Virus record (IMG/VR): IMGVR_UViG_3300013121_000020
Span: 192,001 to 256,000 of that record
DNA: 64,000 nt
Source: a virus
Lineage: Duplodnaviria > Caudoviricetes
Direction: 5' to 3' (one strand)
Shown: positions 1 to 64,000 of the stretch, one piece after another
Numbering within the stretch: the stretch's first letter is position 1
How the letters are laid out: the number at the start of each line of letters is the position of its first letter
Translations under genes and position numbers: made by a program
Notes under the pieces: model-generated
Told to the model about the DNA's origin: nothing
Databases searched by the model: none
The model's input: only the letters and a program-made list of their open reading frames with translations

Positions 1-75
1 ATAGATGGGCATTAGTTGGCACGAAATGGCCAGCATTTTGGGACGCAGCTATTGGATGTGTCAAATCGCTAGAAG

Positions 76-945
76 TCAAATATTAAGACGTAAAATATAA
101 TCAATAAATTGAATTGACATGATTCGTATGATTTGTGTTGGGTCTGTTATATAACATTGTTGTTCCCATTTTTGTGCTATGAATGGCAAGAACACTTCAA
201 TTATCGGTTCAGGTTTAACTATAATTTCTTTCTTGTTTACAATAGATAATCCAAATTTCTGCCATGTCGCTGGATAAACTGCTTCTGGATGAATAATTCT
301 TGAATATGTGTTCAGTTGGCCACCAAGCTCTGTTATTTCTGGTGGAGTCAAAAACAAGTGAATGTATGCTTTATTTAAAGTTTCATATAAATGACCGCCA
401 TGACGAGAACTGAATGGGTGTGTACGCACATAAATTAATGTTTTCTTTGTGGCTATTTCTGGCAACAATTTAAGAACTGGCTCTATTGGATGTTCTATAC
501 TACGATGGTCATATGTATCATATAATAAAATGATATCATATGGACCATTTTTCTTTACAATTTCCAAATCAGTTGTGAAATTGTCAGTAGTCCATTCATC
601 AAATTTTGTTACATCATAACCTAAAGCATGTGCGCCATATTCATTTGCGGCAATTACACAATCACCTGTTCCACAACCTATATCTAATAATTTTTGATTT
701 TTTACTGGTTGTTTAATAAAATCGTTAATAATATTTTGACTTCGTATTTTGCGTGTTTCTGCCGTTTTAACAATCATTTGTTCTGGAACGGCTTCTGGCC
801 AGTAGGTAGATTGTATGGTTTCGATTAGTTTATTGCGGCATGCTGAATTTAATATTAATTTAAGATCAGAAACATGTGATAGGTCACACGCACTCCAGTC
901 AATCGTTGGATTTAATAAGTGGCATAATAATTCAACATGCGTCAT
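76..945 (-). CDS. Class I SAM-dependent methyltransferase
   Basis: LLDIGCGTG motif I and YDIILLYD; shares VRTHPxxSRHGxHLYETxLNKAxxHL with 25574..26476. Confidence 0.85.
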   Translation of the reverse strand: MTHVELLCHLLNPTIDWSACDLSHVSDLKLILNSACRNKLIETIQSTYWPEAVPEQMIVKTAETRKIRSQNIINDFIKQPVKNQKLLDIGCGTGDCVIAANEYGAHALGYDVTKFDEWTTDNFTTDLEIVKKNGPYDIILLYDTYDHRSIEHPIEPVLKLLPEIATKKTLIYVRTHPFSSRHGGHLYETLNKAYIHLFLTPPEITELGGQLNTYSRIIHPEAVYPATWQKFGLSIVNKKEIIVKPEPIIEVFLPFIAQKWEQQCYITDPTQIIRIMSIQFIDYILRLNI

Positions 946-959
946 GGGTAAAGTCTCTT

Positions 960-1769
960 ATGTTATCAATCTGTCTTATTTATTCAAATGAACGATTGCC
1001 GCAAGCAACACAAGTTGTAGAATATCTTCAAATGTTGAAATATTATGAAGCATTTGATTTGATTCAAGTGTGTGATGGAGATCCAAATATAGTATTCACC
1101 AATTTTCGGCCACTAATCATTAATCGACGTAATCCGCAGTTCTTTTGTCGAGCAGATTTGTGGAATAATGGTATTGACGCTGCTACTAAAAATATCGTAA
1201 TTATTCTTGATTGTGACAGATTGCCACATCCGTTATTTTTTAATATGGCCGCAACATTAAAAAATAACCATATTTTATATTGTGAAAAATTATATCAATT
1301 GTGGCGTCATGAACCATTACCTAAAATCATTAAACATTTTACTGGACCAGTTCCATTAACAATAGCAAAACCAGATTTTAGAGTGACTATAGATGATGGA
1401 ACTATCAAACCAGCAAAAAATCCAATGTCTGGGTGTGTAGCATTTTGGAAAAAAGATTATCAAGCAACTGGTGGGATGTCGCCTGATTTTATGGGATGGG
1501 GGTTTAATGATACTGATTATTATTATACCGCATATATGTATGGATTGAAATTTGACGCGGCCCCATTATCTGAATTTCATCTTTATCATAGTTATACTAT
1601 ATCACATCGTCGACATTTGGCTATGAATGTGTGGAATGCGATTCGTTTTTATGATAAATGGCGAATTCCTATTCATTATGATATTTATAACATTGTTACA
1701 TATTTAGGAACGACTGTCGATTTCATTCGGACGATCCCATTTGAATTATTTTTAGAGATGGTTGAATGA
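960..1769 (+). CDS. GT-A glycosyltransferase (GT2/GT7-like)
   Basis: IILDCD DxD motif, GGMSPDFMGWGFNDTDY (GWGxED-like), HLYH; start refined to ATG 960. Confidence 0.75.
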   Translation: MLSICLIYSNERLPQATQVVEYLQMLKYYEAFDLIQVCDGDPNIVFTNFRPLIINRRNPQFFCRADLWNNGIDAATKNIVIILDCDRLPHPLFFNMAATLKNNHILYCEKLYQLWRHEPLPKIIKHFTGPVPLTIAKPDFRVTIDDGTIKPAKNPMSGCVAFWKKDYQATGGMSPDFMGWGFNDTDYYYTAYMYGLKFDAAPLSEFHLYHSYTISHRRHLAMNVWNAIRFYDKWRIPIHYDIYNIVTYLGTTVDFIRTIPFELFLEMVE

Positions 1770-3361
1770 ATGCAATAGGACGATATGGTATTGTAACCGC
1801 AATCTCGCCACATATGTGGAATAGTTATTTATTGTTTCATATGTCTCTCATGAGACATAACTCGTATCAACTATATGTGATTGGTTTAGAATTGTCTGAC
1901 CAACAAATTGAATTTGTAACACGCCAACCAAACACCACATTAATAATTATTGATCAAAAAGATATTAATCATTTTAACACAATTGGTGATGACTGGCGTA
2001 AATGGTATAAACCAAGTTTTATTATTAAAGCAATTGATAATTATAATTTAGAATTTGTAATTTGGCTTGATGCTGATATAATTATCACAAATTCACTTGA
2101 TGAATTATTTACACATTCTATTGATAAATTTTTTGTTGTTCAAGACTATTTTGCACCTCAATATTGTCAAAATAAAAATGAGCTATATGCGAATTTGAAT
2201 ATTCCAACTCCGAATGACTGTCGAGTATTGAATTCTGGCGTGGTTGGAATGTCATTGCCACGTGATAGATCAATAATTGATAAATGGGAAGAAAATGTAA
2301 ACACAATTAACACTAATAATTTATGTGATCATGTTTCGCTATATGATCAAGGAGCTTTGTTGCTAACTTTGCAAAATTTAGATAAATTAGATTATATTAT
2401 TGGAAACAAAAATTGGAATTATCCAGCTCAACGATTATTATATGATAATAGTAAGCATGTAGTTGATGCCATCGCTGATGATCATCCAACAGCTACTGTC
2501 ATACATTATGCTGGTGTTCCTAAATTGGATCATTTACAAACTGTAAATTCACAACAAAATATTTCATATTTTCGTAAGCGATATGGGAAATTTACTACTG
2601 CTAAAACTTTTATTACTGGTTCTGATCAATTATTATCTGAAATTGTAACATTGATGAGGCGCGGCACTAAATTTGGTGGTTGGTTCATGCATGTTGATTC
2701 ACCGTCTCTAGCAATTAATGTATACAAAAAGTTTTTAAATGAACCAACGATTATTGACCATGAACTTATGAATTATTTAAATAGAGATGATTGTCCATTT
2801 GCATACACAGCCAGCCCATATTTCGGGCCATTATTTGATGAATTATTCATTCGTTGGCCAAATGCTGATTATGTGGTTGTATTGTCTGAGCCATTTGATA
2901 CTATCAAGCACAAATTTCATCATTATCTTTTATGGCCAAATAAAATTGATGAATGTCCTGGATTTTATCAATCAGATTATGGGCAAGCCACAAGAAGTGA
3001 TCAATCGTTATGGTATAGAAATAAATTTAGAATAATTGTAAACAATAATTCCAATTTAATCAATATGTGTGTTGATGAATATATGTGGATGCTTGAACAA
3101 GCGTTGAACTTTGTACAGCAAAAACACGGTCGAATAATATGGGCTACGAACGCAATTACAGCGATTGATAATATAGTATCAAAATCAAATATGTTCGATA
3201 GACTATTAAATATTTCACAATCTCGGCCCAAGCATCATCCTAGTACAGATGCTTGGATAAATGAATTTCTAGAACCGTTTCGACAATGCATAAATGATGC
3301 ATTTTTAAAATTGTTATGTAGATATAATGTATATATCAACAATGCCAATTTTAGTATTTAA
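1766..3361 (+). CDS. GT8-like glycosyltransferase with an extra C-terminal domain (possibly sulfotransferase-like)
   Basis: WLDAD, LNSGVV, YDQGAL, NWNY and IHYAGVPK motifs; C-terminal domain call is weak. Confidence 0.7.
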   Translation: MNAIGRYGIVTAISPHMWNSYLLFHMSLMRHNSYQLYVIGLELSDQQIEFVTRQPNTTLIIIDQKDINHFNTIGDDWRKWYKPSFIIKAIDNYNLEFVIWLDADIIITNSLDELFTHSIDKFFVVQDYFAPQYCQNKNELYANLNIPTPNDCRVLNSGVVGMSLPRDRSIIDKWEENVNTINTNNLCDHVSLYDQGALLLTLQNLDKLDYIIGNKNWNYPAQRLLYDNSKHVVDAIADDHPTATVIHYAGVPKLDHLQTVNSQQNISYFRKRYGKFTTAKTFITGSDQLLSEIVTLMRRGTKFGGWFMHVDSPSLAINVYKKFLNEPTIIDHELMNYLNRDDCPFAYTASPYFGPLFDELFIRWPNADYVVVLSEPFDTIKHKFHHYLLWPNKIDECPGFYQSDYGQATRSDQSLWYRNKFRIIVNNNSNLINMCVDEYMWMLEQALNFVQQKHGRIIWATNAITAIDNIVSKSNMFDRLLNISQSRPKHHPSTDAWINEFLEPFRQCINDAFLKLLCRYNVYINNANFSI

Positions 3362-6300
3362 TTAATATGTTTCCATTAGAGTAGCAATTGATCCATCAAG
3401 AAATTGTAGTTTAGTATCAATTGATTCAATTTCAACTAAACGGCGTTCAATAATTGTATGATCATGATCCCAATCATATTGTCCATCTTGATCTAAATAT
3501 TTATTAATAGAACATAATGTATTGGTTCCAGTCTCGCATTCAACCAATAAACATCCAGCATCAAGTCTACATGTAAGTTCTCTATGGCTCCTTATCCCTG
3601 AACCTAACATAAATAATAATTCGTTTGGCGAATGTGTACCATTTATAGTTGGAACACCAAGTCCAAGCAATAAATCATCATATATTCCTTGCCCAAGCGA
3701 TGGTGATATGTATGGTTGATATCCTCTTAAACATGGATATCCATCGGCATAATCAATGATATTAGTGTTACATTGATTGTGGCTTTGGAATAATGGATCG
3801 GTTGTTTCGATGGTGTCAGCAGAAACTGCTGTGTCATAATCACATACACCATCAAATGTTACTGCTGGATTGCTATTAGCATCCTTCATATAAACTTTAT
3901 GAACAACATCTTGAGATGTGAATGTTGAATCTGTGCCTAGAGTGTGATCGCCAAATGATGGAATATCTGGTGTTATATTATTGCCAAGAATCTTATACTG
4001 AACAGTATCAAATTCTAGTCTTTCGTTCCCATCTGTGTCGATGACCATATGATAATTCAAATATGTTAGATCTGTTTTACCACAAACATTTTTTGGACCA
4101 CATCTATTATAATCCCATGGACGTGCGGTATATGACTCGTGTGTGAAATCGGTAGTTAATCCTTGTAATAGTGGAAATCTACAACCTGGAAAGTGTAGAT
4201 GAGGTTTGGTTATTTCTAAACTTGGTCTTTGGATTGCCAATTGTTGACGTTGATCTGATATTGGATTACCACGACGATTTGAATAGTGTAGTGTTTGTGA
4301 AATTTGACTACCATAATCACGATATAATCTGCCGAGTAATGAATTGTTTTTTGATTGCAGAGGTTTATTATGTGGTGTTTTTAAATAATCGCTCGTTATG
4401 CTTTTTGTGTAGAATTCTTGGCTACCAACAGGTGATCCACCAGAGAATCGCATTTTGTTGGTTTTGCTGCGTGGGTCTGGGTTTTTAACACCAGGTTGTA
4501 CCATTTTTGTGATGATTGGATATAACCAGTATACTCCGGAACCTAAGCCAACATAAATTGGTTTTATGCCGCTATGTTCTTCTAATTTTAAAGTTGGTCT
4601 GTATAATAATTCATCGCTGACACGACCTTTATAACAATAGTCATTGATTTTATCTAAATCACAAAATGCTTGTTGTATTTGGGTCCTTTCGCGTGTGAAT
4701 GATCCATATGCACCACTATTTGAATTGCTGCTTTCTTTTGGTCCAGTTTGTTCGAATTCGCCTTCGAGTATGATGTTATTAGCTGATAATTGGTTTGTTG
4801 TGTATCCAGAATCGCTCATATTTGAATTTGGTGTTGGATCATGGATAACATCACGAATTTCCACTCGTTCTTGTGGTATGACTCTGTCTTGGCCGAGGTA
4901 TGTGAATTTACAAGTGTTTCTATCTGCGGGTTGGTTTGGTGCGATTCTAGTGTTGCCATTTGGAAATTCGGTGCGATTATCCAACGCTTTCCATATGGCG
5001 TGTTCTTCTGGAAGATTTGTTAATGTTCGTAATCGTAGCAAGATATCTGAATCTTTATACCCAAGTGATCGCGGCTCGAAAAGAGAACAATCGCTTAAAT
5101 CTTCAGGAATGCTAGGTATGATCGCTGGTGGGACTTGTAGTCGTCCAATGTCTGTATCAAATCGTTGTGCGAATGATCCACCCACGCATAGATCAGTAAC
5201 TGCATATGTTTCAGTAAGTTCAATTCTTGTTCTTATTACATTTAGTAATGAATGAAATGCTTTGAGTCTATAAAGAAATTCAACAGCAAACTCTAGCGTA
5301 GTAGGATCGGCGAATTCTTCTAGAGCCTTTGTAAGAACTTGAATATCAAATCTATTGCTTTGAAGATTTGCGATTATACTAGGAACTGTAAATTCATATC
5401 GTTTATACACTGCAAACACATATACTTTGCAACCGTCAAATTCGCTATTACCATTTAGAATTATTGAGAGAGTATTTGTTTCACGATTGATTGATACTCC
5501 TCGGCTTGTTAATGGTACTATCGGACCAACTAACACTTCATCTGTGGTTGTTCCTAGTTTACCAGCAATATGAATTTGACTAAATCCTGCTAATTCTTTT
5601 CCTTCAATTGCATCATCAAATGCTTGTGGGAACATGAATCCATCATTATCAACAATGCAATTTGCTGTGTCACCATAACCAGACGGATCATTAGCGATTT
5701 TATCAACAATGTCCTGTAATGCTAGATGAGCAGGACTATTAATTTTTACTGTGTATGATACAATTGTTATTTGTCCGCCATCGCGAAGAGCAGTAAATTC
5801 ATCTAAACCACTAAGTTCTTGTGGTCTAAATAAGAAAGGAACTTCAAAATTGGTGAAATTTGCTACAGTATAGTCTGCGACAATTGCTTCAACTTGGTCG
5901 TGGGCAGTTGTTTTTATTTCTTGATTGCTATAATTGTTTGGTAAAGTTTCATCTGGGCGAATTAAGCGTTTACCATCGCTGGACCACCATAAATTGCTAA
6001 TAAGGACTTCAAATCCAAACAATCTGAAAATGTTGATAATTGCTCGTCGTGAACCTTTTAAATTTTGAAATTCGACTGTTCTACGCAATACTGCTCGTCG
6101 CAGTTGATCCAATGATTCTGGAAAATATGGGAGATCCCATCCTAACAATGATGATAGATATGGTATGGCTTCTGCTGGGGTGTCGAACACCCAATTAATT
6201 TTACCAAGTAACTCTTGTTCATCCATGATATCTTGTAAGATATCTGTAAATGGACGATATAGAGCTACAGTTGAGTCAGCTGACTTTTTGTTATTTGTGA

Positions 6301-6952
6301 GATATGGTGGTGGGGTTAATCTATAGAATTCTTCTAAGACTTTACCTGGATGATCTATTTTAAATTTAAAAATTGCCAATGATTGGAAATTATTGTCGAT
6401 ACATAAAAAATCACCAACACCATCGCTTCCTATTGTTCGTCTGAAATATTGAGTCTGATATACTATATTATAATTGTCTGAAGGAAGAAGTTCTAGATCA
6501 AGTAAAATATCTGATAAATCATAATATTCTGCACCAATTAGATATGGAATTGTATCTTTAACGCCTGTAGAAGTTGTGTAATGAAGTAGATCACCGTCCT
6601 TAGCATCATTTATATCAATTTCTGTACCATCGGTGGTGGTTATTGTTAAATTGAAAATTGGGATTAACTTATCACTTAAAGTTAAATTATCGATTGTAAC
6701 TGAATAAAGTTCTTTGTCTGGAAATCGCAATCCAAGATATTGATGTCCAGATACTTTGGCTTCTTTTGGTACGTCTTCGACATAAATTTTGGTATTGAAT
6801 ACTGAACTATTACTTAAAGGTGTACCATTTGATTCATGGCGGTGTGGGACAACCATGATTATTGGCAAACCAAATGGTCGCCACGCCGTTCGATTATTGT
6901 TTACGGGGAACAGAACAAAACTTGGATTATCGTTGTCTGTCAAAGTTGCCAT
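3362..6952 (-). CDS. Baseplate/tail structural protein with a P2 gpI-like segment
   Basis: AIPYLSSLLGWDL...LRRAVLRRTVEFQNLKGSRRAIINIFRLFG matches the baseplate wedge gpI pattern; 1196 aa. Confidence 0.7.
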   Translation of the reverse strand: MATLTDNDNPSFVLFPVNNNRTAWRPFGLPIIMVVPHRHESNGTPLSNSSVFNTKIYVEDVPKEAKVSGHQYLGLRFPDKELYSVTIDNLTLSDKLIPIFNLTITTTDGTEIDINDAKDGDLLHYTTSTGVKDTIPYLIGAEYYDLSDILLDLELLPSDNYNIVYQTQYFRRTIGSDGVGDFLCIDNNFQSLAIFKFKIDHPGKVLEEFYRLTPPPYLTNNKKSADSTVALYRPFTDILQDIMDEQELLGKINWVFDTPAEAIPYLSSLLGWDLPYFPESLDQLRRAVLRRTVEFQNLKGSRRAIINIFRLFGFEVLISNLWWSSDGKRLIRPDETLPNNYSNQEIKTTAHDQVEAIVADYTVANFTNFEVPFLFRPQELSGLDEFTALRDGGQITIVSYTVKINSPAHLALQDIVDKIANDPSGYGDTANCIVDNDGFMFPQAFDDAIEGKELAGFSQIHIAGKLGTTTDEVLVGPIVPLTSRGVSINRETNTLSIILNGNSEFDGCKVYVFAVYKRYEFTVPSIIANLQSNRFDIQVLTKALEEFADPTTLEFAVEFLYRLKAFHSLLNVIRTRIELTETYAVTDLCVGGSFAQRFDTDIGRLQVPPAIIPSIPEDLSDCSLFEPRSLGYKDSDILLRLRTLTNLPEEHAIWKALDNRTEFPNGNTRIAPNQPADRNTCKFTYLGQDRVIPQERVEIRDVIHDPTPNSNMSDSGYTTNQLSANNIILEGEFEQTGPKESSNSNSGAYGSFTRERTQIQQAFCDLDKINDYCYKGRVSDELLYRPTLKLEEHSGIKPIYVGLGSGVYWLYPIITKMVQPGVKNPDPRSKTNKMRFSGGSPVGSQEFYTKSITSDYLKTPHNKPLQSKNNSLLGRLYRDYGSQISQTLHYSNRRGNPISDQRQQLAIQRPSLEITKPHLHFPGCRFPLLQGLTTDFTHESYTARPWDYNRCGPKNVCGKTDLTYLNYHMVIDTDGNERLEFDTVQYKILGNNITPDIPSFGDHTLGTDSTFTSQDVVHKVYMKDANSNPAVTFDGVCDYDTAVSADTIETTDPLFQSHNQCNTNIIDYADGYPCLRGYQPYISPSLGQGIYDDLLLGLGVPTINGTHSPNELLFMLGSGIRSHRELTCRLDAGCLLVECETGTNTLCSINKYLDQDGQYDWDHDHTIIERRLVEIESIDTKLQFLDGSIATLMETY

Positions 6953-7064
6953 GAATCGCCTCGTTTGAATTATTTTTATTTAAATATGGTTGTGTTAGCT
7001 TGTAAATTAGATTAATACTAGAAGTTGTAAGATATGACGTATCCAAACATACTAAGAGGATAAC

Positions 7065-7553
7065 ATGAAACCATCTGGTCTTATTTTTTATCGAGACAAT
7101 TTTGATATAATTTATCATGTAGAATGGAATACTGTAAATGGTATTATTGATTTGACATCTACAGTGAAACAACCGCGAGTTTGGGGTAAAAACCCAGAAG
7201 GATATGTTAAAAATGGTATACTATTTCGCAAAGGAATAGTCACAGTTGAACGACAAGTTTTACGTCCTTATTCTGGTGGCTATGAAATAATTGCAGAAGG
7301 TGCAGTACAATATGAAGATTTTATTCAGATGAATTTCCCATGCCAAGATGGACCACAAGATACATTTAAACATCATTTAAATAATTCAATAGTTGATGAA
7401 TGCGAAGGATTGGTTACAGATGGTCCGCGTTGGGCGGATGTAGATGACACAACAGCTATCTGGGGCGATATTGATGATTCTGGTGTGCCAATAGATGATA
7501 TCACGACTGTGGGTGGAGCAGATATTTTCTCATTTATCGACGTTTGGAGTTAA
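7065..7553 (+). CDS. Hypothetical protein
   Basis: 162-aa ORF with GAGGA RBS. Confidence 0.6.
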   Translation: MKPSGLIFYRDNFDIIYHVEWNTVNGIIDLTSTVKQPRVWGKNPEGYVKNGILFRKGIVTVERQVLRPYSGGYEIIAEGAVQYEDFIQMNFPCQDGPQDTFKHHLNNSIVDECEGLVTDGPRWADVDDTTAIWGDIDDSGVPIDDITTVGGADIFSFIDVWS

Positions 7554-7557
7554 AACT

Positions 7558-9384
7558 ATGACTAAACTGAAATATCTAGCAATAGCAATAATGGTTATTT
7601 CATTATCTATAACCATTATACTAGCACAAGAACCTAAAAATTTTCAATTAATAGGCGTTGGTAAAGGACGATCAGCCTACAACGCAACACACCCAAATGA
7701 ATCTACGCCATATTCAAAAGATGACGCTCGTTCTATTGATTTTAGCAAAGTTGAATTTGCCCCAACTCCAGCCGATGCTGTTGCATATGCCTTAGCCGAC
7801 GCAGCTACACTTGCTAAAAGCGACCAACCATTTATACGATATGTGTGGGTTCCAACTGGCGACAAAAAACACATTGGTTGTGTCAATTATACTATCAACC
7901 TTGCGTGGAGTAGAGCTACACCAATAGTAAGGTGTCGTTCAGTTGCTCAAAATCGTTTGGTTCGTGTCGATTTACGCATGCTCGCACCACGTGCTGATGC
8001 CGATAGTAAAGATTTCAGGGACATATTTAGATTGTGGGAAACATTAGCATTTGAACCATATTTTCATATTATCAACACAACTCAGAATATTTTACCGTCA
8101 AATGCTAAAATCATTAAAAGCCTTGCAGATGATCCAGCAGGCTCAATACGATTTTTGTTAAATGACCAAACGTGGTATCGTTCTGCTGCTGGTAGGACAT
8201 ATTGTTTAGTTGGTGGACAATGGCAGATTCAAAATTTACAACTTGAAAAATCAAGCACCGTTGCAGTTGCTGGTGCGCATGTCGGACTTGAGCAACATGT
8301 AATGTTGCAAGGACTATTACAAAGTAATGCTCCTGTTATTAGATATGACTATTTCATTTCTAAAAGTTTACAAACTTTAAATGGTGGCATCTATTATGAT
8401 TTATTAGGAATTGAACGAAATCCAACCAAGGGAACAGCATTAGATGCATTTTTTACTAAATTTGGATACGATCCAAAAGAAGTTGCTAAACTACGTGCAG
8501 ATCAACGAGTTGCAATGTTTAAATCAAGAGTCACAGGACGACCACGTCGTGCCGATTTCTTTCGTGGTCAAGGCGTAAGACCAGATTCTGGTACTGGTCT
8601 TGGGACAATTACTTACGATCCGTCAGAGGAACAAATTGCGGCTGAGAATGATCCAATTAGAAACTTATTAGAATTCAAATTTGCCGCTAGTGAAGTGATT
8701 GTTGAACGTGCAAATGGGATGCACGCCTTTGGTCTTTTTAATGACAAAGGCGATTTGCAGGATTCAGCACCTGACAATGTGGTTAAAGATCACACTATTC
8801 CTTCTCCACATCCTGCACGACTTCAATCAGCAATTTCATGCATTAGGTGCCATGGCCCATTCGATGGATGGCAACCTGCTCAAAATGATGTACGATTAAT
8901 GTTGAATGGTTATTTAAACATTTTCGATGATCTTGCAAATAAAAATAATAGTGTTCCTGATGTTCTTGATCGATTGGCTGGATTATATGCTGGAGATTTA
9001 ACAAAAACGCTTCGACGCGGGCGTGACGATTATTCTGATGCTGTGTATATTGCTACTGGTGGCCAATCGGTTCCAGAGGCATCGGCTGGTCTATCTGGCA
9101 TATTTATCGATTATCATTATACTGATGTTGATGCGGCGATTGCTGTCCGTGAACTTGGCTATAATGTTCCAACTGAAAAAGCTGTTTATTATTTAAACAA
9201 CATTTTACCCCCAGTAACAAAAGACGTCACTGGGATTGTTCCTGAAGATCCAATTATTGGAGCATTAAAGGTTGGACTTCGTGTGCAAAGATATCAATGG
9301 GAAAGCGTGTATGCCGATGCCGCATTGCGAGCAATGCAAACACGCAAAGAACGTGAATCAACTAAAACATCAAATAATCGATAG
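7558..9384 (+). CDS. Secreted protein with a c-type heme motif
   Basis: Signal peptide MTKLKYLAIAIMVISLSITIILA; SCIRCH CxxCH motif. Confidence 0.65.
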   Translation: MTKLKYLAIAIMVISLSITIILAQEPKNFQLIGVGKGRSAYNATHPNESTPYSKDDARSIDFSKVEFAPTPADAVAYALADAATLAKSDQPFIRYVWVPTGDKKHIGCVNYTINLAWSRATPIVRCRSVAQNRLVRVDLRMLAPRADADSKDFRDIFRLWETLAFEPYFHIINTTQNILPSNAKIIKSLADDPAGSIRFLLNDQTWYRSAAGRTYCLVGGQWQIQNLQLEKSSTVAVAGAHVGLEQHVMLQGLLQSNAPVIRYDYFISKSLQTLNGGIYYDLLGIERNPTKGTALDAFFTKFGYDPKEVAKLRADQRVAMFKSRVTGRPRRADFFRGQGVRPDSGTGLGTITYDPSEEQIAAENDPIRNLLEFKFAASEVIVERANGMHAFGLFNDKGDLQDSAPDNVVKDHTIPSPHPARLQSAISCIRCHGPFDGWQPAQNDVRLMLNGYLNIFDDLANKNNSVPDVLDRLAGLYAGDLTKTLRRGRDDYSDAVYIATGGQSVPEASAGLSGIFIDYHYTDVDAAIAVRELGYNVPTEKAVYYLNNILPPVTKDVTGIVPEDPIIGALKVGLRVQRYQWESVYADAALRAMQTRKERESTKTSNNR

Positions 9385-9446
9385 CATATTTCAATAACAA
9401 CTACAGCGGATGAACGAGTTCTATTACCACCTACTTTGAGGGTCAT

Positions 9447-10262
9447 ATGAAAAAAGTTCTTATGGTCATCGTGACCATTCTTGGATTTACTCAAACCATT
9501 ACTGCTCAAGATTGGTATTATGAGCGATGTTGGAATGGATGTGGCTATAGTTATCGCAAGGTTTACTACGAACAACCAGCACTCGTTCATGCTGCTAAAA
9601 AAGAAACCACAATTGTTAACAATTTAATTGGAATACCAGTCCCTGTGCAATATACACAACCAGTAGCACAGCAAGGAACAACTGTTTACGGTTATTCAAG
9701 TGTAGCAGAAGCCTATGGGAATGTCGATCTTGGTTTGCTATATAATCAAGCAGCACGATTGACAGATCAAGCTCAACAATTAGCTGGTCAAGCTGCAATT
9801 GATTTTCAAAGCTTGGTGCAAGCTGAAGGTCATAACCGCGCTGAAGTTGCGAAGATTATTGCGCAAGGACAAGCCGCTCGCGAAGCGCTTCAAGCGGCAA
9901 AAGCACAACCATCAGTAGCTCAACAACGATCATTCGCTTTTCGCGTTGTTCAAGACGCAAAAGGGGATATGAAGGTTGAGAAGATGGAATCGCACAGCCC
10001 AGATTTTAATTTGTCTTCTGCTAAACAAGGAAGTTCAATAACAATCTCAGATGTGATCAAAAGTCGATGTATTTCGTGCCATGGCGATCAAAAAGCTGCG
10101 GGTGGATTGAACTTTTTACATTCAATCACGGACGCTCAGCAGCAACGATGTCTTGAATTGATAACTGAAAGCGATCCACAAAAACGGATGCCAAAAGGCG
10201 GTCCGAAGTTGAGCGTTGCTGAAATGACAGCATTTTTCCAGTCGATGGGATCTCAAAAGTAA
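9447..10262 (+). CDS. Secreted protein with a C-terminal planctomycete-type cytochrome c domain
   Basis: Signal peptide; RCISCHGDQKAAGGLNF...RMPKGGPKLS (CxxCH plus distal Met-Pro). Confidence 0.7.
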   Translation: MKKVLMVIVTILGFTQTITAQDWYYERCWNGCGYSYRKVYYEQPALVHAAKKETTIVNNLIGIPVPVQYTQPVAQQGTTVYGYSSVAEAYGNVDLGLLYNQAARLTDQAQQLAGQAAIDFQSLVQAEGHNRAEVAKIIAQGQAAREALQAAKAQPSVAQQRSFAFRVVQDAKGDMKVEKMESHSPDFNLSSAKQGSSITISDVIKSRCISCHGDQKAAGGLNFLHSITDAQQQRCLELITESDPQKRMPKGGPKLSVAEMTAFFQSMGSQK

Positions 10263-10275
10263 CCCCAAGGAGTGT

Positions 10276-10575
10276 ATGATTATGAAAAGAGTTGTTGCAG
10301 TCGCAATGCTGATTCTAATCAGCCTAGCGTGTGTTAGTAAGGCCAGTGCTGGTTCACAACAATTTGTTGTGGCTGGTGGCGGTCGCCAAGCGGTAGTTGT
10401 TGGTGGTAATCGCCAAACAGTGGTTGTGAACAATCGCTTGTTTGGCCAACGTGTGGTTGTGGCTGGTGGTCGCCAAGCGGTAGTTGTAAATAATCGTCCA
10501 GCACTGTTTGGTCGACAAACAGTCGTGACAAATCCAGCAGTTGGATTTAATCGACTTGTTGTGCGTGTGCGATAA
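10276..10575 (+). CDS. Small secreted protein with VVVxGGRQ repeats
   Basis: Signal peptide ending ASA; repeated VVVAGGRQAVVV / NNRLFG. Confidence 0.65.
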   Translation: MIMKRVVAVAMLILISLACVSKASAGSQQFVVAGGGRQAVVVGGNRQTVVVNNRLFGQRVVVAGGRQAVVVNNRPALFGRQTVVTNPAVGFNRLVVRVR

Positions 10576-10587
10576 AATAGGAAAACA

Positions 10588-10622
10588 GAGAGCCGTAAAA
10601 TTTTTTTAATTTTACGGCTCTC
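10588..10622 (+). terminator. Hairpin terminator
   Basis: GAGAGCCGTAAAATT-N5-AATTTTACGGCTCTC, 15-bp inverted repeat after gene end. Confidence 0.7.
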
Positions 10623-10698
10623 ATCATATCATATTAACGCATAGCACTTCTTGTGACATATCTTATTGAAGTGTTGTGTTATTTTTATGAGGGCTAAC

Positions 10699-11703
10699 AT
10701 GTCGCGAACCACTTTGACCACCATCGCCACAAAATCAAAAGTGATCACCAAGTCAGGATTTAATGGTTATGATGCTTGCATCAACCCATATGTTGGCTGC
10801 GAATTTGGTTGCAGTTATTGCTATGTGCGATTCTTTGTTAAAGATGAGCAGAAGCCATGGGGCGAATTTGTACGTGTTCGTAAGCATATTGAGGATAGAC
10901 TACCAAAAGAATTAAACAAAGGATTTATCGACATTGTTGATGGTAGAGATACTATCACAAACGATGATGGTAACACGCATACGAGGCCGCATCACAAACA
11001 TCTACCAATCTCTGAAACACGATTAGTGCTTGGCACAATGACTGATCCATATCAACCTAAAGAAGTTAAATACCGAATTACTAGAAAAATCTTGCAAATC
11101 TTAACACAACCGAACATGCCACAATTTAAAAAAGTTGGGTTGTTTACTCGTAGTCCATTAGTTTTGCAAGATCTAGAATTGATTAAAAAACTTCCAAAGG
11201 CTCGTATCCACTTCACAATTACATTATTTCCACCAAAAGCGATGCGTGCTATTGAACCGCTTTCATCATCAATTGAACAACGATGGAAAGTTGTTCAAAA
11301 GCTTAAGGAAGCAGGACTCCGTGTGCATGTTAATATTAGTCCTGTAATGCCAGGAATGTCGGAAGATTGTATAGAGGAATCAGTTCGCAAGCTGTGTGAA
11401 TTGCAAATTGATGAATATTTTGTTGACCCAATGCAACCATATAAAGATAGTTTCCAAGCATTTCGCGATGCTTGTAGCAGCTTAATCGACATTGATTGGC
11501 CGGAAATTGAAAGAATTATGACAAATAGAGATTTATATCTAGATTGGAAATTTGAATTCTTTCAACGATGGAACAACGCTCGAAAAACTGTGCAACATCA
11601 TGCACCAAATCAATTACCGATCTGGTGTGATCATGAAAATGATGTGTGGGTTAATATGCTTACTGGCGAACAGATGAATTCGAGGAATTATAGTGACATG
11701 TAA
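10699..11703 (+). CDS. Radical SAM protein, spore-photoproduct-lyase-like family
   Basis: INPYVGCEFGCSYCY (CxxxCxxC), GTMTDPYQPxE, TRSPLV, PVMPG. Confidence 0.85.
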   Translation: MSRTTLTTIATKSKVITKSGFNGYDACINPYVGCEFGCSYCYVRFFVKDEQKPWGEFVRVRKHIEDRLPKELNKGFIDIVDGRDTITNDDGNTHTRPHHKHLPISETRLVLGTMTDPYQPKEVKYRITRKILQILTQPNMPQFKKVGLFTRSPLVLQDLELIKKLPKARIHFTITLFPPKAMRAIEPLSSSIEQRWKVVQKLKEAGLRVHVNISPVMPGMSEDCIEESVRKLCELQIDEYFVDPMQPYKDSFQAFRDACSSLIDIDWPEIERIMTNRDLYLDWKFEFFQRWNNARKTVQHHAPNQLPIWCDHENDVWVNMLTGEQMNSRNYSDM

Positions 11704-11844
11704 TATCGTCTGTTGTGTCTGTGGGTGAATCATCTTTCACCCATATTTTCTTATCTTCATCCCAATAATATCCTGGAGGAGGCGTCATTGAACCTTCACC
11801 ACGCAAAACCAATTCTGTAAATGATATCATTTGAAAATCCAATG

Positions 11845-12258
11845 TTATGACATAGTTGCTGGCAATGTTGATATAGCTACAGTACCGCCCTTTATGAAAT
11901 TAACATGATCAAATTCAATATCACTATTTGATCCAATCACACCAATATCTCCATCAAAAACTGCATCACCATTTCGATTATAGACACGAAACCATGATGC
12001 TACTCCGTTATTGGCAATATTTGTGTCGTGCGCGATTGTGTTTGCGCTTGTTTGGCCATTAGCAAAATCACCAAATGCGGGATATGAGAACCAGCAAGTT
12101 GCTAAAAGATTGCCAGATGCTGTTACTTGTGGTGATGATGGTCGAGTTCCATCACGAATTTCAATATATCCACTATCATGAAGAGTTCCAATATCTATTA
12201 AATCAACAATAGAATTACCAGCACTGTTGCGAGCAATAGTTGCTAATGATATTGTCAT
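11845..12258 (-). CDS. Probable virion structural protein
   Basis: Pattern IEIxDGTRP..GxASWFR..VFDGxxG typical of phage tail-region proteins; co-oriented with the Gly-rich gene. Confidence 0.5.
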   Translation of the reverse strand: MTISLATIARNSAGNSIVDLIDIGTLHDSGYIEIRDGTRPSSPQVTASGNLLATCWFSYPAFGDFANGQTSANTIAHDTNIANNGVASWFRVYNRNGDAVFDGDIGVIGSNSDIEFDHVNFIKGGTVAISTLPATMS

Positions 12259-12364
12259 TTATGTTCTCCTAATGGCGGCGTTTTCGTTTTTGTGACTTGT
12301 ATTTTCTTTGTTCGTAGTTTTTTCTGCATTAGCCTTCTGACTTGTTGCAGTTGTTTGTGTTTGA

Positions 12365-13279
12365 TTATTTACCTTTCCCCCATTGACCATTGGTTTTCAA
12401 CACTCCACGGTTTAATTTTCTAATTTCTTTGTAAGTTGGAGTATTGTTAGTTGTGGTGTCAGTTGTTCCGGAACCTTCAACATGAAATCCATCAAACACT
12501 ATATCACCAACACCAGTATATGTTGGTGGTTTCAATAACATATTTGTAGTGTGAGTTTTTGTTAAACTTGCTTTGGTTGCTAAATTGGTGGTGTGGTTTT
12601 TTGAAACAGTGTTGACAGCTGGTGTAAAATAAATTTCTACTCTACCATCTGCTCCATTACCGCCCATTCCAATAGTCGCACCACCTCCGCTGCCGCCGCC
12701 ACCGGGAGAAGTGCCATTATTGCCATTTTGACCAGAGTTTCCACCATTACCACCAGGACCAGCTTCATTACTCCCAGAACCTCCAAGACCACCAGTTGAG
12801 CCAGATGAATTTTCTCCTGGGTTTCCTTCACCATCCGGACTACCAGATTCGCCACCACCACCACCACCACCACCAGAGTGTCCAGTTCCACCAGAGCCAC
12901 CAAGTGCTGGCGGATGTGGTGTAAGTCCGCCAGTGTTAGAAACATCACCCCAATCACCACCACCAGCACCGCCGCCACTTCCCGATTGCCCACCATATGC
13001 CTTTACTTCTGTGCCAGCACCAGAATGCGTGATTTGACTTAATCCACCATTGAGTGTTAATGATGTTCCTCCAGAACCTACAGTATAGTCAATATATTCA
13101 TCAGCTAAGATTGAATAGGTTGCTCCAGCGAATGATCCTCCGCCACCTCCACGCCCGCCACCACCAAGGCCACCTTCTTGACCATATCCACCACCACCCC
13201 AAGCATATACAACAACTACTCCATCTCCAGATGGATACCATGTACCGCTTCCGGGAGTAGTAAAAATGTCAACGCTCAC
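12365..13279 (-). CDS. Glycine-rich tail/virion protein
   Basis: FTTPGSGTW..AWGGGG..GGGG..GADGRVEI Gly-rich domain. Confidence 0.65.
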   Translation of the reverse strand: MSVDIFTTPGSGTWYPSGDGVVVVYAWGGGGYGQEGGLGGGGRGGGGGSFAGATYSILADEYIDYTVGSGGTSLTLNGGLSQITHSGAGTEVKAYGGQSGSGGGAGGGDWGDVSNTGGLTPHPPALGGSGGTGHSGGGGGGGGESGSPDGEGNPGENSSGSTGGLGGSGSNEAGPGGNGGNSGQNGNNGTSPGGGGSGGGATIGMGGNGADGRVEIYFTPAVNTVSKNHTTNLATKASLTKTHTTNMLLKPPTYTGVGDIVFDGFHVEGSGTTDTTTNNTPTYKEIRKLNRGVLKTNGQWGKGK

Positions 13280-13333
13280 ATCTGCTCCATACGATATAAT
13301 TCAATTTAGATCTCGCTCTATTCTTAGAAAATA

Positions 13334-13582
13334 TCAATCGGATACTTTTTGCCAGACCGCAACAATTCCGTATTCTTTACGACTTATAACCTTTTTGTAT
13401 AAGGCGTTAGTGACGGCATTGTAATAAAAATCGTCACGATGGGTAGACGGGTCTGGTTCAAACGCAGTTGGCTCAATAATGGTTGCTCCAAAACATTCGA
13501 GAAACCATACTGGATCATGTCCAGGTGATGGTGTACCACGTCTAGCAAACAGATCAGTAAGAAAATCAGTTTGTACGCTCAT
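13334..13582 (-). CDS. Hypothetical protein
   Basis: ORF, start refined to MSVQTDF. Confidence 0.55.
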   Translation of the reverse strand: MSVQTDFLTDLFARRGTPSPGHDPVWFLECFGATIIEPTAFEPDPSTHRDDFYYNAVTNALYKKVISRKEYGIVAVWQKVSD

Positions 13583-13656
13583 AAAATCGATCCAATATTG
13601 GCATGTATTTGAGTTTTTGCGATTTACTAGTATCACCCATAGATAACGAGTGTGTC

Positions 13657-13887
13657 ATGTTTGAACCATCGCGTCCAGCTTTTTGTGTTAATGAACCGTT
13701 CCAAGGCGTTGTTGTCGTTCAGATGAACCAGCAATTTAGTAGACTATTGCAAGAGTTCATCGACGAAATTAACAATTCAGTAAAAGTTGATAGTGAAATT
13801 TGGGCACTACGTCGTGCCCTAGCAGATCCTGCTGGTAGTCGTGATTCTCGTGATGCTAAGAGATATCGGCAACGAAACAATAATTAA
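13657..13887 (+). CDS. Hypothetical protein
   Basis: ORF from ATG 13657. Confidence 0.5.
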   Translation: MFEPSRPAFCVNEPFQGVVVVQMNQQFSRLLQEFIDEINNSVKVDSEIWALRRALADPAGSRDSRDAKRYRQRNNN

Positions 13888-14229
13888 TTATTGTTTCAGT
13901 AATTTCTTTAATAATTCTGTCTTTTCCTCTGAAGACAGATTATTTAAGAATGCATCAATATCTAGTTTTTTATTTTCTATGATAGGTGCATTTGCAAATC
14001 GTCTTATATTTATGATCGACAAAATAGCATCATCTCTAGTTGTGAATCCTTTTGGGGATTTTATTAGCGTATCGCGGCCATTTTGCAATGTCCACCACCA
14101 CATGTGGTTTGTATCTTGTGTCAATTCATAATAAGTGGAAGGTTTTAGAATATAATATTGAACTTTTGTTTGGGCTGAAATCATCGTGCCTGTCAATAAA
14201 ATGCTTAACGCTAAGATGAATTTGTACAT
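13888..14229 (-). CDS. Secreted protein with a YegP/DUF1508-like segment
   Basis: Signal peptide; WWWTLQNGRxxLIxSxKGFTTRDDAIxSI. Confidence 0.5.
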   Translation of the reverse strand: MYKFILALSILLTGTMISAQTKVQYYILKPSTYYELTQDTNHMWWWTLQNGRDTLIKSPKGFTTRDDAILSIINIRRFANAPIIENKKLDIDAFLNNLSSEEKTELLKKLLKQ

Positions 14230-14665
14230 GCCATACCTCTTGTGTTAATAGTGCTATATTAAGTTTGGTTAAGGATCTATTTATGGTTGCAATTGATTTT
14301 AATATTTTACAAGTCAAATACCATGATTATGCTGTTGTATTTACAGCATTACGTGAGTGGTTTGATACAAATTTTGATAAACATCACATTGAAGTTACTG
14401 AATTGGGTGATGCATTAAAACATATCAAACGTGTTGAGCTTGCATTTGCTATTGTCATAATGCTAGATGAAAAAATGTTAACAAAGACATATCGTCTTTG
14501 TTCTTCAAATGGTTATTTAGATTGTGAGTTTGACAGTATTGATGATATATTTGACAAACTAACAACAAATGCAACCGTTCATAAATTCAAGCATTCGTTT
14601 GGATCGGTTAAATTGTGTTTTACTGAGAATGAATTAAGCGAATTGAAGTTAGTTACAATACTTAA

Positions 14666-15082
14666 ATGGTAATTACTATGGACACCACCGACATTGGTGG
14701 ATTCATTTATGAAAAAGAGGCTGAGTTAGCATATAAATATTTAGCTGAAATTGAAAAAGCGGCTACATGGTGCAAGGCAAAATATCCACATAGATTCCAA
14801 TTTTTAAATGAGATGAGAGATCTTTTGGTAAAAGAGGAAAAACATTTAAATAAATTTAGATTGTTTAACACAAATCCACAATCTGTATTAACAATACTTA
14901 CTCCATCGCAGGCACTGCGGTTATTAGAAGCATATAAACGTGCTGTTGCAAATGATCCAAAAATTTGGCACGCAAAAAGATTAGAAGATATATTAGCACT
15001 TGAAGCTGATAAACGCCGTGACGCTGTAATTTTAGAAATTCGAGAAGAATATAAACGTCGAAACACAAATAACGGAAAATAA
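14666..15082 (+). CDS. Hypothetical protein
   Basis: ORF in a tightly packed + strand run. Confidence 0.55.
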   Translation: MVITMDTTDIGGFIYEKEAELAYKYLAEIEKAATWCKAKYPHRFQFLNEMRDLLVKEEKHLNKFRLFNTNPQSVLTILTPSQALRLLEAYKRAVANDPKIWHAKRLEDILALEADKRRDAVILEIREEYKRRNTNNGK

Positions 15083-15083
15083 T

Positions 15084-15344
15084 ATGGAATCAATTCCAAT
15101 GCGGTTACTTTGTCCTAGTTGTGGTGCACTTCATATTGATGAAGGTGAATTTGCAACCAAAGTCCATCATACTCATGCATGTCAATTTTGTGGTATGGTT
15201 TGGCGACCAGCAGTTGTTCCAACTGTTGGTGTGCGTTTTTTGCCTGGGTTTAAAAATGATACAGATGATTCTTCAAAAAATGTTGAAACTGTTGTGGCTG
15301 AATTGGATGGTTATCAGGTTTGTATTCGCAAATATAAATCATGA
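15084..15344 (+). CDS. Zn-ribbon protein
   Basis: CPSCG...HHTHACQFCG. Confidence 0.6.
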   Translation: MESIPMRLLCPSCGALHIDEGEFATKVHHTHACQFCGMVWRPAVVPTVGVRFLPGFKNDTDDSSKNVETVVAELDGYQVCIRKYKS

Positions 15345-15532
15345 AACTACAATTAATCAGTGAAATTCAACGCAAATCACCAACTACAAATTTGGATAGA
15401 TCTAATGTAACTGGTGTATATGGAGTAGCATCAATTAACGATTTCTTTCATTTGATTCATGATGGCGATGGCCACGGCCAAAGTGAGGAATCTGAAGATG
15501 AAATTGAAGAAATTGACAAGAACGTTGAGTGA
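15341..15532 (+). CDS. Small acidic protein, possible internal head protein
   Basis: N-terminus MKLQLISE; acidic tail. Confidence 0.4.
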   Translation: MKLQLISEIQRKSPTTNLDRSNVTGVYGVASINDFFHLIHDGDGHGQSEESEDEIEEIDKNVE

Positions 15533-15878
15533 TGGAAGCCCAGATGGAATTATGTATTTATTTTGGTGTCCGGCCTGTAAAACACTCCACTCATATATAT
15601 GTGAACGTCCTAAAGGACGGTCTCCAAATTGGACTTTTAATGGCGATGAAAATAATCCAACATTTTTAAATTCTTTATTGATTAGTTGTCCAACGGTCAA
15701 AAAAAGTTTTGATTATAATAATGGCAATCCGAAATATCCACAAGATTATGATGATAATATGATATGCCATTTATTTATTAAAAATGGACGTATTGAGTAT
15801 TGTACAGATTGTCCACACGAATTTGCTGGAAAAGTGGTTGATCTATCAGACATACCGCTTGAATATGAATCTGACTAG
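15459..15878 (+). CDS. DUF6527-like Cys/His-rich protein
   Basis: FWCPAC..H, WTFNGD..PTF..S, CHLFIKNGRIEYCxDCxH; true start probably downstream. Confidence 0.65.
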   Translation: MMAMATAKVRNLKMKLKKLTRTLSDGSPDGIMYLFWCPACKTLHSYICERPKGRSPNWTFNGDENNPTFLNSLLISCPTVKKSFDYNNGNPKYPQDYDDNMICHLFIKNGRIEYCTDCPHEFAGKVVDLSDIPLEYESD

Positions 15879-15893
15879 CATTTGGGTGACCAT

Positions 15894-16355
15894 ATGAAAT
15901 TTGTAATGTGTATTATATACTTGTTATTTGTAAATTGCGCAATTGCAGATGAATTAATTTCACATCCAACAATTAAAGAAATGTTTGCAAAAAATAATGA
16001 ATTGCGCACTAGGGAAGGTTTATCTAACCACATCATATCAGAAATATTGACAAAAGCTGCTCAAGACCATGCATGGTATATGGCACGTAGCCATAACAAT
16101 GGCAAGGAAGATTTTAATCATTGTGGTGGTAATGGAACACCAGGACAACGCGCTGCAAAATTTGAGTATAGTGGCTTTGTTAATGAAAACATAGCGCGTG
16201 GCTATCGATCAGTTCCACAAGTATTTTCAGCTTGGGAGAATAGTAAAGGTCATAGAAATGCTATTTATAGTGATACTAGAGAAGTCGGATTTGGATATGC
16301 CATAGCTAAAGATGGAACAACTTATTGGGTTGCAATATATGGTAAACAACAATAA
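15894..16355 (+). CDS. Secreted CAP/SCP domain protein
   Basis: NELR..GL, AAQDHAWYMA, ENIARG, WxxSxGHRxxI, VGFG, YWV. Confidence 0.85.
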   Translation: MKFVMCIIYLLFVNCAIADELISHPTIKEMFAKNNELRTREGLSNHIISEILTKAAQDHAWYMARSHNNGKEDFNHCGGNGTPGQRAAKFEYSGFVNENIARGYRSVPQVFSAWENSKGHRNAIYSDTREVGFGYAIAKDGTTYWVAIYGKQQ

Positions 16356-17322
16356 GCAACATGAAATTGATCTTAGATTAAATGATAGTGATCGTAATCC
16401 AGCTTCTGAAACCATATTGACAATTATTAGAGAATGGCTTATTGAAACATTTCCATTATTGAATGTTTCATCTATTGAATTGCGTGACATACAGTTTATG
16501 ATTTATAACACATTAAGTCTGTCTCGATTTCCAATATTGACTCGCCACGGCGAACTCATGTTATTCTTAAAAATGAACTATGCGAAATATATGTTAACTA
16601 AATGCAATAACGCACAAATACCGTATTATATGAAACTTGCGTCAGAAGCTAGGAATCAAATTGCTGAACACAATCTTCGTCTAGTGGTGTCGATTTCAAA
16701 ATCGATGATCCCAACTGACATTGATGACATGATAAGTGAGGGTAATATTGCACTATTGCAGGCAGTAGATGCTTTCGATGTTGAACGAAAAAACATGACT
16801 GGTGGCACAAACAAATTTAGCACATATGCAACAGTAGTTATTATGAGAAATCTGCGGCGGGTTAAACAAGTACGCCCCAAAGTGCCAACATTACCAATAG
16901 ATGAAATTGATGAAGTTCAGAGCAAGACTGATGAAGACATGCGTGACACTTATGAAAAAATCGGACACATTTTACGTATCGTAAACAATCGCCACATCTT
17001 AACACAGCGTGAAAAGGATGTTATTTTATACTATTATGGTATTGATCGGCAACAAATGACATTGTCAGAGATTGGAGTTAAATTTAAAGTCACTAAAGAA
17101 CGAATTCGTCAAATAAAAGAAAAGGCTATATCAAAAGTGCTGAACTCATACTTATCATCTGGTGAAACTGTTGACAAACCAGTTAAAACTCCAAATCGAC
17201 ACAACGATGTTGCAGCAATTATGGATGGTGTAGACGAGACCATCCGTATTTGGGAACACGAAGGCCGCACCAATGATGATATAATAAAAGAATTAGAATG
17301 TGTTCTTGGGATTGGTAAATGA
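16312..17322 (+). CDS. Sigma-70 family RNA polymerase sigma factor
   Basis: Region 2 NLRLVVSISK, EGNIALLQAVDAFD, KFSTYA; region 4 LTQREKDVI..TLSEIGxxFxVTKERIRQIKEKAI. Confidence 0.9.
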   Translation: MEQLIGLQYMVNNNKQHEIDLRLNDSDRNPASETILTIIREWLIETFPLLNVSSIELRDIQFMIYNTLSLSRFPILTRHGELMLFLKMNYAKYMLTKCNNAQIPYYMKLASEARNQIAEHNLRLVVSISKSMIPTDIDDMISEGNIALLQAVDAFDVERKNMTGGTNKFSTYATVVIMRNLRRVKQVRPKVPTLPIDEIDEVQSKTDEDMRDTYEKIGHILRIVNNRHILTQREKDVILYYYGIDRQQMTLSEIGVKFKVTKERIRQIKEKAISKVLNSYLSSGETVDKPVKTPNRHNDVAAIMDGVDETIRIWEHEGRTNDDIIKELECVLGIGK

Positions 17323-17945
17323 ATATCTCTGATATTGTTTATGAACATTTCCGACAGCAATTATTGGTGCGCAACATAGAACAAATAGGCGTCGTAGAAT
17401 ATCCACATAAAGACATTAGAAAAATTGCTGTTACACTTGGTTGTAATGTACCATTTCTAATTGTGACCATTAACAATACTGAATTGAAATTAGAGTCGTT
17501 ATATCCGCCACAACATTTATTTATGTTGTACAATGCACCTTTTTTACAATTATCAAAAAATCATAAAGCAAGGCGTGATGAATTATCTAAAATAATCGTG
17601 GATACTTGCACTAGTACCGAACAATATGTTCAATCTAGAGACGTTGAATATGATAGATTGTACTATAACGCAATTTGTTTGCAACAAAACATTGTAATCA
17701 ATCGACATTTTGATGAGTTTGGTAAACTTTACACTGCAATGTTTGACTTGGCAGAATCAACGTCTATTCCAAAAAGTGAATTTTATATTCACCACACTAT
17801 TACCAAATTTAAGTATTCAGTGACCAAAATTAGCGGTCACTTAAAATTGAAACAAACATTTAAATTATTCGATGTTTTTGATGATGCACGTAAAGAGTAT
17901 GAACGAAAAGTTTTACGACAATCGAGGATAAAATATGCTACATAA
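17319..17945 (+). CDS. Hypothetical protein
   Basis: 208-aa ORF overlapping the sigma stop codon. Confidence 0.55.
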   Translation: MNISDIVYEHFRQQLLVRNIEQIGVVEYPHKDIRKIAVTLGCNVPFLIVTINNTELKLESLYPPQHLFMLYNAPFLQLSKNHKARRDELSKIIVDTCTSTEQYVQSRDVEYDRLYYNAICLQQNIVINRHFDEFGKLYTAMFDLAESTSIPKSEFYIHHTITKFKYSVTKISGHLKLKQTFKLFDVFDDARKEYERKVLRQSRIKYAT

Positions 17946-18363
17946 ATTCAAGGTTTTTAACACTCACACGAGCGAACCAATCGCCATCATTGAAATGGAT
18001 GATAGTCTACTTCATCCAGATGCTGGTATACTTGATCATAGTGACCACACACTACGACCAATCAAGAATGGTAGCATTTATACATTATTGCCGATTGATG
18101 ATCGGGCGATTTCGATTATGAATCAATTGCGTGATGCTTACGATACTATTGATAGTAAACCGTCTAAAACATTGCACAATCATTTCAATAAACTTGATAT
18201 GTTAGTTCAAACTGTTTCTATGTTGTTTAATGATGTGGAATATATCATAGTAGAAAGTGCTGCGGATATTGAAAGCATTATTAATCCTAAATCAGATTAT
18301 CCTCACAAAAAAGTGAAATATAATGTATTTACTGATATTATTCAAAAATTATCTGATTCTTGA
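17935..18363 (+). CDS. Hypothetical protein
   Basis: 142-aa ORF. Confidence 0.55.
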   Translation: MLHKFKVFNTHTSEPIAIIEMDDSLLHPDAGILDHSDHTLRPIKNGSIYTLLPIDDRAISIMNQLRDAYDTIDSKPSKTLHNHFNKLDMLVQTVSMLFNDVEYIIVESAADIESIINPKSDYPHKKVKYNVFTDIIQKLSDS

Positions 18364-18906
18364 TAACTTCTTAATATATGATTCTTTGATTGTTCCATTT
18401 CTCATTTTGTTTATGGTTATTGGGGAAAGAACGTCTACTTTCCCCCGATTTTCTTCAAACTCATCTAAACGCTCATCGATCGTTTCAGGTGTATATTTTG
18501 TGGTTGAATTTAACGCAGCTTTAATTGGCATCCCATAATTGTCTAACACTTCTACATATTCCCACCATGGTGCCTTTGTAATTTCCCATAGGTCTGAGGT
18601 TTCATCGCATGGCAAGTTAATATATTGGTTTGAAGACAGCAATTGATCTATTTCTAATTTGTCGGATATAAGATCACTTGCTCCAAATACTGCAACTAAA
18701 TATGTGTCGTGTTGAGTTCCAATATCGGGCAGTTTTGCCATTATGTTCATTAAACGTCTATCACGCATTACATGCTGTATTCCCATATCTTCAACACGAA
18801 GATCTACCATACTACCACGGATTGGCCGCGTATATTTATTATTCTTACGTGCGAATAATACAATTTCTTTTGAGATATGTGGGAATTCTAATAATATCAT
18901 ATTCAC
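18349..18906 (-). CDS. Hypothetical protein
   Basis: 185-aa ORF with AAGGAG RBS. Confidence 0.6.
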   Translation of the reverse strand: MNMILLEFPHISKEIVLFARKNNKYTRPIRGSMVDLRVEDMGIQHVMRDRRLMNIMAKLPDIGTQHDTYLVAVFGASDLISDKLEIDQLLSSNQYINLPCDETSDLWEITKAPWWEYVEVLDNYGMPIKAALNSTTKYTPETIDERLDEFEENRGKVDVLSPITINKMRNGTIKESYIKKLSRIR

Positions 18907-19027
18907 TCCTTTTTTATATTTTTATCCGAAACAATGTAATCAAATATACTTGCGTTTGTTGTGATCACTATAGACGTATTTAAGATGCAGACACGAACCA
19001 ATGCGATGCTTGGTGTGTCATTAAATC

Positions 19028-19096
19028 AACCGCCTCAAACTTGAGAAACATACACTCATTTTGCCAGAGAAGAAGGTTTCTCTAACTTAGGCGGTT
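19028..19096 (+). ncRNA. Short Y-RNA-like RNA (candidate)
   Basis: AACCGCCT-CAAAC-TTGAGAAAC...GTTTCTCTA-ACTT-AGGCGGTT; same internal-loop motif as 19588..19713. Confidence 0.6.
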
Positions 19097-19100
19097 AATT

Positions 19101-19221
19101 GGGGGTCTAGGTTTTATTGCTTTCTGACTTTGACTAGCAATAGTCACAAACTAGAAAAGCATACAAACAACGGTAATTGCACCCACAAGGTGCATACCTG
19201 GTTCGAATCCAGGGACCCCCG
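19101..19221 (+). ncRNA. tRNA-like RNA (acceptor and T arm, no canonical D or anticodon arm)
   Basis: GGGGGTC/GACCCCC acceptor, CCTGG-TTCGAAT-CCAGG T arm, extra hairpins TGACTA/TAGTCA and TGCACC/GGTGCA. Confidence 0.6.
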
Positions 19222-19235
19222 CTTAGGTAATAAAG

Positions 19236-19541
19236 ATGTGGCGAACTGCTGAAGAAATCCTTGACGCCTTTAAGGTTACTGATTACGTTCATCAGCACCA
19301 CGCTTATAATTCAGGGGAGACCATCGGCTTTATTGATCGAGATGGTAGCGCTATTTGGTGGAGGCTTCATCCTGGATCGTTTTGGTATTTTGATGGACGT
19401 ACCGATGCTGGTTTCCTTCATAAGCAGACGCGCGAAACTGGCATTTGGCGATGCTGGTGGAAACGAAGAGAACGACTCGGTATTGATCAGCCGGTAAGTG
19501 TTAAAATGATCGATTTCGCAGTAGGGCCAGTGCTCAACTAA
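19236..19541 (+). CDS. Hypothetical Trp-rich protein
   Basis: 101-aa ORF between the RNA elements. Confidence 0.5.
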   Translation: MWRTAEEILDAFKVTDYVHQHHAYNSGETIGFIDRDGSAIWWRLHPGSFWYFDGRTDAGFLHKQTRETGIWRCWWKRRERLGIDQPVSVKMIDFAVGPVLN

Positions 19542-19585
19542 GCCTCATAAGCTTGGAATGTTAGGTGCGACACCTAATACTGCGA
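19517..19585 (+). tRNA. Atypical tRNA with CAT anticodon (Met/Ile2)
   Basis: CGCAGTA/TACTGCG acceptor, short D arm GGGC-CAGT-GCTC, CTAAGC-CTCATAA-GCTTGG anticodon arm, TTAGG-TGCGACA-CCTAA T arm. Confidence 0.55.
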
Positions 19586-19587
19586 CT

Positions 19588-19713
19588 GTCCGTTCCAAAC
19601 GTAATGAGCGTACAAACAATTTGCCTAATTGGTAAGGCAAGACTTTTCCAGTCTTAATACTGGTTCAATCCCAGTATTGTTACGTTGCTCATTAGACTTG
19701 AACGGACTTTTTT
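19588..19713 (+). ncRNA. Y-RNA-like RNA with an embedded tRNA-mimic domain
   Basis: GTCCGTTC/GAACGGAC terminal stem plus U6 tail, CAAAC/ACTT bulged helix, TAATGAGC/GCTCATTA stem, then D arm GCCT-AATTGGTA-AGGC, AAGAC/GTCTT arm, T arm ACTGG-TTCAATC-CCAGT. Confidence 0.7.
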
Positions 19714-19724
19714 AGGATAATACA

Positions 19725-19940
19725 ATGGCTCAACTTCACATTCGATTTGACGGTAGATCAATTGACATTGATCAGGAAAATATTGATGTCGGTCCGTTCA
19801 GCAGCGACGATCAAATCAGACGCGCAGTTGCTCAACATCTCAGTGTGCCAGAAGTAAAACTTCAAGCATTTGTCATTGATCGCAATTCTGAAACAGGAAA
19901 CATGACATTACGTCCAGAAGCCGTATTCGGTATTGCGTAA
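19725..19940 (+). CDS. Putative ubiquitin-like (beta-grasp) protein
   Basis: 71 aa, beta-beta-alpha-beta-beta pattern, C-terminal RPEAVFG-IA; same operon as E1 and JAB. Confidence 0.6.
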   Translation: MAQLHIRFDGRSIDIDQENIDVGPFSSDDQIRRAVAQHLSVPEVKLQAFVIDRNSETGNMTLRPEAVFGIA

Positions 19941-19982
19941 TTTAAAAAACCATAACTGAACAAACTACAGAGGTCCATATCA

Positions 19983-21452
19983 ATGGAACAAGATATTCGT
20001 ATAAATATTCTCAATACGCTACTAACCACACCACATCGTGAAATTTCGAATTTATATCCTGTTCACGTTGATATGTGTAAACAAGATCCATTGTTTTATA
20101 TGCGACTTGCTGCGTGGTATGTCAGCAATGGTGAAGTACGCGACCATAAAGAAGCATTTATTGTTACACTTTGCACAAGCAATTTTGATCAACATCGAGA
20201 TGTTGGTCTTGCTCTTCTACGTGAATTACCACCATATCAAGTAGTTCGTATTGTTGATTTCATCAGTGGACGCAAGAATGTAAAAATAAAAGGTCATGTA
20301 ATTGTAAATTATGGGTTGGGCAAACCAATTCCAAGATCTATGCGCACTGAAATTGTAAGATATTTGAAAGAAAGAGAAGCTGATGATGCGTGGTTCGATA
20401 GTGCAGTTTCTACTGCAAAGAAGCATGTAAAGAGATTGTATGCACTTTTACATGTTGCTCCATCAGAACGGGCACAAAAAATATTGTTTGATAATCAACC
20501 ACCACCAACAAGCAAACAATATGCAATTAAAACTCTGAGTAACGCAAAAACACCAATAGAACAAGCCAAGATAATTATCGAAAATAAGATTCCATATAGA
20601 GTAGCATCAACCATAATTGATGCTATAACACCAACCGTTATGGTTGCACTCATAGAAGTAATGAGTTCACAAGAGCTTATTAATAATATAGAATCATTAC
20701 GTAGGCGTGGAGCATTTGATAATCCTGAGATTAAATCACTTATTGAAAAGAAGTTAGATAGCGCGAGAACCAATAAACGAGTGTCTGCGCTTAAAGCGTC
20801 TGAAGCGGCTAAAGCTTCAGACGTATCAGATGATATTAAACAAAAACTGAATGAAGTAGCTGATACTCAAATAAAATCAAAAGGTCGCATTACCGTATCG
20901 ACTGCATTGTTGGTTGACAAATCAGGATCAATGGCTCAAAGCATAGAACTTGGTAAGCAGATCGCTGCTGCTATCTCAGCGGTTATGGATGCACCATTGT
21001 TCGTGTTTGCGTTTGATACATGGGCACACCCAATTATCGCAAATGGTTCAGATTTAGAATCATGGCAAAAAGCTTTTAAGGGCATTAGTGCTGGTGGCGG
21101 CACTAGTTGCGGTGTGCCATTGACATACATGATGCATAAGCAAATCGCTGTAAATCAAATCATCATAGTCACAGATGAAAGAGAGGTTAATCCACCGGCA
21201 TTTATTCCAGCATTGCAAGCATATTGTAAGACTATGAATGTTGATCCAAATGTTGTTATTGTTAAGACTGTTGATGCTGATAATATGATTGAAACCCAAG
21301 CAAAAAATGCTGGAATTATGGTTGATACGTGGCAATTTAACGGCGATTATTATTCTGTTCCTAATCTTATTAAATTCTTATCAAAATCAGGAAAATTTAA
21401 TTTAATGATGGATATTATGGAGTATCCATTACCAGTGCGTAAATTAGCGTAA
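19983..21452 (+). CDS. Ro60/TROVE-like protein with a C-terminal vWA domain
   Basis: Helical N-domain with DPLFYxxLAAW and MSxxELINNIxxL; vWA MIDAS LLVDKSGSM, GGGTSC, IIVTDE. Confidence 0.75.
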   Translation: MEQDIRINILNTLLTTPHREISNLYPVHVDMCKQDPLFYMRLAAWYVSNGEVRDHKEAFIVTLCTSNFDQHRDVGLALLRELPPYQVVRIVDFISGRKNVKIKGHVIVNYGLGKPIPRSMRTEIVRYLKEREADDAWFDSAVSTAKKHVKRLYALLHVAPSERAQKILFDNQPPPTSKQYAIKTLSNAKTPIEQAKIIIENKIPYRVASTIIDAITPTVMVALIEVMSSQELINNIESLRRRGAFDNPEIKSLIEKKLDSARTNKRVSALKASEAAKASDVSDDIKQKLNEVADTQIKSKGRITVSTALLVDKSGSMAQSIELGKQIAAAISAVMDAPLFVFAFDTWAHPIIANGSDLESWQKAFKGISAGGGTSCGVPLTYMMHKQIAVNQIIIVTDEREVNPPAFIPALQAYCKTMNVDPNVVIVKTVDADNMIETQAKNAGIMVDTWQFNGDYYSVPNLIKFLSKSGKFNLMMDIMEYPLPVRKLA

Positions 21453-21488
21453 ATATTGTACCCATTTCCTGGAAGGAAACCCGCACTT

Positions 21489-21779
21489 GTGAATATTACA
21501 ATATCACAACACGCCATACAAAGATGGGTCGAAAAATGTGCGATGTATGGCGATGAAGGATGGAAAGAAATTTATGACGCATTTATTAAATCTAAGAAAT
21601 TAAAGTATAATGATCCATGTCCGATTTGCGTGAAAGGATCTAACATCGATATCTATCATTATCAACCTAAAAATGCCTATTTTGTTGTTGATAGATTAAA
21701 GATGGTGTTAATTACGATTATTGTGCCATATGCTAACGGAGTTAAGAGTGGATATTCTAGACAAAATAGCAAGAATTGA
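21489..21779 (+). CDS. Small protein with an SxHAxxR motif (DUF4258/RelE-like RNase fold?)
   Basis: ITISQHAIQRW...YFVVD..VLITII; GTG start assumed. Confidence 0.4.
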   Translation: MNITISQHAIQRWVEKCAMYGDEGWKEIYDAFIKSKKLKYNDPCPICVKGSNIDIYHYQPKNAYFVVDRLKMVLITIIVPYANGVKSGYSRQNSKN

Positions 21780-22578
21780 ACAAGATTTCTTCTCTTCACA
21801 TTTTATTAGTCCAACAATTCGTGGTCAACCAATTCGTGTTAGAATATCTGGCATTGTAATGAATTTTATGGTTGATGAGCCATTTAATGGGTGGGGTATA
21901 TTTCGACCAATAAATGGATTGACTGCAAAATTTGTTCGTGAACCGACTATGAGCGAAAAACGTGCATATTTGAATTTATTTCCCAGCATGCACTTGATTG
22001 TCTATCGTAAAATAAACAATATATGGTTTGGTATATTATCGAATAGATCAGATAGGCGATTTAGAATAGATGGATTCATACCTATCCATTTGGCAAATGA
22101 TATTGAATTATTTGATATGGTTTGTGTGCGATATGATGGATCAACATGTTGGTTTGATTCACCAAGTGACCACTATGATCCATCGATTTCTATATATCTG
22201 CGTAACCAATTAAATAAATTCGCTGATAATATCGAATATCCTGGAATAAGTCCAGAATTTTATGATGCATATATGGTGGCCTATGGGGTGGCTGCGGCGG
22301 CAGATACCACGTTAAAGAAAGATCGAATTGAAGAAAGATTAAAATCTGCTTTACATCGGGCTGGTGCCATATATAAGAGTTATTCGGAACGTTCTGATGC
22401 ATATACAGTAGAATATGTTGTCAATGGTGAGAACTATAAATCAATAGTGTCAAAAGATAATTTGAGCGTGCAGTCAGCTGGTATTTGTTTGTCTGGTGAT
22501 GATAAAAAATTTGATCTTCAGAGTTTGATTGGTGTTATTCGTGAAGGACAAAGTCTAAATGCTATTGTGAGAGTTTAA
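21730..22578 (+). CDS. Uncharacterised protein, candidate E2-like enzyme
   Basis: C-terminal SAGICLSGDDxxFDLQSLIGVIRE; lies between the Ro60 and JAB genes. Confidence 0.5.
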   Translation: MLTELRVDILDKIARIEQDFFSSHFISPTIRGQPIRVRISGIVMNFMVDEPFNGWGIFRPINGLTAKFVREPTMSEKRAYLNLFPSMHLIVYRKINNIWFGILSNRSDRRFRIDGFIPIHLANDIELFDMVCVRYDGSTCWFDSPSDHYDPSISIYLRNQLNKFADNIEYPGISPEFYDAYMVAYGVAAAADTTLKKDRIEERLKSALHRAGAIYKSYSERSDAYTVEYVVNGENYKSIVSKDNLSVQSAGICLSGDDKKFDLQSLIGVIREGQSLNAIVRV

Positions 22579-22958
22579 TGAACGAAGAAGGGTGGGTATT
22601 GATTAGACGTTTTTGGCGTGGGTTTTGGCTTGCGCAACGTCACATTTTGTCAATCGGTAAGCCAACGTGTGTCGAGATAGCTCACGAATGGGCTTTGAAA
22701 CGCGAAGAAACACACGGAGACGTATGCGGCTTTCTACACACTCATCCTTCATGGGCGGCTGTGCCAAGCAATCGTGATGATTATACAATGCGATCTTGGG
22801 TATTGTGTTTTGGGAAGCCATTGCTATGTGCGATTGATGGTGTAGATGGATTGCGTGGATATTGGTATAAAACAGATGATGGTCCACCAGTAGAACAAAA
22901 AATTTTTAGGATTCCATTCAATATCATTGTAGGAAAACGTTTTCATGGTTTCAAGTAA
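22578..22958 (+). CDS. JAB/MPN+ (JAMM) metallopeptidase
   Basis: N-terminal Glu (NEEGWVL) and GFLHTHP-x7-S-x2-D (HTHPSWAAVPSNRDD). Confidence 0.85.
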   Translation: MNEEGWVLIRRFWRGFWLAQRHILSIGKPTCVEIAHEWALKREETHGDVCGFLHTHPSWAAVPSNRDDYTMRSWVLCFGKPLLCAIDGVDGLRGYWYKTDDGPPVEQKIFRIPFNIIVGKRFHGFK

Positions 22959-23538
22959 TATAAAGATTATGGTTTGTGGGATTGGGGCTATTGGCAGTAA
23001 TCTAGTAGATTCACTTGCGCGTCAAGGATTTAGAAAAATATTAGTACTTGATAAAGATCGAGTTGAAAGACGAAATATCAGCACGCAGATATATGGTGAA
23101 AATCAAATTGGGTATTTAAAAACTCAAGCGTTGAAAACTACAATATTTAGGAATACTGGCATAGAGATTGATACCATTTGCAAAGAATTAACCGCAACAA
23201 ATTCTAAATTATTAAAACAAGTTCATTTAGTTGTTGATGCATTTGATAATTCCGCATCACGTAAATTAGTTCAAGACGCATGTCGTTTACATAATATTAA
23301 ATGTATTCATGTTGGCTTATCTTCTGGTTATGGTGAAGTGTGTTGGGATGAGAAGTATAGAGTTCCAAATGATGTTGGTCGAGATGTGTGTGAAGACCAA
23401 TTTTCACGCAATCTTATTTCAATAACTGTTGCTGTTGCTTCTGAAGAAATAATTGATTTTTGCATATCAAATAAACCACGTATTGGAAATTGGACAATAA
23501 CATTAAAAGATCTTGTGATTAGTCGTCTCAATGTGTGA
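22945..23538 (+). CDS. E1/ThiF-family adenylyltransferase
   Basis: VCGIGAIGS, LDKDRVERRNISTQ, G..K..AL, VVDAFDNSASR, Cys in RDVCE. Confidence 0.9.
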   Translation: MVSSNIKIMVCGIGAIGSNLVDSLARQGFRKILVLDKDRVERRNISTQIYGENQIGYLKTQALKTTIFRNTGIEIDTICKELTATNSKLLKQVHLVVDAFDNSASRKLVQDACRLHNIKCIHVGLSSGYGEVCWDEKYRVPNDVGRDVCEDQFSRNLISITVAVASEEIIDFCISNKPRIGNWTITLKDLVISRLNV

Positions 23539-23550
23539 ACAGGAGTTACA

Positions 23551-23982
23551 ATGAAGAGTATGTTAAGTTTGCTGATACTTATGGTAATGGTTATGCCAGT
23601 TATGGCACAACCAAAAAAGGAAGAAACACCAAAAAAGGAAGAAGATGCGCCTTCAGTGAAGAAAGATGATGAAATTCCACGCCTTGATGCGTCAATGTCT
23701 GCGTTTGTGATAGTGTGTGATTCACAACCTTCAAAAATGTTGGTTTTAGATTCTACTGGTAAATGGATGTCAACTGTAAAATCTGTTGATGTAAAAGTTG
23801 AGATAGGACAACCGGCAACTATCACCTGCACTTTGTATGAGGGGTATTTAAAACCAACAAAACCACAAGTGCGAACGTGGCAGTTGGCACAAATGAAAAC
23901 AGTTACGGCTACTGAATTTCAACAGATGGTTGATGCAATTCAAAGCAATCCTGATGCTATTAAAGATATGTTAAAGAAATAG
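23551..23982 (+). CDS. Secreted hypothetical protein
   Basis: Signal peptide; AGGAG RBS. Confidence 0.6.
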   Translation: MKSMLSLLILMVMVMPVMAQPKKEETPKKEEDAPSVKKDDEIPRLDASMSAFVIVCDSQPSKMLVLDSTGKWMSTVKSVDVKVEIGQPATITCTLYEGYLKPTKPQVRTWQLAQMKTVTATEFQQMVDAIQSNPDAIKDMLKK

Positions 23983-24022
23983 TGAAATTGGGGAACCACT
24001 AACCAGTGGTTCCCCAATTTCA
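23983..24022. terminator. Bidirectional hairpin terminator
   Basis: Perfect 18-bp IR TGAAATTGGGGAACCACT-AACC-AGTGGTTCCCCAATTTCA between convergent genes. Confidence 0.8.
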
Positions 24023-24167
24023 TCGATCGTTCCCTCGATCTGAAATTGGATCACCCCCTCTCATGGTTAGTGTCCATTTTTTAGCTCCTTAAGAGCAGCA
24101 TCCAAACTATTTTTACGTTACATCAGTGTCGTCGCTCGATAAGTGTATTTAACGACAAACATGTGAA

Positions 24168-24887
24168 TCATTGCCACCAATCATTATGTTGGTTGTGGCG
24201 TTCGCCAAGTTGGATGGTACCACCGCGCTTATAGATGATTTCTGTACATTCCCATTTACCCATATTTTGGGTAAACATATAAGCTCCGACGATGCGGATT
24301 CGGCCTTTCAATCCGATTTTTCTGTTGTACATGGTGTTGAGATATGTGCCATGGGTCTCGCCGTCCCTCCATTGATCTTTTGGTTTATCTAGATAACGTG
24401 CAATGCGGCGTAGAAACGCTCTCCATTCCCGTGTTTCTGCCACGTTCTGGCCGTCATGTACTAATTGCCACATTTGCTTTCGTTCGGTTTCTGGCAATTT
24501 GGGGAGGAAAGTGTCAAAATAATATTTCCATTGTTCATATGGGGCAGCGGTAAATTTTTCGCCAACGCGGATGCTTGGGATGTCTCCTACCGCAATGGCG
24601 TCTTCGTCTGAAGTGAGTTGATTAGCATGAATGTTGGCGGTTATTTCTATGATTGATCCACTGGAATAAGTAAGAGCAAGTGAAATACTGCGGGTGAAGA
24701 ATGATCTTGCGTCCGTGTCTGATACGGTGTTTAGTATGGTTTTTAAATCTAAGCGACGTCCGATCCATGGTCGTGGTAGTAAACCGTGGTTGAGGATGTT
24801 AATAAGTGCACCGCGACCCCCTGTGACACCATGGAAGAAATTGACGTATTCGGCAGCACGGCGCTCGGTGATTGACCTAAGTTTCAT
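24168..24887 (-). CDS. ADP-ribosyltransferase-like (H-Y type) protein
   Basis: FFHG..LxNILxxGLxP...FFTxxxxxAxxY..IIEI...DED. Confidence 0.5.
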   Translation of the reverse strand: MKLRSITERRAAEYVNFFHGVTGGRGALINILNHGLLPRPWIGRRLDLKTILNTVSDTDARSFFTRSISLALTYSSGSIIEITANIHANQLTSDEDAIAVGDIPSIRVGEKFTAAPYEQWKYYFDTFLPKLPETERKQMWQLVHDGQNVAETREWRAFLRRIARYLDKPKDQWRDGETHGTYLNTMYNRKIGLKGRIRIVGAYMFTQNMGKWECTEIIYKRGGTIQLGERHNQHNDWWQ

Positions 24888-24920
24888 CGAGTTTGTCCCA
24901 TTGATCGGTCTTGACTATAT

Positions 24921-24949
24921 TTGCATTTTATTCATCTTGCTGTTATAAT
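24921..24949 (+). promoter_or_regulatory. Canonical sigma-70-type promoter
   Basis: TTGCAT-N17-TATAAT with extended -10 TG. Confidence 0.65.
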
Positions 24950-25573
24950 GGGAGTCTCCAATCTCCCGACAAGAGCAACGACAAACATGTATTCACAATT
25001 TATCGGGTGTATAATAGATGAAAAACACACTGATAACGGTGTTGAAATAATTGCATGTAACGATGGAATCGACGACCCTTTAGCACGTATTGTAATAATT
25101 GTGGCTGATGTGTATGGTGTGGTTGGCACATATAATAGACTATTTAACTTTCAAGAGATAGTCGAATCGAGCATGACAACATTTACAATCAAACATGTCA
25201 TTGTTGATGACGTTGTCCGTAATATTACTAATATTGTGTACAGAGATGACAAGGTGTTTATAACTTTGGAGAAATATTGAAAACAACAAGCACTTTAATT
25301 TTACAACTAGCTGATGATAGCGATTTTTATTATGATAAATTACAAAATAAGAAATGTTTTAGAGTAGTTCATCACGAATTTATTAAAAGCTCAGAACATT
25401 TAATATTGTATTACACCGATGATGATGTTATAAATCCATCACATGATCCGATGATAATCGGTACGATATGTAAAAACGATGACTACAATATAAGAATATT
25501 GTGGAATAATAAATTGTGGCGTGTGGTTTCAACCGCAGTTAAAGAAATGTATTCAGCAATGAGGGAAATATAA

Positions 25574-26476
25574 ATGAACAATGAATTTCTACTACAAACA
25601 ATAGAAAACATTGAAAATTTGCTACAGACACTAAAATCGGCAATCCAGCAACCACCAAAACAAGCACAAGCAAAAAAGGGCATTAAATGTACATCAGAAT
25701 CTGTTCCAGCTAAATTACTTGGACAATTACCAAACTTTAATGATGAATTATGGCCACAAGCAGCACCGCCGATTGTAATTGTTAAAGGTGAAATATCAAA
25801 ACAATTTCGCGCTGTTCAAATTGCTGGGCTTATATCACTACCAATGGAAGGGGCACGTGTTCTTGAAATAGGATGTGGAGAGGGCCACGTTGCAAATGAA
25901 TTATCTAGAAGAGCAAAAAATGTAGTTGGCTATGATTTAAAATTGCATAGCACATGGAATGATTTAAAAGGACCAACATTTACTATTGACAAAACAATTG
26001 TTAATAATCATAAACCATATGATTATATTATTATGTATGATGTATTAGATCACATAGAACGTGATGATCACACTAGTTTGATGGCATGGGCATCCTCATT
26101 GTTAGCCCCAGATGGTCGTATATTTGTGCGAACACACCCATGGACATCACGCCATGGTAGCCACTTATATGAAACTGGTCTTAACAAAGCATTTGTGCAT
26201 TTAGCATTGACTGCTGATGAGCTTGCGACTGTTGGTTTTGATATGCCACCAAATTCTAAGATTGTGCGTCCTATGGCTGCATATGAAAGAATATTTCGCG
26301 ATGCCGGATTACAAGTTATAGATCGAAAAGGTCATACAAGTGCTGTGGAACCTTATTTTAGCGATGCTCTTTTAGATAGAATTATTAATGTGACTTGGGG
26401 TGGTAAGATTGAAAAAGATGACGCATTAAAAATTATGAGCAATGTTTATATTGATTATTATTTAGCAAATTCGTAA
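25574..26476 (+). CDS. Class I SAM-dependent methyltransferase (paralog of 76..945)
   Basis: VLEIGCGEG, YDYIIMYDVLDH, VRTHPWTSRHGSHLYET. Confidence 0.85.
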   Translation: MNNEFLLQTIENIENLLQTLKSAIQQPPKQAQAKKGIKCTSESVPAKLLGQLPNFNDELWPQAAPPIVIVKGEISKQFRAVQIAGLISLPMEGARVLEIGCGEGHVANELSRRAKNVVGYDLKLHSTWNDLKGPTFTIDKTIVNNHKPYDYIIMYDVLDHIERDDHTSLMAWASSLLAPDGRIFVRTHPWTSRHGSHLYETGLNKAFVHLALTADELATVGFDMPPNSKIVRPMAAYERIFRDAGLQVIDRKGHTSAVEPYFSDALLDRIINVTWGGKIEKDDALKIMSNVYIDYYLANS

Positions 26477-26775
26477 CCTTTCCATCGTGGAAATCGTATG
26501 CATATTCCCACAATTAATAAAGTTATTACGTCTTTCGTATATTCGCACATTGGCGACAAATCAAAGATTGATCCAACATCGAGATTAACTTATAATTATA
26601 AAACTGGTGAAGTTAAAATTGTGATAACGTATATTAATTGTAGTAATGTTGATAGAAGCCCATGCGTTACGATTGTATTTAACAAAAACATAACCGACCC
26701 CAATTTCTTTAATGACCTAAAACAATGTTTAGATAATTTACACGGAACGCTACGAATGTAAATGGAAGGACGATC

Positions 26776-27219
26776 ATGGTCAATAAATCAGCAATGGCTA
26801 TTCGTGACGTTTACGGAAATAACGAGGATCGATACATCGAACTCGTGCGACGATTTCCGCTGCGACCGTTGCGTAATGATAAAGACCTCGATGCGGCGAT
26901 TATCGTGATTGACGATTTGTTGAATCGTCACACACTTGTTGATGCCGAACATGACTACCTCGAAGTCCTGGGTGATCTAGTGGAATCGTTTGAATCCAAG
27001 GCTGTGCCGATACAATCAGTTGGTGACTCTGATATGTTGCGATTTCTCATTGAACAAAATCGATCAACTCAAACGATGGTTGCATCAGGTGCTGGTATCG
27101 CCGAATCGACCATCTCCAAGATACTCGCCGGAAAGCGATTTTTGAATCGAGATCACATAGTTAAGTTGGCACGGTATTTTTCGGTCAGTCCGGCTGTGTT
27201 TTTTGCTGGTGTTAAGTAA
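26776..27219 (+). CDS. HigA-like antitoxin / XRE HTH regulator
   Basis: FPLRPLRNDxDL, YLEVLxDLVExFE, LRFLIEQ..TQ..VA..GIAESTISKILAGKRxL..HIxKLAxYFxVSPAVF. Confidence 0.8.
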   Translation: MVNKSAMAIRDVYGNNEDRYIELVRRFPLRPLRNDKDLDAAIIVIDDLLNRHTLVDAEHDYLEVLGDLVESFESKAVPIQSVGDSDMLRFLIEQNRSTQTMVASGAGIAESTISKILAGKRFLNRDHIVKLARYFSVSPAVFFAGVK

Positions 27220-27765
27220 GCATGAGGAGATGAATATGCCAATGGATCATATTATTAAGATGGCTAGCATAAGAGTGAGCTATGTTGATTATAGTAAATT
27301 GGTGTGCCGAATTAATGGCACTTATCGTTGCGTTGTTTGTAGCAAAGATACCGATTTAATTTTAATATCGAAACATGCTGCCGTATGCTCTACTGAATGT
27401 GTAGATTCATTAGTTATGCAAGGACCAAAACCCGGCAGCGGTCATTGGCTGACTGAAAAATAAACAAATGTATTACTATAGAGTAAATGTTGCAAAACTA
27501 ACTAATCTAAGACCAACTCCAATTGATAATGGTATCTATAAAGGGTGTTATGAAATCCATCTATTAGCTGATGGTATTGAAGACCCATCATCAATACCAA
27601 TTAGACTTAATAGAAGAATACCGTGGGAACAACCACAAAGAAGTGACATATTAAGAGGAACTACAGTCTCTATATGGTTCCCGAATGGCGACAGAACATA
27701 TGAAACAATTACTGATTGTGACACTCCAGAAGGCCATTTAATAATTGTGGCAGAACTTGGCACAT

Positions 27766-28185
27766 TTAGACATTATAGCGCCCAGTAATAGAAACAGTGG
27801 CATTGCCAAGTGGTCCTAACCATACCATATCCCACTCTGCAGTAGCTTGTTCACCGCATGTTAATATTATTGATTTTAATCTACTTCTTAATGTCATTGA
27901 ACCAACTGTAAATTGGATAGTACCATTTATATATGATTTTCCAGCAACTGTTTCGACACATTCTAATTTCACTCTTATGCGAACGTTAATGGTGCCTCTT
28001 AATGATGGTACACATTCACAGACGGTATCAAATTCATAACTATTGTTTCCAGCACCTTCCCATTTATTATTATTGCTATTTGCGATAAATGTTAATTGAT
28101 GTTTACTAGTTGGCTCCGCTTGCCACAATATTGAGACATCAAAACTTTGAATTTGATTGCAACACATAATAGTTTTCTTTAACAA
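27766..28185 (-). CDS. Hypothetical beta-rich protein
   Basis: ORF; start uncertain. Confidence 0.45.
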   Translation of the reverse strand: MLKKTIMCCNQIQSFDVSILWQAEPTSKHQLTFIANSNNNKWEGAGNNSYEFDTVCECVPSLRGTINVRIRVKLECVETVAGKSYINGTIQFTVGSMTLRSRLKSIILTCGEQATAEWDMVWLGPLGNATVSITGRYNV

Positions 28186-28817
28186 GTTGATGTATTAATA
28201 TTTTTGAAATGAATAATCATGAATAATAACAATGATTCTGGTGTGATTATGGTGAAAATTTATGAACACAATAAAAATGACGAACTTATTGTTGATAGTA
28301 TCATAGAATATTTTAAACAAGAATATAATTGTGTAATTAGTGATGCGTGTCGAATTTATTTAGATCAGTTTGAATGTATACGACACACAATTAAATTGGA
28401 TCTTAGTTCAACTAAATGGTGGATGTGGTTCAAAGGCGCATCAATCATAATTACAGAAATTGATTGCTATCCTTGGGCATTTATGCGTCCAGCAATTGGG
28501 CAATCGAAAAGTAACAAAAAACATGCTAGTGCAGATATAAATGACCCAAATTGTTTAGAACAAATATTTGAATTTTTGCAGAAATATAGTATTTTCTTGC
28601 GTGGCGGCACAAATGCTGGAATTGCTAAAATCAGTGTTAACATATCGTAATCGCCAGCCACAGCACGCTATGGAGGCGCGAACTATTAAAACCACAAGAA
28701 CATATCTTTGCGTACATTGTTGTGCGCGAAAGACAATCCGTTATGGATTGTGTTGGTCGTGTTATTATACTATACCTGTGCGTAATCGATATATACCAAA
28801 GAAAGGATGTAAGCCAT

Positions 28818-29339
28818 ATGGCACACGTTCCAAATAATGTTAATGAAATGAAGCTGGTATATTATCGTACTGGTCCTGAAGGGATAGAAATGGCAGTTTA
28901 TGCGAGAACAGAGCGACCAGTTTTTGATAATGTATGTGATATAAATCGCATATGCAGTAATGTCTATATTGAAACCTGGAAAGCCCATGAAAAATTAGAC
29001 CCAGATGGGCCTATTCGTTTTGAAAATGAACGAAAACAAATTAAATCGCTTTTTGATAGTCCAATTTATATGGAACCCATTCCAAACGGTTACTGTCCAC
29101 ATCCGTGCTGCATTCATAAACCATGGTTTAATGTAACGACTGAAATTGGTCCTATTAAAATAGGGTGGCGAAAAAAGGTTATTTCTATTGACTGGTCTCG
29201 TACTACGCAAAAGAAATCAGCTGATGAACTATTTCCTAATGAAGATGTTACAAAAATAGGACAATCTATCGATGCGTGGGGCGAAGATGCCGCTCGTGCA
29301 TATCTTAAAATTATACACGAGATTAAAAATGACAATTAA
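28818..29339 (+). CDS. Hypothetical protein
   Basis: IPNGYC, PWFxVTTxIGxIKIGWRKxVIxIDW; AAGGA RBS. Confidence 0.6.
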   Translation: MAHVPNNVNEMKLVYYRTGPEGIEMAVYARTERPVFDNVCDINRICSNVYIETWKAHEKLDPDGPIRFENERKQIKSLFDSPIYMEPIPNGYCPHPCCIHKPWFNVTTEIGPIKIGWRKKVISIDWSRTTQKKSADELFPNEDVTKIGQSIDAWGEDAARAYLKIIHEIKNDN

Positions 29340-29698
29340 TGAATTAAGAGATTGTGTGGCTGATCATTACAGCAGTCTGTTTTTGTACAAAATCTCGTAT
29401 CAATATGTTGTGTTAGTGATAGGTTTCGTGATTGAGGTTACAGAAAATAAAATTGCTGTGTATCGTATTAATGATAAGGACATGATACGTTTTGTGTCAT
29501 ATGCAATGACACAAGATCTCGATGAACGCCAAAAATTGTATGAGCTTAAAGAGCTTATAAAAAGTGCTGAATCAATAGTTTGGTTCGAAATTGCCAATCC
29601 AGGATCTATTGATGCTATTGACACGATGGTCAGTGAAAAATTTAAATTATCAGTCAAACTTGGCCATGAGAAGTGGTATATAGCATAATGAGTATTAT

Positions 29699-30208
29699 AT
29701 GATCACAATTTTGTTTTTATTATTTCCGAATTTGTTTGTTGATAAAGATGTTTATCTTCTAATTGCTCAATTAGGTGATAAATCATACAGAACAAGAGAA
29801 AATGCTCAATCTCAACTTTTGAAACGCAATTCTTATGCTCTTGTTATTGCTTTGCGTAGAGTGAATACCAACGATTTAGAAACAATTCGCAGAAAATCAA
29901 CAATTATTGATGTATATTGGCATAAAATAATTCCTCCGCCAGATAAGTGCCCATATATTGATGCGTTATCAAAAAGTTTTGGTTCGTATGACGGATTTAT
30001 AAATAAGTATCATCGCGCGTCCGTTCATATAAACAATTGTGCACCACGCTACGAAGGTGATCGATATGCGACATGGCTAATGATGCATGATTTGGGAAAA
30101 CATGAAATTCCACCATTTATAATAAAATTGATGCTTGCATATATGCAAATCAGAACTGATGAATATGACAGAAAACAACGAAATTTCCAAAATGGAAATG
30201 GGCATTAA
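29699..30208 (+). CDS. Protein with a planctomycete-style HEAT-like repeat
   Basis: LIAQLGDKSYRTRENAQxxL..DLExxRR. Confidence 0.5.
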   Translation: MITILFLLFPNLFVDKDVYLLIAQLGDKSYRTRENAQSQLLKRNSYALVIALRRVNTNDLETIRRKSTIIDVYWHKIIPPPDKCPYIDALSKSFGSYDGFINKYHRASVHINNCAPRYEGDRYATWLMMHDLGKHEIPPFIIKLMLAYMQIRTDEYDRKQRNFQNGNGH

Positions 30209-30257
30209 CGATAGTCGCTAGATCGCCACACCATACTCCATCACATCGGAGGCGATC

Positions 30258-31019
30258 ATGCTTGTAAAAGAATCAACTTACATATTCCCACCACGACCCA
30301 AAAACGCAATCCCATTACGTGAAGTCTGTCTATTTGCCGATATGGGGTGGGAAGCACAACTAAAATTTAATGGAGCGCGTTGTCTTATTAAGTACACGAG
30401 CGCAAATAACATCGAACTTTGGAATCGACACGGTTCTAAATTACGATCATACTCAGCACCAGATTGGCTTATTGATCAATTGTGGCAAGTTCATAAAAGG
30501 CTCAATTTAAATCCAAAGTCATGGAGCCTATTAGATGGTGAACTTATCGACTTTAAGCATTGTGCTATAAAAGACACAATCGCAATCTGGGACATATTAG
30601 TACGTGACGGCCACCACCTACTTGGGACCACATACAGAGAACGGTATGACTTAGTAAAAGCTGCAACTGACGGTACTATGTGGTTTTATACTAACCCACA
30701 AAAGCCAACTATCCATCCTCCACTGGAATTTGGATTAAAAGTGACTGACCATATTTTAGTACCAATTAACTATAAAGGTAATCGGTCATCGTCTGCAGAC
30801 AATGATGGTAATCCATCTGGAGATGCGTGGAAGATGGTTTGGGAACAGATTGTGGATGTTGCAAATGCGCCATATACAACCACGAACGATATTAAACCAA
30901 TTATTGAAGGTTTAGTTTTAAAAATGCCAACACATAAATTAAAAATGGGATATTCCGAAGATAATAATCACGATTGGATGATGAGATGCCGTGTTGAAAC
31001 AAAACGGCATCGTTTTTGA
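30258..31019 (+). CDS. ATP-dependent ligase-type nucleotidyltransferase (adenylation domain only)
   Basis: Motif I QLKFNGAR, III LLDGEL, IIIa WDIL, IV EGLVLK; no C-terminal OB domain. Confidence 0.75.
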   Translation: MLVKESTYIFPPRPKNAIPLREVCLFADMGWEAQLKFNGARCLIKYTSANNIELWNRHGSKLRSYSAPDWLIDQLWQVHKRLNLNPKSWSLLDGELIDFKHCAIKDTIAIWDILVRDGHHLLGTTYRERYDLVKAATDGTMWFYTNPQKPTIHPPLEFGLKVTDHILVPINYKGNRSSSADNDGNPSGDAWKMVWEQIVDVANAPYTTTNDIKPIIEGLVLKMPTHKLKMGYSEDNNHDWMMRCRVETKRHRF

Positions 31020-31784
31020 GTGTATTTAAGTTGGAACATCCCAAGGTAGCCAACATGATACACGAAATTATAGCGTACCATCCAGAAATTCATATTAACA
31101 AAAATGGAGAACACCATTTATTAAAACTCTCTATTCCAGATTTTGAGAGTGATGAGGATATACTTCGTACGTTAGCGAAAAAAGTCGGTGCTATCACTGT
31201 TGGTGACATAGCAACCGCAGTGCAAAACAATAAAATTGATGCGACTCTTGAGAAAACTAACAAACAAACAATTTGGGGGAAAGTGTGGGATTGGGAAGAA
31301 AGAATTTGTTGAAGAATCATTCTGTTGTTAAACCACAAAAATCACAATATGGTTTGGAATGGGACCCAGAACCATTTATTGCCGTGATGGGTGATAATGG
31401 TATAGTTCCTATAACAGAAGTAGATGCTAGTAATCCAAAGCATCAACGTTTGTTTATAGCAATGACGATTTCAAAAGTACAATTTGAACGCCACGCTTCG
31501 TATGCTATTGGTGGCGATTACAAAACATGGCAACTTATTGGTATTATAGCCAAAGAAATATACTTATTGATGGAAGATGGAGATGACGCAATATATTGCG
31601 TCGGTGATGTAATGAATACATTAGTGCTTTTTGGTAAACTTAAATCGTCACCAGTATTGAAAAAAGCGAAAAGCGCATTGAAGGCATGGAACCCGATCAG
31701 CGCAAATATTTCAGTAGGTTAACGGCCCTTCAGCCGCTGTCACATGAGTGGGTTCGAGCGGATGATTTTTTGAGGAATTGAATC

Positions 31785-32405
31785 ATGTGTGAGCCAAGCC
31801 ACAGCATTGTGCAGTATCCATCACAAGACGATGGTGGTAGCCCAACTGCCCCACTTATGGACGCAATTGAAAAATGCCAGCCAGAGGGCTGGTTCGCCAG
31901 ACTCAAGAAGCGTATTGGTGGGTGGTTTCACTTTTCTAAAATGGGCTATGGCCACTCAGAGGCGTTGTTGTTGACTCCTGAGTCGCGTCGTCGACTACCT
32001 ACTGAAAATAGGTATGAGGCATGGTGGTGGGTTCGCAAAGTGGCGCTTGATGGTCAATTTTTTGGACCAGATTATGAAAAAGTAGATGCGTTGGAATGTG
32101 CGACTGCATATGCTCATAAAGTAAGTGTTGGAAATCTCACTTTATGGCGGCAGTTTATAGAATCATCGATGCGTCTTTCGAAGCGACCGCATTCGTATGA
32201 AACCGCGTTTGTTGATCTTATGTTGACGGCGAAGGGTCGCGATGCATTTAAAGCGAAATCGGTTAGAGTTAATAAAAGTAGATGGAATCTCGAAACTGCT
32301 ATCAAGCTGATCCTTGGATTTTCGAGAAAGCGTGAGTTGTTAGTTCCAGAGTGGGCTGATGACACAAAACTGTGGGTTCCCAGTCCGCAATTAATAGGAG
32401 GTTAA
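31785..32405 (+). CDS. Hypothetical protein
   Basis: 206 aa, GAGGA RBS, motif promoter at 31719. Confidence 0.6.
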   Translation: MCEPSHSIVQYPSQDDGGSPTAPLMDAIEKCQPEGWFARLKKRIGGWFHFSKMGYGHSEALLLTPESRRRLPTENRYEAWWWVRKVALDGQFFGPDYEKVDALECATAYAHKVSVGNLTLWRQFIESSMRLSKRPHSYETAFVDLMLTAKGRDAFKAKSVRVNKSRWNLETAIKLILGFSRKRELLVPEWADDTKLWVPSPQLIGG

Positions 32406-32419
32406 TCGACACAACAACA

Positions 32420-32856
32420 CGAAGTCCCAGGTTAGGGTAAATATTATCCTATCCGAATGCTGTTAGCGATAACTGACAGTGTTGAACTGCAGCAACGCTT
32501 GATGTAATTGTCGCTAATATAGCACTCCTGGCGAATGGGATGTGGGGATTGCCCACAGTGGATTTTCACTAATCTTCGCACCAATTATTAATAAATTAGA
32601 ACGTAAGAAAGTAAGAAAGTAACCAGCAACGAGATTCTGGGAGTTCTGGCTCTCTATGGTTAATGTTGAAGCTCCTATAAACCCTGAGCGAAAGCTTTGA
32701 CGGGATGGAGTGGAGTTAATCCTCTAGCAATGTGCAGAATCTCGTTTCAAATGGGGATCAATAACATATGACGCCATTTACGTAGTTCATGCGGTTGATG
32801 GCCGCACTCGATATATGGTTTTAATTGGGTGTGAGGTACTCCCTCACACCCAATTA
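32420..32856 (+). ncRNA. Large structured non-coding RNA (candidate)
   Basis: ORF-free ~550-bp gap with nested helices, e.g. AACGAGATTCTG/CAGAATCTCGTT (32628/32735), ending in a 15-bp hairpin 32822-32856. Confidence 0.55.
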
Positions 32857-32959
32857 TGTTTCCGGCCATTATTTCGCAACTAAACACACAGATTTACTAG
32901 CTTAAACCCGCTGCCACATGATCGAGAGACGACCCTAACACCTACGACTGGAGATTAAG

Positions 32960-33628
32960 ATGGCTGGACTGTTTGCAAAGGCACAAGCGAAGACTGAAAC
33001 CAAAGCCACCACCAAGAAAAAGAGCACCACATGGTTGGTGGGCGACCATGGCACTGACAAAGTCGCCAATAGCGTCCATGCTCTGATTGAATTATCTGGT
33101 CAAGCGAAAGCTGTGGAAGCCAAAATGAGCGTCCACAAAACCATCGTGAAGGATTTCGCTGAAAAGAGTTACGTTCGCGACTACGCGACCGTTGGTGTCA
33201 GCCCCGAAACTCCCATGGTTGTCCAGAACCAGGACGGAGAAAAAGTAACGTTCGTGGTGCAAGATCGATCATCACAATACAATGTCAAGAACGATCAGCA
33301 GGAAGCGTTAATCGCACTACTCGGTGAAGACGCAGCTGCAGAATTGCTCTACACCGAAACTTCATTTGGATTCAGCCGCGAAATCTTGGCACTCCCAGGT
33401 GTCATGGAAGTAATCGAAAAGGCGTTGGAAAACGCCATTAAGAAACTCATTGATAACAATGTTATCACTCCAGAACAAGCAGAAGAACTGCTCGATGTGA
33501 AGTCGAAAACGGCATTCAAGCCTGGAACGCTTGACCGACTTAGCATCATTTGTGGTAAGGACACCACCCGAATTGAACAGTTTCTGGAAATCATGGGATC
33601 GTCGGCGACCCGCTATGTGAAGGTTTGA
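32960..33628 (+). CDS. Hypothetical protein
   Basis: 222 aa, GGAG RBS, motif promoter at 32893. Confidence 0.7.
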   Translation: MAGLFAKAQAKTETKATTKKKSTTWLVGDHGTDKVANSVHALIELSGQAKAVEAKMSVHKTIVKDFAEKSYVRDYATVGVSPETPMVVQNQDGEKVTFVVQDRSSQYNVKNDQQEALIALLGEDAAAELLYTETSFGFSREILALPGVMEVIEKALENAIKKLIDNNVITPEQAEELLDVKSKTAFKPGTLDRLSIICGKDTTRIEQFLEIMGSSATRYVKV

Positions 33629-33756
33629 TGGGCGATGTGATAACATTACGGTTTTGATTTTTGAAGGGCGAGCGGATGGTTTATGCCGTTCGCTCTTCTG
33701 CCACAATGAATTGAGTCAGGCAGAACAATCACTTTGGACAAACTCTTGGAGTTTAG

Positions 33757-34602
33757 ATGCTTGATAATGATGAGTTCTTTTGGGAAACCCGTCAGAAAGC
33801 CATAGAAGCACTGGAAGATGTTCTACCTACTAAGGATGAGTTCGACAAGCACACACAGTGGTACAGTCAAAAGCCAGACGAACGTCTTTTGGCCGACGAA
33901 ACACAAGTCTATGCCTTTTTGCCAAGCAAAAACGAGTACGGCCAAGACAGCCTGATTCCACACCTGATTGCGGAGCGGGCTTTTCTTGCATCTTGTTCGT
34001 CATCATGGGGATGGGGGTTGCGGCGGTACCCCAATTGCCCGGTGAGTTATATGGATATTAAAAATATTGTTCCAAGTGGAGCATGTGATCCTTTTGAGGA
34101 ATGGACACACGCAGAACTTCGTGATGGTATCCTCCGCACCAAGAAACGGATTGAAACTGGAATACCACAGTCGGCAGGAATCTTTGGAATTGTCGTTATT
34201 GATCTTTACGCCGCTTACGGTGACGGGTGGCAGATCACTGATGAGTTTTTCCGTCGATTGAAAGTCTTTCGGGAGCACACATGGAGTCATAGGTTCAACC
34301 AACGTGGCTACCAAGTGGTTAGCCGCGTGGATGACCATGTGGTTCTAATCCTTCCACCTGAGCCACATCAGTATGACAAGTACCTCCTAGCAAGTTTGAA
34401 GGAACTGAATAAAGCGGTAGGCGGTATTACTTTGGGTGTGAGTGTTAGTAATTTGTATTTTTGGAGGCCCAAAGAGATATTTAGTGAAGCAGTAAATCGG
34501 TTATGGTTGCAAATGCGCAACTTGCCTTGTGGCGGTGTGGTCCTAGATGGAATCGATGGTGCAAAAGTCGCCGGTCGGATTGGGCTTGGCACCAGTCTTT
34601 AA
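33757..34602 (+). CDS. Protein with a degenerate GGDEF-like C-terminal domain
   Basis: FGIVVIDL..YG...DEFFRRL..VVSRVDDHVVLILP..ITLGVSVS..EIFSEA. Confidence 0.4.
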   Translation: MLDNDEFFWETRQKAIEALEDVLPTKDEFDKHTQWYSQKPDERLLADETQVYAFLPSKNEYGQDSLIPHLIAERAFLASCSSSWGWGLRRYPNCPVSYMDIKNIVPSGACDPFEEWTHAELRDGILRTKKRIETGIPQSAGIFGIVVIDLYAAYGDGWQITDEFFRRLKVFREHTWSHRFNQRGYQVVSRVDDHVVLILPPEPHQYDKYLLASLKELNKAVGGITLGVSVSNLYFWRPKEIFSEAVNRLWLQMRNLPCGGVVLDGIDGAKVAGRIGLGTSL

Positions 34603-34655
34603 TGGTCTGTTGTTGACACAGACAAAATGTCTGTGTCAACTTTTGTGAGGCATAT

Positions 34656-35072
34656 ATGAAAATTACATTAGTTTTACATGTTGGTTACGGTGGGTTTAAT
34701 CTCGACAAAGAAATGGTTGATTGGTTGGTCGAGAACCGTGGGTGGTCAATTATAGATCACAAGGATACATCATCCAAAAACGCTGAAACGTTTAATAAAA
34801 CAATTATCAATTTTCATGGTGGTAGCTGGTATTCTCATCCAAACCAAGATCAAATTGAATTTAGGTCTAATCAGGATCTTATCGATTGCGTAAGAGCTAT
34901 ACGCAAGAAACACGAAAACGACTCATTTAGTGAGTGGTATTATAGCCACATAAAACAGATGGCGATTGTTGAAATAGATATTCAACCGCAGATTGTCAAT
35001 TATTCAGATGGACATGAACGAGTTGAAGTTCATCACACAGTAACGCAAGAGAATTTCAGAAAAGGGATGTAG
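34656..35072 (+). CDS. Hypothetical phage protein
   Basis: MKIxLxxGYGGFxL..RxxxDLIxCV..YxDGxExV. Confidence 0.6.
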   Translation: MKITLVLHVGYGGFNLDKEMVDWLVENRGWSIIDHKDTSSKNAETFNKTIINFHGGSWYSHPNQDQIEFRSNQDLIDCVRAIRKKHENDSFSEWYYSHIKQMAIVEIDIQPQIVNYSDGHERVEVHHTVTQENFRKGM

Positions 35073-35074
35073 AC

Positions 35075-35509
35075 ATGAATGACGATGAGATTTTTGATAA
35101 ATTTACAACTAATAACACCGCATACTATATTAAGAATGCGGCTAGTCACCTTGTCTTTTATTCTGGCAATCCTCTAAATATGTTTCCAGAACGTGGTGCA
35201 GCTGCCACACAGGTCATTCGTGAGTTGGTGTTGAACGGCCCAATTGCACCAGTAAACATCGATACGCTTGTTACCAAATTGCTTAAACATTATCATCTGG
35301 AAGATTGGAAACCAGTAGTTCCATATTTTCGAGAAGCACTTGCGTTGATAGTGCATTTGAAAACTTTGGTAGCTAATATCCACCCAGATTTTTATAATGT
35401 TGTTGATAAACTTATTGAAAATAGCGATGAGTTTGAAACAGCAAATGATGTATACGCTCTTTCACATGAAAAAGTCGAAGCTCTCTGCGAAGAAATTATC
35501 GAACAATAA
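35075..35509 (+). CDS. Hypothetical protein (tandem paralog A)
   Basis: MNDDEIFDKF...PYFREALAL...EFETANDVYALSHEK shared with 35775..36239. Confidence 0.75.
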   Translation: MNDDEIFDKFTTNNTAYYIKNAASHLVFYSGNPLNMFPERGAAATQVIRELVLNGPIAPVNIDTLVTKLLKHYHLEDWKPVVPYFREALALIVHLKTLVANIHPDFYNVVDKLIENSDEFETANDVYALSHEKVEALCEEIIEQ

Positions 35510-35774
35510 AACATTTCTAAATGGAGCAGAGTGTAACTTAATTGTGTGGTAGCCAACGATCGACCATTGGAGAAATGAATGGTTACAGTCTATAATAAAG
35601 GGAACTATCGAGCCATGCTGCTGCGGATTAAAATTGCTGCGACCGTGGAAGTTTTGGAGAAAATTTCTCGATCGATGGATAATCTAATGGCTGTCGGCGC
35701 GTTCACGCCGAAAGAATTTGAACTGCTTGATACCGCGTGGTGTGATCATTTCAACAAGTTGTACGAGAATAACA

Positions 35775-36239
35775 ATGAACGATGATGAGATTTTCGATAA
35801 GTTTATCAAAAATAATACCGCAGATGATATTAAATTATCAGCTAGTATGCGTGTATTTTACACAGGTAATCCACTTAACGTGTTAACAGGTCCTGGTGTA
35901 GCCGCTACACATATCATTCGCGAATTGATTCTGAATGATTCAATAGCTCCCACAGATCTTGAAGCACTTATTGTTAAGTTAGCAAGACATTATCATCTTG
36001 AAAATTGGAAGCCGCCAATTCCATATTTTCGAGAGGCGCTAGCGTTAATGGTCCAATTAAAAATTATGGTGGCTAATATACTACCAGTTAAAAATGGATA
36101 TCCAATTTCAAGCCACCCGAAGTTCTGTGCTATTATTGACAAACTCATTGATAATAGCAACGAATTTGAAACAGCGAATGATGTGTATGCTCTTTCACAT
36201 GAAAAGATTAAAAAATTATATGAAAGAATATACGAATAA
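35775..36239 (+). CDS. Hypothetical protein (tandem paralog B)
   Basis: Same blocks as 35075..35509. Confidence 0.75.
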   Translation: MNDDEIFDKFIKNNTADDIKLSASMRVFYTGNPLNVLTGPGVAATHIIRELILNDSIAPTDLEALIVKLARHYHLENWKPPIPYFREALALMVQLKIMVANILPVKNGYPISSHPKFCAIIDKLIDNSNEFETANDVYALSHEKIKKLYERIYE

Positions 36240-37081
36240 TTAAGGATTTCCAACGTGGAACACGCGCGTAACGTAAGGGTTAGAAGGATTGGTCCTATAC
36301 GTCACTCTAATCACGAAGTAAAAGACGCTCATGTTCCACATCCTAACTGTATTATCGACACAGTAGCGCTCACAATACCACCACAATGGTACGCAGCGTG
36401 GACTAGAGGTTTACTATGGTCACCAAAAACTAGAGGATGGTTACAATCGTTCAACGAAGCAATATCAGATGTGTGTAGTGGGCGAAGACCTTTGTTGTAT
36501 GGATGGCGCAATGACGAAATACAATGCGCAGCTATTGAGCACAATTTGGTTTATGTTGATCTTGATTGGATAAGTGTTGGTTGTTTACCATTGAATCGTG
36601 ATATGGCGAGTTTGATGGCGTGGGGTCATCAACAAACATCTGAAATTTATCATGTCGTAAATGGCGTTCTACTTGGGTATCCATTATTTGAAATTGAAGA
36701 ATGGATTAAAAGTGGATGCCCTGGGAAAACGATGCAAGAAGTTTTAACAGCAAAGGATTCGTAATATGCCTAAGCCATTTGTTCAAGAATTTCAAGAATT
36801 TGGAATTACAAGCATTGTTATCGACGAGAATGAATTCAATGAATTCATTGATGAATTGTCCGGGATATTTGATGCTAATACACAAGCTGCTAAGAAATTA
36901 AAATGTTTACCGCTTATGACACGCGGTACGAAGACTGAACAATTTTTTGAACGGTGGGGTGTTAAAACAGATAAATTAAGTGTTATCGTGCGTGGACACG
37001 GTCAAACACTATTAAATCAAATGGCCGGTAGGTCAATAAATTGATTCTAGCACATTAACGGCTATTCATCAGCCGCCACAT

Positions 37082-37260
37082 GTGGATGGGTGAAACGTGG
37101 TCACGATGACTTGGTGGGCCTGGCGCAGACAGCAATGCGTCAATGTAAGGGTAATGGGAACGAGTTAAATCGTTCTCTCCACGGCCACGCGGATAAGCTC
37201 TGACATAAAACGCGGGTATTGCTGCTTCCGTTCAATAGTGTCAGAGTGCCCATTTTCCAC
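37082..37260 (+). ncRNA. Structured non-coding RNA (candidate)
   Basis: Own motif promoter (37055); helices CGTGGTC/GGCCACG, TGGCGCA/TGCGTCA, GGGAACGA/TCGTTCTC, GCTCTGACA/TGTCAGAGT, ends pair. Confidence 0.55.
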
Positions 37261-37317
37261 ACTGCCGATCCCAGCCACACCATGGGACGGATCACAAATC
37301 ATTCACAGGAGCCAATC

Positions 37318-38814
37318 ATGGGAAGCATCAAGATTGGGTCGGCATTTTTCGCAAAAGAAAAGAACGATTACCAAAATTGGCGATTCGCGTGGGTTCGTGA
37401 GTTGGTGCAGAACGGCGTCGACGCACCAAACACCGACACCATCGAATTCACATTCAATTTTGACGGCACGCACACCACAGCATCGTGCACCAACAACGGT
37501 GCACCGATGTCAAAAGATATCCTTATAGAGAAGTTTCTGGCGATTGGCGAAAGTAACAAAAACTTCCAAGGAACCGTGGGCGGATTTGGCAAAGCCAAAA
37601 CGCTCATAGCATTCACCCATGAGCATTACAATATCCGAACCGGCACTCTTGAAGTTGACGGTGAAGGTGCCCAATATACGCTCACTGAAGATCTTCCATT
37701 ATTCTATGGAACCACCACCACTGTCAAGATGGCCGGTGATGAAACTGCGGCGATGGTGCGAGAAGCCAAACGATTCATTTCATATGCTCAATGGAGCGGG
37801 ACGATCAAGATAAATGGAACGGAGTATAAATGCGAAATGCGGAAAGGAAGTCCGCGAAAGTCGTATGATTGGGGTACTGTATACACCAATAAAACTATTC
37901 CGAATCGTGTGATTGTTCGGATTGGTGGTATCCCGATGTTTGCTGAATATACGACATTTGATAGAACTGTCATCGTTGAACTTGCCGGATCAAGCGTTGA
38001 CGTCTTAACCAGCAATCGAGACGGGCTTACCGGAAAATATCAATATGAATTCCAGGAGTTCCTGACAAATCTTGTTGTGAACAAGACCAAAGCACTTAAA
38101 GCTTCGCAACCGAGTTATACTCGATATGGTGGTGCGAAATATGCACATCGCAAAACCACAGTTGCACGCACAACTGTAAGTTCCATTGTTGGCGATGCCA
38201 ACTATGTTATTTCTGTTCAGCCTGCTGGATCACATTCGGATGTGAACATCGGTGCAATTGCGCTGGCCAATAACGAATGTGCTGTTTACAGTCCGCACAG
38301 AATTGGTGCGGTGCCTGCATCTAGTTCAGTTGCGTCTTCGTTCGGTCGTGCTTCCACAATCGCCGAGGAATTCATTATCAAGAATGAAACGACGATTAAA
38401 GTTCCCGACTATTATCATCCAGATTCTGATCAATTTGGTGCGTATAGCCGAAAATTGGCACGCATCTGGGGACGTTTAATTCTTGAACTTCATCGAAAGT
38501 ATGAACTCGAAACCGAATTTTCAATCGGTTTCATCTTTTCGGATGAGGCGGAGGCTGAGTATGAGGACTCTAGTTACGGAAAGGTGTATTATTTAAATCC
38601 GGCCACAATCGTTGAACAGAAGAATAGTCAATCGAAATCGTTTAAAAAACGATTTGCACTGACCGAACGCAATCGATTGTTGGCGATTGCTGTGCATGAG
38701 TTTCTGCATGGGCGTGGGTATCATTATCATGATGAAACGTACGCTGCGAAACTAACAGTCATGATGGGTGAGATTATGGATGATCGCACACGTTTCAACT
38801 GGTGTTTTAAATGA
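37318..38814 (+). CDS. GHKL ATPase fused to an HExxH metalloprotease-like C-terminus
   Basis: RELVQNGVDA, NNGAPM, GGFGKAK, GTT; AVHEFLH...HDETY. Confidence 0.75.
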   Translation: MGSIKIGSAFFAKEKNDYQNWRFAWVRELVQNGVDAPNTDTIEFTFNFDGTHTTASCTNNGAPMSKDILIEKFLAIGESNKNFQGTVGGFGKAKTLIAFTHEHYNIRTGTLEVDGEGAQYTLTEDLPLFYGTTTTVKMAGDETAAMVREAKRFISYAQWSGTIKINGTEYKCEMRKGSPRKSYDWGTVYTNKTIPNRVIVRIGGIPMFAEYTTFDRTVIVELAGSSVDVLTSNRDGLTGKYQYEFQEFLTNLVVNKTKALKASQPSYTRYGGAKYAHRKTTVARTTVSSIVGDANYVISVQPAGSHSDVNIGAIALANNECAVYSPHRIGAVPASSSVASSFGRASTIAEEFIIKNETTIKVPDYYHPDSDQFGAYSRKLARIWGRLILELHRKYELETEFSIGFIFSDEAEAEYEDSSYGKVYYLNPATIVEQKNSQSKSFKKRFALTERNRLLAIAVHEFLHGRGYHYHDETYAAKLTVMMGEIMDDRTRFNWCFK

Positions 38815-38974
38815 TTGTTCTGTGCCCACGATGTAAAAGTCATGAAATGGTTACATGGTATCCGTGGGATGAGTATCCATATCGGATCACATTGCATAAT
38901 CGATGTGATGGGTCAAGAATGATCGCTTGCGATGGTTCAATGATGGCCGTCATAGGCGGCGTGCCGTCATTGAA

Positions 38975-39574
38975 CTATTTTGATGGAGAAAATGTCTCGA
39001 CAGGCGTTAATGCAACACAATCGACGTAACCAACATATGTTGATCGCATTGGACCATCACACACAACACGAATTCTTACTGATTCCCCAACAGCAACAAA
39101 TGTTGTATGTTTAAATTGCCACCCTTCTTTTCCGGGTGTAGCTTTAACACGAACATCTAATGTTTGTGCAAGATCCACATATAAGTTGCCATGCAACATT
39201 TGTTGTGTATAAAAGAAACAACTAAGAACATAGCCGCGTCCTGGTATAGTTGGAAATTCGTCTGTAATATGTGCAAACCCACAACCATTATCTCCGGGAA
39301 TTGTTTTTAATGAAAACATTCCATCAACAGCTTTATCAGTAGATCGTACAAATCTACCGCGTTGTTCTAATAGTTGTGGAGGCCAATTGGTGGGATCATT
39401 TTCAAAATTTCCATTTGGTACCAAATCCCAATTTGCATTTTCAACTGAGCAACTTTTATGACAATGGTTGACGAATGCTTGCACTGACGACAATACCAGT
39501 GATAGAATTATCATAACAAGGACAGTAAATCTCGTATGTGAAATGCGAAAAACAATAGCTGAGTCGCATTGCAT
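38975..39574 (-). CDS. Exported protein with a CBM4/9-like carbohydrate-binding domain
   Basis: TM/signal segment, LVPNGNFE, PGRGYVLS, YVDCVAL. Confidence 0.55.
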   Translation of the reverse strand: MQCDSAIVFRISHTRFTVLVMIILSLVLSSVQAFVNHCHKSCSVENANWDLVPNGNFENDPTNWPPQLLEQRGRFVRSTDKAVDGMFSLKTIPGDNGCGFAHITDEFPTIPGRGYVLSCFFYTQQMLHGNLYVDLAQTLDVRVKATPGKEGWQFKHTTFVAVGESVRIRVVCDGPMRSTYVGYVDCVALTPVETFSPSK

Positions 39575-40087
39575 AATGACTCTCCACTATAATTTACCGT
39601 ATTTTTGTGGTGTGCTGCAATGAACATTATCTATACTATACACCACATTAACAGATCCCCCATAGCATGCCACAGACGGATAGTTAAAAAGTATTGATTT
39701 GATAGAGGAAGATAAATGATAGAAATCACAATCGATCGTTCAAATAAGACAATTGGCACACTTACGGAGAGATACAGCTTTGACGAGGATTGGGTCAAAT
39801 CATTGACTACATGTCGAGTATGTAAAAAGCCAATTGACGATGACGATACAGTGATCAGAGCATATAAAACACATCAAGCACAATTATGTAGTTCAAAATG
39901 CTCTCTTCAAGAAGTATGGCAGAAATATGCATGTTGTGAAAAAGCAGTTCCAACATTTTGTTCATGTGCATATTCATTAACCTGCCCCGATCATGGGGAC
40001 CGCCATGTTGGAACCCACGACTGATTCCTGATTTACTGCTGTCAGCCGCTCGCCACATAATTGTCTACCAAACAATGGGGGAATCTC

Positions 40088-41245
40088 ATGGAACACGAAT
40101 ACATTAAATCAATCGTCAGCAAAACGAAACTTGATCCGAGACCGTATCAGTTTCGAATTGTACACAAGACCAACGACATGTTCATGGGCCGATACCGCAA
40201 TGGTGCTGGTCATCTAGAACCCAACGCACGATCTGTGCTGATTGAAAGTCCAACCGGCAGCGGCAAAACCTGCATGGGCTGGTTAGTTGCCAAATGCATG
40301 CAGCAAGAAATTTCCGATCTTGCAGTTGGATGGGTCTCCATGCGCCGTCCCCTTCTCCATCAAGCAGCACTTGAGAATATGGAGAAGCAGATTGGTGTTA
40401 AGAATGTCCACATGATCAGCATGTTTAATAAAAATCCTAGCGAACTTAAAAAATCTGGTCGAAAAGTCTTGCTCGTCGTGGATGAGGCACAGCACGATGC
40501 CGCAAGTTCGATGGCACATCTCCATAACATCATCGAACCAGATTACATTCTTGGACTATCTGCAACCCCATTCAGAACAGACAGAGTCAAACTGTGTTTT
40601 GACAAAGTATTGAAAGATGCTGGTATCCACCAGCTGATTCAAGATGAATATTTGTCAAAATATGATCATTACACGGTCCCGAATTGGAATGTGGAAACGG
40701 TCACGGAGACATACCTCCGTGAACCAAAACGGTGGGGTAAGTCACTGTTCTATTTCGTTAACCTGGAGCAATGTTATCAGTGTCACCGAATCTTGTGTGA
40801 TAATGGAATTGCGGCCGATGTTGTGACCAGTCACACTGATATCGACGCACAACTATCGTCGTTTGAATCTGGTGAGACTAAAGTTCTGATCAACTGTGCG
40901 AAGCTAACAGAAGGCTTTAATGCACCAGACCTTCAAACCGTATTCGTGCGAGATTCTGGAAAAGGTTGCACCATCCAGATGGCCGGAAGAGTGTTCAGAA
41001 AACATGACAATATCAGAACGAAACAGGTCGTGCAATCAAAACTTACTCGCTGGCCAATGATCAGGACTGCGTTGCCAGAACAACAGTACATTTGGCAAGA
41101 GAATGCATGGCTAAGTTTAACTGTCAACCCAAAACTCAGTTTAATCAATAAAAATGCAAGGCTTGCCATTGCTTCTGTCGAAGTAGAACTTCCGAAATTT
41201 ATCACGATGCCGAAACAGCGGCGTCGATTTCGTGCACGCCGGTAA
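40088..41245 (+). CDS. Superfamily 2 DExH helicase
   Basis: SPTGSGKT, VVDEAQH, GLSATPFR, LTEGFNAP, QMAGRVFR. Confidence 0.9.
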   Translation: MEHEYIKSIVSKTKLDPRPYQFRIVHKTNDMFMGRYRNGAGHLEPNARSVLIESPTGSGKTCMGWLVAKCMQQEISDLAVGWVSMRRPLLHQAALENMEKQIGVKNVHMISMFNKNPSELKKSGRKVLLVVDEAQHDAASSMAHLHNIIEPDYILGLSATPFRTDRVKLCFDKVLKDAGIHQLIQDEYLSKYDHYTVPNWNVETVTETYLREPKRWGKSLFYFVNLEQCYQCHRILCDNGIAADVVTSHTDIDAQLSSFESGETKVLINCAKLTEGFNAPDLQTVFVRDSGKGCTIQMAGRVFRKHDNIRTKQVVQSKLTRWPMIRTALPEQQYIWQENAWLSLTVNPKLSLINKNARLAIASVEVELPKFITMPKQRRRFRARR

Positions 41246-41258
41246 GAAAGGTAACAAA

Positions 41259-41438
41259 ATGAAAAAGACATGCATTATTTGTGGTGCTGAGATTCCACAA
41301 GAACGACTTGAAATACTGCCAGATGTGCAATTATGCGTACGATGTGCGGAGGCAAACCCTCCGCCTCCCAGAGATCCTAATAGTGTCTGTGCACGATCTG
41401 CATCATCTGGCCGCAATGGGTTTGCTGTGAGCGATTAA
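41259..41438 (+). CDS. TraR/DksA-type C4 zinc-finger protein
   Basis: CIICGAEIPQERLEILPDVQLCVRC. Confidence 0.8.
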   Translation: MKKTCIICGAEIPQERLEILPDVQLCVRCAEANPPPPRDPNSVCARSASSGRNGFAVSD

Positions 41439-41522
41439 GACTCTCCGGAAGTATTAACGGCTGTGGCACGCTTGCCACAAGTATATGGGACCTGGACCGA
41501 TTTTACCACATGAGGATTGCCG

Positions 41523-42713
41523 ATGACCGCCGCGATTGCCGACACCGATCTGACGTTTGATTACACCTTCATGCCGATCAGCGACCTAAAAGTTGAAACC
41601 ACCGAAGACCCAAAGACTGGTCGAAAGCGGGTCGAGAAAGTCATCGTTCAAGATGAACCACTTAAACCAACAGAACGCTTCTGGACCAGTCTTTATTCAC
41701 GGTATGGGTTCAATTCGGCATTCATGAAATATTTCGAACACGAAGAAGTGTTCGACCGAATCAGCAAGATCGAATCCAACGACCGGATGCGGCTGTGCAT
41801 CGAACGCGACAGTGCAGGAAATGGTACGCTCCTGGGTGTTAGCAACCCAAGCAAACCGATCGTTGTGTTTGATGAACTCATGGGGCTGTTGAATCGATAC
41901 AATTGTCAAGATGTGTCGTACTGCAATGGGATCGCTGAGTCGATCCACACCCCACGAATTGGCGCAAACAAATTCATGATTGGCGGTGACGAATTCATCA
42001 ACAAATTCATGATGGCAACCCCAATCGATGGTTATGGCGGACCAAGCATTTATCTCAGTCTGCTACGCATGATCTGCAGCAACGGCGTCATCGGTTATGC
42101 AAAAACATTTCGGTCTGGACTATCTCTCGGAAAGGGGGAAGACAATGTTGGTCCATCCCTCACCCGAGCGCTGGATGGTTTCAACAATGAAGAAGGATAT
42201 GCCGCACTGCGACAGCGAATGGAAAGTGCGGTAACGTCATGGGCAAGTGTTTATGAAGCAACTTGCCTCTATCGATTGGTAACCAAATTGTACAGTTCCA
42301 ACATGATCGATGATCTTGGTGGAGTAACCCCTAAAGGGGCGCACAACATCCGACAACTGATGTACTCCCCATCTGACGGGAAAATCGATGGAATCGAAGG
42401 AGTCGGGTCATTGTTGCTGCTGGCATTCCACAAGATGACCGGCGACACAAGCAAGATTTATGGTCTTGCCAATCTCGATGCGTTGTCAGTGAAGAGACAG
42501 CGCACGTTGCCGGTCAAATGCACCGTGTACGATCTGGTGAATTTTGCGACCGAAATCTCAACCCATTACGCGACACCTGCTGGGGCGCGTCAACTGCAAG
42601 CGTGGGTTGGTGGTATCGTGTCGGAAGAATTCGACATGGAAGGGACTCGCGACAAATTCGATTCGTTTGCCGATTTCCATCTGCAACAGGCAACCGATCT
42701 TGACAATGACTGA
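41523..42713 (+). CDS. DUF932-like protein
   Basis: DGYGG..LLRMICSNG motif, YDLVNFATE. Confidence 0.5.
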   Translation: MTAAIADTDLTFDYTFMPISDLKVETTEDPKTGRKRVEKVIVQDEPLKPTERFWTSLYSRYGFNSAFMKYFEHEEVFDRISKIESNDRMRLCIERDSAGNGTLLGVSNPSKPIVVFDELMGLLNRYNCQDVSYCNGIAESIHTPRIGANKFMIGGDEFINKFMMATPIDGYGGPSIYLSLLRMICSNGVIGYAKTFRSGLSLGKGEDNVGPSLTRALDGFNNEEGYAALRQRMESAVTSWASVYEATCLYRLVTKLYSSNMIDDLGGVTPKGAHNIRQLMYSPSDGKIDGIEGVGSLLLLAFHKMTGDTSKIYGLANLDALSVKRQRTLPVKCTVYDLVNFATEISTHYATPAGARQLQAWVGGIVSEEFDMEGTRDKFDSFADFHLQQATDLDND

Positions 42714-42724
42714 TCGATAAATTC

Positions 42725-42755
42725 GGGTCCGCCACCAATAATCGGTGGCGGACCC
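42725..42755 (+). terminator. Hairpin
   Basis: GGGTCCGCCACC-N7-GGTGGCGGACCC after gene end. Confidence 0.6.
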
Positions 42756-43162
42756 CTTGCATAGGAATACACATGACACATTCAGAAGCGTTTTCATTGG
42801 GTCGCACCGCGCTTGCAATGTGCGGATATATCGCATTTGGCGATGTTCGTTCGATTGAACTAAGAATAAATGCAGCACAAGCCGAATGCGAAACCCTCAC
42901 AGGAATTATCAAAGCATTGGCTCCATACCGAGATAAAGAATCGAACAAAATGCGAGCCACCACACGACAGCAAATTAAATTGTGGAAGAAAGCAATCGCA
43001 CACGCACGATCATACATCAAAGACCTCTTGAAAATGTCCGATAATGAGATAAAAGAATTGAATAATAAACTGCCGACTACTGGTACCGAACGGGTCTAAC
43101 CGTTGCCAGTACATTTACCACTCTCACCAGTCCGCCACACTCTATGGAGTGGAGAACATCAT

Positions 43163-43519
43163 ATGGATACTAAAATGTTGACACTTTTCAAAACGCTCTG
43201 CGCCACTGATTGGAAACACCGACCGCACCACGAATTAATCATCCTTGGAACCGGCACCAAAGAAGAACTTCTCAAACTCCAAGACGAAGATGTGAAACGG
43301 TGGCAAGCCACCGATATTGTCATTGACAAGGAACATGCCGCAGAACTTGAAGAAAGCGACATCAGCAAATACGTCCCCGAAACATGGGAACGAATTGGAG
43401 GACATTTCGAAGTCCAACGATGGGAAATGGACCGTAAAGACCCACAAGAATGTCGCAAATTCACAGGCTTTTGTGAAGGCGATTCCTGGTCCATCGTATA
43501 CCACATTAAATCACTCTAG
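43163..43519 (+). CDS. Hypothetical protein
   Basis: GGAG RBS; motif promoter at 43114 places the start at ATG 43163. Confidence 0.55.
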   Translation: MDTKMLTLFKTLCATDWKHRPHHELIILGTGTKEELLKLQDEDVKRWQATDIVIDKEHAAELEESDISKYVPETWERIGGHFEVQRWEMDRKDPQECRKFTGFCEGDSWSIVYHIKSL

Positions 43520-44063
43520 AAAAAGAGAAAACATGAGAAAACACAAAATTGGACAACGTGTCAGAGTCGTTATGGGTGTGAACGCTGGTATGCTCGCCAC
43601 CATCGTTTCAATGGCACGCATCTCCATCAAAGGGTGTGGTACACCGAACATTGGAAGAGGTCACTACAAACCAATAACTAAAAACGATAGAGCAATTCAA
43701 TATGTTGATGGCACATTCGATGTGCATGATGTTGGGAATCTAAAAATTATTCCAAATGGGAAATACACATGAGGTAATTAATGAGTAAGCAAATCAAGCC
43801 GGGGCGGACAATCTACTGGTGGATGGATAGTGGGGCTAATATCCATTCATGCAATCGCGGAGAAATCACATTAGATGAACTTGGTATCACTGACGATGAA
43901 TGGAATGCGATGAGTGAAAAAGAACGTGAAGAGGTTATGAGGGATGTTGCGTTCATGCAAGTCGATTGGGGCTTCAGTGAAACCAAACCAGATACCCATT
44001 GATGGAATTAGTCTAATATGACCGCCATCAACGACCAATAACTCACCGGAGGGGCTAGACCAG

Positions 44064-44399
44064 ATGAAACCATTCTATGGTATTGTGGAACTTGAAAATG
44101 GTCTCACCATCAATTGGATGAGATTCGCAGGTTCAGAAGAAGACGCCATTAAATTGGTTCGAGCACAACATGTACATGTTGTACGTTGTGAAACCACGCA
44201 CTTGCATTTCTAATGGTATAGAGACAAAGGCCGAGGCCAAGAGGTAGCTGACGCCACCAACGCAATCCAGGACATGGTTGGTACTTGGCCCATCGCTCGA
44301 TTGCCGGTTACGAGAGAAAACGAACTCAAAGTGTGGGAACATTTAATTAAGACATATGGTGTCAATGCCACGCTTGAAAATAGAGAGTACATTAATTAA
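44064..44399 (+). pseudogene. Probable nonsense-interrupted gene
   Basis: GGAGG RBS, ATG 44064, single in-frame TAA at 44211, frame stays open to TAA 44397-44399. Confidence 0.4.
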
Positions 44400-45615
44400 T
44401 GCACCAGTTTTTCGATGAAGGTTGATAGTGGTATTTTAAAGTGGTTCCATTAATTCAGTTTCATGGTTGGGCTGGCAAGCCACACAAAGAATGGCCAGAG
44501 GATTTGCCAGCACTTTTTGGCTCATGCTTCTGAGATTCGAAAATTAAAGTAAGCACATCTCAGAAAACCAACTCAACACAAACGACCAAGAGTTAACGAT
44601 AGTTAACTCTCTGCCACAACTGGTATGAACCGACAACCACAGAGAGAACCATGACCGCCATCCAATTAAAACAGTTCATCAACCGAATCCTTGGAATTCC
44701 AAAGTCCAAACTTCGCGCCACAAGCGGAGACCGATACTGTCACGTAACTATCATCCCAGAACGCCGACACCGACAAGATTTTAAAGAACCCATCCGTTAC
44801 GCATACCAATTCACACCGGAACTTGGGAATCGCTGCATGCGGATAGTCTATAAAGGACATGAATCGCTTTGTGCACAGAATTGGGGCGGAAACATCACCA
44901 GTCACAGCATCGCCATGCTTTCCCATGAATGGAAGGAATTGATCGAACAATATGAACATCAAAACACTGAAAACAAAATGGCGTAAACAAATTGTCAAGA
45001 AAGCCGAAAAACTTGACAAAGAATCAAACCATGGAGGCCACGACTGGCACTCCATCTGGGTCGGGTTCGTAATCGCTTTAGAGCGACCGGACCTAACCAG
45101 TCACGAAAAGTATATGGAATACGGATTCCCAGAAGAACAGAACAAACAATGAACAAATACAGGATTTCGCCATGAAAGTATGCGACATCATTAGCGTTGT
45201 GCAACGGTTCCCAGAGAATTGGGACCTGTTCAATTTAATGTGGTGGTGTGGATTAAACCACGAATACCGAACCTAACTAGTCACGAACGCCATTCTCTAT
45301 GAACACTACACCGCACCAAAACCTCAGGAAATAAAATAATGTTTTATTACTTAACTGTTAAATATGACATCCAACATCTTCAACTAAGCGGAACATCAAG
45401 ACTTCATGGGCCATTCGCAACTGAAGATCAAAGAATTTCACACTTCTTAGAGAATATTACAGAACGCGACCTCGAAACAGATGAAATCTTGAACACCACA
45501 TTTCTAACCATAAAAGAAGATAGGAGTTTAGTGCGAGAAAAGTCGTGGATCGTAAATGGAGACGACCCGCTTGATATGGGCGACTAACAACCTTATAATT
45601 ATTCAAGGAGAAATC

Positions 45616-46044
45616 ATGACAACCAAAATCAACTATGATCAAATGATAGAAGCCTGCCGACACCTATCAGAACGCAACAAAAACGGCAGCTGGCCAAAAA
45701 TCCCAGAAATCTTCGAAAAAATCCGAGAACAACACAACATCGACAAAACCGACATAAACTGGCCACTAATCGTCGAATGGATCGTCTATCAATCCGCCAT
45801 CGACTACCTCTCCCAAACCACCCTCAATTGGACAATCGTCCACGACAAAACCATCAGCTGGTGGAAAGCAGATACGCCAAACGGACCATACCTAATCTTC
45901 CGAAAACTGGAAGATCAATGGCGACACTCATGGACCGCCCCAAACCTAGACAGCGGCACCACCCTCACACTCGAAGAAGCAAAAGAAGCCGCACAACAAC
46001 ACTTTAACAACCAAACCAAAATGAACGACTCAACACCACATTAA
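45616..46044 (+). CDS. Hypothetical protein
   Basis: AAGGAG RBS; C-terminal TLEEAKEAAQQHF. Confidence 0.6.
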   Translation: MTTKINYDQMIEACRHLSERNKNGSWPKIPEIFEKIREQHNIDKTDINWPLIVEWIVYQSAIDYLSQTTLNWTIVHDKTISWWKADTPNGPYLIFRKLEDQWRHSWTAPNLDSGTTLTLEEAKEAAQQHFNNQTKMNDSTPH

Positions 46045-46101
46045 CAGCCAGACCAACCCCAGCCACACACAAGCAGAACAAGCCACCAACCGGAGAATAA
46101 A

Positions 46102-46377
46102 ATGCGGTTACAACAAACAACCCCCATCTTCGTAACCGGACAAGACGGCACCTCCAAAATGACACTCGGAGGCCTCTTCGACGCCATCGTCGGCGGCACG
46201 AAATGGGAAGATATCGAAATCACCACAGACAAAAAAGAAAGCGAGGAAAACGAAAAGAAACGCCTCGTCATCAAAAACGTCATCAAACTCGTCCAACAAA
46301 TGTCCACACACCAAGCAGAAACTATCCTCCGAGCCATCGACACACTAATCCAAAACCCACGAGAAAACAATGACTGA
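46102..46377 (+). CDS. Hypothetical protein
   Basis: GGAG RBS; motif promoter at 46041. Confidence 0.55.
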   Translation: MRLQQTTPIFVTGQDGTSKMTLGGLFDAIVGGTKWEDIEITTDKKESEENEKKRLVIKNVIKLVQQMSTHQAETILRAIDTLIQNPRENND

Positions 46378-46429
46378 AGTAAAAACCACACTCTGCACCG
46401 CGACACCACCCAAATAATATGGACCAACC

Positions 46430-47260
46430 ATGAATGACACACAACCATTCATCGACACAATCATCAACGACCCAAACGCAGACGGCCCAAAACTCGTCCT
46501 CGCAGACTGGCTAGAAGAACAAGGAGACCCACGAGCCAAATGGATACGATGGTGGCTAGGCCCACTCACAACCGCAGCAAAAACAGCCATCACAAACGCA
46601 AAACCAAAAACCAACTTCAGCTTCACCACCAAAGACCTACCACACGACCAACTACTCGGCTCACTAATCATCGACCTATCATGGCGACACATCATCATGC
46701 CAAACAACAAAACACTAGCAGAAACAGCCGACCATCACATCAACATCACAAACACAGCCGCCATCCTACGATGGCTCAACCTCATCAACCAACAACAAAT
46801 AACCACAATAACAGAACACACAACCAAAATATTAGAAAAAACAATCACAGCAAAAGACAACGCAACCATGAAATGGCACCAAGCAGCCTCAGAATGGCAC
46901 CACACACACAACCACACAACCAAACTCAACAATGCAATCGCCGCAAAAGACCACGCAACCGCAACATGGCACCAAACAACCACAATCTGGCACCAAGCAA
47001 TCGCCGCAAGAGACCAAATAGACGCACCCTGGCACCAAGTCGCCGCAACCATGAACCACATAGAAGCCGCAATGAAACAAGCAGACGCAGAATGGCACCA
47101 ACTCGCCGCAACCACAAACCAAATAAAAGCACCAGCCGCAACACTAAACCAAACAACAATAACAGGAACCAAAATACACGGCCAAATCACAGCAATATAC
47201 AAAACCGCAAAAAACCTCGCCAAAAAGACAAAACTCACCGACCCACGCAAAACCCACTAA
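46430..47260 (+). CDS. TIGR02996 domain protein with WHQ helical repeats
   Basis: FIDTIINDPNADGPKLVLADWLEEQGDPRAKWIR; repeated xxWHQ. Confidence 0.75.
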   Translation: MNDTQPFIDTIINDPNADGPKLVLADWLEEQGDPRAKWIRWWLGPLTTAAKTAITNAKPKTNFSFTTKDLPHDQLLGSLIIDLSWRHIIMPNNKTLAETADHHINITNTAAILRWLNLINQQQITTITEHTTKILEKTITAKDNATMKWHQAASEWHHTHNHTTKLNNAIAAKDHATATWHQTTTIWHQAIAARDQIDAPWHQVAATMNHIEAAMKQADAEWHQLAATTNQIKAPAATLNQTTITGTKIHGQITAIYKTAKNLAKKTKLTDPRKTH

Positions 47261-47871
47261 CCCAAACCCAACGGAAAACCAACCATAATCTTATTCTTAA
47301 AATCACCCCCAAGCCTCCGCCTATACCAACCCAACCCCGGCAACCTACCAGACGGATCACCACCCAACCACTCAATATCCTTCCCCAAAACCCGCCTCAC
47401 AACCTCAGGATCAGTCACAACATTAACACCACGACGCAACAAAACCGCCGCCAAAGCATCACTAACCTCACCATAATAACCAGAAGAACCAAAATCACCA
47501 ACCTTCCTCGACACCAACGCATCCTTCGCCACCCTCGACCCATCAGTAGCACTCGCCACACCCTTCTCCCCAAACCGCGTCAACTTACTAACAATCGTAG
47601 CATCAGCAACCCGATCATCATCAACATCAATCGCATACACCACAAACCCCCGATCCCTACACGCATCCAACAAATCACCAGAAGACCTAAAATCAACATG
47701 CCCCCCAATCCCCCCATAACTAACATCAATCAACCTAAACAACTCATCAGCCAAAGAAGGATCCGCATCAACATCACCAGGACCAACAACAACCCAACGA
47801 TCCCTCACACCAAAATGCCCAGCAAAATCCTCACCAAGCACCCGATCAAGAACAACATCAAACAACCTCAT
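47257..47871 (-). CDS. Hypothetical phage protein
   Basis: GAGG RBS before MRLFD; motifs SYxxIGGH, YxEVS, GWYxRxLGG..KIMVGxP. Confidence 0.65.
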   Translation of the reverse strand: MRLFDVVLDRVLGEDFAGHFGVRDRWVVVGPGDVDADPSLADELFRLIDVSYGGIGGHVDFRSSGDLLDACRDRGFVVYAIDVDDDRVADATIVSKLTRFGEKGVASATDGSRVAKDALVSRKVGDFGSSGYYGEVSDALAAVLLRRGVNVVTDPEVVRRVLGKDIEWLGGDPSGRLPGLGWYRRRLGGDFKNKIMVGFPLGLG

Positions 47872-47969
47872 AACACACCCCCTCTCCCCATACATTTGCC
47901 ACCACACATTTACCACACCCCCCACCCCCGCCACACACCACCACACAACCAAAAAGAAGGAGAAGAAAA

Positions 47970-48137
47970 ATGAACAACCAACAAACAAACATCGACATCG
48001 ACCAACAACTCCAACAAGAACTCCAAACCCTCCAACACCAACTCCAAACCCACCAACTCACACCATACCAACAAGAAATAACACAACAACTCATCAACGA
48101 CATAATACACACAATCAACACACAACGTATTAAATAA
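47970..48137 (+). CDS. Small Gln-rich protein (55 aa, not in the ORF track)
   Basis: AAGGAG RBS and motif promoter at 47909. Confidence 0.5.
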   Translation: MNNQQTNIDIDQQLQQELQTLQHQLQTHQLTPYQQEITQQLINDIIHTINTQRIK

Positions 48138-48419
48138 AAAACAAACACCCAAAACCAAAAAGGAACAACAAAATGGAAGACAACCCAAAATTCACCATCA
48201 ACCGCATGGACAACATCATCACAATCACCATAAACAAACCAATGGCAGAAGACATCCTAGAAATCATGGACGACTTCACAGACCTACGACCCCACGAATA
48301 CGCACTAAGAGAACAACTAAGAAACATAACCGAAGGAAAACCAGCAAAACCCACAGCAAAATTCAGCAAAACCCACTAGTACACAAATGTACCCACCACA
48401 AAACCACAAAATCCCGCAT

Positions 48420-48650
48420 ATTCCCTTGTACATTGATATATATTATACAATTGTGCCTCGTAATACGCGGTAATACCACAACGAGCGTGGGACAATTTAC
48501 ACCCATCCCACGCTCGCCACATCCCATCACTCGATCATCAACTCACCACACAAGAGGGGCGATGAGAATTGTAGATGCTGATTTTTACCCCCTGATAAGG
48601 GCTTTCTTATTCACGAAGCTACACTTCAGGAATGGGAATGTACATTGAAG
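48420..48650. other. Strand-composition switch point (candidate replication origin or genome end junction)
   Basis: + strand is A/C-dominated to the left and G/T-dominated to the right; contains an AT-rich patch and an 11-bp IR (48482-48516). Confidence 0.55.
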
Positions 48651-49121
48651 AAGGCGGTTGCACAACGTATCGATGAGTTGAAGCAGAACGATAGTATGGG
48701 AGATTCTGTTATGGTGTCTGATCCTCCTGTTTTGTTTATTGATGTTGGTGGGCGGGTTGGATATGTGGCAGTGAGTGATCTTAAGGATGCGATTGCTCTT
48801 GATGATTGGTTGATTGGTGGGTTTTTGGTGGCGAAGATGTCTTATTGCCCAGCGGAACCTGAGTTGCCGCGAGAGCCGGGTGTAGATAATGTTGTTGTGT
48901 TTCCGCAGTTAAATAGTGAAATTGGGAAGTTTTGTGCTGAGATTAGAAAGAGGTTGAAATTGTGAGTCGTCCTACTGTTTATCAGGTGGTGAAGCTTCCG
49001 AGGGTGTCTCGTAAGCCTCGGAAGCATACTGGTGTTGCGTATCGTAGGGTTGGTAGGAAGTTGGTGGTGTTTCATTTGATGGCACCTAGGATGATGTTGC
49101 GATGTTCTGAGGGGTGAAGGT

Positions 49122-49889
49122 ATGTTGATTGATTATGTTGATGGTCCTGTTGCTGGTGGTCGTCGTCCGCGTTTGTATTTTGTGCGGAATGGGGAGGTTC
49201 GTAAGTTTGCTGGTGAGTCTATTGATGGTTGGTGTGTGGTGTTGAGGAAGTGGCGTGATGATACAATGTCATCGTGTGGTACGTCGCATCTGTTTATTAT
49301 TGAACTTGCGCCGGATGTGAAGCCGTTGGAGTTGTTGTCTCCGTTGTATGGTATTTGGGGGCAGGATTTTAAGTCATGGGATGATGTGGTTTCTCATTTG
49401 CGGCTTCCGGTTGATGTTGTTCGTGGGATTGTTGGTGATGAGTATCCTGAGACTGCGGCGCGTCTTGATGAGATTGCGGCGTTTGCGAGTGTGAATGATG
49501 AGTTTGAGTTGGTGAATATTGTGTTTGGGTCTTCTGGGGATGCTAGTTTTTGGGTTGAGCCTAAGTCTGCGGTGTCGTCTTCTGGGCGGGTTGTGGTTGC
49601 TGAGTTGATTGATTGTGAGGTTGGGTGGAGGCATGGGAATGTGCGAGTTCCTGATGATTGTAAGGTTGTTGATGTGAGGTATAGTCGTGAGTGGACGGTT
49701 ATTGTTCAGGTGGCGGTTCCTGTTGGTGGTGGTGCGGATGTTGGTGAGCTTGTTCGTTGGTTGCGGTTGTTGAAGGATAGGATTGCGATTTCTGTTGTTG
49801 ATGGTGGGAAGATTTTGAGAGTGGTGAATGTTATTGAGTGTGTTAAGGATAATGCGATTATTATTACGGCAGCGCCAAATGGGTCTTGA
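49122..49889 (+). CDS. Hypothetical protein
   Basis: 255 aa, GAGG RBS; Val/Gly-rich due to the skew. Confidence 0.6.
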   Translation: MLIDYVDGPVAGGRRPRLYFVRNGEVRKFAGESIDGWCVVLRKWRDDTMSSCGTSHLFIIELAPDVKPLELLSPLYGIWGQDFKSWDDVVSHLRLPVDVVRGIVGDEYPETAARLDEIAAFASVNDEFELVNIVFGSSGDASFWVEPKSAVSSSGRVVVAELIDCEVGWRHGNVRVPDDCKVVDVRYSREWTVIVQVAVPVGGGADVGELVRWLRLLKDRIAISVVDGGKILRVVNVIECVKDNAIIITAAPNGS

Positions 49890-50370
49890 TTTCCAGGGCG
49901 GAAATCGGGTGTGTATGGGGGTGTATGATGGCTGTTACTGTTGTGGGGCAGGCTGGTGGTGGTAAGAAGGTTGTGTGTAAGAAGTGTGGGGCTGTGCTTA
50001 AGTATTGGCCTGTGGATGTGAAGTGTGTGAGAGGTTGTGATGGTGTTGGGTCTCATAAGGTGATTAAGTGTCCTAAGTGTGGTGGTAGTGTTTATGTGCG
50101 TGATTTTGGGTCGTGTTTGGATTGATGGGGTGTTGTATGAGTCCTAGTGCGAAGCGTGGGTTTGATGCGATTCAGGGTTATTTTAGTCGTGATGTGTCTG
50201 ATTTTCGCAGTCCTGGTGATTATCCTCCGAATGTGGTTGAGGCGTTGTTGAAGGATTTGGTGTGTTATTGTGATGAGTATGGTGTTGATTTTGATGGTGC
50301 TGTGAGTCGTGTGCGTGTGGGTGTTGGTCGGTGTGTTGGTGATGATGAGGTTACTGGTTTTTGATTTTTT

Positions 50371-50442
50371 GGGGCTGAAGCTCAATGGTAGAGCAGGGTG
50401 CTCATAACTCCTTGGAAGTGGGTTCGATTCCCACCGGCCCCA
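50371..50442 (+). tRNA. tRNA with CAT anticodon (Met or Ile2)
   Basis: GGGGCTG/CGGCCCC acceptor, GCTC-AATGGTA-GAGC D arm, CTCATAA loop, GTGGG-TTCGATT-CCCAC T arm; CCA not encoded. Confidence 0.9.
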
Positions 50443-52434
50443 TTCATTTCTTTTTAAATGCTGAATAGTGGATTTACGTAGTGTTTGTAGCTGGCACAAT
50501 TCTATATGGAACTTACACGCCAACAGAAATATGAGCGGAAGTCGGTTAGTGCTTTGAGGTTTTATGCTGGTCTACGTGGGCTTGGGGTTAGGCCGGTGGA
50601 TGTTGAGGGTTATCTGGGGAAGAGAGTTGGTGTTTATCAACTTACAAAGGTTGAGTTGGTCCAGCTTCATTTGAAGTTGGATGAGGCTGGTTGTGGCCTT
50701 GGAGATAATCTTTCGTAGATGAGGGGTGAGACTATGTCGCATGTTGAGCGGTGTGTTCGTTGTGGGGATGTGGCTGATGATGATGGTGGTGTTATTGATT
50801 TAGTTGATGGTATGTGTGAGTGTTGCCGTGATCATTTGGAATGGGTGGCGGTAGTGGTGTCTGATGATGTGCGTTATGGTGATTTTGATTATTCGTTGAA
50901 TTATTAATTGGAATTTGCGATGGTTTAGGTCCTGTCACAGGTGGGTTGTTCCAAGGCGGAAATCGCGTATAGGTATGATAATGTTCAAGATTGCTATTGC
51001 TTATCATTTCGTGCTCGTGGCGGTTGATCGAAGTGCGGTTGTACAAAGTCTTCGCTGTGAAGATTGATGGCGTGGAAGGGTGGGTTGGGTGTTCGCGTGG
51101 TTTGATTTATGATTACGCTTTGTATTTGCGTAAGGAAGTAGAGATTAACCATGCGTGTGTTTCAGGTGCGTGATGGTGGTGCAGATCGTGTGTCGAATGT
51201 TCGTTATTTTTGGATTGAGGAGTTTCTTGTTGGTGATGGGTGGGATGATAATCGTTTGTTGAGTAATGTGTTGCTTTTGTCTGATGATTATGTTTTTGCT
51301 AGTTTCAATGGTAAGCATTATCGTGTGTGTGAATGTTGTTTGGATGAGGATGATGAAGAGTGTTTTGTGAAGGTTTGGGAGTCTGATCCGTTTGTTGATT
51401 GTCTTCCTGAGAATATGCGGCCATTTCCTGTGTGTTGAGGGTCTGCCACAGTGGGTTGGGTGGAGATAATTGTGGAGGTAGAGTGATGAATATTAGCGTG
51501 CGTGGGAAGTCGTTGGTTGTGCCTCCTCATGAGTGTGAGCCGGTGATTGAGGTTGATGCTTCTGAGGTTGGGGAGCGTTATTCTCTTGGGGTTGGCCATA
51601 TTGATGTTATTGGTAAGGGTGGGTTGGTGTCGCGGTTTTGGATTGATGTGCGTGTGAATCCTTCTACGCATCGGCCTGAGCTTATTGTTAGGACGAAGGT
51701 TGGGTCTGAGTTGCAGGTTCAACGGGAGAAGCGGGTTCAGGGGTCGTTTAATATTACTAAATCTGCAACGTGAGATAAGATATGGTGAGAGTATTTGTAT
51801 CGCGACAGCAGGCTAAGGCGGACCTTCGCTGGCGATTTCGTCATGTCAAGAGGGGGGTTATCGCAGATGTGCATGTAAAAGGTGAGTGGCGGCGATATGG
51901 GTTTATTGATGGTATGGGGTTTTATTATGAATTAGCGCCGCCTGATGGCCAGTTTTGTGCTGTGGGTCCAGTTTAGGAGATTCATGATGACCGCGATGAT
52001 GAGAATTGTTAATGCTGTTCGTTGCAATCTTCCGAACAGTGTTAATCTTCGGGTGAATGATAGCGATGTGCAAACTGTGAATTGGTCGTATCGCGGTCAT
52101 GGTTCTTCTGATAGTCTTCGTATTGTTGATGGGCGTTTTTATGATTTTATGAGAACTGATCGTGGTCCTGCTACAGTTGATAATCTTTTTAAGATTGTCA
52201 AGGAGTGGGTTGCTGCGGTGGATGAGAGTTTTAATGATCCGCCGCCTTCTCGACGGTCTTGTAAGGTTGTTTATGTGCCCGGTGAAATTGCGGACTTGGC
52301 CGATGAGGAGTTGGGGAAGGTTTTGTCGGTGTTGCGTGCTCGCTTTCCTTTGTTGGCTGATGAAATTGATATGGATCGTGCTTGGGGTGTGGATGAAGGG
52401 TGATGTTTACGGGGGTTTGCGGCTTGCCACACGG

Positions 52435-52557
52435 AGAAGGCGTGAGACGGGGGCGTCGGTAGGGGCGATAAAGGGCAGTACCTGGGCCTTACGGAATGCT
52501 AGCGTTTGCGTTTGGCCAGCTAACCTGTGACCCGGTGTCCCTGTTTTCACGCTTTCT
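52435..52557 (+). ncRNA. Structured non-coding RNA (candidate)
   Basis: Starts just after motif promoter 52406; 5' AGAAGGCGTGAGACGGGGGCG pairs over ~21 bp with 3' TGTCCCTGTTTTCACGCTTTCT. Confidence 0.5.
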
Positions 52558-52575
52558 TGTGTGGTGGGGGTGGCG

Positions 52576-52746
52576 ATGATGTTTATGGTGTCGTGGAGCG
52601 TTGGCGGCGTGTGTGGTAATCAGAGTTTTGGGACTCGTGATGAGCGTGAGGGGTTTATTGCTGCCAATTCTTTGGGGTGGTCGTCTTTTTCGCGGTGGTG
52701 GTTTGTTGATGGGGCTGGTGTTTCTGTTCTTCATTCTGATGAGTGA
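52576..52746 (+). CDS. Small hypothetical protein (paralog of 61571..61753)
   Basis: MFMVSWSxxGxCGNQSFxTRxExxxFIA..SRWxF shared. Confidence 0.65.
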   Translation: MMFMVSWSVGGVCGNQSFGTRDEREGFIAANSLGWSSFSRWWFVDGAGVSVLHSDE

Positions 52747-52977
52747 GTTATGCCAGAAGAGACTGATGGCGATGATGTGGTTTACCGTAATGTAAAACAA
52801 TGTTCACGGTGTCAGGGTCGGGTGGATCGGTTTTGCCATAAGTTGCCCGATCATGCGACGAAGTATTTTCTTTGTCGTGATTGTGGGGCTGTTGGTGATC
52901 CGTTTTGTGGGTTGATGCAGGATTGTCGGTATAGAGATTCGTAAATTGGTGTATCGATGGCGATCCCGAAAGGGAGT

Positions 52978-53105
52978 GGGTGTTGGAGCAGGCACGGCGA
53001 CCTGCCAGACGGAGAAGGCCATCCGAGCTTTTTAGCTCGACCGATACGGGGCGACTGTTGCTCTAGGTAATGCGGTGGACCCGGTTCGACTCCGGGCAAC
53101 ACTCA
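52978..53105 (+). ncRNA. Oversized tRNA-like RNA
   Basis: GGGTGTTG/CAACACTC 8-bp acceptor, GCAGG/CCTGC D-like arm, CCCGG-TTCGACT-CCGGG T arm, ~70-nt non-canonical middle. Confidence 0.55.
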
Positions 53106-53110
53106 TGTGG

Positions 53111-53220
53111 GTGTCGTGTCGTGTCGTGTCGTGTCGTGTCGTGTCGTGTCGTGTCGTGTCGTGTCGTGTCGTGTCGTGTCGTGTCGTGTCGTGTCGTGTC
53201 GTGTCGTGTCGTGTCGTGTC
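53111..53220. repeat. Perfect microsatellite (GTGTC)22
   Basis: 22 exact 5-bp units counted. Confidence 0.95.
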
Positions 53221-53251
53221 TCCAGGTCGGAAATACACATACGAGAAATAA

Positions 53252-53854
53252 ATGATGAACAATTTTGTGTTTATGAAAATTGGCGAAGCGTTCGGTACAG
53301 TGCGGAACGACGCGCTTAGCACAGCACTTAATCTCGACTCACGTCTCATTGGCGGTTTCTTGTTCGCATGTATGCAACCATCAGTACAAAAACCAAATAA
53401 AGCTTTGGGTTTAATTCTTGAGTGGCCAGTGGACCTTGACGAACAAAAAGTCGCGCGTTTCCGCGATGACGCAATTAAACATTTATGCCCACCCAAACCA
53501 GTGTCGTTGATCGATCAAATTAATGCGTTGGTTGATGATATTGTAAAACGTAAAAAAGTGCGAACGGTTGGTGCGCACGACGTAAACAAGAAACAATTTG
53601 TGTTTAAAGATGTTCCGTTAACAGCGGAATGGCTGTTGGCTCAATTGTTGGCCAATTGGCGTGTGGTGTCGTTATCATCGTTGCGCAACTTATTTTATAA
53701 TGGATTTAAAGGTTATAAGGATTATACTCGTGCTGAATTGTTGGCGGATATTGGGGAAATTCTTGATAAAAATGGTGTGATGCTGGAATGTCGGCGGTTG
53801 TCTGACTTTTCTGATTTGTTTCATAAATATATTCATGAAACACGCGATTCTTAA
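53252..53854 (+). CDS. Hypothetical protein
   Basis: 200-aa ORF. Confidence 0.6.
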   Translation: MMNNFVFMKIGEAFGTVRNDALSTALNLDSRLIGGFLFACMQPSVQKPNKALGLILEWPVDLDEQKVARFRDDAIKHLCPPKPVSLIDQINALVDDIVKRKKVRTVGAHDVNKKQFVFKDVPLTAEWLLAQLLANWRVVSLSSLRNLFYNGFKGYKDYTRAELLADIGEILDKNGVMLECRRLSDFSDLFHKYIHETRDS

Positions 53855-54001
53855 TCTTAAATCTTTAATAAACGTTGGCGGACATTCCTTAGGATGGGGA
53901 GTGTCCGTCAACGTTTATTTGGCGGATTTTGCGGCGGGTTAACGGGGGTTCGAATCCTGCCACAGGGGATTGGGTCGGAGGTACAATCCACAAAATGGGA
54001 G

Positions 54002-54259
54002 ATGATCATGGTAAAGGGTGACATTCGTAGTGAGTTGCCGGTCGCTGTCAAGGGTGGCACGGCGAGCAAGCCGGTGTGGAGCATCGGCGGTGAGCAGTAC
54101 AAGTTCGTCAAGGCTGTGAATGCAAAGGGCCTTGATGCTGAGAACGGCAAGATCCGTTTGGGCAAACGGATCTTTGCGAAGTACGAGGTTAACACGAAGT
54201 CCCCGACTGTGCCTGGGGGGAAGCTGTGGTTCGTGGGCGTCTTCGCACCCGCGAAGTGA
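54002..54259 (+). CDS. Small basic protein
   Basis: GGAG RBS; motif promoter at 53939; followed by a terminator. Confidence 0.6.
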   Translation: MIMVKGDIRSELPVAVKGGTASKPVWSIGGEQYKFVKAVNAKGLDAENGKIRLGKRIFAKYEVNTKSPTVPGGKLWFVGVFAPAK

Positions 54260-54267
54260 AATATGTG

Positions 54268-54297
54268 GGGACGGGGGACACTCCCCCGTCCCATTTT
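54268..54297 (+). terminator. Intrinsic terminator
   Basis: GGGACGGGGGA-CAC-TCCCCCGTCCC followed by ATTTTGATTT. Confidence 0.75.
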
Positions 54298-54506
54298 GAT
54301 TTATATGAACATTTTTAGGGGGATAACGTGTCACATCACGTTGTAGCGCCAACGATGTCTGGTTCAATTTCCATTATGAAGAGTGGTACTCGTTCTGAGT
54401 GCTTAACGTACATTAGAAAACGAGCGCGTGCCAATCTTCCTACGCATTTTTGTTATGTTATTGGCTCTAGCCAACGAGCGTGGGAGATGTTCAAGAAGAG
54501 ATTGAA

Positions 54507-54746
54507 ATGAACAATCACAATGTCGCTATTTTCGTAAATCACAATGTCAACGTTCTGTGTGTGTTGCCGCTGTGCAGCGTTTGCCGCCGTCGCGTGGCGG
54601 TTAAACGAGAGAATGAACCGATTGCGTGGTGTGAACGTTGCACCAGTGTTATTGGCACCATTCGCAATAAAACACGGTCGCGACGTAATGCTGTATGTCC
54701 GTGTGGTAGTGGGCGTAAGTTCAAACGATGTTGCAAGGTGGTGTGA
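54507..54746 (+). CDS. Zn-finger protein with a SEC-C motif
   Basis: CSVC..CERC; RNAVCPCGSGRKFKRCC. Confidence 0.7.
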   Translation: MNNHNVAIFVNHNVNVLCVLPLCSVCRRRVAVKRENEPIAWCERCTSVIGTIRNKTRSRRNAVCPCGSGRKFKRCCKVV

Positions 54747-55415
54747 TGACACCATTTTGTTACGATTGTGATCAACGCGGGTTTCAGAAACTTGCGTATC
54801 AGCAATTGTGTGGGCGTTGGCTTTGTCACCTTTGCTTAGAGCGGTGGGTGAATGTTGGAGCCAGTGTCCTATTAGTAATTCAGAACGCTTTGTGTAGGTG
54901 AATATGACACTTGCAGAAAAATTGAATGTCTCAGGGATTTATCCAGATTTTATGCTTCGCACACAAGATCGTGCTGTCGAACTTGCAGAATATGGCATCA
55001 ATGAGCTTGGTTGCTATGCTCAATATCCTTTGGAAGATGCTAAGATTTATGTTCGCAGTGTGGATGGACAAACAGCCCATTGGAGTGGGCTGTGGGTGAG
55101 AGGAGGAGATGATACGTGAGAGTGAAAATTTACTGGCATCACAATGGTGACGCCACTGAATCCGTCGCACTCACAAGCGAGGAACTTTCGAAGGAGGGCG
55201 CGGAAACAATGCTAAATCGTCTAAGCGATATTCTTGGCGTACAAATGACCGGTGGTCATTTAGAGCAACATGTCCCAGGAGTTGGCTGGGTGCATGCTGA
55301 CGATGTCGAGAGTGTGCAAATTCTTGCACGCATGCGTGAGCATTGACGGCGGGTTGAATCCTGCCACATGTGATCTGGGAGATGGATACTGGCAAAAGTC
55401 ATTAAGAAGGGGGAT

Positions 55416-55799
55416 ATGATGTCATTCGCTGCGAAACTGGCTGATGCTTTGGATGAACAATTGTCGACGACTGTCGATACCATCATCAAGGCGTCTGATT
55501 TTACAGCACGCATTGAAAGCGTGATTGAAGAAGTCATCGACAATTACGACTTTGATGCCGCCATTGATGCGGCAGTGGACAAATACGATTTTGAAAAGCA
55601 GGTTGAAAAGCTCGATGTGTCGGAAAGTGTGCAAGAGGAGGTTGACGCCTACTTGCAGGAACTGAATATTGAACATCGAGTTGAAAAGCAGGTGGATGAG
55701 ATGGTGGAGGCGAAAGTGAAAGAAGCATTTGTCAAAATGCTTCGTGATCCGGATGTGTTGGAGGCGTTGGCAACTGCGTTGTTTACGCGGTCGGAATGA
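55416..55799 (+). CDS. Acidic helical hypothetical protein
   Basis: RBS, motif promoter at 55343. Confidence 0.65.
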   Translation: MMSFAAKLADALDEQLSTTVDTIIKASDFTARIESVIEEVIDNYDFDAAIDAAVDKYDFEKQVEKLDVSESVQEEVDAYLQELNIEHRVEKQVDEMVEAKVKEAFVKMLRDPDVLEALATALFTRSE

Positions 55800-55805
55800 T
55801 TATGA

Positions 55806-55841
55806 ATGTGGTGGTGAGGAGATTATTCCTCACCACCACAT
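55806..55841 (+). terminator. Hairpin
   Basis: ATGTGGTGGTGAGGA-N6-TCCTCACCACCACAT, 15-bp IR. Confidence 0.65.
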
Positions 55842-56887
55842 GCGGCGGCATTGCTTGACGCTGTTAATCTTCAGCATATGCCTGAAGACGTACCGGAACA
55901 GGAAACAGCAAAAACGTTCACCATTACGTCAAACCGCGAATCTATTTTTGAATGTGGAGCGTTTGATGAATATCAAGTACGGTGTTATTACCAAAATTGA
56001 TGGTCCGAATGTGGCATCCATGCCAATTGGGGAGACCAATGATGGAAAGTTGACCGCCGTTTTAGAGAAGGCGGTTGGGTCCAGCATTTTGTGGATTGAA
56101 TATCCGGTGTTTACGGTTGGTGAAATTCTCATTGTTGATGATGATACTGATCGTGAAATTGGCTATCCTGGTCGCGCACCACATAAATGGAGCGGGGTGG
56201 TGTGTCAATATTTTGATGATGTTCAAGCGGCAGTTGCATGTTCCTTGGAAGTTCGTGAAGCTGTGGGTTAACATGGGTTGAGGCTATGCCACATCCAATT
56301 CTCATCCCACTAGATAGGAGCGTGACTGTGCTGAATATCACCAAGGACAAGATTTTCAATTTTCTTTACTGTGGCGACTGTGTGCAGATCGACAACTACG
56401 CCGAGTATCTCAACGAAGTAGACCAGGGTGATCCGAAGTTGACAGAGGGCGAATTTAACGCACTCAAGATATGCGACCTTAAGAATGTTTTTGTCGGTCC
56501 ATCCAGGTCGTTCTGGCTCAGTGGTGACGACATCGCTGGTATTGTCCAAGACACCTTGGTCGCGATGAAAGATGGTTACACCGTTGAAACGTGGTGCGGT
56601 CTTGCGGGTGAGGTCATGGTTTTTGGGTATAAACCTAACCAACTTATTCCTGTCGAGCCGCTAGTTAACGTGGGTTGAGGCTGTGCCACAGGGGTGTAGG
56701 AGGATAGAGAAATGGTGATTGATTTTTCGCGAGCGTGGCGATATCGTGGGAAACGTCAGGCTGCGCGTCATCGGAAATTTCTGAAGCGTCAGGCAGCGCG
56801 TTTGAATCGTCGTGCTGCGAAGCGTGATCCTGAGTGCGGGATTGTGTGGAAACTTTCGAGCAGCGATGTTATTTAGGGGGGTGAGAG

Positions 56888-57211
56888 ATGAATGCACGAT
56901 TTTGGCATTATCACAATGGTGACTGTGTCAAGCTGACGATGCGGAAGGGTGATGTCATCGAATTTAATGATGGTGGCCCTACGGATGAGGGTTATCATTA
57001 TACGCACACGCAGTATGAGTTTGATGGTGAGGTGGTGCGTAAAAGTTGTGCATCGCAATCGTTAGATTGTGATGGGCGTTTGGATCAACACGCTGAATAT
57101 GTGTGCCCGCTGGAAGATTTGCGGGTTGGGAATGGTTCTGATCTGTTTCCGGTGTGGCAGCGTGTGCGTGCTGGTCAGCGTGATTATGCTGCGGAAGCGA
57201 TGGGATATTAA
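56888..57211 (+). CDS. Hypothetical phage protein
   Basis: MNARFW..VKLT..GGPTDEG..DCDGRL..QRDYAAEAMGY. Confidence 0.65.
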   Translation: MNARFWHYHNGDCVKLTMRKGDVIEFNDGGPTDEGYHYTHTQYEFDGEVVRKSCASQSLDCDGRLDQHAEYVCPLEDLRVGNGSDLFPVWQRVRAGQRDYAAEAMGY

Positions 57212-59660
57212 CCGCTTTTGGTGTGGTGCCACAGAGTGGGCAACAGTAACAGGCTGCGGCTGGGAGCGTCACAACCTCCGTTAACTGTCGTAGTGCTGGG
57301 CCGGACACCCCCTGGTTGTGCAGGGTCGGTAAAGCAGGTGGCTGGTTTAATGGTGATGGTTGGGCTTGACCAATAGTCGGTTTCAACACCGAACAACTGT
57401 CACCATAAATTTTTCATTTTCATGAGGTAAAACGATGAAGTGGAACGATCTTCTTCTGGCGATCTTGGATATGTCTCCAGAGCAACGACAGTCGCTGGTA
57501 CGATTGTTCAATTATAAGGACAATTGTTTCAATGATGTGGAGCTATGTTTTGATGGCGTGCCAGATGTCCATCTAGTCACTGAATGTTCGATTGAGACTC
57601 CAGTGTCGTGAGAAACAATCATGCAAGTACAAGTTACGCAAACGTTCGTGTTCGTGACGACTATTGAGGTCCCAGATGAGATTGCGATGGATAAGCGTAA
57701 ATTGCGGGACTACTGGTACAAGAATCCTGTTGAGTTAAAGTCTTTGGACGAACTTGACTGGCTTGGGACTGATTTTGCTGATCCTGAGACCGATGATGAA
57801 TTAGGTGATGTCTAGTACAAAAGCGGAGTGTTCTCGACGGTTTTGAGAGACGGCCTTATAAGCCGTTCCACATGGTTCAACTCCATGACTCCGCATTTAA
57901 TGGAGGGTCTATGATTCAGCATTTGACGTTTGAAACTGGTGGTTTTGTGCTGCACAAAATCATTATTAACGGTCAGAAATATTCCGCGTGGTTTGATGTG
58001 AATGGGAAAATCTTAGCAGCGGAACGCATCGCCACAAACGGCACAGTTATGACAGTGCCATCGTATCATCGCCATGTTCTAGAAGAAATTCATAAGATTG
58101 GCCAGCGGTATGTCTGGAATGGGAACCATGGTTCATAAAATATCTGAAGCACGGTTTAATGATCTTGTCTATATGACGTTGAAAGAATTTTTCTTTCAAC
58201 CTTCTATGAGTGGATCACCGCGTGAATGCGACATAATTATTTGTATGGATCTGATATGTCAAACGTCAGATAATCCATATGAAAAGTCTCGAAGGTCACA
58301 CACTGTCTTTTATGATGTTGACACTGACAAATGCTTTGATGAGTGTCTTGATTATGTGGAAGGACATTGGATAAAACAGTCAATTGATGAGTTTTATGGC
58401 AAGCCAGTGCGTGCTGAAATGAAAAAGTGGTATGATGAGAATTTGGTTCCGGCAATTCTTAGCGTTCCCGAAGAGTTGTGTGGTGCTTGATTTCCAGGGT
58501 GGAAATCGCGTGTGCGCAGAGTGAGATAAAGATAGATGTAGTGATTACGCCATTGGGGGAACGCGATGAGTTTTACACAGCGATTAGATAGGGTTTTGCT
58601 TGAGCTTGATGATAGTTTGCTGTTGGCATCTGCTCGTGGTTTGCTTAGTGATGATGAGACAATCAATTTCAATTTTGAGATGTTGGTACCAATTGTTGAC
58701 CATGCGTATGAGTATGGGCTTGAGAAGTGTGGTGATTGTTTTTCGGCGGCGTTGGAACTTACACGTTTTTATGCATCATTGCCGCCAGAAGCAAAACAAT
58801 TTCATCCTCGCGATGGATTTAACAATGAGATCATTAATCTTGCGAGATCTTTCATATATAAACGTGTTACGTTTGTGAACGATTTTTATAGGGAGGCGGT
58901 TATTGAATTGAAGAATAATGGTGTTAATTTTGATCGTGGTCGTTTCATACCATATGTTATTTATGGTGGTTATGATTTTAAGATGGGCATGCGGAATGTG
59001 TTGTGTAGCCCATCAAAGCGTGGTAGGTTTATTGTGGTTGCTGATGTTCCTGCTATTGTGCTATTGGCATTGATTTTAATTTTTGTGGAACGGAAGATTA
59101 ATCTTTTGCCTGTAATATGAGCAGATTTGCTGGTGTTGCGCTGCTGCCACAGTGTGGTGGGCGAGTGGTGGTTTGTGGGGGATAGAAATGACTGATTACG
59201 AGCTTGAACGTTTGGAGTGTCTTGCAACACCCGCCACAACTGTGGAGATGGCTGATCGTGAAGTGGCGCGTTACATGGGTGCTGAAGATCCTGAGCGTCC
59301 GTGGATTTTGACAGATCGTGATGTGTGGTATCCCAATCCTTTCTATGTGGGACCACCGGTTCCGCATTCGGAGGATGATTACTATGAGTAAGTCTGGAGT
59401 CGTTCGACAGGTTATGGCGGCTGGTGATCCGCCGATTGTTGGAGAGGTGCCGTTTTCTGATCGGCGTGAGATTGAAATTCGTGGACGGTTATACCAACAG
59501 GTTGAGATTAACTATCTTGGTGGTCGTCAGTTTATTAATGTGGAGCCTCGCGATATTGTGTGGGACCCACATGATTGTCTTTGATGTGTCGGGGGTCGCG
59601 TCCTTCCCTAAATTGGGGTTCTGCAATGGCGTTAGCCGGACCTTGCGGGTAATTGGATGG

Positions 59661-59728
59661 ACGGGGGTAGCTCAAACGAGCAGTTGTGAAACACCAACAG
59701 GATGTGGGTTAAAATCCCACCCTCCGTT
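59661..59728 (+). tRNA. Degenerate tRNA-like element (no valid anticodon loop)
   Basis: ACGGGGG/CCTCCGT acceptor, TA-GCTC-AAAC-GAGC, GTTG/CAAC arm, GTGGG-TTAAAAT-CCCAC. Confidence 0.5.
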
Positions 59729-59752
59729 AAGTTGACCTATTTAACCGGCGAT

Positions 59753-59782
59753 GGTGGGGACGGCGGTACCGCCGTTCCCACC
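59753..59782. terminator. GC-rich near-perfect palindrome
   Basis: GGTGGGGACGGCGGTACCGCCGTTCCCACC, directly before motif promoter 59788. Confidence 0.6.
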
Positions 59783-61570
59783 CCCTCTTTACTACACTTC
59801 TTCTTATGCCACAATCGTATGTGGTGACACCTACCACGCTGAGTGGGCGACAGCGAAGTGGTGCGGCAGTCGGGAGAGACCGGCATTCTCAGGAGCAAAA
59901 TCGATGGTACTTGCAGCAAAGCGTGTGGTATTCAACGCGGAATTACGTGAAGTCTTTGGTGAAATTGTGCGTGTCGCCACCCGCGAAGATAAGATACAAT
60001 GCAACATCGATCCAGAAATTGACCATGTTGTGGTTGATTTCAGCCATGATGGTGTTCAATATCGTGGATTGTGGCGGCAGGATGAGTGTATGTTGATTTC
60101 ATAAATGAGGGGTGCAATATGTCTGATGAAAAGAATAAAGAAAAGGCAATCAAGAAAGTGTTGGCACATCAATCATTTCCGCAGAGACCATCAAAGATTG
60201 TGGCGATAAAGGTGTTTGGAAATGCGTTTCGGGTTAACGTGTATGCTGAAGAGCATTCAGAATCGGCAATTCGTTCGCACAAAATGATTTTTTCTGATCT
60301 GGTGCGTGTTGACGCAAGTTAACGGCTGGTTCTTACTAGCCACAATTGTGTACTCAAAAGTCATCCCCCAGGGAGAGGGTCGGCTGGTAGCGGCCCTCTC
60401 CCGCCCCTTTATAAGAAGGTATTATGGTTGCGTTCAATAATCGTCTTCAAGCGATTGTGCATGCTAAGCAACTGAATGACCTTATTGCTGTTGCTGATGC
60501 CTCTGACAGGCATGATTGTGCTGGAGATATTTGGGCTGGACCATATGAGTGTGGTGTGTTAGCCGGGTTGAAGTTGGCTGAGATGGTGCGTTCTCTTGGG
60601 TCTGGTGTGGCTATCTATCAATTTACGCATTTGTTTGGGGCTGTCACATTGTGGTTTGTTGGGACTGAATGTGATGTGGAGATGCGGATCTCAAGGTGTG
60701 CTAATGTGGTGGTTTAACTTGAATATTGTCGTGGCGATTCCTCTGCGACCTTGAGTTTGTGGAACGGTCACGCTCTCGCACCTGTAATATTGGAGTATCA
60801 ATAGTGGATAACGCCAAGGCCAAGGTTGTTTACTTCGTACCAGATAGTGTTGCTTGCGAGGTTCATGAGCGGGAGATTGATTTGTGCCGAATCGATGGAC
60901 TGCCGCTTGGTCAGCAGGTTGCTATTGTTGATGCTTTTGATTTGTTTAATATCGATGGCGAAGACATGTTTAAGGAAACTTCCTATCGTTCGGAGTTCTA
61001 CGACGAGCATGATGGGACCGGGTGTTTGAAAGTCGAAATTGACGCTCGTGGTCACTGGTATGGGATTGTCGTTAATCTCCAGAATCCTGAAATAGCCCGC
61101 AAAAAAGCCGAAGAGATGTTGGGTGAATGGTGTGGGAACGACGAAGAGGAATAAGTAGACTTTCGGGGTGGTGTTTACGGCGAGTTGAGGTCTGCCACAT
61201 CTTGTGGTGACGGGATAATCATGAGGGTCACAAGAATGAGCTTCATCACCGAAAAACGTGACGACAATCGCCAATGGGTCAAGCTTTCAACTCATAACAG
61301 TCGGGCCGATGCCCTGGCTGTGCTGCCGTTTGGGACTCTTCGCCGGACTGGGGACACATCGGAGTTGGTGACGGAAGATGGCGTCGAATACCGGGTTCGC
61401 CGGGTCACGAAAAAGAAGCGTATCAACGTCCGTGAGTTGATGGCGGGCGTGGGGTTGAAGCGGGTTCGGGGTACAGCTGGTGGGATCTACTACGAATGAA
61501 ATGATCAAGAAGCTTTTTTGATTAGTGGTGGATACCTTCCGAGCGTTAAACATTCAAATAAGCTGGTGGT

Positions 61571-61753
61571 GTGAACATGTTCATGGTTTCTTGGAGTAGG
61601 ATGTATGGTGCCTGTGGTAACCAGAGCTTTACCACACGCGCTGAAATGGATGAGTTTATCGCCAAAGAGCATCGTAATTGGCGGACATATTCACGGTGGT
61701 TGTTTACACCTGATTCAAGCGGTGTGTCGCAACTCTACCCAATTCTTGATTGA
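61571..61753 (+). CDS. Small hypothetical protein (paralog of 52576..52746)
   Basis: Shared MFMVSWS..CGNQSF. Confidence 0.65.
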   Translation: MNMFMVSWSRMYGACGNQSFTTRAEMDEFIAKEHRNWRTYSRWLFTPDSSGVSQLYPILD

Positions 61754-61823
61754 TGCTGGGTAGAGGTGATTTACGGTGGGTTGAAGTCCGCCACAGTCTC
61801 CTGTCACTTGATAGGAGAAAGTC

Positions 61824-62138
61824 GTGAACCAACCAGTGCAGATCGGTATTTTGAATGATGGTGATGAACTTACTGTTCGCATCAGTAAGTATGGGCCAAA
61901 AGAGACGGCGGAGAAGATTGCTGGCTATTTTTATCACTTTTCGACGGATGAGGAGACAACGGCGATTATGGAAGGTCCCGATGGTGGGTACACGGTCGAA
62001 ATGACCTGCAATGACGACACCCACGATCTTGCGGTGGTTCGCCCATTTACTCCTGAGAATGTGGCGAAGGCACTCAAGGAAGCCGATTATGGTTACGATC
62101 ACAATTTGTGTGAAGCTGGTGTGCTGCTGGATGCGTGA
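61824..62138 (+). CDS. Hypothetical protein
   Basis: AGGAG RBS; motif promoter at 61770. Confidence 0.6.
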   Translation: MNQPVQIGILNDGDELTVRISKYGPKETAEKIAGYFYHFSTDEETTAIMEGPDGGYTVEMTCNDDTHDLAVVRPFTPENVAKALKEADYGYDHNLCEAGVLLDA

Positions 62139-62210
62139 TTTACGGCGGGTTGAGGCCCGCCACAGTCTTGTGGGACGGGGATTCTGGGAGCTTTTTTAAG
62201 GGGGGTTGAG

Positions 62211-62561
62211 ATGAGCGCTACGATGGAACCGAAGGTCAAGAAGCAGAAGATCGAGAAGCCGATGGTCGCCTGCTGGTGCGGGTGTGGGGGACAAACGCGG
62301 TCGCGATTCGTGCCCGGTCACGACTCTCGCTTCCACGGCTGGGCCAAGAAAGTGGCTCGCGGCCAACTCGATACGGAAGTGACGTTGGCTGGTTTGGCCC
62401 ACGACGAGGCTCGTGAGGAGTTCAAAAAGATGGTCACTCACGAGCTACCAAAGGTGGCGAAGTGGAAGGCCGAGGAGGAGGCGAAGGCTGCTCGAAAGGC
62501 GGCGAAGGAAGAGGCCGCTGCTGCGAAGGCTGCGAATGAAGTTGTGGATGAAGTCTCGTGA
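62211..62561 (+). CDS. Small protein with a CxCGCG..F.PGHD metal-binding motif
   Basis: CWCGCGGQTRSRFVPGHDSR; Lys/Ala-rich tail. Confidence 0.65.
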   Translation: MSATMEPKVKKQKIEKPMVACWCGCGGQTRSRFVPGHDSRFHGWAKKVARGQLDTEVTLAGLAHDEAREEFKKMVTHELPKVAKWKAEEEAKAARKAAKEEAAAAKAANEVVDEVS

Positions 62562-62691
62562 GTCATCCCCTGGGGCGGCAAGGTGCTGGGTGCCTTGCCG
62601 CCTCCCCCTATGTTTTCAACATGTAAATCGCCTACGGTTTACGGTGAGTTGAGGCCCGCCACAGATTAGTGCTTAAAATCTTGGAGATGAC

Positions 62692-63060
62692 ATGAACAAT
62701 GCAAAGTATGTTGAAGTCGTGACGATGGTGGAACACCCAGGCGGATATGATGGTGGGGAGTTCGAGCACATTGAAACGTTTGGAATAGATGAGAAAGGTG
62801 CGTTATTTTACGCTACTGATTATCCGAACTGTCCAACGGATGTGTTTACTGACAGCTTGAGTGACGATTTCGTCAATGTTCGTACACGCGCAGAAGCTTA
62901 TGAAGTTTTGTGCGTAGAGCGAGACAAAGCTGCCGCGAGAGTTGCAGTTCTCAATGAACTTGTTCGTGAATTCGAGAATGAAAATGCAGAGTTCATCGTC
63001 TATTTTGGCGGTGAACGTTACGATGAGTGTGATGATCCAACCGACGAGTGTGAGGAATGA
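62692..63060 (+). CDS. Hypothetical acidic protein
   Basis: GGAG RBS; motif promoter at 62638. Confidence 0.6.
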   Translation: MNNAKYVEVVTMVEHPGGYDGGEFEHIETFGIDEKGALFYATDYPNCPTDVFTDSLSDDFVNVRTRAEAYEVLCVERDKAAARVAVLNELVREFENENAEFIVYFGGERYDECDDPTDECEE

Positions 63061-63414
63061 GAAGGAACAGGCTGTTGGTGTAACCTTGGAAGGAGTAGAT
63101 CAAGTGAACAACACATTACCGTGGGTGAAGAACCCTGAATTCGGTCAAATCGGCCATGACACTCCCACTGTTCCGTTTCGTGATGGCGATAGGGTGCTGG
63201 TTGCAATTCCTATCGACATGTCTCAGAAGTATTTTGAGTACAATTTAATCGTTTTCGATGGTGGAAAGTTTCTTACGACGAGAGATGAACCGTGGCATGA
63301 GTGGTACTGGTCTGATGTGGAGAAGTATATCAGGCTAAATATGAGTGGTGATTGACGGGGTGTTGCTATCTGCCACAAGCGGTTCTGTGAGTCATTCACA
63401 TAGGGGGCACAAAG

Positions 63415-63774
63415 ATGAATAAGTTTTGTGGTTTGGATAACGTGGTTATCGATTCGGTGCTGCTGCGGCAATGGCAGACGTGTCTGTGGCGTGAAGAGCG
63501 TGGGCAAAGTTTAACGTTGCTCTCGATTCGGAATCTGCGAACTGGAGAGAAAGCTCATGCTGTTTATGAATTAGAAGTTGATAAGCGTGATATTGAGCAT
63601 GAGGCGCTTTATGTCGATAATGTTGCGGTTCTCGATGGTGAGAACCTTGATGATATCGGTATGTATTCGCAAGATCTTACGAATGTTGGTGAAAATCCAC
63701 CGTCAATGCGGACTGATGAGATTGATGAATTGCTTGCTGAGTGTTGGGAAGGTGAAGCGATTATCAGCAGTTAA
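63415..63774 (+). CDS. Hypothetical acidic protein
   Basis: RBS; flanked by near-identical motif copies at 63352 and 63795. Confidence 0.6.
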   Translation: MNKFCGLDNVVIDSVLLRQWQTCLWREERGQSLTLLSIRNLRTGEKAHAVYELEVDKRDIEHEALYVDNVAVLDGENLDDIGMYSQDLTNVGENPPSMRTDEIDELLAECWEGEAIISS

Positions 63775-64000
63775 GGAAAATCAACAAATGCTGATTGACG
63801 GGGTGTTGCTGCCTGCCACAAGCGGCCCTGGGAGTCATCGCCTGATTTCCAGGCTGGAAACCGCACACACGAGAGCCAATTCCAATGAAGTTGACGCCAA
63901 CTGAGAAAATTGATCTTCTGACTGCACTTAATAATGTTATACGGAATTCGTCGGCATTAGCAGCACTCGCATTGAGCCTGATGAGGCGCGGCAAGTATAT

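What the first reader, a model, noticed from the sequence alone, without database searches (positions are those of the whole stretch)
19028..19713. Two Y-RNA-like RNAs sharing a bulged-C CAAAC/ACUU helix, one carrying a whole tRNA mimic
Seen: 19028-19096 and 19588-19707 have unrelated stem sequences but the same architecture: 8-bp terminal stem, CAAAC, second stem, RTACA ... second stem', ACTT, terminal stem'. This amounts to built-in covariation around a fixed motif. The second RNA ends in U6 and its loop is a cloverleaf (D loop with GG, T loop TTCAATC, TTC-centred 7-nt loop). Established (from memory): the Ro60 site of human Y1 is GGCUGGUC-C-GAAG.../...CACUU-GACUAGUC-UUU, i.e. a bulged C opposite ACUU, and bacterial YrlA RNAs mimic tRNA. 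Here the Ro stem extends the acceptor stem, whereas in YrlA it replaces the anticodon arm, so this may be a new Y RNA topology.
Basis: partly seen in the sequence, partly recalled or inferred. Interest (0 to 1): 0.85.

Follow-up and report, generated by a model that had tools for sequence, protein, structure and literature searches.

The report
Phage Y-like RNAs beside Ro60-like gene
Two small structured RNAs (with a third between them) just upstream of a very divergent Ro60-type gene in a 354-kb phage belong to a large, apparently undescribed family of Y-RNA-like molecules that share one conserved protein-binding "handle", often carry tRNA-shaped heads, and sit in an operon with ubiquitin-like tagging genes.

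Summary
Both RNAs are real, at the stated coordinates, and far beyond chance. A covariance model built only from other genomes finds exactly these two sites in the 64-kb window (53.1 and 37.7 bits).

They share a fixed-geometry handle: stem 1, a C-C/A-N-A-C-N loop, an 8-bp stem 2, then N-UACAAAC; on the 3' side stem 2', R-ACUU/C and stem 1'. A model of this handle finds 225 copies in 96 homologous loci, all on the gene's strand, with strong compensatory covariation.

The adjacent 489-aa protein has the full Ro60 fold, although Pfam's TROVE model misses it.

RNA2 encloses a cloverleaf (Rfam tRNA 41 bits) with a shortened anticodon loop, so it is a mimic, not a decoder.

A third RNA (19101-19221) is a free-ended tRNA-like molecule with the same handle, circularly permuted, in its D loop.

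The family is not YrlA: it has no CGAA motif and no match to any Rfam family except tRNA. The "new topology" claim is only partly right. Deinococcus Yrn1 is a partial precedent, and relatives show four topologies.

Ro60 binding is inferred, not shown.

This scan has already met the same cassette in at least 18 other genomes. I found no paper describing it.

The parts
19028..19096 (+). RNA1, a handle-only Y-like RNA (type A1). Stem 1 19028-19035/19089-19096; loop CAAACU 19036-19041; stem 2 19042-19049/19076-19083; A-UACACUC 19050-19057; A-ACUU 19084-19088.
   Evidence: Fold z -4.0. R2, a model built from other genomes only, gives 37.7 bits, E 3e-7. Covariation of type A1 is in alignment A4.
19101..19221 (+). 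Third RNA, not part of this finding's text (type B). It is a free-ended tRNA-like RNA: acceptor 19101-19107/19214-19220, T arm 19197-19213, and a 6-bp arm with a 5-nt loop. The same handle is circularly permuted and inserted in the D-loop region: stem 2 19118-19125/19153-19160, G-ACUU 19126-19130, stem 1 hairpin 19131-19146, CAAACU 19147-19152, A-UACAAAC 19161-19168.
   Evidence: Fold z -5.9. R3, a model built from 19 RNAs of other phage loci, gives 66.1 bits, E 8e-13; the next hit is 20 bits.
19588..19713 (+). RNA2, a handle plus a complete cloverleaf in normal order (type A2). Stem 1 19588-19595/19700-19707; CAAACG 19596-19601; stem 2 19602-19609/19687-19694; G-UACAAAC 19610-19617; G-ACUU 19695-19699; U6 19708-19713.
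   Evidence: Fold z -6.7. R1 gives 51.5 bits and R2 53.1 bits; RNA2 is in neither seed.
19614..19683 (+). tRNA-shaped domain inside RNA2. U8, A14, G18G19, A21 and the T loop UUCAAUC are kept. The acceptor is 6 bp plus an A.A, and its 5' strand comes from the conserved UACAAAC. The anticodon loop is shortened.
   Evidence: Rfam tRNA 41.2 bits, with deletions in the anticodon loop. ARAGORN calls tRNA-Glu UUC.
19725..19940 (+). Ubiquitin-like small protein (71 aa, ends ...AVFG-IA). Homologues end at the Gly.
   Evidence: tblastn finds it on the same strand in 57 of 96 loci. L002 and L003 read ...AVFG-stop.
19983..21452 (+). Ro60-like protein: an alpha-helical ring plus a vWA domain with an intact MIDAS (DKSGS at 312-316, T374, D398).
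   Evidence: AF2 pLDDT 86. Foldseek's top 11 hits are all Ro60/Rsr/phiLo Ro60, full length, TM 0.58-0.69. Pfam sees only vWA_Ro60. The Pfam TROVE model finds nothing in the genome.
21721..23538 (+). The rest of the conserved operon: a 285-aa protein (21721-22578), a JAB peptidase (22578-22958) and a ThiF-type E1 (22945-23538).
   Evidence: Pfam, PADLOC and NCBIfam. tblastn finds them on the same strand in 54, 29 and 42 of 96 loci within 3-kb flanks.

Best explanation
RNA1, RNA2 and the RNA between them are the RNA subunits of a divergent Ro60-type ribonucleoprotein encoded by the adjacent operon.

Shown: all three carry one conserved 'handle' of fixed geometry. It consists of a closing stem, a 6x5-nt internal loop (5' C-C/A-N-A-C-N opposite 3' R-A-C-U-U/C), an 8-bp second stem whose top reads RAGC/GCUY, and a single-stranded UACAAAC.

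Inferred: this handle is the docking site for the Ro60-like ring, by analogy with the bulged helix of Y RNAs.

The variable part is the effector module. It is nothing much in RNA1, a complete L-shaped tRNA mimic in RNA2, and a free-ended tRNA-like body in the middle RNA. It probably presents a tRNA shape to tRNA-binding host or phage factors, as proposed for YrlA.

The RNAs are probably made as one or two precursors on the operon strand. They would be released by tRNA-type processing and, for RNA2, by termination at its U6.

The Ubl/E1/JAB genes of the same operon presumably act on the particle or on what it captures. That step is pure inference.
For: - Family membership without circularity: models built from other genomes hit the three window RNAs at 53.1, 37.7 and 66.1 bits. 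No other hit in 64 kb comes near them: R2 gives none at E<=10, and R3's next best is 20 bits, on a true tRNA.
- Association with the gene: model R1 finds 225 hits at E<=1e-3 in 96 loci fetched through the protein alone. All are on the protein's strand, in about 78 of the 96 loci.
- Structure: type A2 has 93.8% of cells paired against about 40% when slid, 26 of 30 pairs with double changes, and 0 of 500 shuffles as high. Type A1 has 87.7% and 14 of 14. Type B has 91.5% and 15 of 19.
- The protein has a full-length Ro60 fold with a conserved MIDAS.
- The operon Ubl, Ro60-like, 285-aa protein, JAB, E1 is conserved.
- The embedded cloverleaves share the acceptor 5' strand but carry 13 different anticodons in 15 cases. 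This argues for mimicry, not decoding.
- The loop variant C-A-N-A-C is confined to 5 loci and present in all copies in the window (3 of 3) and in L005 (8 of 8), even though their stems are unrelated. This fits a locus-specific partner.
- About half of type-A RNAs are followed by a U tract, against 3-7% background.
Against: - There are no expression or binding data.
- No promoter stands out above chance.
- The reverse strand folds equally well.
- The bacterial Ro-binding motif GNCGAA/CGAA is absent, and no Rfam family other than tRNA matches at E<=10.
- The protein is only 12-17% identical to solved Ro60s. Its RNA-contact residues were not examined.
- The handle is linked to the operon as a whole, so another operon protein could be its partner.
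Confidence: 0.72

Rival explanations
1. The handle is real, but it is recognised by a different operon product (the conserved 285-aa protein, the E1, or the Ubl machinery) or serves as a processing signal for a double-strand or junction-specific RNase. The Ro60-like protein would then bind something else, for example misfolded RNA ends.
For: The handle co-occurs with the whole operon, not with the Ro60-like gene alone. It lacks the CGAA motif of known bacterial and phage Y RNAs.
Against: The loci were fetched through the Ro60-like protein alone, and about 78 of 96 carry the handle, while JAB and E1 were detected in fewer loci within the flanks. The overall form (terminal stem, C after a C-G closing pair, ACUU before the stem's G) parallels the Ro site of human Y1.
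Confidence: 0.17
2. RNA2 and the middle RNA are genuine tRNA genes with unusual precursors. The flanking stems only guide processing, and the mature products decode.
For: Rfam tRNA scores 41 bits here and up to 70 bits for embedded relatives. M. smegmatis YrlA is cut by RNase P and receives CCA.
Against: Both window RNAs have 5-nt 'anticodon' loops. The embedded cloverleaves start with A from the fixed UACAAAC whatever their anticodon: 12 of 15, against G in 79 of 120 free tRNAs, with 13 anticodons among the 15. RNA1 has the handle and no tRNA at all. No CCA is encoded, and no CCA-adding enzyme was found in the phage.
Confidence: 0.06
3. The stems are chance hairpins, terminators or repeat elements with no specific function.
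For: RNA2 ends in a stem plus U6. The reverse strand folds as well.
Against: Independent covariance-model hits, strand-exclusive conservation across phyla, and compensatory changes in every helix.
Confidence: 0.01

Closest known systems
Bacterial YrlA (Rsr/Ro60-associated Y RNA; Chen et al. 2014, PMC4201824; Wang et al. 2018, bioRxiv 10.1101/312249)
   Same: It is encoded beside a Ro60-type gene. It is modular: a terminal protein-binding stem plus a tRNA-like effector domain that keeps the tRNA tertiary nucleotides. There are several RNAs per locus. Relatives of the window RNAs (type A3, e.g. L061:1803-1936) have the T arm, closed acceptor hairpin, D arm order of YrlA.
   Different: It has no GNCGAA(N)G / CGAA motif; the handle is C-C-N-A-C / R-ACUU plus UACAAAC. 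In RNA2 the tRNA is not permuted and the handle extends the acceptor stem. In the middle RNA the handle sits in the D loop and the acceptor end is free. The partner protein is missed by Pfam TROVE. The operon carries Ubl, JAB and E1 genes instead of RtcB/RtcA.
Deinococcus radiodurans Yrn1
   Same: Both strands of the Ro-binding helix are conserved. The D-like, anticodon-like and T elements are in normal order, so the Ro stem stands at the acceptor position. The anticodon-like loop is shortened (6 nt).
   Different: Yrn1's tRNA likeness is partial: it has no full D arm and no variable region. RNA2 is a complete cloverleaf that passes the Rfam tRNA threshold. The handle sequence differs.
Metazoan Y RNAs (e.g. 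human Y1)
   Same: The 5' and 3' ends pair. A C follows the closing C-G pair on the 5' strand, ACUU precedes the G of the 3' strand (Y1...GGUC-C-GAAG / ...GC-ACUU-GACU), and there is a 3' U run.
   Different: No Rfam family other than tRNA matches at E<=10. The internal loop is larger (6x5 nt). There is an extra invariant UACAAAC. There is no Pol III context.
Thermus phage phiLo phiRo60 with Yrl1/Yrl2 (PMC12135203)
   Same: A phage-encoded Ro60 with Y-like RNAs just upstream of its gene.
   Different: The phiLo RNAs were picked by the CGAA motif. The phiLo protein is a recognisable TROVE protein, and no Ubl module is reported there.
Circularly permuted tRNA genes / tmRNA
   Same: tRNA bodies occur in permuted order (types A3 and B). 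The middle RNA has a free acceptor end, like tmRNA.
   Different: There is no BHB splicing motif and no mRNA-like reading frame, and the handle is shared with RNAs that have no tRNA part.

Membership tests
Y RNA in the functional sense (RNA partner of a Ro60 protein) | Encoded next to a Ro60 (TROVE ring + vWA) gene | tested here: met
   Full-length Foldseek matches to 1yvp, 2nvo, 9kop and 9l5y, TM 0.58-0.69. RNA2 ends 270 nt upstream of the gene's start.
Y RNA in the functional sense (RNA partner of a Ro60 protein) | The 5' and 3' ends pair into a stem with a conserved internal loop or bulge | tested here: met
   Every stem 1 pair and most or all stem 2 pairs covary: stem 1 8 of 8 and 6 of 6, stem 2 6 of 8 and 8 of 8. 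The loop letters are invariant in MAFFT alignments.
Y RNA in the functional sense (RNA partner of a Ro60 protein) | Physically bound by the Ro60 protein | not testable with these tools
   Needs RIP or EMSA.
Rfam families other than tRNA (any Y RNA or YrlA model the library holds) | Covariance-model match | tested here: not met
   Only RF00005 (tRNA) matches at E<=10 in 18880-19760. Only tRNA matches at gathering score in the window and in 20 related loci.
YrlA (Chen et al. 2014) | GNCGAA(N0-1)G motif on the 5' strand of the Ro-binding module | tested here: not met
   There is no CGAA in either handle. The family consensus is C-C-N-A-C-N.
YrlA (Chen et al. 2014) | Permuted tRNA-like domain (T arm, closed acceptor hairpin, D arm), joined to the Ro module through the anticodon stem | tested here: not met
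   RNA2 has the order acceptor, D, anticodon, T. The middle RNA has free acceptor ends. Some relatives do have the permuted order.
tRNA (RF00005) | Covariance-model score above the gathering threshold | tested here: met
   41.2 bits against 29.
tRNA (RF00005) | Seven-nt anticodon loop with U33 and a purine at 37; a 7-bp acceptor with a free, processable end | tested here: not met
   The loop is aligned with deletions, and position 37 would be C. There is an A.A at 1-72. The acceptor continues into stem 2.
Handle-bearing RNAs of the Ro60-like/Ubl cassette (family defined here and in earlier notes of this scan) | Match to a covariance model built from other genomes, with the fixed spacing C-N-N-A-C-N / 8 nt / N-UACA... 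and 8 nt / R-ACUY | tested here: met
   R2 gives 53.1 and 37.7 bits; R3 gives 66.1 bits.

The most novel reading that the evidence does not exclude
The particle is an RNA-baited tagging device. The tRNA-shaped heads lure a tRNA-binding factor (for a phage, perhaps a host anticodon nuclease, a modification enzyme or a decay enzyme) onto the Ro60-like ring. The operon's Ubl/E1/JAB machinery then covalently marks that factor, the ring itself, or even the free 3' end of the class-B RNA. This would be a direct mechanistic link between Ro-type RNA surveillance and ubiquitin-like conjugation.
Probability: 0.12. Interest if true: 0.92.

Novelty: new variant of a known kind. Interest (0 to 1): 0.74.

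Why it matters
Ro60/Y RNA particles are known from animals and from a subset of bacteria and phages. Surveys that start from Pfam TROVE proteins, as Chen et al. 2014 did, would miss this clade, because the Pfam TROVE model does not detect it.

Here a clade invisible to that model has its own RNA partners. The protein family numbers at least 1,970 proteins and more than 566 genome loci, chiefly Planctomycetota, and also occurs in huge phages. The RNAs show textbook covariation and a handle that recalls the animal Ro site more than the bacterial one.

The same handle is grafted onto tRNA bodies in four ways: alone, at the acceptor end, at the variable region of a permuted tRNA, and inside the D loop of a free-ended tRNA. 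This gives a natural series for asking what the tRNA mimicry of Y RNAs is for.

The invariable company of Ubl, E1 and JAB genes suggests an unexplored link between RNA surveillance and ubiquitin-like modification, and one that phages carry with them.

Tried and rejected
- Megablast of the locus against GenBank phages found nothing. A tblastn search found only one unannotated 595-kb record, LR756511.1.
- The search for related loci with the single protein found nothing. It needed the alignment.
- Rfam at E<=10 gave only tRNA.
- The sigma-70 promoter and terminator scan was no better than shuffles.
- I tested for a conserved third helix pairing the AAAC of UACAAAC with a GUUU near stem 2'. Only 16 of 148 cases pair fully, mostly type A2 where it is the acceptor stem, so it is not a general feature.
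- R3 hits of 30-55 bits in bacterial loci come mostly from the 3' half of one type-A RNA followed by the 5' half of the next. I do not count them as class B.
- PADLOC, NCBIfam and PHROGs add nothing on the Ubl, the 107-aa, 285-aa or 101-aa proteins.
- Burroughs & Aravind, NAR 2016, and Sim et al., Annu Rev Microbiol 2020, are not held, so I cannot exclude a mention there.
- Papers on Bil/Bub ubiquitin-like operons and the 2006 survey of prokaryotic Ubl systems do not mention TROVE or vWA.
- I did not test whether the 285-aa protein is an E2. That is a separate finding.

Full report
**Setting.** The window is bases 192001-256000 of a 354-kb IMG/VR phage record, judged 98% complete. The finding lies in a 0.8-kb non-coding or barely coding stretch. 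Upstream is a divergently transcribed gene (18349-18906, minus strand). Downstream is a co-directional operon:
- a 71-aa protein (19725-19940);
- a 489-aa protein (19983-21452);
- 107-aa and 285-aa proteins;
- a JAB peptidase (22578-22958);
- a ThiF-type E1 (22945-23538).

RNA1 (19028-19096) and RNA2 (19588-19713) have unrelated stem sequences but identical anatomy and spacing. On the 5' side each has an 8-bp closing stem, then C-A-A-A-C-N, an 8-nt strand of a second stem, one nucleotide, and UACA(AAC). On the 3' side each has the other strand of stem 2, a purine, ACUU, and the closing stem.
- Both fold much better than dinucleotide shuffles (z -4.0 and -6.7). Their reverse complements fold just as well, so energy alone does not give the strand.
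- RNA2 ends in U6.
- Its interior (19614-19683) passes the Rfam tRNA threshold (41.2 bits against 29) and is called tRNA-Glu(UUC) by ARAGORN.
- U8, A14, G18G19, A21 and a UUCAAUC T loop are present.
- The anticodon loop is aligned with deletions: a 5-bp stem with a 5-nt loop, or a 4-bp stem with C at position 37. Pair 1-72 is A.A.

**A third member.** Between the two RNAs, at 19101-19221, lies a 121-nt RNA. It has a 7-bp G-rich acceptor stem, a canonical T arm (GGUUCGAAUCC) and a 6-bp arm with a 5-nt loop. It carries the same handle in circularly permuted form where the D loop should be. The order is stem 2 strand, G-ACUU, stem 1 closed by GCAA, CAAACU, stem 2 strand, A-UACAAAC. In the whole genome, only the three clustered sites carry the full handle.

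**The neighbouring protein is a Ro60.** Pfam sees only the Ro60-type vWA domain, and the Pfam TROVE model finds nothing anywhere in the genome.
- An AlphaFold2 model from 30 homologues (pLDDT 86) matches Xenopus, human, Deinococcus and Thermus-phage Ro60 over its full length. TM is 0.58-0.69 at 12-17% identity, and these chains fill every one of the top 11 places.
- The MIDAS residues are invariant.
- The family is large: at least 1,970 proteins at E<=1e-3, 16 IMG/VR loci and more than 566 genome loci. The genome loci are mostly Planctomycetota, with Chloroflexota, cyanobacteria and deltaproteobacteria.
- Only one GenBank phage record holds it, unannotated.

**The RNAs are a conserved family tied to that gene.** The upstream regions of the 96 fetched loci are full of the same element.
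- Model R1, built from 29 handle-only RNAs, finds 225 hits at E<=1e-3 in 638 kb searched on both strands. Every hit is on the strand of the Ro60-like gene, in about 78 of the 96 loci.
- Model R2, rebuilt without any window sequence, finds RNA2 (53.1 bits, E 4e-11) and RNA1 (37.7 bits, E 3e-7) as the only hits at E<=10 in the window.
- Model R3, built from 19 free-ended RNAs of other phages, finds the middle RNA at 66.1 bits. The next hit, a true tRNA, scores 20 bits.
- A strict anchor-based scan gives 184 distinct handles in 59 loci with the same spacing.

**Covariation.**

| Type | Cells paired | Pairs with double changes |
|---|---|---|
| A2 (handle + cloverleaf, 19 sequences) | 93.8% (about 40% with partners slid) | 26 of 30 |
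| A1 (handle only, 29 sequences) | 87.7% | 14 of 14 |
| B (19 relatives plus the window RNA) | 91.5% | 15 of 19 |

- For type A2, 146 cells carry changes on both sides, and no shuffle of 500 reaches the observed values.
- The loop letters (the first C, the A, UACAAAC, ACU) are invariant in the MAFFT alignments.
- The top of stem 2 is nearly constant (RAGC/GCUY), and the pair closing stem 1 is C-G in 155 of 184 handles.

**Four architectures share the handle**:
- A1: the handle alone. In bacterial loci it often lies just after the Ro60-like stop codon.
- A2: the handle on the acceptor end of a complete cloverleaf.
- A3: the handle on a circularly permuted tRNA with the order T arm, closed acceptor hairpin, D arm, anticodon arm. 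This is the commonest bacterial form and has the YrlA-like order.
- B: a free-ended tRNA-like RNA with the handle in the D loop. It occurs essentially in phage loci.

The window holds one each of A1, B and A2.

**The heads are mimics, not decoders.** Of 15 cloverleaves that ARAGORN finds inside handles, 12 start with A, supplied by UACAAAC, and they carry 13 different anticodons. Free tRNAs in the same loci start with G in 79 of 120 cases. In this phage both tRNA-like bodies have 5-nt loops.

**Further hints.**
- About half of type-A RNAs are followed by a U tract within 12 nt, against 3-7% background. This suggests defined 3' ends.
- The rare loop variant C-A-N-A-C is confined to 5 loci. It is carried by all copies in the window (3 of 3) and in L005 (8 of 8), although their stems are unrelated (shuffle p<2e-4). 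This is what a locus-specific binding partner would produce, but it is not proof.
- The operon Ubl, Ro60-like, 285-aa protein, JAB, E1 is conserved on one strand.
- The phage also encodes an RtcB ligase about 95 kb away. No PolyA_pol-family CCA-adding enzyme or Rnl2-family (PF09414) ligase was found.

**Comparison with what is known.**
- YrlA RNAs carry GNCGAA(N)G on the 5' strand. They have a T / closed acceptor / D domain whose anticodon stem leads to the Ro module.
- The phiLo Yrl RNAs were likewise picked by CGAA.
- The window RNAs lack that motif, and no Rfam family other than tRNA matches them at E<=10. I therefore do not file them as YrlA.
- Their 3' strand (R-ACUU-G) and the C after the closing pair do parallel human Y1, whose ends I confirmed from published primers.
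There the stem-loop between the D-like and T arms stands in the anticodon position and has a 6-nt loop. Yrn1 is not a full cloverleaf.
- I met no description of the free-ended type B in anything I read.

**Literature.** Full-text searches combining TROVE or Ro60 with ubiquitin-like, JAB/JAMM, ThiF, phage or Planctomycetes found no description of this cassette or its RNAs.
- The jumbo-phage survey only notes that a few phages have a TROVE protein.
- Two possibly relevant papers are not held.
- Earlier notes of this scan report the same cassette in at least 18 other genomes and also found no paper. One of those reports was later marked as partly fallen; I do not know which part.

**Verdict.** The interpretation as Y-RNA-like partners of a Ro60-type protein is well supported by context, homology and covariation. 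Binding and expression are untested. In kind this is a new variant of Ro60/Y-RNA particles, with a new handle, new tRNA graft topologies and a new operon partner (ubiquitin-like conjugation).

Noticed in passing
window 19516-19585 (+): A fourth cloverleaf-like RNA without a handle. It has a 7-bp acceptor (CGCAGUA/UACUGCG), a stunted D arm, an anticodon-like arm with loop CUCAUAA, and a T arm with an odd UGCGACA loop. Fold z is -3.0. It overlaps the end of ORF 19236-19541, and neither ARAGORN nor Rfam calls it.
   Followed up: partly
window 19236-19541 (+): A Trp-rich 101-aa ORF between the RNAs. It has no tblastn match in any of the 96 related loci and no Pfam, PHROG, PADLOC or NCBIfam hit. 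It may be spurious or phage-specific.
   Followed up: partly
L019:4545-4638, L027:4581-4676, L026:4625-4719, L036:4583-4673, L033:1728-1819: In bacterial loci the best-scoring handle-only RNA (66-72 bits) lies immediately after the stop codon of the Ro60-like gene. This position is not used in the window.
   Followed up: no
window 19725-19940; L002:2072-2296; L003:2400-2606: The Ubl of this phage ends ...AVFG-IA, whereas homologues stop right after the Gly. Here the C-terminal Gly would need to be exposed by trimming, perhaps by the operon's JAB.
   Followed up: no
own genome C1:115950-117044 (outside the window): The phage encodes an RtcB-family RNA ligase (139 and 63 bits, one 405-aa frame), about 95 kb from the Ro60-like operon. 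No PolyA_pol/CCA-adding or Rnl2-type ligase domain was found.
   Followed up: partly
whole genome; protein 19983-21452: Pfam TROVE (PF05731) does not detect this Ro60 clade at all, while it does detect Deinococcus and Bacteroides controls. Surveys that start from TROVE-domain proteins would therefore miss the whole family.
   Followed up: yes
L003:200-1520, L012:60-1090, L008:620-1450: In several related phage loci the cassette sits directly downstream of long arrays of ordinary tRNA genes (Rfam 50-70 bits).
   Followed up: no
L002-L017 class-B RNAs, e.g. L002:1729-1867, L008:2138-2279: Class-B RNAs in other phages keep canonical 7-nt anticodon-like loops (xU-NNN-AA) with many different triplets. 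They are usually followed after 4-7 nt (CUUU...) by a type-A RNA, which suggests polycistronic precursors cut by tRNA-processing enzymes.
   Followed up: partly

What the first reader, a model, noticed from the sequence alone, without database searches (positions are those of the whole stretch)
32420..32856. ~440-nt multi-domain structured RNA candidate
Seen: the longest ORF-free gap in this gene-dense part. Domain 1 is closed by CGAAG/CTTCG with CCAGG/CCTGG, TAGGGTA/TATCCTA, GTTAGCGATAA/TTGTCGCTAAT, AGTGTTG/CAACGCT and GTGGG/CCCAC. An A-rich linker has tandem GTAAGAAA. Domain 2 is closed by a perfect 12-bp helix spanning ~120 nt and contains a GC-GAAA-GC tetraloop. It ends with AAATGG/CCATTT, GCGG/CCGC and a 15-bp terminal hairpin. 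Many G-U pairs favour RNA-level selection. I cannot match it to tmRNA, RNase P or an intron.
Basis: partly seen in the sequence, partly recalled or inferred. Interest (0 to 1): 0.7.

Follow-up and report, generated by a model that had tools for sequence, protein, structure and literature searches.

The report
New phage RNA tied to orphan gene
The gap holds a real, evolutionarily conserved folded RNA (a four-helix junction locked by a pseudoknot) that in dozens of uncultivated giant phages always sits directly behind one orphan 200-residue protein gene; neither the RNA nor the protein matches any described family.

Summary
The 555-base gap (32406-32959) is non-coding. Relatives give the decisive evidence. 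The gene just upstream (31785-32405, 206 aa, no Pfam, PHROG, NCBIfam, PADLOC or PDB match) has many homologs in giant-phage contigs, and nearly all are followed on the same strand by an ORF-free stretch holding one shared RNA motif. The motif is a closing helix P1, three consecutive hairpins P2-P3-P4, a conserved AAUC junction, and a pseudoknot between the P2 loop and that junction. A covariance model built only from relatives finds one significant match in the window (32523-32588, 24.7 bits, E 6e-4) and one in the whole 354-kb genome. It gives 37 hits in 216 kb of loci, all on the + strand just 3' of the gene, in one to three tandem copies. Covariation is very strong (score 0.754 against 0.196 shuffled, 0 of 500). 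Rfam 15 has no match. "Domain 1" is therefore a member of a new RNA family. "Domain 2" has the same order of parts but the model does not detect it. A terminator-like hairpin closes the unit. Function is unknown; I favour an RNA partner or target of the co-encoded protein.

The parts
31785..32405 (+). 206-aa orphan gene (N-terminus MCEPxHS). It is the constant genetic partner of the RNA.
   Evidence: ORF. 52 homologs. 205 clusters at 50% identity, all about 190-260 aa and stand-alone. No Pfam, PHROG, PADLOC, NCBIfam or PDB match. AF2 model pLDDT 90 with no convincing fold match.
32420..32592 (+). Domain 1: a full copy of the family RNA, with two 5' accessory hairpins (32433-51 and 32462-518) followed by the conserved core.
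   Evidence: Folds. The subgroup alignment A3 has the same layout: closing helix, two 5' hairpins, P2, P3, P4, junction.
32523..32588 (+). Conserved core, as matched by the covariance model.
   Evidence: Model R2, built without any window sequence, gives 24.7 bits and E 6e-4 over the whole window with filters off; the next hit is 14.2 bits, E 0.14. It is the only hit in the 354-kb genome. R1 gives E 0.02.
32526..32540 (+). P2 hairpin: 4-bp stem (32526-29 with 32537-40) and a 7-nt loop.
   Evidence: Aligned to the family's P2, which is 100% paired in 37 sequences, with 3 of its 4 pairs showing changes on both sides.
32541..32557 (+). P3 hairpin.
   Evidence: This 17-mer is identical to the one at the same position in relative L019. 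Family P3 is 98.9% paired and all 5 pairs covary.
32558..32569 (+). P4 mini-hairpin. In relatives this arm varies in length.
   Evidence: The outer 5 pairs of family P4 all covary.
32571..32579 (+). Junction J4/1: the conserved AAUC(U), then the 3' strand of the pseudoknot (UUCGC, 32575-79), which pairs with GCGAA (32531-35) in the P2 loop.
   Evidence: The AAUC block is near-invariant in the alignment shown. The family pseudoknot shows CG to UA and AU to GC compensations in several loci, and it was not part of the model. The window's version is 5 Watson-Crick pairs in the family's register (duplex -6.7 kcal/mol); that this is the same pseudoknot is inference.
32593..32627 (+). A-rich linker with GTAAGAAA twice (32603-18).
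   Evidence: An A/U-rich tail also follows the motif in relatives. Function unknown.
32628..32746 (+). Domain 2: possibly a degenerate second copy. It has a 12-bp closing helix, an inserted hairpin, an extended P2 with a GAAA loop (32682-704), P3 (32707-25), a mini P4 (32727-35), then AAUCU and the 3' closing strand.
   Evidence: Same order of parts as domain 1 and a shared GGGAUG after P2. A pattern covering both hits only these two sites in the genome, but I derived it post hoc. R2 does not detect it. Tandem copies are common in relatives.
32749..32805 (+). Two small hairpins (32749-79 and 32791-805).
   Evidence: Present in the sequence and in the MFE. No homolog found.
32823..32855 (+). 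14-bp G+C-rich hairpin, read as an intrinsic-terminator-like end of the transcript.
   Evidence: Relatives end the RNA with a comparable covarying hairpin (helix 11). The U-tract is weak, and the simple scan did not call it.
32893..32918 (+). Phage promoter-like motif TTTAC-N15-GCCACA for the next gene (32960-33628). It marks the 3' boundary of the unit.
   Evidence: The same two-box motif recurs before many + strand genes in the window.

Best explanation
Shown: bases 32420-32592 encode, on the + strand, a member of a previously undescribed family of structured RNAs. The fold is a closing helix around three consecutive hairpins (P2, P3, P4), forming a four-helix junction. Its conserved 3' junction strand (AAUC...) pairs with the P2 loop to form a pseudoknot. 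The family occurs in one to three tandem copies immediately after, and sometimes overlapping, the stop codon of one orphan gene of about 200-250 aa in giant phages. In the records searched it was found nowhere else. Inferred: the RNA is made as the 3' tail of that gene's transcript, ending in this window at the hairpin 32823-55. It acts together with the protein encoded just upstream as its specific binding partner or target. This could be a small phage ribonucleoprotein or a feedback site, with the tandem copies raising the RNA-to-protein ratio. Domain 2 (32628-32746) is probably a decayed second copy.
For: Linkage. 25 of 39 distinct homolog loci carry the two-block signature within 500 nt after the gene. 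There were none on the reverse strand, none in 262 kb of control sequence, and a mean of 0.17 in shuffles. With model R2 there were 37 hits in 216 kb, all on the + strand and all directly 3' of the gene. In five whole phage records of 74-388 kb the only hits lie next to the gene. There were none in loci that lack the gene. The RNA is still present next to a homolog of only 23% identity.

Structure. In the 37-sequence alignment P2 is 100% paired, P3 98.9%, P4 94.9% and the pseudoknot 89%. 18 of 20 pairs change on both sides, and the covariation score is 0.754 against 0.196 in shuffles (0 of 500) and about 0.1 when the partners are slid. The close subgroup gives 24 pairs with double changes.

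Strand. In the subgroup helices there are 76 G-U cells against 13 A-C cells.

Window membership. E 6e-4 with a model that holds no window sequence.

Co-transcription. In several relatives the motif starts 3-20 nt after the stop codon or inside the end of the coding sequence, which leaves no room for a separate promoter.

Mobility as a pair. The neighbours differ from phage to phage, and only the gene and the RNA stay together.
Against: The protein has no recognisable RNA-binding fold or motif. Known RNA partners of proteins are rarely placed 3' of the gene in tandem. Three of the most distant protein homologs gave no hit; one of those contigs ends inside a P2-like hairpin. Domain 2 is not detected by the model. 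The alignment used for counting P2-P4 was fitted to the model, which inflates those numbers. The pseudoknot was not in the model.
Confidence: 0.5

Rival explanations
1. RNA processing element or small self-cleaving ribozyme. It would define the 3' end of the mRNA or cut it from downstream RNAs such as tRNA arrays, and tandem copies would give unit-length products.
For: The fold is compact, a pseudoknotted junction with near-invariant junction and loop nucleotides. It occurs in tandem copies. In about 5 of 36 loci same-strand tRNA genes follow within a few hundred bases.
Against: No match to any Rfam ribozyme class, even at E up to 10. Most loci have no tRNA nearby. This idea does not explain the strict tie to one protein family.
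Confidence: 0.15
2. Ligand-sensing (riboswitch-like) aptamer, sometimes in tandem, that controls read-through of the following terminator into downstream genes.
For: The four-helix junction with a loop-to-junction pseudoknot is a typical aptamer architecture (SAM-I is my comparison, from general knowledge). A terminator hairpin follows in the window and in the subgroup. Tandem aptamers are known.
Against: The constant neighbour is the upstream gene, and the downstream genes vary. In three subgroup loci the sequence after the hairpin, read by eye, looks like the end of a gene on the opposite strand (not tested, and not so in others). There is a 25-60 nt A/U-rich spacer and no evident anti-terminator. 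In the window the next gene has its own promoter motif.
Confidence: 0.12
3. Generic 3'-end stabiliser: a very stable structure that blocks exonucleases and protects the upstream mRNA or a downstream fragment, with no specific protein partner.
For: It sits in the 3' untranslated tail. It occurs in tandem, as exonuclease-resistant structures in some viral 3' UTRs do (general knowledge). The fold is stable.
Against: Simple terminator hairpins would do this job. Near-invariant unpaired nucleotides and a conserved pseudoknot across proteins as low as 23% identical point to a specific recognition surface. The element is found only with this gene in whole genomes.
Confidence: 0.12
4. One stand-alone ~440-nt multi-domain ncRNA with its own promoter.
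For: The whole stretch 32420-32856 is ORF-free, rich in helices, and ends in one strong hairpin.
Against: No promoter-like site was found between the stop codon and domain 1. Relatives show that the conserved unit is 70-230 nt and may overlap the coding sequence. Only 32523-32588 is detectably conserved.
Confidence: 0.08
5. No function in this window: chance helices or a decaying remnant.
For: The reverse strand folds equally well. The window copy is the weakest of the 37 hits, and its P2 loop lacks the family's GRYCAG.
Against: E 6e-4 at exactly the expected place and strand. P2, P3, P4 and AAUC are all kept, and the pseudoknot is kept through compensating changes.
Confidence: 0.03

Closest known systems
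SAM-I-type riboswitch aptamers (four-helix junction plus pseudoknot)
   Same: A closing helix around a multi-helix junction. A hairpin loop (P2) pairs with a junction strand. Unpaired nucleotides are strongly conserved. Size is about 75-230 nt.
   Different: No Rfam match at any threshold used. The pseudoknot partner is J4/1, not J3/4. It lies 3' of its linked gene rather than 5' of a regulated gene. No ligand is known.
TnpB/IscB omega-RNAs and other guide or scaffold RNAs encoded beside their protein
   Same: A structured RNA that starts at or inside the 3' end of the protein's coding sequence and always travels with it.
   Different: The protein is about 200 aa, with no RuvC or other nuclease family match and no fold match to Cas12 or TnpB. 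There are no transposon ends and no guide-like variable 3' segment. Copies come in tandem.
Type III toxin-antitoxin RNAs (ToxI/ToxN and relatives)
   Same: Tandem pseudoknot-forming RNA units next to a gene for a protein of about 170-200 aa. These systems are phage-related.
   Different: The RNA lies after the gene, not before it. The units are 70-230 nt and are not near-identical short repeats. No PADLOC or Pfam hit for the protein. The predicted fold shows no ToxN-like match.
tRNA / tRNA-like cloverleaf
   Same: A closing stem plus three hairpins. P2 has a 4-bp stem with a 9-10-nt loop, followed after one base by a 5-bp P3, as in the D and anticodon arms. Some loci lie beside tRNA arrays.
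   Different: Not detected by ARAGORN or the Rfam tRNA model. The junction strands are long. The P2 loop pairs with the junction, not with a T-loop. There is no CCA-type end.
Ro60 with Y RNA (YrlA) modules of bacteria and phages
   Same: A phage-borne protein gene with an adjacent dedicated structured RNA. One relative carries a TROVE gene with a YrlA-like RNA 3 kb away.
   Different: The RNA fold and the protein are unrelated to these. There is no YrlA match at this site.

Membership tests
   The window aligns over all 95 model positions, 24.7 bits, E 6e-4; the parts are at 32526-32569.
   AAUCU at 32571-75, aligned with the near-invariant family block.
   The window lacks GRYCAG, but GCGAA (32531-35) can pair with UUCGC (32575-79) in the same register. 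My rough estimate of chance is a few per cent. It competes with the CGAAG/CUUCG helix.
   The core starts 118 nt after the stop codon of 31785-32405. All 37 family hits have this placement.
Any Rfam 15 family (riboswitches, ribozymes, RNase P, tmRNA, introns, GOLLD/ROOL/HEARO and others) | Covariance-model score at or near the family threshold | tested here: not met
   No hit at gathering score in the window. At E up to 10 on 32300-33000 there is only hairpin noise. There is nothing at the motif in 13 relatives.
tRNA / tmRNA | Cloverleaf with the conserved D and T loop elements; for tmRNA also a tag reading frame | tested here: not met
   ARAGORN finds three tRNAs elsewhere in the window and none here. 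There is no Rfam tRNA hit here.
Type III toxin-antitoxin | Array of short, near-identical RNA repeats upstream of a ToxN/AbiE-type endoribonuclease gene | tested here: not met
   The RNA is downstream. Within the gap, self-BLAST finds only the terminator palindrome, and the two domains share no detectable similarity. The protein has no PADLOC or Pfam match.
Intrinsic terminator (32823-55) | G+C-rich stem-loop followed by a run of U | tested here: inconclusive
   The 14-bp stem is present. The tail has few U and the scan did not call it. Relatives have an equivalent covarying hairpin with similar tails.

The most novel reading that the evidence does not exclude
The orphan protein and its own 3'-tail RNA form a previously unknown kind of phage ribonucleoprotein module. 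A pseudoknotted four-helix-junction RNA, made in one to three copies per transcript, is bound (and perhaps cut into units) by the co-encoded protein. The pair moves as a cassette among giant-phage genomes, possibly serving RNA-based takeover or counter-defence, near tRNA and Ro60/Y-RNA loci.
Probability: 0.35. Interest if true: 0.85.

Novelty: categorically new. Interest (0 to 1): 0.78.

Why it matters
Well-supported new classes of structured RNA are rare, and most are found upstream of genes they regulate. This one has covariation support in four helices, including a pseudoknot. It has a strict one-to-one link with a protein family of unknown fold (about 205 clusters at 50% identity). It is confined to uncultivated giant phages; only one hit turned up among 185,579 species genomes. 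That makes it a ready target for structure and binding studies. It may reveal a new RNA-protein system in phage biology, and it gives a first functional handle on an orphan protein family.

Tried and rejected
- **Phage-record search.** BLAST of the gap against 50,697 phage records found no match.
- **Relatives found through the downstream 222-aa gene (L003-L007).** The conserved neighbours are kept, but the upstream genes differ, there is no similarity to the gap, and there is no model hit. The RNA therefore goes with the upstream gene, not the downstream one.
- **Sequence-only searches.** BLAST and nhmmer between the window gap and relatives' gaps found nothing. Only motif inspection and covariance models linked them.
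- **Hidden or decayed coding sequence.** Rejected: stops of all three kinds in all six frames, and no tblastn match from relatives' genes.
- **MAFFT seed alignments.** Alignments of the divergent cores mis-placed the 3' block. I therefore seeded the model from the close subgroup and iterated.
- **Protein function.** Searched with no usable hit:
  - Pfam, PHROGs, PADLOC and NCBIfam
  - a PDB sequence profile
  - Foldseek against PDB, VIA-align wide, ESM Atlas by shape and by features
  - longer fused forms

  The N-terminal half modelled alone was too poor to search (pLDDT 69).
- **Domain 2.** No R2 hit. There is only a marginal nhmmer match (E 0.04) to a stretch after the motif in L055, which shares a GAAA-capped hairpin.
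- **Most distant protein representatives (L070-L072).** No R2 hit.
- **Literature.** The one full-text search that ran found no description of this motif; a second query was rejected for its wording.

Full report
**Context**

The window is bases 192001-256000 of a 354-kb viral record, estimated 98% complete: a giant phage. The finding lies in a 555-base gap between two + strand genes. One is at 31785-32405 (206 aa) and the other at 32960-33628 (222 aa).

**Checking the observation**

The gap has no + strand ORF of 30 aa or more. All six frames are broken by all three stop codons, so neither recoding nor a decayed gene is a good reading.

The + strand folds to -164.5 kcal/mol, against -140.6 +/- 7.0 for dinucleotide shuffles (z -3.4). 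The reverse strand does as well (z -3.9), so energy alone proves little and cannot give the strand.

Rfam 15 gives nothing at gathering scores. At E up to 10 it reports only noise on the terminal hairpin. ARAGORN finds no tRNA or tmRNA here.

**Boundaries**

The window carries a two-box promoter-like motif, TTWAC-N15-GCCACA, before many + strand genes. One copy sits at 32893-32918, just ahead of the 222-aa gene. The 14-bp hairpin at 32823-55 therefore closes the preceding unit, and the next gene has its own start signal.

**Which neighbour does the gap belong to?**

- **The 222-aa gene.** This protein is highly conserved; 159 relatives were found. In loci fetched through it, the ligase-like gene and the 98-aa gene upstream are kept. 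The genes between them and the 222-aa gene differ, and nothing resembles the gap.
- **The 206-aa gene.** This protein also has relatives (52; 205 clusters at 50% identity). In almost every locus fetched through it, the gene is followed by 200-770 nt without an ORF.

**The shared RNA**

Nine close relatives conserve about 330 nt after the stop codon at 73-88% identity. RNAalifold gives a multi-helix fold plus a terminal hairpin, and 24 pairs change on both sides. The covariation score is 0.285, against 0.158 in shuffles (0 of 500) and 0.05-0.08 for slid partners. In these helices 76 cells are G-U and 13 are A-C, which assigns the RNA to the + strand.

More distant loci share two blocks. The first is a hairpin with a C-rich stem and a GRYCAG...AA loop. 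The second, 40-140 nt later, is AAUCUG(G). This pair occurs in 25 of 39 distinct loci within 500 nt after the gene. It never occurs on the opposite strand or in 262 kb of control sequence, and shuffles give a mean of 0.17. I derived the pattern from these sequences, so these counts show specificity rather than a formal probability.

Folding the segments shows a common plan:
- a closing helix P1, different in every phage;
- a variable 5' part, sometimes with extra hairpins;
- P2, P3 and P4 in direct succession;
- the AAUC junction and the 3' strand of P1.

**Covariance models**

R1 was built from the close subgroup only. It already found distant members on the + strand at the expected places, and it ranked 32523-32588 first in the window at E 0.02.

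R2 was built from 15 diverse + strand hits, none from the window. Its results:

| Search | Result |
|---|---|
| Whole window, both strands, filters off | 32523-32588: 24.7 bits, E 6e-4; next hit 14.2 bits |
| Own 354-kb genome | Only this site |
| 37 sources, 216 kb | 37 hits, all + strand, all directly 3' of the gene; three copies in L050, two each in L008, L013, L014 and L036 |
| Loci that lack the gene | No hits |
| Five whole phage records (74-388 kb) | Hits only beside the gene |
| Contig whose protein is 23% identical | 40.9 bits |
| Three of the most distant protein representatives | No hit; one contig ends inside a P2-like hairpin |

**Structure support**

On the 37-sequence alignment, P2 is 100% paired, P3 98.9% and the outer part of P4 94.9%. 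Nearly every pair shows compensatory change. These columns were fitted to the model, which flatters them.

The pseudoknot between P2-loop positions and the bases after AAU was not in the model. It is 89% paired and shows independent double changes:
- CCAG/CUGG in most members;
- UCAG/CUGA in L048;
- UCGG/CCGA in the three L050 copies;
- CUAG/CUAG in L032;
- CUGG/CCAG in L036 and L039.

These are listed. The overall covariation score is 0.754, against 0.196 shuffled (0 of 500).

**Reading the window with this knowledge**

*Domain 1.* It is a full member:
- two 5' hairpins, at 32433-51 and 32462-518;
- P2 at 32526-40;
- P3 at 32541-57, a 17-mer identical to the one in L019;
- a mini P4 at 32558-69;
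- AAUCU at 32571-75.

Its P2 loop lacks GRYCAG. However, GCGAA (32531-35) can pair with UUCGC (32575-79) in the family's register.

With P2 enforced and the pseudoknot strands left free, an alternative closing helix appears. It joins the last codons of the gene (32390-402) to 32580-92. The alternative folds are close in energy, and I cannot decide between them without probing data.

*Domain 2.* The stretch 32628-32746 has the same order of parts and the same GGGAUG after P2. A pattern covering both domains occurs only at these two sites in the genome, but I derived it after seeing them. R2 does not score domain 2. I therefore call it a probable degenerate second copy, in line with the tandem copies in relatives.

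*The rest.* The two small hairpins and the A-rich linker have no detectable homologs.

**The protein**

It is a compact, stand-alone family. Nearly all members start at MCEPxHS, and the conserved residues include Cys2, His6, His49 and His57. The AlphaFold model is confident (pLDDT 90): an alpha/beta N-terminal half and a helical C-terminal half. None of the family, structure or atlas searches gave a meaningful match.

Only one hit turned up among 185,579 species genomes, on a MAG contig. The family is therefore essentially phage-borne. A metal site formed by the conserved Cys and His residues is my speculation.

**How it most likely works**

Shown so far: a selected RNA fold on the + strand, tied to one gene.

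The rest is inferred. The motif can start within a few bases of the stop codon, or inside the coding sequence, so it is most simply the 3' tail of that gene's mRNA. Only the gene and the RNA stay together while the neighbours change, so I favour a direct protein-RNA partnership, either binding or feedback (0.5).

The rivals are a processing element or ribozyme (0.15), a riboswitch-like read-through control (0.12), a generic 3' stabiliser (0.12), a stand-alone 440-nt RNA (0.08), and chance (0.03). Same-strand tRNA genes follow the motif in about 5 of 36 loci. That is suggestive, but it is not general.

**Novelty**

There is no Rfam match for the window or for 13 relatives. No protein family or fold match was found, and the literature search that ran found no description of the motif. 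I rate it a new RNA family linked to a new protein family, with the function still open.

Noticed in passing
window 28657-63815 (+ strand), e.g. 32893-32918, 37055-37080, 61170-61199: A two-box motif, TTWAC(G)-N15-GCCACA, recurs before many + strand genes, especially from 37 kb onward. It looks like a phage-specific promoter class.
   Followed up: partly
L009:2671-2733: A stretch just upstream of the 206-aa gene homolog matches the bacterial LSU rRNA model at positions 1085-1152 (E 1e-5). By my reading of the coordinates this may be a mimic of the GTPase-associated (L11-binding) region.
   Followed up: no
L009:6310-6421: A YrlA-like (Y RNA-like) match (42.7 bits, below the gathering score) lies beside a gene with a weak TROVE (Ro60) hit, 3 kb from the gene-plus-RNA module.
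   Followed up: no
L014:1129-1203: ARAGORN calls a tRNA with a CUA anticodon (amber suppressor type) in a related phage contig. This may hint at stop-codon reassignment or suppression.
   Followed up: no
window 32686-32697; L055 ~395-410; L009 ~3755-3770: A GAGC-GAAA-GCUY hairpin recurs a short way after the motif in three phages (nhmmer of domain 2 against L055, E 0.04). It may be a second small conserved element, or chance.
   Followed up: partly
window 32960-33628: The 222-aa protein downstream is strikingly conserved (49-81% identity over 120 listed relatives, 27 invariant residues) yet has no family annotation.
   Followed up: partly
window 44000-54000: An extreme flip of strand composition: GC skew -0.50 and AT skew +0.56 at 46-48 kb, then GC skew +0.49 at 50-52 kb.
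   Followed up: no
L055:447-1239: An array of eight tRNA genes starts 130 nt after the RNA motif in this relative. L008, L011, L012 and L028 also have same-strand tRNAs shortly after it.
   Followed up: partly

Follow-up and report, generated by a model that had tools for sequence, protein, structure and literature searches.

In vertebrate mitochondrial DNA, the strand-displacement model explains the strand asymmetry by C→T and A→G changes on the heavy strand while it is single-stranded, along a gradient that follows exposure; one strand is nearly saturated with G+T at silent sites, protein composition is reshaped, and the skew has the same polarity throughout the genome. Replication skews of bacterial chromosomes and plasmids switch sign at a point from which the outgoing 5'→3' strand is G+T-rich; they ordinarily measure 0.02–0.2 and define two equal replichores. 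Bubble-migration synthesis in T4 leaves long single-stranded DNA beside a break or invasion point. Comparable DNA accompanies break-induced replication, whose clusters of strand-coordinated damage are concentrated near the start and arise somatically in single events (PMC9262586). Intense G+T/A+C skews for which no mechanism is known were described in 2021 as GRINS, which are tied to gene conversion and commonest in Streptomyces (PMC8256042). GRINS are defined as duplicated regions of >500 bp and >80% identity inside a gene cluster; their mean absolute GC and TA skews exceed 0.15, are correlated and strongest at third codon positions, and can take opposite signs <1 kb apart on one strand, and the encoded proteins, shifted between Gly/Val/Cys/Trp and Pro/Thr/His/Gln, stay functional (PMC8256042).

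We analyzed a 64,000-nt window from the 354-kb genome of an uncultured huge phage; positions are those of the window unless given as genome positions. The plus strand is A+C-rich at 45.6–48.4 kb and G+T-rich at 48.6–53.1 kb. Two extremes singled out by the initial annotation were recovered on recounting, 6 G+T in 60 nt at 48001–48060 and 53 in 60 nt at 50281–50340; in 60-nt windows elsewhere in the 354-kb genome, skewed zones excluded, the count ranges from 9 to 52 and is nowhere as extreme. The left arm (45556–48379; plus-strand G+T 0.21–0.30) carries genes on both strands, five plus and one minus, and the right arm (48645–53110; G+T 0.67–0.74) carries 13 small plus-strand genes and a tRNA-Met gene. 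Left of ~48.5 kb, GC skew is as low as −0.68 and AT skew as high as +0.70; to the right they are +0.63 and −0.42.

The bias in the island is 92–100% at codon position 3 vs 57–75% at positions 1–2; computed without ATG and TGG codons, it reaches 98.5–100% at third positions adjoining the switch. Synonymous sites are the most strongly biased, the opposite of what would be seen if amino-acid composition explained the skew. That position 3 is far more biased than positions 1–2 marks the island as a product of evolution under purifying selection. An assembly, base-calling or chemical-conversion artifact, which nothing besides the oddness of the sequence suggests, would strike all codon positions equally; intact reading frames, Shine-Dalgarno sites, tRNA, and protein homology also speak against it, as does the recurrence of the pattern in four independent assemblies, leaving this explanation a practically negligible chance. 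Encoded proteins are reshaped, as had been proposed: from the left to the right arm, Thr changes from 12.9 to 1.9%, Val from 1.6 to 14.1%, Gly from 2.6 to 10.3%, and Cys from 0.2 to 3.2%. The shifts are 3- to 16-fold, with Val, Gly, and Cys up and Thr, Asn, and Gln down.

The bias had also been described as decaying with distance from the switch. This holds for the left arm, which is graded (0.37, 0.08, 0.015, 0); gene by gene towards the switch, the third-position K (G or T) fraction is 0.08, 0.08, 0.015, 0.00, 0.04, and 0.00. Smooth fading does not hold for the right arm, where third-position bias varies gene by gene (72–98.6%) and then drops in a step, from about 0.85 to about 0.6, at a perfect (GTGTC)22 tract (53111–53220, plus strand); past 53.1 kb it is only 58–64%. 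The arms are thus asymmetric, the left being short and the right having a long, weak G+T tail that runs on as a genome-wide sawtooth. Outside the island, third-position G+T of the plus strand exceeds 0.5 over ~320 of the 354 kb in both gene orientations, and A+C-rich plus strand totals only ~15 kb. The sawtooth, which is not a square wave, is a feature of island genomes and was found also in the related phages G001 and G004. A second G+T zone (genome 277.1–280.4 kb) starts sharply at a distance of 36.6 kb from the switch, is flanked on its left by weak A+C, and consists of 60-nt tandem repeats with a 64–79% match; at genome 279.8–280.4 kb the bias is graded within one gene.

The island signature matches published GRINS. 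Its skews (0.68 and 0.70) change sign jointly and lie above 0.15, and the third-position maximum is accompanied by the Gly/Val/Cys vs Thr/His/Gln shift. Unlike GRINS, the main island does not occur a second time in the assembly: when all zone proteins were searched against the genome by tblastn, the only hits were the proteins themselves and one 54% paralog, and the second zone alone approaches the duplication definition. The phage island is, moreover, bipolar and occurs once per genome; its polarity is fixed, and its tail extends genome-wide. It shares silent-site saturation and reshaped proteins with vertebrate mitochondrial DNA, but has two mirror arms of 3–5 kb plus a weak sawtooth instead of a whole-genome skew. 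As at replication origins, the sign switches at a point and the outgoing strand is G+T-rich, but the skew is ~0.6–0.7 locally and forms no square wave. Concentration of a strand-coordinated effect near a start recalls break-induced replication clusters; the island differs in being a fixed evolutionary equilibrium.

The skew changes sign within a non-coding region (48380–48644) that carries TGTACATTGA at either edge and contains an AT-rich patch and a hairpin with an 11-bp stem (48482–48516, plus strand); its single-strand fold has z = −3.97 against shuffles. The hairpin overlaps a rightward-pointing copy of a regulon motif, TTTACA-N14-GCCACA (48496–48521, plus strand), the two together spanning 48482–48521. 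The general motif, TTDACN-N14-GCCACA, is absent from the island regions of G001 and G004 and is therefore not the cause of the skew. To the left lie plus-strand genes for a helicase (40061–41245) and a 398-aa protein (41517–42713), a pair of syntenic anchors 5.8 kb from the switch. No terminase was found by a PF03237 search, nor a pac signal; the contig ends overlap by 100–199 bp.

Genes of both orientations are biased alike, as had been noted. The plus-strand gene at 46430–47260, which encodes a TIGR02996 domain (E 8.5e-12, above the curated cut-off) followed by WHQ-type repeats, has four third-position exceptions in ~265 codons. In the same A+C zone, the real minus-strand gene at 47257–47871 has a G+T-rich sense strand, with A or C at 0 of 203 third positions; a 62%-identical homolog of its product, P0002, is encoded on an unskewed contig of 61% GC and was the only one that the metagenome scan recovered, twice. 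Two small plus-strand genes with Shine-Dalgarno sites (47970–48137 and 48173–48379) have A+C-rich sense strands, the latter without exception in 67 third positions. In the right arm, the product of 49122–49889 belongs to a family with 66 homologs, of which those located lie in unskewed DNA of 58–66% GC, and the tRNA-Met gene (50370–50443, plus strand) retains the A and C that its structure requires. No DNA match to the region was found in the phage collection, and single-protein searches of IMG/VR for related loci found none.

Because real genes of both strands carry the same bias, transcription does not set it, and the proposal of a localized strand-specific process is supported in a transcription-independent form. 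In transcription-coupled damage, R-loops or strong transcription diverging from the switch would leave the non-template strand exposed; the rightward regulon promoter at the switch, the plus orientation of every right-arm gene, and the firing of the final regulon promoter (genome 277,074) into the second G+T zone speak for it. However, the sense strands of all five real plus-strand genes in the left arm are A+C-rich, as is that of a minus-strand gene within the G+T arm of G001; ~45 other promoter copies lack extreme downstream skew, and no leftward promoter was found, sigma-70 and terminator scans giving chance-level hits only. Such damage is an extremely unlikely source of the island.

The same pattern is present in relatives: the present genome (G000) and three related huge phages, G001, G004, and G006, each contain exactly one bipolar island, with the polarity 5'-AC|GT-3' in 4/4, and the complete relatives G002 and G003 contain none. 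G006 is partly syntenic, with homologs of the helicase and the 398-aa protein (54% and 49% identity) 4.6 kb left of its switch; its island centers on 500 bp of AT-rich DNA with TTGCAATTGCA repeats. In G001, flips at 183.2 and 197.5 kb bracket a high-GC block; G004 and G006 showed no second same-polarity site. Gene content is wholly different, and no homology was found between zone genes of different island genomes. The skewed blocks could have been imported ready-made from a skewed donor, or strands of G+T or A+C only could be selected directly, for example through loss of palindromic restriction sites or hairpins; palindromes are impossible in a strand of G and T only, the boundaries at 45.6 and 53.1 kb are sharp, and the block at genome 232–280 kb has foreign-looking GC. 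Against this, one island per genome recurs with constant polarity and partial synteny despite the different genes, gradients of bias run across genes and inside the gene in the second zone, homologs elsewhere are unskewed, and the selection required per silent site would be implausibly strong. We consider import or selection very unlikely.

The initial annotation noted that the polarity fits a bidirectional origin. The stated polarity is supported, the skew switching sign with the outgoing strand G+T-rich; ordinary two-replichore replication is not supported, as the genome lacks opposite skews of its two halves with a switch at a terminus. The two processes that the annotation put forward, long-lived single-stranded DNA at an origin and processed ends joined by the assembly, are both possible. 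In one reading, the switch would be an origin of replication or some other point where strand-displacement synthesis begins, and the displaced strand, running 5'→3' outward and long single-stranded, would be deaminated (C→U, A→hypoxanthine); NucS would merely clear the symmetric double-strand background, so that single-strand asymmetry dominates. Several features suit this. The polarity is that of known origins, with a G+T-rich leading strand. The center is non-coding, AT-rich, and well-folding, with a promoter in a hairpin, and that of G006 is AT-rich with repeats; the helicase pair lies 5–6 kb from the switch in two genomes. The linear genome-wide fall of third-position G+T resembles a gradient of time spent single-stranded, and residual third-position exceptions on the G+T-rich strand are mostly A, not C, A being the slower-deaminating base. 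Ortholog comparison gave 96 C>T and 39 A>G vs 0 T>C and 6 G>A.

Deamination alone nevertheless does not explain why islands accompany NucS (below), and a square-wave replichore pattern is missing. At codon positions 1–2, A/C→G/T transversions are in excess (34 vs 7), which multiple hits could mimic. Spontaneous adenine deamination is too slow to deplete A to 0–2% within the minutes of exposure per infection. PF00383 (deaminase) is absent from the genome, and the sole deaminase-like ORF (HAE..PCxxC; 72455–72877, minus strand) has no Pfam match and no homolog in five relatives and thus cannot explain a shared feature. The ortholog and repeat substitution counts fit deamination and repair-based bias alike and do not separate them. 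Overall, an origin with single-strand deamination is the main rival to the reading preferred below, and somewhat less probable than it.

A repair or gene-conversion bias, which the initial annotation did not envisage any more than the likeness to GRINS, could produce the effect in place of base damage. Among 430 ORFs compared, two follow island presence, having a homolog in all three island-bearing relatives and none in two island-free ones: a cpYpsA protein and a NucS/EndoMS homolog (genome 313768–314394, minus strand; Pfam NucS_N 1.2e-9 and NucS_C 1.1e-14, both above cut-off). The NucS product matches PDB entries 2vld (E 1.1e-35) and 5gke (E 8e-30), and D138, E151, and K153, corresponding to the catalytic Asp and Glu-x-Lys, are invariant across four phage homologs. 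From these matches we predict a mismatch endonuclease with N-terminal PH-like and C-terminal RecB-like nuclease domains, resembling known EndoMS/NucS in both domains and the catalytic D-E-K (PMC6159521, PMC4838380, PMC11551744). The complete genomes G002, G003, and G005 lack NucS, so that the association comprises four island and three island-free genomes, all related to each other. The only cultured virus with a NucS homolog, the archaeal virus HGTV-1, has no island, which indicates that NucS is not sufficient. No island was seen in NucS-positive partial contigs, which are only 8–64% complete, and K-run scans of partial contigs returned mostly G/T-only microsatellites.

EndoMS/NucS is otherwise known as a fidelity factor of Archaea and Actinobacteria, the latter including Streptomyces. 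Actinobacteria conserve the enzyme (PMC8228993); NucS is not mentioned in the GRINS paper (PMC8256042), and our literature search found no paper that joins "intense nucleotide skews" with NucS/EndoMS. EndoMS cuts G/T, G/G, and T/T but spares C/A (PMC6159521), a specificity on the same keto/amino axis as the phage skew, and in vivo G-T and G-G mispairs of the incoming strand are lost and those containing A or C kept (PMC11551744).

Our preferred reading, with a probability of roughly 40%, is that the island marks a DNA end or break of fixed position, at which heteroduplex correction biased by NucS drives A/C→G/T changes on the non-invading strand. The drive would act in situ on the strand that leaves the landmark at 48,380–48,644 in the 5'→3' direction. 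This landmark may be a pac-type first packaging cut or a terminal-repeat edge that was assembled through. Ordinary 5'→3' resection there would expose the 3'-ended strand on either side, and this strand would invade sister or co-infecting genomes and prime recombination-dependent replication. In the resulting heteroduplex, phage NucS/EndoMS would reject G/T, G/G, and T/T mismatches and tolerate those containing A or C, so that A/C→G/T changes on the incoming strand would be erased and G/T→A/C, A↔C, and G↔T changes let through. Over many generations, the invading strand would come to hold only A+C at free sites, and its complement only G+T. The outcome would be strong biased gene conversion, with 5'-AC|GT-3' on both strands, fading with tract length and dragging amino-acid composition along.

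The polarity predicted from canonical resection is the one observed, and silent-site saturation for both A and C, indifference to gene direction, the co-occurrence of NucS with islands, and the ties of GRINS to gene conversion and to Streptomyces also count for an end with NucS-biased correction; the asymmetric arms and sawtooth tail fit ends spread downstream of a pac site. The island itself, its constant polarity, its single occurrence per genome, the partial synteny, and the co-occurrence with NucS are observed; that the landmark is an end or break, and NucS the source of the bias, we infer. Counting against this, the residual A exceptions suit deamination kinetics at least as well, the AT-rich center with its hairpin, promoter, and nearby helicase looks like an origin, and the NucS association comes from few, related genomes, to which HGTV-1 and the failure to find a terminase or pac signal must be added. 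Alternatively, a low-fidelity PolA-like polymerase could re-synthesize a few kb outward, G·T mispairs enriching the nascent strand in G and T. Polarity suits nascent strands diverging from the site, and mutagenesis by Pol I at ColE1 fades with distance from ori. The gene for the 417-aa PolA-domain protein of this phage has counterparts in all five relatives tested, and DnaE-type polymerases favor G/T mispairs (PMC6159521). This gene is also present, however, in the island-free G002, G003, and G005, NucS would take out exactly those mispairs, and a few-fold mispair asymmetry cannot reach >98% saturation; we regard this source as unlikely.

Whichever process is at work, the shared mark probably records the processing of DNA ends or replication starts, possibly with involvement of NucS. 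More tentatively still, GRINS-type keto/amino skews, here and perhaps generally, might be written by NucS/EndoMS-biased heteroduplex correction and not by base damage: a habitually incoming strand would drift to A+C and its partner to G+T, and a fixed end would leave a bipolar 5'-AC|GT-3' scar, which in these phages would also serve as a mutational hot zone where early genes evolve fast. The phages amount to a clean natural experiment, with one fixed-polarity island per genome, close relatives with and without it, and one candidate gene acting on the G,T-vs-A,C axis. If the switch is an origin with deamination, the islands show where replication starts and imply that single-stranded DNA persists there for unusually long. 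If NucS-biased correction is responsible, prokaryotes and viruses would have a biased gene conversion of a new kind, one that explains GRINS, allows fixed ends or starts of recombination to be recognized from sequence alone in uncultured phages, and shows a repair enzyme able to recode proteins locally.

The initial annotation had singled out two 60-nt segments with 6 and 53 G+T; recounting shows both numbers to be correct, and such counts are unmatched anywhere in the genome outside the skewed zones. The skew also flips near 48.5 kb, as had been proposed: over about 48.4-48.6 kb, GC skew rises from -0.68 to +0.63 while AT skew drops from +0.70 to -0.42, which separates an A+C-rich left arm (45.6-48.4 kb) from a G+T-rich right arm (48.6-53.1 kb) on the + strand. 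The non-coding switch between the arms (48,380-48,644) is AT-rich, contains a hairpin, and folds better than shuffled sequences. The skew shows a three-base periodicity, with G+T fractions at codon positions 1, 2, and 3 of 0.68, 0.57, and 0.96 in gene 49122-49889(+) and 0.33, 0.30, and 0.08 in gene 46430-47260(+). When ATG and TGG codons are left out, third-position exceptions in the genes flanking the switch amount to 0-1.5% (0/203 and 0/67 codons); along the right arm, the third-position bias of individual genes is scattered between 0.72 and 0.99. An artefact is hardly compatible with the sparing of codon positions 1 and 2, reading frames, ribosome-binding sites, and a tRNA. Protein composition tracks the bias: Thr makes up 12.9 vs 1.9% and Val 1.6 vs 14.1% of residues, in line with the reshaping of proteins claimed earlier. 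The observation is confirmed, and the bias arose in evolution under purifying selection. Long perfect microsatellites consisting of G and T alone, such as (GTGTC)22, (GGTGTT)n, (GGTTGT)n, and (GGT)n, are a recurrent feature of the phage clade (window 53111-53220; related genomes or contigs G006 at 189-198 kb, G007 at 134.8 kb, G012 at 24.25 kb, G027, and G028), and contigs of the clade sometimes terminate within them.

Because chance gives long ORFs on either strand of skewed DNA, real genes were chosen by homology. Gene 46430-47260(+) encodes a TIGR02996 domain scoring over the curated cut-off, and 47257-47871(-) has a homologue at 62% identity. As both are within the A+C zone, their sense strands are A+C-rich and G+T-rich, respectively; the bias is indeed independent of gene direction. 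Two more + strand genes with Shine-Dalgarno sites are located between 47257-47871(-) and the switch, and a related phage, G001, has a minus-strand gene within its G+T arm. The homologue of 47257-47871 resides on a 61% GC contig that lacks skew and bears the same promoter motif as the window. For the 255-aa protein encoded by 49122-49889, there are 66 homologues, and those that could be located lie in unskewed DNA of 58-66% GC. Sense-strand differences between the relative and the window gene comprise 96 C>T, 39 A>G, no T>C, and 6 G>A, and A/C-to-G/T transversions are likewise in excess. Judged from these sequence comparisons, the island genes were not skewed from birth. The name of the TIGR02996 'repeat-companion' domain derives from Gemmata, a possible clue to the host or to where these genes came from.

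The window stems from a single viral contig of 354,091 bp, whose ends overlap by 100-199 bp and which was therefore assembled as a circle. It belongs to a T4-like huge phage, whose capsid gene is of the Gp23 type. Its GC content is 38.7% overall, with a block at 44-60% GC (genome ~232-280 kb; window 40,000 onward) set within DNA of 36-38% GC. Genes of this block have homologues in metagenomic DNA of 58-66% GC, and comparable high-GC blocks adjoin the islands in three relatives, G001, G004, and G006. The block carries the regulon motif TTDACN-N14-GCCACA in ~48 copies, all rightward (window 28,102-63,795 and on to genome 277,074). In many copies the spacer folds into a 6-bp hairpin (GGCGGG..CCCGCC), and in some it resembles a tRNA T-arm (GGTTCGAATCC); the motif also lies upstream of genes on contig L002, which is unrelated and has 61% GC. 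Elsewhere, a 417-aa family-A polymerase-like protein (genome 35,592-36,845 (+), L097:688-1941; Pfam 39.4 bits, barely over the cut-off) is kept in 5/5 relatives tested. A small ORF (genome 72,455-72,877 (-), L098:455-877) contains a deaminase-like HAE...PCxxC motif, with no Pfam match and no homologue among five relatives.

An IMG/VR search with the capsid protein yielded 151 relatives at 76-95% identity. Islands were sought as 40-nt G/T runs allowing up to 3 exceptions, and five whole genomes were then retrieved. Exactly one bipolar island each is present in the genome under study (G000) and in G001 (408 kb), G004 (371 kb), and G006 (275 kb, 70% complete). No bipolar island exists in the complete genomes G002 and G003, and the run scan of the complete genome G005 gave only one short T-rich match. 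In all four islands A+C precedes G+T, an order that survives reverse complementation, so each strand reads 5'-AC|GT-3'. Gene content is unrelated from island to island, and the centers are non-coding and 250-500 bp long, with TTGCAATTGCA repeats in G006. A helicase and a 398-aa protein are located 5.8 kb left of the switch in G000 and 4.6 kb left of it in G006. The exact island center of G004, between the arms, holds an unskewed gene of 65% GC (L090 11,440-12,100; G004 345.4-346.1 kb). This gene and the scatter in the right arm suggest gene turnover in the zone, with the drive hitting whatever lies there.

A second G+T zone lies beyond the window, at genome 277.1-280.4 kb, where the + strand is 73-80% G+T and third positions reach 96-99%. 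It starts abruptly just past the last regulon promoter, spans an 840-codon minus-strand gene of 60-nt repeats whose sense strand is A+C-rich, and tapers off within the following gene. Copies of the 60-nt repeat differ mainly by G<->T. Immediately left of this zone, in DNA of 57-60% GC, a three-promoter regulon cluster is present twice, ~1,020 bp apart (L001 7,838-7,968 and 8,857-8,990; genome 275,838-275,968 and 276,858-276,988), which looks like a recent tandem duplication. Far from both main zones, G+T is 66% over 1.6 kb (genome 84.9-86.5 kb) within a large + strand gene, 83,020-86,892.

Third-position G+T of the G000 + strand is >0.5 nearly everywhere, for genes of either orientation, and is reversed only at about 225-240.5 kb. 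With each genome rotated to start at its own switch, it peaks immediately right of the switch and declines around the circle, with slopes of -0.023 per 100 kb in both G001 (rho -0.41, p 4e-18) and G004 (rho -0.34, p 2e-10), a similar gradient in G006, and a weaker one in G000; G002 and G003 are flat. The pattern is a sawtooth and not a two-replichore square wave. The reading in the initial annotation is partly supported: transcription-independent strand bias agrees with the genes on both strands, but the two replichores expected of a bidirectional origin are not seen. An origin at the switch whose displaced strands are deaminated would still account for the polarity, the origin-like center, the sawtooth, the synteny of the helicase, and the predominance of A over C among residual exceptions. 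We rate it the main rival explanation, somewhat less probable than the one favored below; adenine deamination seems too slow to bring A down to 0-2% within exposures lasting minutes.

Only 2 of the 430 ORFs of G000 are common to G001, G004, and G006 yet absent from G002 and G003. One encodes a circularly permuted YpsA (cpYpsA) SLOG protein (genome 131,657-132,340 (-), L189:1157-1840; Pfam E 3.8e-30), which has the same presence/absence pattern as the other over six genomes. The other (genome 313768-314394 (-)) encodes a NucS/EndoMS endonuclease, a candidate factor for the bias, with both Pfam domains, a match to PDB 2vld (E 1e-35), and conserved D-E-K residues; it is missing from the complete genome G005 too. 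The association with islands compares 4 vs 3 genomes, all related. Deamination at an origin leaves it unexplained unless NucS only strips a symmetric background. Among cultured viruses, only the archaeal virus HGTV-1 has a NucS homologue, and it has no island, so NucS alone is insufficient. That homologue (L201 31,623-35,687), annotated as a RecB-like nuclease, adjoins a Holliday-junction resolvase in a recombination module, with RadA and another PD-(D/E)XK nuclease close by.

EndoMS cuts G/T, G/G, and T/T mispairs and leaves C/A uncut (PMC6159521). In Mycobacterium smegmatis, G-T and G-G mispairs are removed from the incoming single strand by short-patch repair and A/C-containing ones are retained (PMC11551744). 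On a strand that is habitually the incoming one, such an activity would erase A/C-to-G/T changes and tolerate every other change, so that this strand would drift to A+C and the complementary one to G+T. With canonical resection of a fixed end or break, invasion on either side would be by the 3'-ended strand, which predicts exactly the observed polarity. Ends scattered downstream of a pac site would leave the upstream arm short and produce a long, weak tail downstream, as is seen. We assign this end-anchored, NucS-biased conversion a probability of about 0.4.

The island's signature matches GRINS, for which the published description gives no mechanism (PMC8256042), in its correlated GC and TA skews, third-position maximum, amino-acid shift, and adjacent opposite signs. 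It differs in duplication, on which the main island falls outside the GRINS definition, whereas the second zone comes near it. A survey of huge phages mentions ordinary GC skew only, and 'intense nucleotide skews' and NucS/EndoMS are combined in no paper found in the literature searched. The NucS and deamination models predict opposite exposed strands, the 3'-ended A+C strand and the 5'-outgoing G+T strand, respectively, and are therefore separable by experiment.
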